Below are positions 1 to 22,701 of a stretch of 22,701 nt of DNA, piece after piece. The notes beneath the pieces are model-generated. The model was not told the origin of the DNA. It searched no databases and saw only the letters and a program-made list of their open reading frames with translations. The stretch is from a bacterium (lineage in GTDB: Bacteria > Babelota > Babeliae > Babelales > JABCYS01). The stretch is from contig DAIDHG010000013.1 in assembly GCA_027452085.1 (NCBI GenBank), forward strand, positions 1 through 22,701. The letters run 5' to 3'. The first letter of the stretch is position 1. The number at the start of each line of letters is the position of its first letter. Both the position numbers and the translations under genes were made by a program.

Positions 1-235
1 CTACTGCACAGACTCACGATTGTGTTGTGAGCAAATAGTGCGATGCTGAGCAATGGGAGCAGTCTATTGCATGATGCAGCACAACCTTCTACACTTACCG
101 CCCAACAACTAAAAATTCCTTCTCGTTCTGTGTTTTGAAAAAATGCTTCTTTCACAAGATGCTCATTGCATCAAAAGATCACGGTATGAAACGAGGGGAG
201 AGCTCTGTAAAAATATATATTTGGTAATAGACCCC

Positions 236-1756
236 ATGACTGGGATTTGGCAAGAATTTCTCAACATTGCAAAGCAAGAAGCTGGCAGCCAGATGGTAGA
301 AACCTGGTTGCGCGCCGTAAAGCTTGTGCAATGGAATATACACGATCAAACGGTGCTTCTTGAGGCACCAAATAGCTTTGTGCGAGAATGGCTCCAGCAA
401 CATTATTTGCCTTTCTTCGAACAGCATCTTGCGCGACTATTTAATGTTGATTCCATTACTATCGCCTTTCTTGCCCAAGACTCTGTGCAACAAACCATTC
501 GTATAAAACCTGCGGTTGCAGATGCATCAAAGCCCCATGAAGAATCTAAACAAACACATCAAACCCAACTATTCGACACGCCGCCCGAGCTCCGTCAATC
601 CAATGTAGGCAAAAGTTTTATGCCAGCATCAGCAGTTACTGGCATCGAACCACGAACTACCAGCCCAATAACCAATGTTCCAAGCCTTACCAAGAGATCG
701 ATACCAGCCGCTGCGATGGTGGGCTACAAGAGCCAAATTCAACCCTTTAATAGCGCCTTTACCTTTGATTCATTCGTGGTCGGACCAAATAATGAATTGG
801 CACACGCAGCTGCGCTTGCAGTCACGCAAGATCAAAAAGGATGTAATCCATTATTCATCTACGCACCTTCTGGATTAGGTAAAACGCATTTACTTCATGC
901 CATTGGCAACGCTTTACAAAATTCATCAGCGCGAGTTTTGTATCAAACGGCTGAGCGGTTTGTGCAGGATTACATCAACTCCATCCGCTTTGAAAAAATT
1001 CATCAATTTCAGCTTAAATACAAAGATGTAGACCTATTGCTCATTGATGATGTGCAGTTTTTATCCAATAAAGAGCAGACGCAAGAAGCTTTTTTCCATA
1101 TCTTCAATGCATTATACGACGCACAAAAGCAACTCGTATTTACCTCTGATACCTATCCCCATCAACTCAGTGGTATTGCAGATCGATTGCGCTCACGTTT
1201 TGAAAGCGGCCTCATTGTAGACATTCTTCCGCCTTCACTGGAAACGAAGGTGGCCATATTAAAGAAAAAAGCTGAGCAAAATAATGTAATCCTTCCTGAT
1301 GAGGTAGCCTTCTTTCTCGCTTCACGCAACACCGGCAATGTGCGCACGCTCGAAGGTTCGTTAATTCAGGTCATGGCCGTAGCAGCCCTGACCAAGCAAC
1401 AGGTAAACTTAGATGCGGCCAAGCGTGCGTTAATGCGCTATGGCCAGGAAAAGATTGCCAATGCCGTTAACTTTGATCGTATTGTAAAACGTGTGTGCGA
1501 ACATTACTCATATAACTTGAGCGATTTNNNNNNNNNNTCGGAAAGTAAAACGAAAGAGCTCGCGCTCGCTCGGCAAGTTGCCATGTATCTCATGAAAAAA
1601 TTAACGAGCAAATCGTTACAAGAAATTGGTTATTTCTTGGGGCGCAAAGATCATTCAACGGTGCTCCACGGATTTAATAAAATTAAGAATTGGATTGAGT
1701 CGTCTCCTGATTTCTCAGCACAACTGATGGCGTTGGAAGCAAAAATTCTGAGCTAA
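236..1756 (+). CDS. dnaA: Chromosomal replication initiator DnaA
   Basis: Domain I (W..FL...ETWL..., LEAPNSFVREWL), FTFDSFVVGPNN, NPLFIY, Walker A APSGLGKTHLL, Walker B LLLIDDVQF, RLRSRF, NVRTLEG, domain IV ARQVAMYL...IGYFLGRKDHSTVLH. Start moved from 143 to ATG 236 (MTGIWQEF) because DnaA domain I normally begins at that Trp. Contains 10 N at 1528-1537. Confidence 0.97.
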   Translation: MTGIWQEFLNIAKQEAGSQMVETWLRAVKLVQWNIHDQTVLLEAPNSFVREWLQQHYLPFFEQHLARLFNVDSITIAFLAQDSVQQTIRIKPAVADASKPHEESKQTHQTQLFDTPPELRQSNVGKSFMPASAVTGIEPRTTSPITNVPSLTKRSIPAAAMVGYKSQIQPFNSAFTFDSFVVGPNNELAHAAALAVTQDQKGCNPLFIYAPSGLGKTHLLHAIGNALQNSSARVLYQTAERFVQDYINSIRFEKIHQFQLKYKDVDLLLIDDVQFLSNKEQTQEAFFHIFNALYDAQKQLVFTSDTYPHQLSGIADRLRSRFESGLIVDILPPSLETKVAILKKKAEQNNVILPDEVAFFLASRNTGNVRTLEGSLIQVMAVAALTKQQVNLDAAKRALMRYGQEKIANAVNFDRIVKRVCEHYSYNLSDXXXXSESKTKELALARQVAMYLMKKLTSKSLQEIGYFLGRKDHSTVLHGFNKIKNWIESSPDFSAQLMALEAKILS

Positions 1757-2802
1757 GAGGTATACACATCCCAATTGGCTAACTGAGCATTTTTGCGATC
1801 GCGCTTCGTTCTAAAAAAGCGGTCTTTCATACATTTGGTTGCCAATTTCTTATACCAATCAAAATAGCTGTCTACCACGAATCGTTCTTTCAATCCAACG
1901 AGCGCACGGAAATTTTCAGTATCAATGACAACCATTTTTCCAGTGTCTTCTTCGATCATGAAATTTTGCAAATGTGGGTCAATGCGGTATTGGGCAAATT
2001 GGCTCAATCTCAAACACCTTTTTGAATTTACAAAATCAAACCACGGCCTATCTTGGGCCTTGATGCAGTCAGCAATAATAGCATAGAGCCCTGGAATGGT
2101 TGTTTTATAGCCCCGATCGCAATTTCCCATATTCTTTCCCTCTACCACAAGCCAGCGCGGCTCTTGAGGCAGCCAATACCATTTCCGCGGAAAGTCGACG
2201 ACCTTTGACCAATAGGCGTCGTGCTGCACTAATTTTTGTATCTCTTCAAGGTTTTTGATTCGCGTAAAGCCAGTTAAATGGCGCATGATGCCACCGCCCA
2301 TAATAAAAAAGAAGCCTGGCTCCATGCCTTTACTAAATGGTGAAACAAAGTTTTTTGGCGTTTCAGAAAATAGTTTTACGACAAACGGATACTTTTTAAA
2401 TTTCAGCACTAAAGCCCCGCACTCATTTACGTAGCTATAATCAGTATCCTTCAGCACTTCAAAATCGGTAAAACGCTTTCTGTGTTGGGCAAGCTCTTTG
2501 AGCAAACCTTCAATGAGCTGGCTCAATATTTCACCCGGTACTGATTGCGTTGTATCACGGCGGAACGAAATGGCATGGTGCGGTAACAGATGGGTATCAA
2601 AAAACTCTTTATCGTAGGGCCGAAAAATTGGGCCGTATTCCAGGTGGGAATCTTTGAGCGTAAATTTTTTATCGGGCTCATGTTGCCAGTAGGTAGTGAT
2701 TTCGGGCACATGTACCGATGGTCGCAAAATACTTCGGTTGGCCGCTTCAAGCGGTAATGCACCAAGCAGTATTAAAAATAAGTTACTCAATCGTGCCATC
2801 AT
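1753..2802 (-). CDS. Secreted hypothetical protein with protein-kinase-like motifs
   Basis: Long ORF; start re-called at 2802 (MMARLSNLFLILLGALPLEA, signal-peptide-like). Motifs FVVKLF, DPHLQNFMI and VVIDTE occur in kinase order. Stop overlaps the dnaA stop. Confidence 0.7.
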   Translation of the reverse strand: MMARLSNLFLILLGALPLEAANRSILRPSVHVPEITTYWQHEPDKKFTLKDSHLEYGPIFRPYDKEFFDTHLLPHHAISFRRDTTQSVPGEILSQLIEGLLKELAQHRKRFTDFEVLKDTDYSYVNECGALVLKFKKYPFVVKLFSETPKNFVSPFSKGMEPGFFFIMGGGIMRHLTGFTRIKNLEEIQKLVQHDAYWSKVVDFPRKWYWLPQEPRWLVVEGKNMGNCDRGYKTTIPGLYAIIADCIKAQDRPWFDFVNSKRCLRLSQFAQYRIDPHLQNFMIEEDTGKMVVIDTENFRALVGLKERFVVDSYFDWYKKLATKCMKDRFFRTKRDRKNAQLANWDVYTS

Positions 2803-2811
2803 AGTGTTTCT

Positions 2812-2966
2812 TCTCAAGCAGTTTGGCTGTCGTATATTTCTGACAAGTAAAGGCACTCTCATGTAACGCTCCTACAAAATACCACTCTCTTGGCTTCGAC
2901 GAGCGGGGCTCCACTCGCCTAAAAGAGTGTATTTTGCTAGTCGCTGTCTTAAGCAATACGCTGAGA
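2812..2966 (-). ncRNA. Candidate structured intergenic RNA (long imperfect hairpin; 6S-like or cis-regulatory leader)
   Basis: Nested complementary arms: TCTCA/TGAGA at the ends, CAAAATAC (2875-2882)/GTATTTTG (2929-2936), ACTCT/AGAGT, GGC/GCC, GAGTGG/CCGCTC. Several plus-strand mismatches become G-U pairs on the minus strand. Confidence 0.4.
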
Positions 2967-2983
2967 TAATCGAACCCCAAAAT

Positions 2984-4126
2984 TTATGCATACTTGGCGC
3001 AATATTGCGTAATGCCATCACAAATACCACGCGCCAACGTATCTTGATACGTGGTCGTATTTAAACGGATTGCTTCCTGTTCATTTGATAAAAAGCCAAG
3101 TTCAATTAATACCGATGGCATGTTGGTACCAAGCAACACCTGAGAGATTGCCTTTTTCACTTTTAAATCAGGCACATTTGGGTAATTTCGATGAATACTG
3201 TTCAAGGTGAGCTGGTGAACATTTTGTGCCAGAATTGCACTCTGCTCATCTCGCCATGTTTGGCGCTGCTGGCTCATGTTATGGTGATTGGCAGTATACA
3301 CATCGACTGTTGCTGGAAGATTTAGAAAATAGGTTTCAATGCCAGCCGTTGTAGGGCGCGGTGAACTATTGGCGTGAATCGAAACAAAAAGATCTGCGCC
3401 CCATTCATTGGCAAAGGTAGTTCGTTCATCAAGTGGTACAAATACATCATGCGCTCTCGTTGTTGCCACCGTAAATCCGGCGTGCTGTAAATGCTGTGCA
3501 ACCTTTGCCCCTACTTGATAAGCAATATCTTTTTCACGAATATTAAAATGGCCTACGGCACCGCTATCTTCTCCCCCATGGCCTTGATCTATCACAATCC
3601 TAGTGCCTTTTGCTAAACGGTGCGGCGCTGAATTGTGATCTTTCAATTGTTCAAGCACATCCAAATGATGTAATTGGAATACAACGCCAGGCTGCTGCTG
3701 AATTGAATTGAAGGTAGCGTAGGTAATACGCACCTTTCTGGGGTCAAATGAAAATTGAAACATGATCCCGTCAATGGGGGTGGTCACTTCAGCCACTTGA
3801 ATTTTATACCACGGCGTTACCTGCGTTTGATTGAGCTGTTGAGATCCGGGAGCATTATGCGTTATTCGTCCTTCTTTATTGATACGATCGATCGCCGCAC
3901 GAGCTTCAGCGGATGATACCTTAGCCTTAGGGATCATGAATTTAACCACGGCCTGGTTCTCAGCCACTTTGCGAACCGGAATGAGATTCACGACAGGACG
4001 CTCTGCAAAGTAGCAGCCAATGTTATCGGTAATAGCACCGCGATGATAAAAAAAGCGATTAAGCTTGTTCAGCTGCGCGTGTGCTGTTGCACACATAAGC
4101 AGCAGTAATAATGTACAGTAACGCAT
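2984..4126 (-). CDS. N-acetylmuramoyl-L-alanine amidase (Amidase_3) with signal peptide and uncharacterised N-terminal domain
   Basis: IVIDQGHGGEDSGAVG, EKD, LDERTTFAN, DLFVSIHANS, GIETY, MPSVLIELGFLSN; signal peptide ending ATAHA. Confidence 0.93.
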   Translation of the reverse strand: MRYCTLLLLLMCATAHAQLNKLNRFFYHRGAITDNIGCYFAERPVVNLIPVRKVAENQAVVKFMIPKAKVSSAEARAAIDRINKEGRITHNAPGSQQLNQTQVTPWYKIQVAEVTTPIDGIMFQFSFDPRKVRITYATFNSIQQQPGVVFQLHHLDVLEQLKDHNSAPHRLAKGTRIVIDQGHGGEDSGAVGHFNIREKDIAYQVGAKVAQHLQHAGFTVATTRAHDVFVPLDERTTFANEWGADLFVSIHANSSPRPTTAGIETYFLNLPATVDVYTANHHNMSQQRQTWRDEQSAILAQNVHQLTLNSIHRNYPNVPDLKVKKAISQVLLGTNMPSVLIELGFLSNEQEAIRLNTTTYQDTLARGICDGITQYCAKYA

Positions 4127-4150
4127 AACTTTCTCTCCTTAAGTGTATCA

Positions 4151-5233
4151 CTACGCAACGCCAGAATCGACCATGATTGCGAAGTTGTGTCGTCTTCCCC
4201 ATGCTGTTAGGAATGAATTTAAATCATATTTCACTACTGTTTTTTCATCTGCATCAAATGCCGGATCATGGCAAATAACCTTTTTGTGTCGCGCATCGTA
4301 GCCCACTACCAACAGTAAATGACCAGAGGTATAGCCCGTTGCACCACCCTTTAATGGCCCCTGCACACTCACCATTACTGGCACACCACGTGCCAGCTGA
4401 CGATGTAAATCTACAAATGAAGGTAATCGCATATGCCACCACGCTCGTTGACAACCCGTTGCTTGAAAAGCAAAGGCAACATTAAAAGGCCAACTGCCAA
4501 AAGTATCAAGGCCGGCATCATACACTTCATGCGCGACTTGCACGGGATTAACCGGTGCATTGGCCACATAGGCCAACAACATACTTAATGAAGTTGGTGA
4601 ACACAGATGCGGCGCACGGGGGTGCTGCAAAACCATCTGTGAATATTTTGGCACATCATCTACGTGAACGGTTTTTAAAACCGGCGCTATTTTCCGACCT
4701 GCGTCAGGTATAAATTTTTTAAGATCAGCAATATTTACAAACAAGCCACGCAGTTCGCCGAGATCAGCGCCATCGTGGGCCTCTACACGCAAGCGATAGC
4801 CATCTGCTAAATCTGGCACTTCCAGCCGCACATGCATGCCTTGCGAATCATGTTCTTTGCTTATATAAGAGCGCTGAATAGAGTTGCCCCAATCGATCAT
4901 TTTATGCCACGGCAACCATTGTTTTGTTTTCGTACTCCGTGCTTGCACATAAAAGCTAAAATGGCCCGTGTTTGGCTTTAATGCGTTCCATGAAAAGATA
5001 AGCTGCGAAAATGGTTGCGTATCAACCTGCAGGAAGGTAGCCTGATTTTTGTTGTGAAATTGAGCTCGTTCCGCGTTATCAAATTGCTTTGCATAAAACC
5101 ACGTCCAGGCATTTCGCTCGGATCCCTGCTTGGTCTTGGTAAAAAATGTAGAATCAAAAATTGATTCTGCCCGCAGCATTGGTTGCGCACACGCACCCAA
5201 AAGAACCAATGCCAATAATTGTATAACTCTCAT
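4151..5233 (-). CDS. Secreted C39-like (papain-fold) peptidase
   Basis: YSQM...LCSPTSLSM (Gln and catalytic Cys), GHLLLVVGYD (His), VICHDPA (Asp); N-terminal hydrophobic signal; SWNA-containing N-terminal domain. Confidence 0.82.
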   Translation of the reverse strand: MRVIQLLALVLLGACAQPMLRAESIFDSTFFTKTKQGSERNAWTWFYAKQFDNAERAQFHNKNQATFLQVDTQPFSQLIFSWNALKPNTGHFSFYVQARSTKTKQWLPWHKMIDWGNSIQRSYISKEHDSQGMHVRLEVPDLADGYRLRVEAHDGADLGELRGLFVNIADLKKFIPDAGRKIAPVLKTVHVDDVPKYSQMVLQHPRAPHLCSPTSLSMLLAYVANAPVNPVQVAHEVYDAGLDTFGSWPFNVAFAFQATGCQRAWWHMRLPSFVDLHRQLARGVPVMVSVQGPLKGGATGYTSGHLLLVVGYDARHKKVICHDPAFDADEKTVVKYDLNSFLTAWGRRHNFAIMVDSGVA

Positions 5234-5343
5234 GTATTTCCTAAAGATTCAATTTTTGTTGCATAATAGATGCAGCAGTATACGCTATTTGTAGTTCTGA
5301 TATTAGCGTAACGAAAACCTTTTTCTTAAAACAAGGGAATACG

Positions 5344-6591
5344 ATGATTAATGAAGGCAATGCTTTGGCCAAGCACACCTTACGCTTGTTTTTACTGATT
5401 CCTACAACGTTTTTGGCCCTACATAATGCTTTTGCACAGTCAAAAAATAAGATCGCTCCAGCACAGTACGCAATATGCTGCGTGCCCATTGCCGATGTTT
5501 TAGGCGGTCCCGTTTCTGCTGAACAGTTTGATTGGTATGAACAACCTATATGCGCTGACAATATATGCGGCGCCTGCAAACGAATAGACCAGCTATTATT
5601 TAACGAGATGGTTGAAGTAGTAGGCGTTTGTGATGATGGCAAACAAGTGCATATCAAATTACCAGGCAAGATGTATGAAACTCATCAGGCAAGAACGCCA
5701 CGTACCGACGGCTGGGTAGCCCGCAAAAATTTATTATTTGTTCGGGATTTAAAGGCAGACAGGAGCGATGCAAAACACCTTCCACCACCGCTGACGCTGG
5801 ACAAACAAGATCGTGCACATCAACTACAACACACCATAACGCTGAAAGAGCCATGCCCGATGCCGGGCACGGGCACATATTTTTCTGTGGGCACACGCTT
5901 TGTTATCAAGCAACAGATTAAAAATGGGTATGAGGTGTGGTGGCTGAACCCCAATAAGGAAAATACGTTGGATGTGTTGCGAATACCTACGCACTATTGC
6001 CTGACCTACAATGCATCACTGACTACCGACCAACGGCGGCACCTTATGATCGATCTGGCACGAAACATGATTCAGCGATCAGGCGAAGTTGCGTATGTTT
6101 GGGGTGGCTGCAGCATGATTGCTCCTTGCTATGACAAGATTGAATATCCAATTAAAAAAACCGGCAACTTAATTTTTGATCGGGCGCAGGATAGTTTGCC
6201 GCGAAATGGCATTGATTGTTCAGGGCTCATTTGCCGAACGGCTTTAATGGCCGGCATATATATGCCATATAAAAACAGCATTACCATGGCACGTAATTTG
6301 CGCGAAATTCACCGCGTACAAGATATTAAAGTTGGCGATGTTATTTGGATTCCCGGGCATGTCATGCTCGTGAGCTCATTAGAAAAAAATCTGCTTATTG
6401 AAGCGCGCCATTATCTTCATGGCTATGGCCGCGTACACGAAATCCCCTTAGCGGAAGAATTTGCGGGCATAAAAACCTATGCAGATTTGATACAAGCTAT
6501 CAATCAGAAAAAGCCGATCATGAGAAAAGACAGACATGGCAACCATGTACAAAAATTGCATGATATCAAAATATTATCTTTGACCGCATAA
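5344..6591 (+). CDS. NlpC/P60 (C40) cell-wall endopeptidase with probable SH3-like N-terminal domains
   Basis: YVWGG...GIDCSGL...GDVIWIPGHVMLV...LIEA; QLLFNE.V.V and GWV motifs resemble SH3b; signal peptide ending AFA. Confidence 0.87.
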   Translation: MINEGNALAKHTLRLFLLIPTTFLALHNAFAQSKNKIAPAQYAICCVPIADVLGGPVSAEQFDWYEQPICADNICGACKRIDQLLFNEMVEVVGVCDDGKQVHIKLPGKMYETHQARTPRTDGWVARKNLLFVRDLKADRSDAKHLPPPLTLDKQDRAHQLQHTITLKEPCPMPGTGTYFSVGTRFVIKQQIKNGYEVWWLNPNKENTLDVLRIPTHYCLTYNASLTTDQRRHLMIDLARNMIQRSGEVAYVWGGCSMIAPCYDKIEYPIKKTGNLIFDRAQDSLPRNGIDCSGLICRTALMAGIYMPYKNSITMARNLREIHRVQDIKVGDVIWIPGHVMLVSSLEKNLLIEARHYLHGYGRVHEIPLAEEFAGIKTYADLIQAINQKKPIMRKDRHGNHVQKLHDIKILSLTA

Positions 6592-6601
6592 AACATTGAA
6601 T

Positions 6602-7180
6602 TTAAATCTTAACGATGCGAATCTTACTCACCATAAGAAGTGCTAATCCGCATACAAGACAACAAATACCTTTTGGTGTGACCAGCCAGGGAAGGTAGGT
6701 GGCCAGTTGATGTTGGCAGAGCACAATGAGTGAAAGGATAAAGGCAGCCAATGTGGTGGGCACCCCATGAAAATAGGTACTGTTACATTGTACATTGAAT
6801 CGGGCAAGCCGATATAGTCCAGCACAAAGGTAAGCGACCAAAGATGCCATACCAAGTCGCGGACTTATTATGAATTGACTATAAATAAGAACGACCGGCG
6901 CCAAACAGAACGAAATACCATCGGCTAAGGAATCTAGTTCACCACCAAGTTCACTGGTCACTCGCAGAGCCCGTGCTATACGCCCATCAATGCCATCACA
7001 AAAAACGGCACCGATCAAACACACTGCCCCTTTGGTTACTTCGCCCTCTATCGCATAAAGAATTGCGAATAAACCGAGCGCCGCATTTGCAAAGGTAAGT
7101 AATTGGGGAATAGCTCGTGCAACAAGCCGATCTTGCTTGGTTCGTGCGCGAACTCTGTGCAATAACAAGCGAGCATTCAT
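6602..7180 (-). CDS. pssA: CDP-diacylglycerol--serine O-phosphatidyltransferase
   Basis: CDP-alcohol phosphotransferase motif DGIDGRIARAL...GGELDSLAD, RLARFN, F.G.P; directly downstream of psd. Confidence 0.92.
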   Translation of the reverse strand: MNARLLLHRVRARTKQDRLVARAIPQLLTFANAALGLFAILYAIEGEVTKGAVCLIGAVFCDGIDGRIARALRVTSELGGELDSLADGISFCLAPVVLIYSQFIISPRLGMASLVAYLCAGLYRLARFNVQCNSTYFHGVPTTLAAFILSLIVLCQHQLATYLPWLVTPKGICCLVCGLALLMVSKIRIVKI

Positions 7181-7190
7181 ACGCAGATCC

Positions 7191-7844
7191 TCAAATCATT
7201 CCTGCGATAACGGTTTGGCCTCCATAAACTCGCTCACCCACACGCACCGCTAGCGCGGTATTGGCTGGCAAAAAGAGATCAATCCGTGATCCGAATTTAA
7301 TCATACCATAGGGGGTAGCTGCTTTCATAGAGTCGCCCTCTTTTGCCCAGCAAACAATGCGGCGAGCTACGGTTCCGGCAATCTGACGAACGAGAACTGG
7401 TCCATAATCGGTGGTTATCAAAAGATCATTTCGTTCATTTACCTCAGAAGCTTCGGGTGCCCAGGCAACCTTAAAAAGACCAGCTTTGTGCATAACTTTT
7501 CCTATAATGCCTGCTGCGGGCGTCCAATTCACATGCACATCAAGGGGAGAGAGGAATATTGAGATACGATAGGCATATGAACCTTCTAATTGATTCTGTG
7601 GATCGTGAATGATATCTACCACCTTACCATCGGATGGTGAGATAACCGCACCGCGCTCATCAAGCAACTTAGGCTTTCTGTTGGGAAAACGAAAAAAATA
7701 AACTGAAAAGAGGAAGAATACCAATACCGGTATTAATAAGATTGGGAATAGCCAACCGATAATAGGCACGGGCAACACTGTTGCCAAGAAAATTGAACGA
7801 CCTTCTGTCCAAAGAAGATTGTTTTTAATGTATGTGTCGATCAT
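7191..7844 (-). CDS. psd: Phosphatidylserine decarboxylase proenzyme
   Basis: FFR.P.R, SPSDGKV, ISIFLSPLDVHVN, NER, QIAGTVARRI, FGSR self-cleavage site; GGAGG RBS upstream. Confidence 0.96.
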   Translation of the reverse strand: MIDTYIKNNLLWTEGRSIFLATVLPVPIIGWLFPILLIPVLVFFLFSVYFFRFPNRKPKLLDERGAVISPSDGKVVDIIHDPQNQLEGSYAYRISIFLSPLDVHVNWTPAAGIIGKVMHKAGLFKVAWAPEASEVNERNDLLITTDYGPVLVRQIAGTVARRIVCWAKEGDSMKAATPYGMIKFGSRIDLFLPANTALAVRVGERVYGGQTVIAGMI

Positions 7845-7869
7845 GTTACCTCCAGTTATTCATTCAAAA

Positions 7870-7943
7870 TGCGCTCGGCTGGAATTGAACCAGCGGCCTA
7901 CAAGTTAGGAACCTGTCGCTCTATCCGACTGAGCTACGAGCGC
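7870..7943 (-). tRNA. tRNA-Arg(CCT), CCA not encoded
   Basis: Reverse complement GCGCTCG TAGCTCAGTCGGATAGAGC G ACAGG TT CCT AA CTTGT AGGCC GCTGG TTCAATT CCAGC CGAGCGC A folds as a cloverleaf. Confidence 0.95.
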
Positions 7944-8036
7944 AGCGGCTCTTCAAAGTGCGCATCAATGGTCTAGCAAAATATTACTGCGCATCGATCC
8001 AAGCATGCCTATTGTATACTATCAACGTGTCGTAAT

Positions 8037-8112
8037 TGGTGCGCCCGGAAGGACTCGAACCTTCAACCTACGGTTCCGAAGACCGGCGCTCTATCCATTG
8101 AGCTACGGGCGC
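8037..8112 (-). tRNA. tRNA-Arg(TCG), CCA encoded
   Basis: Reverse complement GCGCCCG TAGCTCAATGGATAGAGC G CCGGT CT TCG GA ACCGT AGGTT GAAGG TTCGAGT CCTTC CGGGCGC ACCA; one C:U mismatch at the top of the anticodon stem. Confidence 0.95.
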
Positions 8113-8166
8113 ATACATTTCAAAAGGACCAATGTTGTACCATAAAATAACTTTTTCGCTACCGGC

Positions 8167-8895
8167 TCAACGCAAAACACAATGAATCAAAAACTCTTTA
8201 TTGCCCGAACTACCTTCTATGGGCGAATCAATAACTTCGCTGCAATCAAAGCCTTCGTGCTCGAGCCCCTGCTTTACTCGTTCGATCACTTGGGCATGCA
8301 CCTTTGGATCTTTGATGACACCTCCAGGGCCTACGTGCTCTTTGCCCGCCTCAAACTGAGGTTTAATCAGTGCGATTAATTGGCCATGTGGTTTCATTAA
8401 TTTTTTGACCGCGTCGATCACTTTGAGCAAGGAGATAAAAGATAAATCAAGGGTGACCAAATCAACCAGCTCCGGCAACGTTTCCAAATGCCGCAGGTTG
8501 GTGCGCTCGATCACCACCACGTGTGAATCGTTACGGATTTTTTCGTGCACCTGGCCATATCCGACATCAACGCCATATATTTTTGCAGCACCGCGCTGCA
8601 GAAGGCAATCGGTAAACCCGCCGGTTGAAAGTCCGGCATCGAGCACCACCAGACCATGCACATCTACCTGAAAGTAATCAAGGGCACGTTCAAGCTTATA
8701 GCCGGCGCGCGAGACAAATTTTTGCTCAGCCAAGGCAACGGAAATTTTTGCATCCTCAGCTACTTGGGCCCCTGGTTTGGTTGCCGGCTTACCTTCAACC
8801 GAGACCTTCCCTTGCATGATCAGGCTTTGAATGTGCGTGCGACTTAACTCAGGATGTTGCTGCGCTACAAGTACGTCTAATCGTTTTTTAGGCAT
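8167..8895 (-). CDS. tlyA: TlyA-family rRNA (cytidine-2'-O)-methyltransferase
   Basis: S4 domain KKRLD, FVSRAGYKL, LDAGLSTGGFTDCLLQRGA, DVGYGQ, DLSFISL, LIKPQFE, SPIEG..GNKEFL. Confidence 0.96.
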   Translation of the reverse strand: MPKKRLDVLVAQQHPELSRTHIQSLIMQGKVSVEGKPATKPGAQVAEDAKISVALAEQKFVSRAGYKLERALDYFQVDVHGLVVLDAGLSTGGFTDCLLQRGAAKIYGVDVGYGQVHEKIRNDSHVVVIERTNLRHLETLPELVDLVTLDLSFISLLKVIDAVKKLMKPHGQLIALIKPQFEAGKEHVGPGGVIKDPKVHAQVIERVKQGLEHEGFDCSEVIDSPIEGSSGNKEFLIHCVLR

Positions 8896-10564
8896 AGCTA
8901 AAGGTGCCTATTTTTGTATCCGATTTGATAAAATTCTTCGCCACTTTTTGTACCGTGTCCGAGAGCGGATAGCGATACAGCTGAGAGAAGCGCACTTCAT
9001 CCATAATTGAACGTTCAAGCGGGAACGCTACAAATAGGTTATTGGTCGTCTTAAAGTTGATGAATGGCTTATCGACCCCAGCAATAATGACTTTACGCAG
9101 CTCATCAAGAGTCTGCACCTTCTTGCCATTCACTTCGCTGATCACGGTGCCGATGCCAATTGCACGTGAGCGATGCGCTTGAGAATCGGGGAATAAATGG
9201 GTGATTACTAATGCTGGTTCAAGCTGCTCTTTTGTTTCCCAATATTTGCTCAGTTCACGTGCCACCTTTTCCAGCGTTGCCACATGGTTCAAGGTTAATG
9301 GCATGATTACCATGCCGCCAATAATCTCGTAATCGACCGGCTCATAATCGGCATAGATCATGCGAATTGGCAACAGCTCAGACAGACCAAAAGTAAGATT
9401 AATATCTTTGCGTTTGCCCTGGCGATACACTACCACATGCACATCCTGGCCAAGCTTTAGGCGAGACACATAATCGGAGATGGTGATCTTATCATCGCTC
9501 CACGGCACATTCAGTTCACCATAGTTATCAATTTTGTGCCCATCGATTTCATAGATCATATCGCCGGTGCGCACGCCTGCCTTATCCATGAGGCTTTTAT
9601 TATAGACCTCAACCACATAGACCCCGCCCGGCACTGGGTTGCCAAGGTACGTGGCCAGCGCATCACTCGTGGTCACCGGCACAATGCCAAGAAATGGCTT
9701 GCGCAACAACGGCGTGTTGTGCAAATTGTCTAAAATAATTTTGAGCTCATTGACCGGGATAATGTAGTTGGCATTTTGTGCACCGACGATAGATGCTGCA
9801 TTTACCCCAATAACCTGGCCGGCACGATTTAATGATGGGCCACCTGAGCTGCCTGGATTAATGGGCGCCGACATTTGTATAAAATTCTGGCCCCCGATGC
9901 TTTCGCGGCCGCTGACAATCCCCGTGGTTGCCTTTAATGAATGCTGGGCCAGCGGATAGCCAAGGGCAATGATTTCGTCGGCACGATGCACATTGTCTGA
10001 ATCACCCAGCGTTAAATATGGTATTGAGCCAAGCACACTGCGCACTTCAGCTAATGTTTCTTTTGTTAATTGCAATAAAGCAAGATCACGCTCAGGACAG
10101 ACGCCGATAACGTTCACATCAATAATGCGTTTGCCAAGCGAAGGTATTTGGATCCAGACCGAACGGGCATTATTTACTACATGCCAGTTGGTGATAATTT
10201 TGCCACTATCTGAAATGAAAAAGCCGCTGCCAAAACCTTGGCCTTGATTTGGTGTGCGATACGGTTGCAAAAGATCGATCTCAGCAATTTGCGAAAAAAC
10301 TTGGACCACAGTGTCTTTTGCCTTTTGTTGGAGCTCCGCCCAGCTGAATGATTTGGACGCCGTTGCCGCGGGGTCAGCTATTTGATCTGATGGACTTTGT
10401 ATGCTTGGCCGTTGTGTAGCTGGCTCAATATACAACTCACGTTGTTCATTAATTAATGCAGATAATTGATCATGGAGCTTTGCTTGCTGCTGCCAGATAA
10501 AGCCCATAGCGCCAAATAATGAAGCACACACTATGCAGATTAAAACGCCAAAACTTCTACTCAT
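8888..10564 (-). CDS. HtrA/Deg-family trypsin-like serine protease with PDZ domains (Deg2-like C-terminus), N-terminal membrane anchor
   Basis: GSGFFI, ITNWHVV (His), DLALL (Asp), INPGSSGGP (Ser), two PDZ-like segments and YEIIGGMVIMPLT. Start re-called at 10564 (MSRSFGVLICIV) because the longer ORF overlaps the GlyRS gene. Confidence 0.9.
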   Translation of the reverse strand: MSRSFGVLICIVCASLFGAMGFIWQQQAKLHDQLSALINEQRELYIEPATQRPSIQSPSDQIADPAATASKSFSWAELQQKAKDTVVQVFSQIAEIDLLQPYRTPNQGQGFGSGFFISDSGKIITNWHVVNNARSVWIQIPSLGKRIIDVNVIGVCPERDLALLQLTKETLAEVRSVLGSIPYLTLGDSDNVHRADEIIALGYPLAQHSLKATTGIVSGRESIGGQNFIQMSAPINPGSSGGPSLNRAGQVIGVNAASIVGAQNANYIIPVNELKIILDNLHNTPLLRKPFLGIVPVTTSDALATYLGNPVPGGVYVVEVYNKSLMDKAGVRTGDMIYEIDGHKIDNYGELNVPWSDDKITISDYVSRLKLGQDVHVVVYRQGKRKDINLTFGLSELLPIRMIYADYEPVDYEIIGGMVIMPLTLNHVATLEKVARELSKYWETKEQLEPALVITHLFPDSQAHRSRAIGIGTVISEVNGKKVQTLDELRKVIIAGVDKPFINFKTTNNLFVAFPLERSIMDEVRFSQLYRYPLSDTVQKVAKNFIKSDTKIGTFSYA

Positions 10565-10687
10565 AAAAACACCCAAAATATTTAAAAAATGTACGGATAA
10601 GAACAGTAACACACATACTCTTGTTTGCAAGTCGGTACAGACGAAGGTAAGCTGTCCGCCACTCAAAATTTGTATAAAGGTACCTGT

Positions 10688-12010
10688 ATGTCGATCAATC
10701 AAAACACATCTCCTACGTTAGAAGATATTGTTTCATTGTGTAAACGCCGCGGCTTTGTATATCCATCTGCAGAAATTTATGGTGGTCTGAATGGTGTATA
10801 TGATTTTGGGCATCTGGGCACCTTGTTGAAAAAAAATATTCGTGCTGCATGGCTGCAGTCAATCCAGCAGGCAATTCCTCATGGCCAGATTGTACAATTT
10901 GAAGGGCCGATCTTGGGCCCGCAAGCCGTTTGGGAAGCTTCGGGGCACTTGAAAAACTTTCATGATCCGATGGTCGATTGTCTAAATTGCAAGCATCGCT
11001 ATCGCGCTGATGAGATCGATTTAAATAAGCCATGCCCTCATTGTGGGATCAAAAATTGGACGGCGCCACGTCAATTCAACATGATGTTCAAAACTCATGT
11101 TGGTGCTATGGAAGATGGTTCATCTGTTGCCTATCTGCGCCCGGAAACAGCACAATCTATTTTCATTAATTTTAAAAACATCTACACCACCAGCCGCGTG
11201 AAAATGCCATTTGGTGTTTCTCAAATTGGCAAAGCATTCAGAAACGAAATTACCCCGAAACAGTTTTTATTCCGCATGCGCGAATTTGAACAAATGGAAA
11301 TTGAGTGGTTCTGCAAAAAAGAAGATGCGCTTGCTTTTTATGATACATGGTGTGCGTCGCGCTTTGCTTTTTATCAAAGCATAGGTATTCGTTCGTCACA
11401 CACTCGCTTGCGAACGCATGAAAAAGATGAGCTTGCTCATTATTCAACCGCAACATCTGATGTTGAATATCAGTTTGCATTTGGCTGGAAAGAGCTTGAG
11501 GGCATAGCCTACCGGGGCGACTTTGATTTAAAACAACACAGCGAGCACTCAGGAAAAGATCTCTCGGTCTTTGATGAGGAAACCAAGACGGCATACATAC
11601 CACACGTGGTTGAATGCTCAGTTGGCGTTGATCGACTCTTTCTCACCCTATTTTTTGACAGCTATTACGAAGATGAAGCTGAAGGCGAAAAACGCATTGC
11701 TTTACGTTTTCATCCGCGCATTGCCCCATATAAGGCAGCATTCTTTCCGCTGACCAAAAAACAAGAGCTGCAGATGAAGCCAATTTACGAGCGCATGGTG
11801 CAGGCTGGATACTCGGTTGTCTATGATGAATCTGGCTCTATCGGTAAACGCTATCGCCGCCAAGATGAAATTGGTACGCCCGTTTGTTTCACCTATGACT
11901 TTGAAAGCGATATGGATATGATGGTAACGGTTCGTGATCGTGATAGTATGAAACAGGAACGGATTGCGATTGATAGAATTGAAGAGTTCATGAAGAATTT
12001 ATTGAAGTAG
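10688..12010 (+). CDS. glyQS: Glycine--tRNA ligase, homodimeric alpha2 type
   Basis: LCKRRGF...EIYGG, WEASGH, YLRPETAQ, GKAFRNEITP, REFEQME, ELAHY, GSIGKRYRRQDEIGTP; ATG 10688 preceded by AAAGG. Confidence 0.96.
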   Translation: MSINQNTSPTLEDIVSLCKRRGFVYPSAEIYGGLNGVYDFGHLGTLLKKNIRAAWLQSIQQAIPHGQIVQFEGPILGPQAVWEASGHLKNFHDPMVDCLNCKHRYRADEIDLNKPCPHCGIKNWTAPRQFNMMFKTHVGAMEDGSSVAYLRPETAQSIFINFKNIYTTSRVKMPFGVSQIGKAFRNEITPKQFLFRMREFEQMEIEWFCKKEDALAFYDTWCASRFAFYQSIGIRSSHTRLRTHEKDELAHYSTATSDVEYQFAFGWKELEGIAYRGDFDLKQHSEHSGKDLSVFDEETKTAYIPHVVECSVGVDRLFLTLFFDSYYEDEAEGEKRIALRFHPRIAPYKAAFFPLTKKQELQMKPIYERMVQAGYSVVYDESGSIGKRYRRQDEIGTPVCFTYDFESDMDMMVTVRDRDSMKQERIAIDRIEEFMKNLLK

Positions 12011-12032
12011 GGTCAACATCGCAAGGCGCTTG

Positions 12033-12605
12033 ATGCTGAAAAAAATATATAATTGGATGGGCACACAGGTGCACACGCCCTATGCAGAACCAGGATTAGC
12101 GCTCCTCTCATTTCTTGAGTCGCTTATTTTTCCACCGGTTGCCCCGGTGCTCGTATTATTTTGCGTTGAAAATAAATCGCGCGCGTATCGCTATGCAGCC
12201 ATTGCAACGGTCTGCTCGGTGCTTGGTGGTATCGTGGCATTCTATATCGGCTATGCATTATGGGAGGCAGTTGGGCAGAAGTTAGTGCGCTCCATAACCA
12301 CGCCAGAAACTTTCTCAGGCGTGGTCAAACAGTTTAAGGAGTATCAAACATTGGCGATACTCATCGGTTCGTTTACGCCCATTCCATATAAGTTATTAGG
12401 AGTTACAGCTGGTTTCTGCCAGCTGTCTTTGTTTGGATTTATTACCTACTCGCTCATTGGCCGAGCGGCGCGCTATTTTTTACTCGCGCTCGCTTTGAGT
12501 TATTGGGGCGGTGAAATAAAATCGATCATTGATCGTTGGTTTTATCAGTTAGTCTTGCTATTTATTCTGCTTATTGGGGCAGGATTATTTATGATGCGTC
12601 TCTAA
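12033..12605 (+). CDS. YqaA/DedA-family (VTT domain) membrane protein
   Basis: SFLESLIFPP, SVLGG...YIG, FTPIPYK, GRAARYF; hydrophobic helices. Confidence 0.88.
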   Translation: MLKKIYNWMGTQVHTPYAEPGLALLSFLESLIFPPVAPVLVLFCVENKSRAYRYAAIATVCSVLGGIVAFYIGYALWEAVGQKLVRSITTPETFSGVVKQFKEYQTLAILIGSFTPIPYKLLGVTAGFCQLSLFGFITYSLIGRAARYFLLALALSYWGGEIKSIIDRWFYQLVLLFILLIGAGLFMMRL

Positions 12606-12621
12606 AGACGGGTGTTCATAT

Positions 12622-14454
12622 ATGAAAATTGGTAGTTTACAAACATCTCACATTCCCTCCCACCTGAAAGAGAGTATTAAATCATTGGGCATTGTATTTG
12701 GTGATATCGGAACGAGCCCCATATATACCTTATACGTTGTATTCTTGCTGATTCAACCAACTATGTTCAACATCCTGGGTGTGCTTTCACTCATTGTGTG
12801 GACCTTGATTACGGTAGTGACCATTCAGTATGCCTGGTTGGCCATGAGCTTAAGCCAAAAAGGCGAGGGCGGAACAATTGTATTGCGAGAGATATTAGCC
12901 CCCATGCTCTCAAAGCGGATGGCCGCGGTGTTTACGATTTTATCGGTCATCGGCATCTCATTTTTGATTGGCGATGGCGTCATCACACCAGCGATCAGTA
13001 TTCTTTCCGCCGTTGAGGGGTTGCGATTAATCCCAACCTGGGAATACATTCATCAAAACTTACTGATGCTCATCGCCTGCATCGTGGCAGTTGTTCTCTT
13101 TATTTTTCAACGAAAAGGCACCGAAACAGTTTCGGTTGCTTTTGGGCCGGTGATGGTTATTTGGTTTTTAGCATTGGGCATTTCGGGCTTTAACGCCATT
13201 TTAACTAACCCTTCGGTGCTCTGGGCATTAAATCCCTGGCATGCCGTGCACTATATTATCAGCTCGCCTTTGACCGGCTTGATCGTTCTTTCAAAAGTTA
13301 TTCTCTGCGCAACCGGCGGCGAAGCATTATATGCAGACATGGGCCATTTGGGGCGATTACCTATTATTCGTGCCTGGGGCTTTGCCTTCATTTTATTGGT
13401 GCTCAACTATCTGGGGCAAGGGGCATATCTGAGCTTGCATCCTCAAAGTGAATATATCTTTTATGAGATGATGTATGCGGCAGCACCATCGCTCTATGTA
13501 CCCTTTTTATTCTTAAGCTTAATTGCCACCGTTATTGCTTCGCAAGCAATGATCAGCGGAATTTTTTCAATTGTCTATCAAGGCATCACCACCAATATCA
13601 TGCCAAAGCTTAAGGTTGACTATACCTCACGCAAATTGCGCTCACAGATCTATATTCCCTTTATTAACTGGGCATTATTAGTGCTCGTGATTATTGCAAT
13701 TTTGGAGTTTCGTGAAGCGGCCAACTTGGCCAACGCGTATGGCTTAGCGGCTATCTGCACGATGACGATTACGAGCATCATGATCACTACCATTTTCTGG
13801 CTTAAAGGATGTTATATTAAGGCTGGCATTGCGTTATGCATGATGGCAATCAATGGCCTGTATTTAGTTGCCAGTATTTCCAAGATTCCCTATGGCGGCT
13901 ATTGGTCGATTCTCATTGCCATGATTCCGCTGAGCATTGTGCTGATTTATACAGCAGGCAAGCGTCGCTTATATAATCTGATTCGGCCAAAAACATTGCG
14001 TGAGTTTGCAGATCGATATGAACGAACATTGGTGGACGCAACACGCATTCCTGGCACCGGCGTCTTTTTCTCCAAAGGGGTATCGCGCATTCCATCCTAC
14101 ATTGTGCACATCATGTTTACCAACAACATCATGTATGAAGATAATATTATTGTTTCAGTTGCCACGCAGGATAAACCGTTTGGCGTAACCGCATCATTTA
14201 CCCAACAGCTGGCGCCCGGCTTACGTCTTTTTGAGATTCGGATGGGCTATATGGAGATCATGAATCTGAGCAAAATCTTGAAGATGGCTAATATTGATCC
14301 GAAAGTTATTTTCTACGGCCAGGAAGAGATTGAAACACGCAATGTCTTTTGGAAGATTTTCGCATTGATCAAAAAACTCACACCATCGTTTGTGCAATTC
14401 TATAAGTTGCCAACCAATAAATTGCATGGCGTTTTAATGCGCGTTGAGATGTAA
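12622..14454 (+). CDS. kup: KUP/HAK/KT potassium transporter
   Basis: LGIVFGDIGTSPIY, GEGG, GDGVITPAISILSAVEG, TGGEALYADMGH, NYLGQGA, IASQAMISG, QIYIP..NW, AYGLA. Confidence 0.96.
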   Translation: MKIGSLQTSHIPSHLKESIKSLGIVFGDIGTSPIYTLYVVFLLIQPTMFNILGVLSLIVWTLITVVTIQYAWLAMSLSQKGEGGTIVLREILAPMLSKRMAAVFTILSVIGISFLIGDGVITPAISILSAVEGLRLIPTWEYIHQNLLMLIACIVAVVLFIFQRKGTETVSVAFGPVMVIWFLALGISGFNAILTNPSVLWALNPWHAVHYIISSPLTGLIVLSKVILCATGGEALYADMGHLGRLPIIRAWGFAFILLVLNYLGQGAYLSLHPQSEYIFYEMMYAAAPSLYVPFLFLSLIATVIASQAMISGIFSIVYQGITTNIMPKLKVDYTSRKLRSQIYIPFINWALLVLVIIAILEFREAANLANAYGLAAICTMTITSIMITTIFWLKGCYIKAGIALCMMAINGLYLVASISKIPYGGYWSILIAMIPLSIVLIYTAGKRRLYNLIRPKTLREFADRYERTLVDATRIPGTGVFFSKGVSRIPSYIVHIMFTNNIMYEDNIIVSVATQDKPFGVTASFTQQLAPGLRLFEIRMGYMEIMNLSKILKMANIDPKVIFYGQEEIETRNVFWKIFALIKKLTPSFVQFYKLPTNKLHGVLMRVEM

Positions 14455-14662
14455 GCAATAGGAAAAGCTATGGGCTACACCAATCTCTTTGCTCGGATTG
14501 TTTTGCCAAGTTGGCACCCATTAAGGGCTTTCTCGAGTTTTCTCATATGTCATTTGATCATGACCAGAAATCTTTCATGTAGTTTTATAAATCATAAAAC
14601 CGTAGAAGATTTAAAACTTACGTTGCTGGGCATGGGTCGAGATAGATTTAAAAGTTTCTATC

Positions 14663-15033
14663 TCATCCCAAATGTTGCTTAAGCAACTGGCATACTTGTT
14701 GCACCGCAGAACGAATGCCGGCCTCGTTGGTAATAGGATTGAGTATTAATGAATCATGAATTAACCCGAGATAACGCGTAGCGGTAACTGAAACACCTGC
14801 TTGCTTCAATTTACGAGCATATGCTTCGCCCTCATCTCAGAGCACATCACATTCGTTCGTCATCACATAGGCAGGCGGCAATCCTTGTAATTGCTCAACT
14901 GATGCCTGCAGCGGAGCAGCAATCGAATTTTTTCTGTCAGCTGCTTTGGGCACATAGGCATCCCAAAACCATTTCATACTTTCTTTTTCTAACCAATAGC
15001 CCTTTTGCATTGAGGCTGCTCAAAATTTGTCAT
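14663..15033 (-). pseudogene. Decayed HSL-family alpha/beta-hydrolase (esterase/lipase) C-terminal fragment
   Basis: Manual minus-strand translation from 15010: MQKGYWLEKESMKWFWDAYVPK...APLQASVEQLQGLPPAYVMTNECDVL*DEGEAYARKLKQAGVSVTATRYLGLIHDSLILNP...HLG*. In-frame TGA at 14837-14839; preceding TNFEQP segment is in another frame; N-terminal half absent. Confidence 0.88.
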
Positions 15034-15041
15034 TTTCTCAC

Positions 15042-15088
15042 CAAAAAACCGAAAAAATATCAAAAAAACTGAAAAAACATCAAAATAA
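15042..15088 (+). repeat. Degenerate 19-20 bp tandem repeat producing five A-tracts at ~10 bp spacing
   Basis: caaaaaaccgaaaaaatat / caaaaaaactgaaaaaacat / caaaataa; A-tracts start at 15043, 15052, 15062, 15072, 15082. Confidence 0.7.
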
Positions 15089-15117
15089 TGCTTAGGCAGT
15101 ATCGACATTTAAAAATT

Positions 15118-15153
15118 TGATATAATCAATCCTCAAAGTAATTATTTGAGGAG
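15118..15153 (+). promoter_or_regulatory. IS transposase extended -10 promoter and RBS-overlapping hairpin
   Basis: TGaTATAAT at 15118-15126; inverted repeat CCTCAAA (15131-15137)/TTTGAGG (15145-15151) overlapping SD GAGGAG (15148-15153). Confidence 0.6.
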
Positions 15154-15159
15154 ATAATG

Positions 15160-15923
15160 ATGGATAAAAAGCGCGGTCGTGCTCGCTATGAATTAACAAC
15201 GGAGCAGTGGCACAAAATTAAGGATTTATTGCCTGGCAAGGCTGGGGATCGTGGCAGAACAGCAATAGACAATCGACTTTTCGTAGATGGTGTATTGTGG
15301 ATCCTGCGATCAGGAGCTCGGTGGTCAGATATGCCCGAGAGGTATGGCAAGTACAAGTCGATTCACAAACGATTTACTCGCTGGGCAATGAAAGGAGTCT
15401 GGGAAAAGATATTTATGCATTTGGTTAAAGACCGTGATAATGAATATCTTATGATAGACAGCACTCTGGTTAAAGCGCATCACCAAGCCACCACATATAA
15501 AAAAAAGGGCAGGCTTTGGGGCGTTCCAGAGGTGGCCTGACGACTAAAATCCATATGATGTGCGATGCTTTAGGCCTTCCAGTAAAGTTCATATTAACTG
15601 CAGGTGAGGCGAGTGATTTTGAACAAGCAATTCCTCTTTTACATGGTGAACAACCTGGATATGTGGTAGCAGACAAAGGATACGATAGCAACGAAATTGT
15701 TGACTTTATCCAACAAATCAACGCAATTGCGGTCATCCCACCACGATCAAATCGACTTCATCAACGCATTTATGATAAGATCATTTACAAAGAAAGAAAT
15801 TTGATAGAGCGGCTTTTTAACAGGCTCAAGCAATTTAGAAAAATAGCTACCAGATTTGAAAAAATACGGATCAACTTTGAAGCACTGATTTATCTGGCTT
15901 GTTCATATTTATGGTTGATCTAA
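15160..15923 (+). CDS. IS5-family DDE transposase (orfA/orfB joined by -1 frameshift)
   Basis: orfA: LTTEQW..I..LLP, GVLWILRSGARW, IDST; orfB in -1 frame: LGRSRGGLTTKIH, ADKGYD, YKERNLIERLFNRLK (Y-2-R-3-E-6-K). In-frame slippery A_AAA_AAG at 15501-15507. Start could be 15157 or 15160. Confidence 0.93.
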
Positions 15924-15967
15924 ATGTCGATACTGCCTAGAGGCCATCCAATCAAGAAACCCTTTGT

Positions 15968-16015
15968 AAAAAAATACCATGACGTGGTTAATAATGTGCC
16001 ACGGCATGGTATTTT
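15968..16015 (-). terminator. Probable intrinsic terminator of nurA
   Basis: 17-bp arms AAAATACCATG(A/C)CGTGG with one mismatch (15971-15987 / 15999-16015), ending in a U7 run on the minus strand, at the nurA stop. Confidence 0.75.
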
Positions 16016-17123
16016 AAATTCCAATACTTCTTTTTTGAAAACTTTTTCTCGAAATGGCATATCGTTGTTTATGTTCGATCGAAAGTTTTTGTACCGCATG
16101 GTAGAAAAAATCTCTATCTGGGCCTTTGACCACGGCAGCTTCGTGCGCCTCGGCTAAAGAAATAGGATAACCGCGACCTTTATGAATTTGATCAAGCACG
16201 AGCGAGGCAACTTGATCGACAATAGATCTATCCTGGGCCATCCAGGCGGGCAGTTCAACCCGACCAATTTCCTCCTCACCATTCAGATAAAAGAAATGTG
16301 GCTTCAAATGATCTGGATATCGTTTGCTTATGGCGGCCTGGTTTGCAAAAATTCCACTGCGTTTATTATGATCAAGATAAAAGTTAACAACGTTGGCATC
16401 ACATAATTTAAAATCGATCTGCCGCTTTGAGCGCATATATTCATAGGCTCGAATTAAGCCAATGAGTTCCTTACTTTTAGGATAGCTAATATAGCTTGCC
16501 ATCCAAATGCCATTGCGGGCCGCTTGATCAAGAGAACTTAAATAAGCGGGCAAGAATCGTTCTTTGGTAACTTCATCTTTCGCTTCTAAGTGCCAAAAAA
16601 TTAAGGAACCATCAAATAAGATCAGCGTTGTTCGTCCCTGCCCTTCTGCCACAATCTTCATACCTTGAACGACGCCAGCACGTAGCTCAAACTCTTCTCG
16701 AAGGCAGTTAATAAGATCAGTGCCGTCATCGCCGCCTTCTTCATCAGCCGTAAAAATAACTGATGGTTCAGCATGCCGGAGCATAGTTGATTTTGTTTGG
16801 TTGTAGGAAAATTGCACTGAGCCGATATTGATTAATGAGCAGGCGGCAGATTGATGGCGATCAGGATAAATTTGTGAGCCATCAACAGCTAAAATAGTGT
16901 AATTGGCTGGCGTAGGTGCAATGGCATGGCTGGCATCCACCGCTCCATGCCATGCGGGCACCGACCAGGGGAGATTTACCGCAGCAACCTTTTGGCTAAA
17001 AAGGGGATCATCAGATAGTTGCTGCCACATTTCGCGAGCGAGCTCAACCTCTGGTGAATTGTCTTGAAATAAACGTTCGACTTGCTGCTGAAGCTCTTTA
17101 AATAATTTGCCGCGATCTAACAT
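16014..17123 (-). CDS. nurA: NurA-domain nuclease (RNase H-like fold)
   Basis: ILAVDGSQ, LFDGSL, RVELPAW and GYPISLAEAHEAAVV are the characteristic NurA motifs. Confidence 0.86.
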   Translation of the reverse strand: MLDRGKLFKELQQQVERLFQDNSPEVELAREMWQQLSDDPLFSQKVAAVNLPWSVPAWHGAVDASHAIAPTPANYTILAVDGSQIYPDRHQSAACSLINIGSVQFSYNQTKSTMLRHAEPSVIFTADEEGGDDGTDLINCLREEFELRAGVVQGMKIVAEGQGRTTLILFDGSLIFWHLEAKDEVTKERFLPAYLSSLDQAARNGIWMASYISYPKSKELIGLIRAYEYMRSKRQIDFKLCDANVVNFYLDHNKRSGIFANQAAISKRYPDHLKPHFFYLNGEEEIGRVELPAWMAQDRSIVDQVASLVLDQIHKGRGYPISLAEAHEAAVVKGPDRDFFYHAVQKLSIEHKQRYAISRKSFQKRSIGI

Positions 17124-17206
17124 AGTTTATGTCCATCATCTTGCAGTAACCGTGCGTGCGGTGTAGGCTGTCTTCACTATTAAAAATTCAAAAGGGAGTT
17201 TACCTG

Positions 17207-17701
17207 ATGTCAGGGCATATAGCACGTCTTTGCTTATTCATTTCATTAGTTTCGACATCATCGCAGATGATTGCTGATACAAAATCATGGTGGTCATTTG
17301 ATTTTTCAACCACAGCGTCAGCACAAACCGATATTGCGGAAGAATCAACCCCGCAAGAAAAGCGCCCTTCATTTTTAAAGCAATGCCAACAATGGACGGG
17401 CCCCGTATTAGTTGGTTCAGCATTATTAATAGGCGAGCATATATACAATCGCTTTCAGAGAAACAACCTCAGAAAATTGTTTAATGAAAACATGGCTGAA
17501 ACACGCAATGTTATGGGCGAAGAATTTACCAAACAGTTTGAAAAGCAGGCAAAGGAAATGCGCGAAATTAAACAAGAGCTACAACAGATTCGCCAGCGAA
17601 ATGAAATTCTCACAGCCGCACTCAATGAGGCCATGGGCAATGATGACAATGACCGAGAAGAAGAAAATAACCAAGAAAGGAAAAACAATGAAAATGAATA
17701 A
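17207..17701 (+). CDS. Exported/membrane-anchored coiled-coil hypothetical protein (164 aa)
   Basis: GGGAG RBS before ATG 17207; signal-like N-terminus, hydrophobic segment GPVLVGSALLIG, E/K/Q-rich heptads, acidic Asn-rich tail. Confidence 0.72.
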   Translation: MSGHIARLCLFISLVSTSSQMIADTKSWWSFDFSTTASAQTDIAEESTPQEKRPSFLKQCQQWTGPVLVGSALLIGEHIYNRFQRNNLRKLFNENMAETRNVMGEEFTKQFEKQAKEMREIKQELQQIRQRNEILTAALNEAMGNDDNDREEENNQERKNNENE

Positions 17702-18983
17702 TCAAGTTTTTTTTCTTCTATGTTTCATTTCTACGCCTCTGTTGAGCACAAGCACCAGTGGTCAAAGGAAAAAAGATTTTCAAGCTCGATTTAGAGCCGC
17801 CTATGCATCGCGCATGAAAGAACATGAAGAAAGAAATAAAAATCTAGTTCCTGATGCCGGTGCGAGCTTAGACGACGAAATGACGCAGCTCCGTATGAAA
17901 ATTCGGCAGATATACATGATACCGGATGAAGAGCCAACCTATGCACCAGAAATTCTTGCCGGTGGCACAGCGGCCTTCCTCGGCGCCAATGGGTTAGCAC
18001 AAGCAAATTCGGCACGCTTTATAATAGAAGCTGGTGTTGCACTAACAACAATTAAATTAGCTGCAGCCGTTGCTGCAAGCAGCTATATCATCTATAAAAT
18101 CCGCCATTTTATGCGCGATGATGAAGGCGCCAAAAAATTGAAGAAGGAATATAAGGAGGATATGACGGCTTGGAAACGCGAATTTAGTCATCAATTGGGT
18201 AAAATCCATGAAGAGCAAGAGAAATTTCATGCCGAACAACGCCAAGATTTTAATGCTTTAAAAGTCGAGACCAAGGCGACTTATGAACGCCGCAAACAGA
18301 AAACCAAGGATATGCTTGCCACTGAATTTGCAAAGCAACGAGAAATAATCGATAAAGGTTTAAATGCGGCCACAAAAAAAATCGACGAAAAAATAAAAGA
18401 AAAAAAAGATTTAAGTGCGAGCGAGAAGGCAACGTTGCAAAAAATGATTGATAAGCTGCAAGCTCAAATGATCAAGGATCGGGAACAGTTCAATGAACTT
18501 TTAGCCGAACAAAAAGAGTTGGGCAAAAAAGAAAAAGAGCAATTATTAAAGACCATAAGCGAGCTTGAAGGGATATTGGCAGAAGCCAAAGGGGTACGAG
18601 AGCTACAGGCTCGAGAAGTTGGGTCTTTGCATGAAGCGGTCAGCCTCATAGAAAGAGGCAGCTATAAAAAGTTTATGGCGGAACTAGACAAGGTCAAAAA
18701 AACCATGGAAGAGACCCCGAAAAGAACTTTTATGGATAGACTTCGCGGTCGCCCTGGCCATAGTCGTGGCGTATCGCTCGGCGGCACAAGCTCAAGCCCA
18801 GATACTGCAGCTCGCTCTTCCAGCATGACTGAGGATGGCACCCCAGGTAGCGGACGGCCTATCCTAAGGCCTGGGGTAAAAAGGCTTTCCTTGGGCAACC
18901 TTGACCTTAAAGCCCTTGCTGAGCTTGCAAGAGAGAGCGCCCGCGCTGAGGGCGAAACCCAGGGCACTGGAAACGTTGGATAG
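17688..18983 (+). CDS. Exported/membrane-anchored long coiled-coil hypothetical protein (431 aa)
   Basis: AAAGGA RBS before ATG 17688, overlapping the previous gene end; signal-like N-terminus, ~50-aa Ala/Gly-rich hydrophobic stretch, long K/E-rich helical region, Ser/Gly/Arg-rich tail. Confidence 0.8.
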   Translation: MKMNNQVFFLLCFISTPLLSTSTSGQRKKDFQARFRAAYASRMKEHEERNKNLVPDAGASLDDEMTQLRMKIRQIYMIPDEEPTYAPEILAGGTAAFLGANGLAQANSARFIIEAGVALTTIKLAAAVAASSYIIYKIRHFMRDDEGAKKLKKEYKEDMTAWKREFSHQLGKIHEEQEKFHAEQRQDFNALKVETKATYERRKQKTKDMLATEFAKQREIIDKGLNAATKKIDEKIKEKKDLSASEKATLQKMIDKLQAQMIKDREQFNELLAEQKELGKKEKEQLLKTISELEGILAEAKGVRELQAREVGSLHEAVSLIERGSYKKFMAELDKVKKTMEETPKRTFMDRLRGRPGHSRGVSLGGTSSSPDTAARSSSMTEDGTPGSGRPILRPGVKRLSLGNLDLKALAELARESARAEGETQGTGNVG

Positions 18984-19091
18984 GCTAAAACAATTTTCAC
19001 ATAGCAAATTAATGGACTTTTAACCTTTTGCTATCATTATCAAATAGTGTAAATTGGGTTCTCCTTTGATAATCATACAAAGAGGGACACC

Positions 19092-19997
19092 ATGATAAAC
19101 TACAAGAAAAACCTCTTAATCTTAGCCCTACTGGCTGGCACTGGCATCGGTTTTGCCATGTTTGCCCGCCCGCTTCATCGTAGATCGGCTGCCCCAGTAG
19201 CAGTCTTTGACTTAGGCGGCGTTCTTTTTGAGGTCAACAATGGCAAGTTGATGAAGAAAAAGATCGGCATTGGCAAGATTATTTCCTATGTTTTAGGTTT
19301 TAACAACCCATTCAAACTACAAAAGAAAACATTCGATATTCTGTATCAAATGCGTGGCGAACAACGCCCCAAAAAGGGGCATATTCCAGATCCAATGCAC
19401 CCACTTGCTCGTGGCCTTCCTATGCCGGAGATTATGATAGAGTGGCAGTTAGGTCTGAAAACCCCTACAGAGTTATTGGATGAGGTGAATGAGTATGTTG
19501 CTCACCTTGCCCAAAACAAGCATTTTTCATCGGGCTTACAGCGTCGCCTCGTGCATACCATCCTTACCCATATCTTTGATGCCAAAGAGCGTATTGCATT
19601 CACTGAACCGATTAAGGAAGGCTGGGATTTACTGCATTGGTATAAGAAGAACGGTCATGAAATCTATATTCTTTCAAATATGGATCACGACACCATGGGG
19701 CTTCTACAAGAACATTACCCTGAATTGTTTGCACAAGTAAATGGCGTGGTATATTCAGCTGAAGTTAAAACCATGAAACCATGGCCTGATATATTCCAAC
19801 ATCTATTAGACAAATTCGGCTTACAAGCAGAGCAATGCACATTCTTCGATGACCAGCTCGAAAATATTAAGAGCGCGCAAAACCTAGGTTTTGGCACCGT
19901 TCATTGCAGCTCACCAAAAGCCATGAAGCAATGGTTTAAGCAGGTTAAGTCTGCAGAATCAGTAACCCTGCCAGCTGCTTCGCTGACCATAGCTTAA
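19092..19997 (+). CDS. HAD-superfamily phosphatase (YihX-like) with N-terminal signal/anchor
   Basis: Motif I VFDLGGVL, motif II ILSN, motif III KP, motif IV FFDD...N...A...G; N-terminus KKNLLILALLAGTGIGFA; GAGGGA RBS. Confidence 0.88.
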   Translation: MINYKKNLLILALLAGTGIGFAMFARPLHRRSAAPVAVFDLGGVLFEVNNGKLMKKKIGIGKIISYVLGFNNPFKLQKKTFDILYQMRGEQRPKKGHIPDPMHPLARGLPMPEIMIEWQLGLKTPTELLDEVNEYVAHLAQNKHFSSGLQRRLVHTILTHIFDAKERIAFTEPIKEGWDLLHWYKKNGHEIYILSNMDHDTMGLLQEHYPELFAQVNGVVYSAEVKTMKPWPDIFQHLLDKFGLQAEQCTFFDDQLENIKSAQNLGFGTVHCSSPKAMKQWFKQVKSAESVTLPAASLTIA

Positions 19998-20023
19998 TAC
20001 ATTGCTCATTACCCGAAGAACAG

Positions 20024-20055
20024 TAAAAATCCCTCCGTAACTGGAGGGATTTTTA
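20024..20055. terminator. Bidirectional intrinsic terminator
   Basis: Perfect 13-bp arms TAAAAATCCCTCC / GGAGGGATTTTTA with 6-nt loop, between the convergent HAD and DUF1328 genes. Confidence 0.85.
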
Positions 20056-20086
20056 TTTACTACGCCTGCTATTAACCGTACGAGGC

Positions 20087-20254
20087 TTATAGCCGACCAA
20101 CTAATCCTGCCACGATGGCGATCAGGAACAAAATTAAGAATACATAGAAAAGGATCACCGCAATATCGGTAGCCGCAATAGCTATGCCGCCGAAACCAAA
20201 GACACCTGCAATAATAGCTAATATAAGAAAGGCTAATGCCCAATTTAATAACAT
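20087..20254 (-). CDS. DUF1328 (YtjA-like) small membrane protein, 55 aa
   Basis: Not in the ORF track; manual translation [63 protein letters not shown]. Confidence 0.9.
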
Positions 20255-20266
20255 GCTTTTCCTTTT

Positions 20267-20473
20267 TTATTTACGAGAACGTGACGATGTTGAAGATGAT
20301 TTTTTGCGCGGCACTTTTGCGCCGGCCTTACGAGCTTGGCTTAAGCCAATAGCAACTGCTTGCTTACGGCTGGTTACCTTTTTGCCTGAACGCCCGCTTT
20401 TGAGTTTTCCTTTTTTAAACTCTTTCATTACTTTTTCAACTTTTTCGCCTGCTTTCTTGCCATAGCGTGCCAT
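20267..20473 (-). CDS. DUF6496-like small basic protein
   Basis: KVEKVMKEFKKGKLKSGRSGKKVTSRKQAVAIGLSQARKAG; start re-called at 20473 after GGAG. Confidence 0.83.
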   Translation of the reverse strand: MARYGKKAGEKVEKVMKEFKKGKLKSGRSGKKVTSRKQAVAIGLSQARKAGAKVPRKKSSSTSSRSRK

Positions 20474-20678
20474 CAGCATCTCCCGGTTTACATTGGTTAT
20501 TAAATTCACCGTAAGCGTAGTGCCGGTCACGAATCAAAAACAAGAGCCGGTTAAAAACATTGTCTTTTTGCCGCATCTTCAAGGAATATTATCAATGAAA
20601 ATGATGCAATGGCCAACGAAGAGCTGTCTCAAATTCCACATCCAGCGCAGCTTACTGAATGATAATTTTGATCTTAAC

Positions 20679-20718
20679 CAAAACAAATACCTCCAAGTTT
20701 TTGGAGGTATTTGTTTTG
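20679..20718. terminator. Perfect hairpin, probable terminator downstream of the Cys/His-rich gene
   Basis: 18-bp perfect arms CAAAACAAATACCTCCAA / TTGGAGGTATTTGTTTTG with 4-nt loop, 14 nt after the stop at 20733. Confidence 0.8.
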
Positions 20719-20732
20719 CGTAAAAGCTTCTA

Positions 20733-20924
20733 CTATTCTTCCTCGCAAATGCATTCACACTCAGCGCCAGAATGTTTATGTATCGGATGACTGGTGCCAT
20801 CCTTATGAATGCACATGCCATTTTTATGGACATGATGATGCTCGTTACCAGCTTTATCCATACATGCGGTAGAACATTTTTCATTCATGCAACAGCATGC
20901 TGATTTATTAGAATTATTCGCCAT
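20733..20924 (-). CDS. Small Cys/His-rich metallothionein-like protein (63 aa)
   Basis: 9 Cys and 8 His, no aromatic residues other than His; AAAGGA RBS before ATG; tandem stops TAG TAG; followed by a strong hairpin. Confidence 0.7.
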   Translation of the reverse strand: MANNSNKSACCCMNEKCSTACMDKAGNEHHHVHKNGMCIHKDGTSHPIHKHSGAECECICEEE

Positions 20925-21078
20925 GAGAGATTCCTTTTTAAATAATTTTGATATTTACCTTTAAACCTCCTTTTTGTCATGCCATAGATCCTCCCTGTTT
21001 TTAATATCCAAATCTTCGGCATATTATTTCGCCCCGATTAAAAATACAAGATAGGTAATCAAATCAATAAATAAACGA

Positions 21079-22266
21079 TTAAATTTTTTTGAGATGCCCA
21101 AGCACAATCGCAACCTCATCCGCTAAATTGTACATACCAAAACTTATACGCACAGCTGCATTTAAGCCCAACTGGTTGGCCAATGGCTGTGCGCAGTTGT
21201 GGCCGGCGCGAACGCAGATCTTAAATTGATTCAAATAAGCAGCAACATCATGCGCATGCATGCCATCTACAATGAAGCTAACTAAACTGCCATTCTTTTT
21301 TAAATCATCGATTGGGCCAAGAATTTTTACTTTTGAAATCTGTTGCAACCCTTCGATTAACTGGCCACACAATGCAATTTCATGTTTTTTTAATAGTTCA
21401 CGATCAAGGGTATGTAAAAAATCAATTGTAGCACCAAGGCCAATCACTTCGGTCATCGCCGGGGTGCCAGCTTCAAACTTGCGGGGAGCTGGCAGCCAGG
21501 TGGCATCATGATAGCCGGCTGAATAGACCATGCCCCCGCCATACTGATATGGCTCAACTTCATCATGAAGTGATTCTTTTATAAACAAGACCCCAATGCC
21601 ACTCGGCCCATACATTTTATGGCCTGAAAAAGCGAGAAAGTCGCAATCCAGATCTTTCACATCGATGTGCATATGCACCACCGATTGTGCGGCGTCAACC
21701 AAAATTTTGGCGCCAATCTCATGAGCCATTGCACCAATTTTTTTCACATCAATCTGCGTGCCAAGCACGTTTGAAGTATGCGCAATGGCAATCAGTTTTA
21801 CTTTGCTATCAATACATTGGGCGGCATGAACCATATCGAGGTTGCCATCTGTCTGCAAACGAATAACTCGTAGCTCTGCTCCCGTTTCCTTGCAGATTAC
21901 TTGCCATGGTAAAAGGTTACTGTGATGCTCAAGGGCAGAGATAACTATTACATCACCCTTCTTTAACGTTTTTGCGGCCCAGGCTCGCGCAATAAAGTTT
22001 ATACCTTCGGTGGTGCCGCGAGTAAAAATGATTTCATTGTTTTTGGCATTTAAAAACTGAGCAATCTTTGCTCGTGACTCATCAAATTTTGTGGTAGCCC
22101 GTTCGGCCAAATCGTAGATTGCTCGGTGCACGTTGGCATAGTCATTGAGATAAAATTGTTGCATAGAGTCAAGTACTTGTTGAGGTTTTTGCGCTGAAGC
22201 TGCGGTATCAAGATAAATAAGATCTGGGTTGTGATTAAAGAATGGGAATTGTTTCTTAATATTCAT
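21079..22266 (-). CDS. sufS: Cysteine desulfurase SufS (group II)
   Basis: YLDTAASAQKP, ANVHR, EHHSN..PWQ, VDAAQ, FSGHKMYGPSGIG, FEAGTP, RAGHNCAQP; downstream of sufD. Confidence 0.95.
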   Translation of the reverse strand: MNIKKQFPFFNHNPDLIYLDTAASAQKPQQVLDSMQQFYLNDYANVHRAIYDLAERATTKFDESRAKIAQFLNAKNNEIIFTRGTTEGINFIARAWAAKTLKKGDVIVISALEHHSNLLPWQVICKETGAELRVIRLQTDGNLDMVHAAQCIDSKVKLIAIAHTSNVLGTQIDVKKIGAMAHEIGAKILVDAAQSVVHMHIDVKDLDCDFLAFSGHKMYGPSGIGVLFIKESLHDEVEPYQYGGGMVYSAGYHDATWLPAPRKFEAGTPAMTEVIGLGATIDFLHTLDRELLKKHEIALCGQLIEGLQQISKVKILGPIDDLKKNGSLVSFIVDGMHAHDVAAYLNQFKICVRAGHNCAQPLANQLGLNAAVRISFGMYNLADEVAIVLGHLKKI

Positions 22267-22277
22267 ACTATAGAAAT

Positions 22278-22701
22278 TTATCTCATAAATGCATCAATGA
22301 GCAACTGTTTTGCGTGAATATCGTACATTCCGCGAGACTGCAAATAAAATAATGCTCCTGCATCGAGCTTGCCGACTGCGCTGCCGTGTTTGCATTGCAC
22401 ATTATTATTATGAATCTCTAAATTGGGGCTTGAACGCACCGTGGCTTGATCACCAAGCAACAAATTTTTATTGAACTGTGATGCCGTTGCCTGTTGCGCC
22501 TCTTGAGAGAGAATGATGGTGCCGTAGTAAAGCACGTGGGCGGCATCATGCGCCAACCCTTTAATAAGTACCGAACTTTTGGTTTCCGGCGCTGTGTGTT
22601 TTTGCACGATGGTCAGCGATAATTTCTGCTCGCCCGCAACCGAATATATACCACGCAGCTCTATCTCGCTCCTTGGCTCGGCCAATTTAAGTCGAATAAC
22701 G
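22278..22701 (-). CDS. sufD: Fe-S cluster assembly protein SufD, 3' part (start outside window)
   Basis: NKNLLL, SSPNLEIHNNNVQCKHGSAVGKLD...LFYLQSRG...AKQLLIDAF. Confidence 0.88.
   Translation of the reverse strand, partial: VIRLKLAEPRSEIELRGIYSVAGEQKLSLTIVQKHTAPETKSSVLIKGLAHDAAHVLYYGTIILSQEAQQATASQFNKNLLLGDQATVRSSPNLEIHNNNVQCKHGSAVGKLDAGALFYLQSRGMYDIHAKQLLIDAFMR

Follow-up and report, generated by a model that had tools for sequence, protein, structure and literature searches.

Widespread parasites of protists, the Dependentiae have hardly been cultured, and the function of most proteins that they export is unassigned. In the stretch of DNA analysed here (the window; 22,701 nucleotides of contig DAIDHG010000013.1), dnaA is faced by a gene that a sequence-only reading had described as encoding a signal-peptide-bearing orphan with a hidden protein-kinase-like (PKL) catalytic core. 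The locus raises the question of whether the product is a kinase-like enzyme and, if so, on which side of the membrane it acts. The favoured answer, to which a probability of roughly 55% is given, is an atypical kinase or ATPase that is catalytically competent, leaves the cytoplasm by the Sec route and serves the envelope and not the host; we infer both the activity and the export.

The gene itself is real, and a codon-by-codon check found the motifs quoted for it at their places (Table 1). Its full open frame extends over 1753..2862 (-) and encodes 369 aa counted from the first ATG, which has AGGAG 6 nt ahead of it. The 20-codon extension implied by this ATG is not conserved, the open frame measuring 360 aa in a genus-mate and 372 in the window. 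In homologues the start lies some 23 residues ahead of a conserved Arg, and the N-terminus of the 349-aa product that begins at 2802, MMARLSNLFLILLGALPLEA, aligns with them; the start at 2802 is thus favoured by homology over that at 2862. The relatives' loci hold full-length matches free of internal stops.

Table 1. Positions of the kinase-like gene, its predicted parts and its neighbours in the window
Feature	Position	Strand	Remarks
Kinase-like CDS	1753..2802	(-)	349 aa + stop; start favoured by homology; from ORF list and translation
Possible 20-codon upstream extension	2803..2862	(-)	Alternative ATG at 2862
Signal-peptide-like segment, residues 1-22	2737..2802	(-)	One Arg, hydrophobic core LSNLFLILLGALPL, EAAN, then conserved R23-S24
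N-terminal extension, residues 23-113	2464..2736	(-)	Conserved RSxxRP motif, β-hairpin, short helices, long helix into kinase core
Protein-kinase-like core, residues 114-349	1756..2463	(-)	Predicted from AlphaFold2 model and structural matches
K143, candidate lysine for ATP α/β phosphates	2374..2376	(-)	In FVVKLF (residues 140-145), strand 140-146 of the model
Catalytic-loop motif D275-P-H-L-Q-N280	1963..1980	(-)	DPHLQNFMI, residues 275-283; follows helix 257-269; codons D275 1978-1980, N280 1963-1965
D294-T-E296, candidate metal-binding loop (DFG position)	1915..1923	(-)	In VVIDTE (residues 291-296), at end of strand 290-292; codon D294 1921-1923
dnaA	143..1756	(+)	Convergent with kinase-like gene, 4-nt overlap at its 3' end
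Amidase_3 gene	2984-4126	(-)	Upstream, same strand; Pfam E 3.3e-49
Peptidase_C39_2 gene	4151-5233	(-)	Upstream, same strand; Pfam E 2.1e-20

An AlphaFold2 model built from 68 sequences (pLDDT 92.9, pTM 0.88) predicts the two lobes of a PKL fold, with a β-sheet in the N-lobe and a helical C-lobe. The core runs through strands β1-β3, a helical insert (149-201), four strands and a helix (257-269) into the catalytic loop, which is followed in the model by a metal-binding loop and a short helical C-lobe. PKL folds are matched by this predicted structure in all three structure searches, as the claim of a hidden PKL fold had foreseen, and the matches cover about residues 59-332. Among the 50 matches listed by Foldseek against the PDB, all are kinases, pseudokinases or kinase domains, and all are weak (best E 2e-3). 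A search of BFVD returned four matches at E<=1e-3, in a list made up mainly of viral kinases. The nearest structural neighbours are ABC1/UbiB-type proteins, which agrees with the resemblance that had been deduced from the DPHxxN loop. As modelled, the protein is a very divergent protein-kinase-like fold with intact catalytic residues.

Conservation of these residues was counted in a family alignment of 239 homologues. K143 is present in 239 of 239, D275 in 238 of 238, and N280 and D294 in 238 of 239 each, so that the K, D, N and D singled out by the sequence-only reading are invariant or nearly so. That reading had named two findings that would count against it, namely a fold other than PKL and a loss of these residues among homologues; the predicted fold is PKL and the four residues are retained, so neither was found. 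Judged by order, spacing and secondary structure in the model, K143, D275, N280 and D294 are probably the catalytic residues of a kinase. N280 lies 5 residues after D275 and D294 lies 14 residues after N280, close to the spacing of about 13 usual in PKL enzymes. VVIDTE had been placed 11 residues past the Asn, which is correct for the start of the motif but not for its Asp, at 14. T295 (228/239) and E296 (238/238) accompany D294, and the pattern [ILVM]D[TS]E is found in 225 of the 239 homologues. Position 277 is less strict, with His in 186 of 238 sequences and Asn in 43; DPHxxN occurs in 158 homologues and D[PA][HNQ]xxN in 220. The absence of a canonical Gly-rich loop, noted earlier, holds for nearly all of the family (GxGxxG in 2/239), as it does for many atypical PKLs. 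G129 is the sole invariant glycine of this region, with A, C or S at 128, and both model and alignment indicate a β1-β2 loop longer than usual. Acidic candidates for pairing with the Lys are E147 (225/239), E161 (151/239) and E186 (114/239); E147 sits just 4 residues past K143, and no helix-C glutamate was identified.

The closest well-described counterpart is found among the ABC1/UbiB proteins. As modelled, the window protein combines an N-terminal region, a helical insert after β3 and a D-x-H-x-x-N loop in a layout that resembles theirs, which is not proof of homology. In ADP-bound MSMEG_1954, K152 is described as binding the phosphates and Q286 and D299 as binding the metals, and accessory helices (158-199) follow β3 (PMC8696161). 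The insert of the window protein occupies 149-201, its Lys-to-Asp spacing is 151 against 147 in MSMEG_1954, and its Asn-to-Asp spacing is 14 against 13 between Q286 and D299; by order and spacing, K143 may be the equivalent of K152. In contrast to ABC1/UbiB proteins (Rv3197/MABP-1, MSMEG_1954, COQ8A/ADCK3, E. coli UbiB), the metal loop reads DTE and not DFG. The N-terminal extension contains a β-hairpin, whereas that of ABC1/UbiB is helical throughout, the C-lobe is considerably reduced (349 aa for the whole protein against 546 for UbiB), and the N-terminus is signal-peptide-like, unlike that of ABC1/UbiB. In UbiB proteins the Gly-rich loop is replaced by an Ala-rich one; the pattern A[AS]A[AS] occurs in none of the 239 homologues. 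KxGQ, described as the invariant motif of the UbiB N-terminal extension (bioRxiv 10.1101/149823), is likewise absent from the first 130 residues of all 239. The ABC1/UbiB model PF03109 matches neither the protein at E<=1 nor any of 68 family members at E<=10, and its sole match in a six-frame search of the genome is another gene, on contig C37. Weak partial matches to canonical ABC1 were detected in 3 of the phylum's 201 sampled genomes, and families that lack the kinase-like gene gave none; the idea that the family replaces a lost UbiB was rejected on these grounds.

Other kinase-like groups are more remote. The minimal kinase-like enzymes (Rio1/Rio2, Bud32, WaaP/Kdo kinases, NleH1/OspG) gave no sequence-model match, and PF06293 found nothing in a six-frame search of the genome. 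Compared with them, the family adds a helical insert of about 50 residues and an N-terminal extension of 90 residues; to our knowledge, these enzymes are cytoplasmic or injected and have no Sec signal. PF01636 (APH/ChoK) was not matched in Pfam scans of the protein and 68 members. The His of the APH/ChoK motif H-x-D-x4-N is absent from the window protein, and HxDxxxxN occurs in 5 of the 239 homologues; the family's [ILVM]D[TS]E resembles the IDxE of choline kinase. A distinct APH-type family with a signal is present in the same genome, on contig C37. Pfam also returned no match to Pkinase (PF00069), whose hallmarks are rare or missing in the 239 homologues (HRD 1, DFG 0, [AS]PE 14); canonical Pkinase genes were found in 2 of 61 genomes of the order. 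Fam20C and CotH are signal-peptide-bearing kinase-like enzymes that work outside the cytoplasm, in eukaryotic or spore-coat systems. The window family, with its predicted signal-like N-terminus, is similar to them in this combination. Neither is among the matches listed in the structure searches, and a relationship is still conceivable.

A hydrophobic, signal-like N-terminus had been noted for the window protein, and it proves to be a trait of the whole family in the 218 of 239 sequences usable for N-terminal statistics. A median of 23 residues precedes the conserved Arg in these sequences. Simple rules that ask for a positive n-region, a hydrophobic core of 7-15 residues and small residues at -3 and -1 return a Sec (type I) signal, the -1 residue being A, G, S, T, C or N in 167 of 218, and a lipobox-like pattern (type II signal) occurs in 17 of the 218 N-termini and is absent from the window protein. 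The best 10-residue hydropathy window of the signal-like segment scores 2.61, close to the exported-type neighbours amidase (2.70), C39 (3.02) and NlpC/P60 (2.23). The same measure sets these wall enzymes apart from DnaA, FtsJ, tRNA synthetase, NurA and SufS of the window, and it reaches at least 2.0 in 56 of 68 family members. Sec export of the window protein is suggested by these features.

The designation "orphan" has to be dropped. A profile search found 266 cluster representatives, and of the phylum's 201 sampled genomes 148 have a match; the sources of three relatives are named Babeliales, Babeliaceae or Dependentiae. In the dnaA tree, a single branch (SH-aLRT 100) sets the carriers apart on one side, and the family is confined, as far as searched, to this one large Dependentiae (Babeliales) branch, where most genomes carry it. 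No description of it was found in the main texts of open-access papers and bioRxiv preprints. It is a previously unnamed family of the known PKL superfamily.

The conserved neighbour of the family is dnaA, convergent with the kinase-like gene at 19 of the 20 loci from relatives and directly adjacent to it in nine. A co-oriented run with the C39 peptidase and the amidase had also been proposed; it is seen in the window and, among the 20 relatives' loci examined, in that of the one genus-mate only. In most relatives, dnaA stands between the kinase-like gene and the amidase and C39 genes, which share the dnaA strand, and the adjacency in the window results from a genus-specific inversion of the dnaA-PKL pair. 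A functional linkage to the two wall enzymes was rejected for this reason. Other conserved neighbours (FtsH-like, RpiB, a lipoprotein, LolC/E-like, PGK and a 180-aa protein) give no functional hint.

In the favoured reading, that of an exported envelope enzyme, residues 1-22 would serve as a signal peptide of type I, with cleavage probably directly ahead of R23. The mature protein would comprise a small two-lobed PKL core, the N-terminal extension and the helical insert after β3, in a layout nearest to that of ABC1/UbiB. K143 would hold the α and β phosphates of ATP, while N280 and D294, with E296, would hold Mg2+. D275 would serve as the catalytic base, promoting phosphoryl transfer to a substrate hydroxyl or, if the protein is a UbiB-like ATPase, to water. 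The C-lobe would be short and devoid of an activation segment. The enzyme would have a conserved function in the periplasm or envelope, acting on a lipid, a small molecule or an envelope protein.

Activity outside the cytoplasm would make the protein a rare bacterial extracytoplasmic kinase-like enzyme and turn its source of ATP into a question. ATP may be available in the periplasm because these bacteria import host ATP across this compartment. Three TLC ATP/ADP-translocase matches and three secretin matches were found in the genome, and for the phylum, ATP/ADP translocases, type II secretion components, a Sec system and a diderm-like envelope are described (PMC4776705, PMC6561590). Since host ATP must cross the periplasm to reach the translocases, this compartment could support a UbiB-like kinase or ATPase. 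That energy parasitism made possible an ATP-using enzyme in the periplasm, one that might serve an LPS-lacking outer membrane by remodelling or trafficking its lipids or proteins, is a speculative and rather unlikely extension.

The strongest rival, although unlikely, is a host-directed effector kinase that is exported by Sec, is released by type II secretion, by a secretin pathway or in vesicles, and phosphorylates a conserved host protein or phosphoinositide. Expansion of the kind expected of effectors would fit the two genomes with 4 and 5 matches and the paralogue, 35% identical to the window protein, in the same genome. However, 138 of the 148 carrier genomes have a single match, the dnaA tree implies one gain, and the location at the side of dnaA has been kept. 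Median identity to the window protein is 39.8% across 18 loci, compared with 45.6% for dnaA, 35.6% for the amidase, 39.6% for C39 and 32.0% for NlpC/P60, a degree of conservation similar to that of dnaA and the wall enzymes and atypical of host-specific effectors. Nor is a signal peptide specific to effectors, as one is predicted on 44% of the coding sequences of Chromulinavorax (PMC6561590), and Pfam scans of the protein and 68 members revealed neither a eukaryote-like domain nor a targeting motif. An envelope or housekeeping role is favoured over a host-specific effector on three grounds: single-copy status of the gene, vertical inheritance, and a conservation close to that of dnaA and the wall hydrolases. 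Secretion into the host would instead make the protein a deeply conserved effector kinase. Either way, the sequence space of the kinase-like superfamily is extended towards the poorly understood UbiB branch.

Improbable, too, is a kinase-like fold put to other use, either for a different chemistry such as AMPylation or glutamylation, or as a ligand-binding pseudoenzyme like the macrolide-binding Rv3197. Precedents for the former are SelO, which performs AMPylation, and SidJ, which performs glutamylation on a kinase-like fold. Active phosphoryl-transfer enzymes are expected to have a full catalytic set, and in pseudokinases it is usually degraded; the set of Lys, Asp-x4-Asn and Asp is invariant or nearly invariant in the 239 sequences, which argues against both versions.

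An uncleaved membrane anchor with a cytoplasm-facing domain has a slim chance of being correct. The protein would then be a tethered ATPase of the UbiB kind that works on membrane lipids from within, as proposed for COQ8 and UbiB, and has the plentiful ATP of the cytoplasm at hand. The conserved R23 and R27 directly after the hydrophobic segment would suit such an anchor, an Arg pair just past the signal segment being unusual for E. coli Sec substrates, and the uncharged stretch measures at least 19 residues in 52 of 218 sequences. The ABC1/UbiB type of the nearest structures points the same way, as UbiB proteins are described as membrane-anchored, lipid-activated ATPases, with a single-pass transmembrane domain in COQ8A and C-terminal ones in E. 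coli UbiB (bioRxiv 10.1101/149823). On the other hand, the uncharged stretch is 16 residues long at the median and at most 17 in 141 of 218 sequences, which is short for a transmembrane helix, and the UbiB hallmarks (KxGQ, Ala-rich loop, PF03109) are absent. Positive charge is greater on the N-flank in 145 sequences and on the C-flank in 33, the mean net charges of the two flanks being +2.7 and +1.35, respectively, and small residues dominate at -1. A short stretch, a positive N-flank and a small -1 residue fit a cleaved signal and a domain on the outside.

At the sequence level, no comparison ties the family to a kinase model with significance. Pfam and NCBIfam found no kinase family in the protein, nor did Pfam in 68 members at E<=10, where RRM_4 was the commonest match (3 members). 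The family profile gave no match to PDB sequences at E<=10, and phmmer with residues 255-349 against the PDB gave one chance match only, to a designed β-trefoil (E 1.7). An hhalign comparison with single E. coli UbiB and SrkA sequences reached a probability of 0.1 with the wrong regions aligned, and one with a profile of 10 Pkinase sequences drawn from two genomes of Babeliales reached 0.3. For a family missed by Pfam, NCBIfam and PDB sequence searches, the analysis provides a predicted fold, a hypothesis for the catalytic site and mutants that can be tested. Weak links do exist: phrog_18305, annotated "kinase", is matched at E<=1 by 22 of 68 members (best 0.0024; runner-up PHROG family, 3 of 68), in the window protein at residues 274-301, and the nearest named ESM Atlas clusters are Kinase-PolyVal (0.89), Phage_T7_kinase (0.87-0.88) and YrbL-PhoP_reg (0.88), all of which, being below 0.9, serve as leads only. 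That the kinase resemblance is a coincidence, with chance motifs on another or a new fold, is very improbable, given that three independent structure searches and a viral library return almost only kinase-like proteins, that the invariant residues stand in kinase order, spacing and secondary-structure context, that the PHROG matches fall exactly on the catalytic block, and, as a lead, that two of the nearest named Atlas clusters are kinase-named.

A minor observation concerns LpxC. Across the 201 genomes, no LpxC match was found in the 12 families with the kinase-like gene and no kinase-like match in the five LpxC-bearing families; two families on the other side of the dnaA-tree branch have neither. 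As this anticorrelation amounts to effectively one evolutionary event on one tree branch, it is a lead and not evidence. The kinase-like family arises on the same Babeliales branch where LpxC was not found.

The 349-aa product of the kinase-like gene very probably adopts a protein-kinase-like (PKL) fold (probability about 0.9). FVVKLF (K143), DPHLQNFMI (D275, H277 and N280) and VVIDTE (D294 and E296), the motifs from which the sequence-only reading had proposed a kinase core, are all in place, and an AlphaFold2 model built from a 68-sequence alignment reaches a pLDDT of 92.9 and a pTM of 0.88. Conservation of the Lys, the Asn and both Asp, on which that proposal depended, was examined in 239 homologues of 300–430 aa, shorter and longer ones being excluded, and is borne out at all four positions (see table). 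N280 follows D275 by 5 positions and D294 follows N280 by 14; at the sequence level, this order and spacing match those of kinases. Because the Lys, the Asp-x4-Asn and the last Asp are invariant, the protein is probably catalytically competent.

Genes around the kinase-like gene (window positions), elements of the AlphaFold2 model and residues kept among the aligned homologues
Feature	Position	Strand	Remark
dnaA	143–1756	+	convergent with kinase-like gene
Kinase-like gene	1753–2802	−	349 aa
Amidase_3 gene (Pfam)	2984–4126	−	upstream of kinase-like gene, same strand
Peptidase_C39_2 gene (Pfam)	4151–5233	−	upstream of kinase-like gene, same strand
Helix	residues 2–20		signal segment
Hairpin	residues 34–50
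Short helices and strands	after hairpin 34–50, before helix 90–105
Long helix	residues 90–105
Three strands	residues 114–118, 128–135, 140–146		K143 in third
Helices	spanning residues 149–201
Four strands	between residues 207 and 245
Helix	residues 257–269
Loop with D275 and N280	after helix 257–269
Strands	residues 281–284, 290–292		ending at D294
Three short helices	after strands 281–284 and 290–292, to C-terminus
G129	residue 129		239/239
K143	residue 143		239/239
E147	residue 147		225/239
R181	residue 181		239/239
P237	residue 237		239/239
D245	residue 245		223/239
D275	residue 275		238/238
H277	residue 277		186/238; N in 43
N280	residue 280		238/239
D294	residue 294		238/239
E296	residue 296		238/238

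For the window protein, neither Pfam nor NCBIfam gave a match, and across 68 members Pfam yielded no kinase family even at E ≤ 10. The family profile had 0 matches among PDB sequences at E ≤ 10, and hhalign comparisons with UbiB and SrkA of E. coli and with a small Pkinase profile gave nothing. The one consistent kinase signal from sequence methods is weak: PHROG family 18305 ("kinase") is matched by 22 of the 68 members at E ≤ 1 (best 0.0024) and the next PHROG family by 3, and in the window protein the match (residues 274–301) is exactly the D-x4-N...D block. The canonical Gly-rich loop is indeed missing, as had been remarked, with GxGxxG in 2/239 homologues; HRD occurs in 1/239 and DFG in 0/239. 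The family is UbiB-like in layout, yet falls outside UbiB when tested for membership; KxGQ and the Ala-rich loop are each found in 0/239. The lack of all these motifs, together with the presence of DPHxxN (158/239) and [ILVM]D[TS]E (225/239), marks a PKL family of its own.

According to work on MSMEG_1954, an ABC1/UbiB-type protein, the alpha and beta phosphates of ADP are bound by K152 and the metals by Q286 and D299, E238–M240 form the hinge, and accessory helices lie at 1–114 and 158–199 (PMC8696161). The Lys-to-Asp distance is 147 residues there and 151 in the window protein, both have a helical insert after the lysine strand, and K143, D275, N280 and D294 are presumably equivalent to kinase catalytic residues. 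ABC1 gave weak, partial matches in 3/201 genomes of the phylum, and canonical Pkinase occurs in 2/61 genomes of the order. No description of the family was found in open-access papers and bioRxiv preprints (without supplements); it is a new family, or a strongly divergent variant, inside a known superfamily.

The gene was initially taken for an orphan, which does not hold. A word-indexed search gave 247 relatives at E ≤ 1e-3, three of them with organism names (Babeliales, Babeliaceae and Dependentiae), and in a phylum-wide sample of 201 genomes the profile matched 148, 138 of these carriers with a single match. An exhaustive profile search of 1.84 billion cluster representatives recovered 266 of them at E ≤ 1e-3, of which 241 reach E ≤ 1e-10; lengths among the 150 listed range over 181–429 aa, so that there are no fusions among these. 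The gene is present in 24 of 41 whole genomes of close relatives. Presence is nearly all-or-none per taxonomic family, for example 66/67, 27/28, 14/14, 12/13 and 9/9 genomes in carrier families and 0/23, 0/9, 0/4, 0/4 and 0/3 in others. In a dnaA tree of 24 genomes, in which some sequences were shortened by ORF trimming and one long branch was flagged, all carriers fall together on one side of a single branch (SH-aLRT 100).

The window's genome also encodes a paralogue of 35% identity (contig C75, locus L047:798–1817, +), which retains K, D, N and D-T-E, carries Asn at the H277 position and possesses its own signal-like N-terminus. It is flanked by genes for a T2SSE secretion ATPase (PF00437, E 7.9e-125) and an ABC ATPase.

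In 19 of 20 relatives' loci, dnaA is convergent to the kinase-like gene, directly adjacent in 9 and separated by 1–4 ORFs in 10; the remaining locus is that of a paralogue. In the window, the two 3' ends overlap by 4 nt. Ten N at 1528–1537 inside dnaA, translated as XXXX, are probably a masked or unresolved stretch. The usual order is FtsH-like, RpiB, lipoprotein, LolC/E-like, PGK, a 180-aa unknown protein, the kinase-like gene, dnaA, amidase, C39 and NlpC/P60. Within the loci compared (L009–L028), the dnaA–PKL pair stays together. The window (143–2802) and one genus-mate carry the whole pair inverted compared with the 18 further relatives' loci that show dnaA. This inversion is what brings the kinase-like gene downstream of those for the amidase and C39. 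The co-oriented run described earlier therefore exists in the window, but as an operon-like arrangement it is specific to the lineage of the window and its genus-mate. Genomes lacking the kinase-like gene have a completely different dnaA neighbourhood. With the genus-mate and the paralogue locus dropped, median identities to the window proteins across 18 loci are 45.6% for DnaA and 39.8% for the kinase-like protein; C39 stands at 39.6% (11 loci), the amidase at 35.6% (9 loci) and NlpC/P60 at 32.0% (6 loci). The gene of the conserved, approximately 180-aa protein (e.g. L010:6946–7497, −), which has a C-terminal FCP motif and neither a Pfam match nor a signal peptide, is divergent from the kinase-like gene in 17/20 loci; its expected place in the window's contig is beyond the contig start.

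Vertical single-copy inheritance, a fixed chromosomal position and housekeeping-level conservation favour a role in the envelope over a host-directed one. The same features speak against an effector, a reading that still draws on the parasitic lifestyle, on the secretins and on the copy-number expansions seen now and then. The window's genome (0.98 Mb, 88 contigs, 93% complete) has three secretin and three TLC ATP/ADP-translocase matches; for the phylum, published work reports ATP/ADP translocases, type II secretion components, the Sec system and a diderm-like envelope (PMC4776705, PMC6561590).

The open frame 1753..2862 (−) has 369 codons by ORF listing and translation. Homologues start a median of 23 residues ahead of a conserved Arg-Ser (R23-S24 in the window protein), consistent with the start at 2802 taken in the sequence-only reading. 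The alternative ATG at 2862 has AGGAG 6 nt ahead; its 20-codon extension is not conserved, and the genus-mate's open frame has only 360 codons. Position 2802 is thus provisionally preferred.

Across the family, the N-terminus varies in sequence and is constant in character. A 10-residue window with hydropathy of at least 2.0 precedes the conserved Arg in 56/68 members; the measure is 2.2–3.0 for the window's amidase, C39 and NlpC/P60 and at most 1.14 for DnaA, FtsJ, tRNA synthetase, NurA and SufS. Of the 239 sequences, 218 were usable; the median length of their uncharged stretch is 16 residues (IQR 15–18). The N-flank is the more positive of the two flanks in 145 of them and the C-flank in 33, with no difference in 40; A/G/S/T/C/N occupies position −1 in 167, and 17 show a lipobox-like pattern. 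These features fit a Sec signal that is cleaved off, leaving the domain outside the cytoplasm, and export is probable, with the caveat that two conserved arginines follow the hydrophobic core. If the segment stays uncleaved, a cytoplasm-facing, membrane-anchored UbiB-like ATPase is possible. Even for an exported protein, the signal tells little of the final destination, since 44% of Chromulinavorax CDS have predicted signal peptides, according to PMC6561590. The short C-lobe without an activation segment and the many conserved basic and aromatic residues (R174, R181, R206, K207, W208, K333 and R336 in the family alignment) would be as compatible with an anionic lipid or a sugar-phosphate as with a protein as candidate substrate.

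Right after the signal-like segment lies R-S-x-x-R-P-x-D-x-x-x-P (residues 23–33, about 2704–2736, −; R23 204/223, R27 207/224, P33 212/232), where the model is at its least confident (block pLDDT about 70); the motif could serve in sorting, processing or docking. The C39-like peptidase has a lipobox-like LLGAC at its N-terminus. A HAD hydrolase (19092–19997, +) has a signal-like N-terminus, in agreement with the secreted HAD hydrolases reported for Chromulinavorax in PMC6561590. Contig C37 of the same genome carries tandem genes of a different kinase-like family (L029:1–888 and 1252–1782, −) with HGDLHVGN...IDN motifs and 29.3 and 24.4 bits against Pfam APH (cut-off 23.2); one has a signal-like N-terminus, and the other is truncated where the contig stops. 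At least two unrelated kinase-like families with apparently exported members are thus present in this genome.

Babeliales are reported, in PMC4776705 and PMC6561590, to lack LPS genes. LpxC was detected in 37 of the 201 sampled genomes, all within five families without the kinase-like gene, and in none of the 12 families carrying it; three families have neither. The two are thus mutually exclusive by taxonomic family (12 versus 5). On the non-carrier side of the dnaA-tree branch, two families that have no LpxC also lack the kinase-like gene, and, as the carriers form one branch, the pattern amounts to a single evolutionary coincidence: a lead, not evidence.

Elsewhere in the window, a NurA-domain gene (16014–17123, −) adjoins a 499-aa ORF (17484–18983, +) without a Pfam match; the usual partner of NurA is a HerA-type ATPase. 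An IS4/IS5-type transposase (15157–15923, +) is split into overlapping ORFs, DUF4096 (15157–15540) and DDE_Tnp_1 (15516–15923), and belongs to an insertion sequence that is either frameshifted or expressed through a frameshift.
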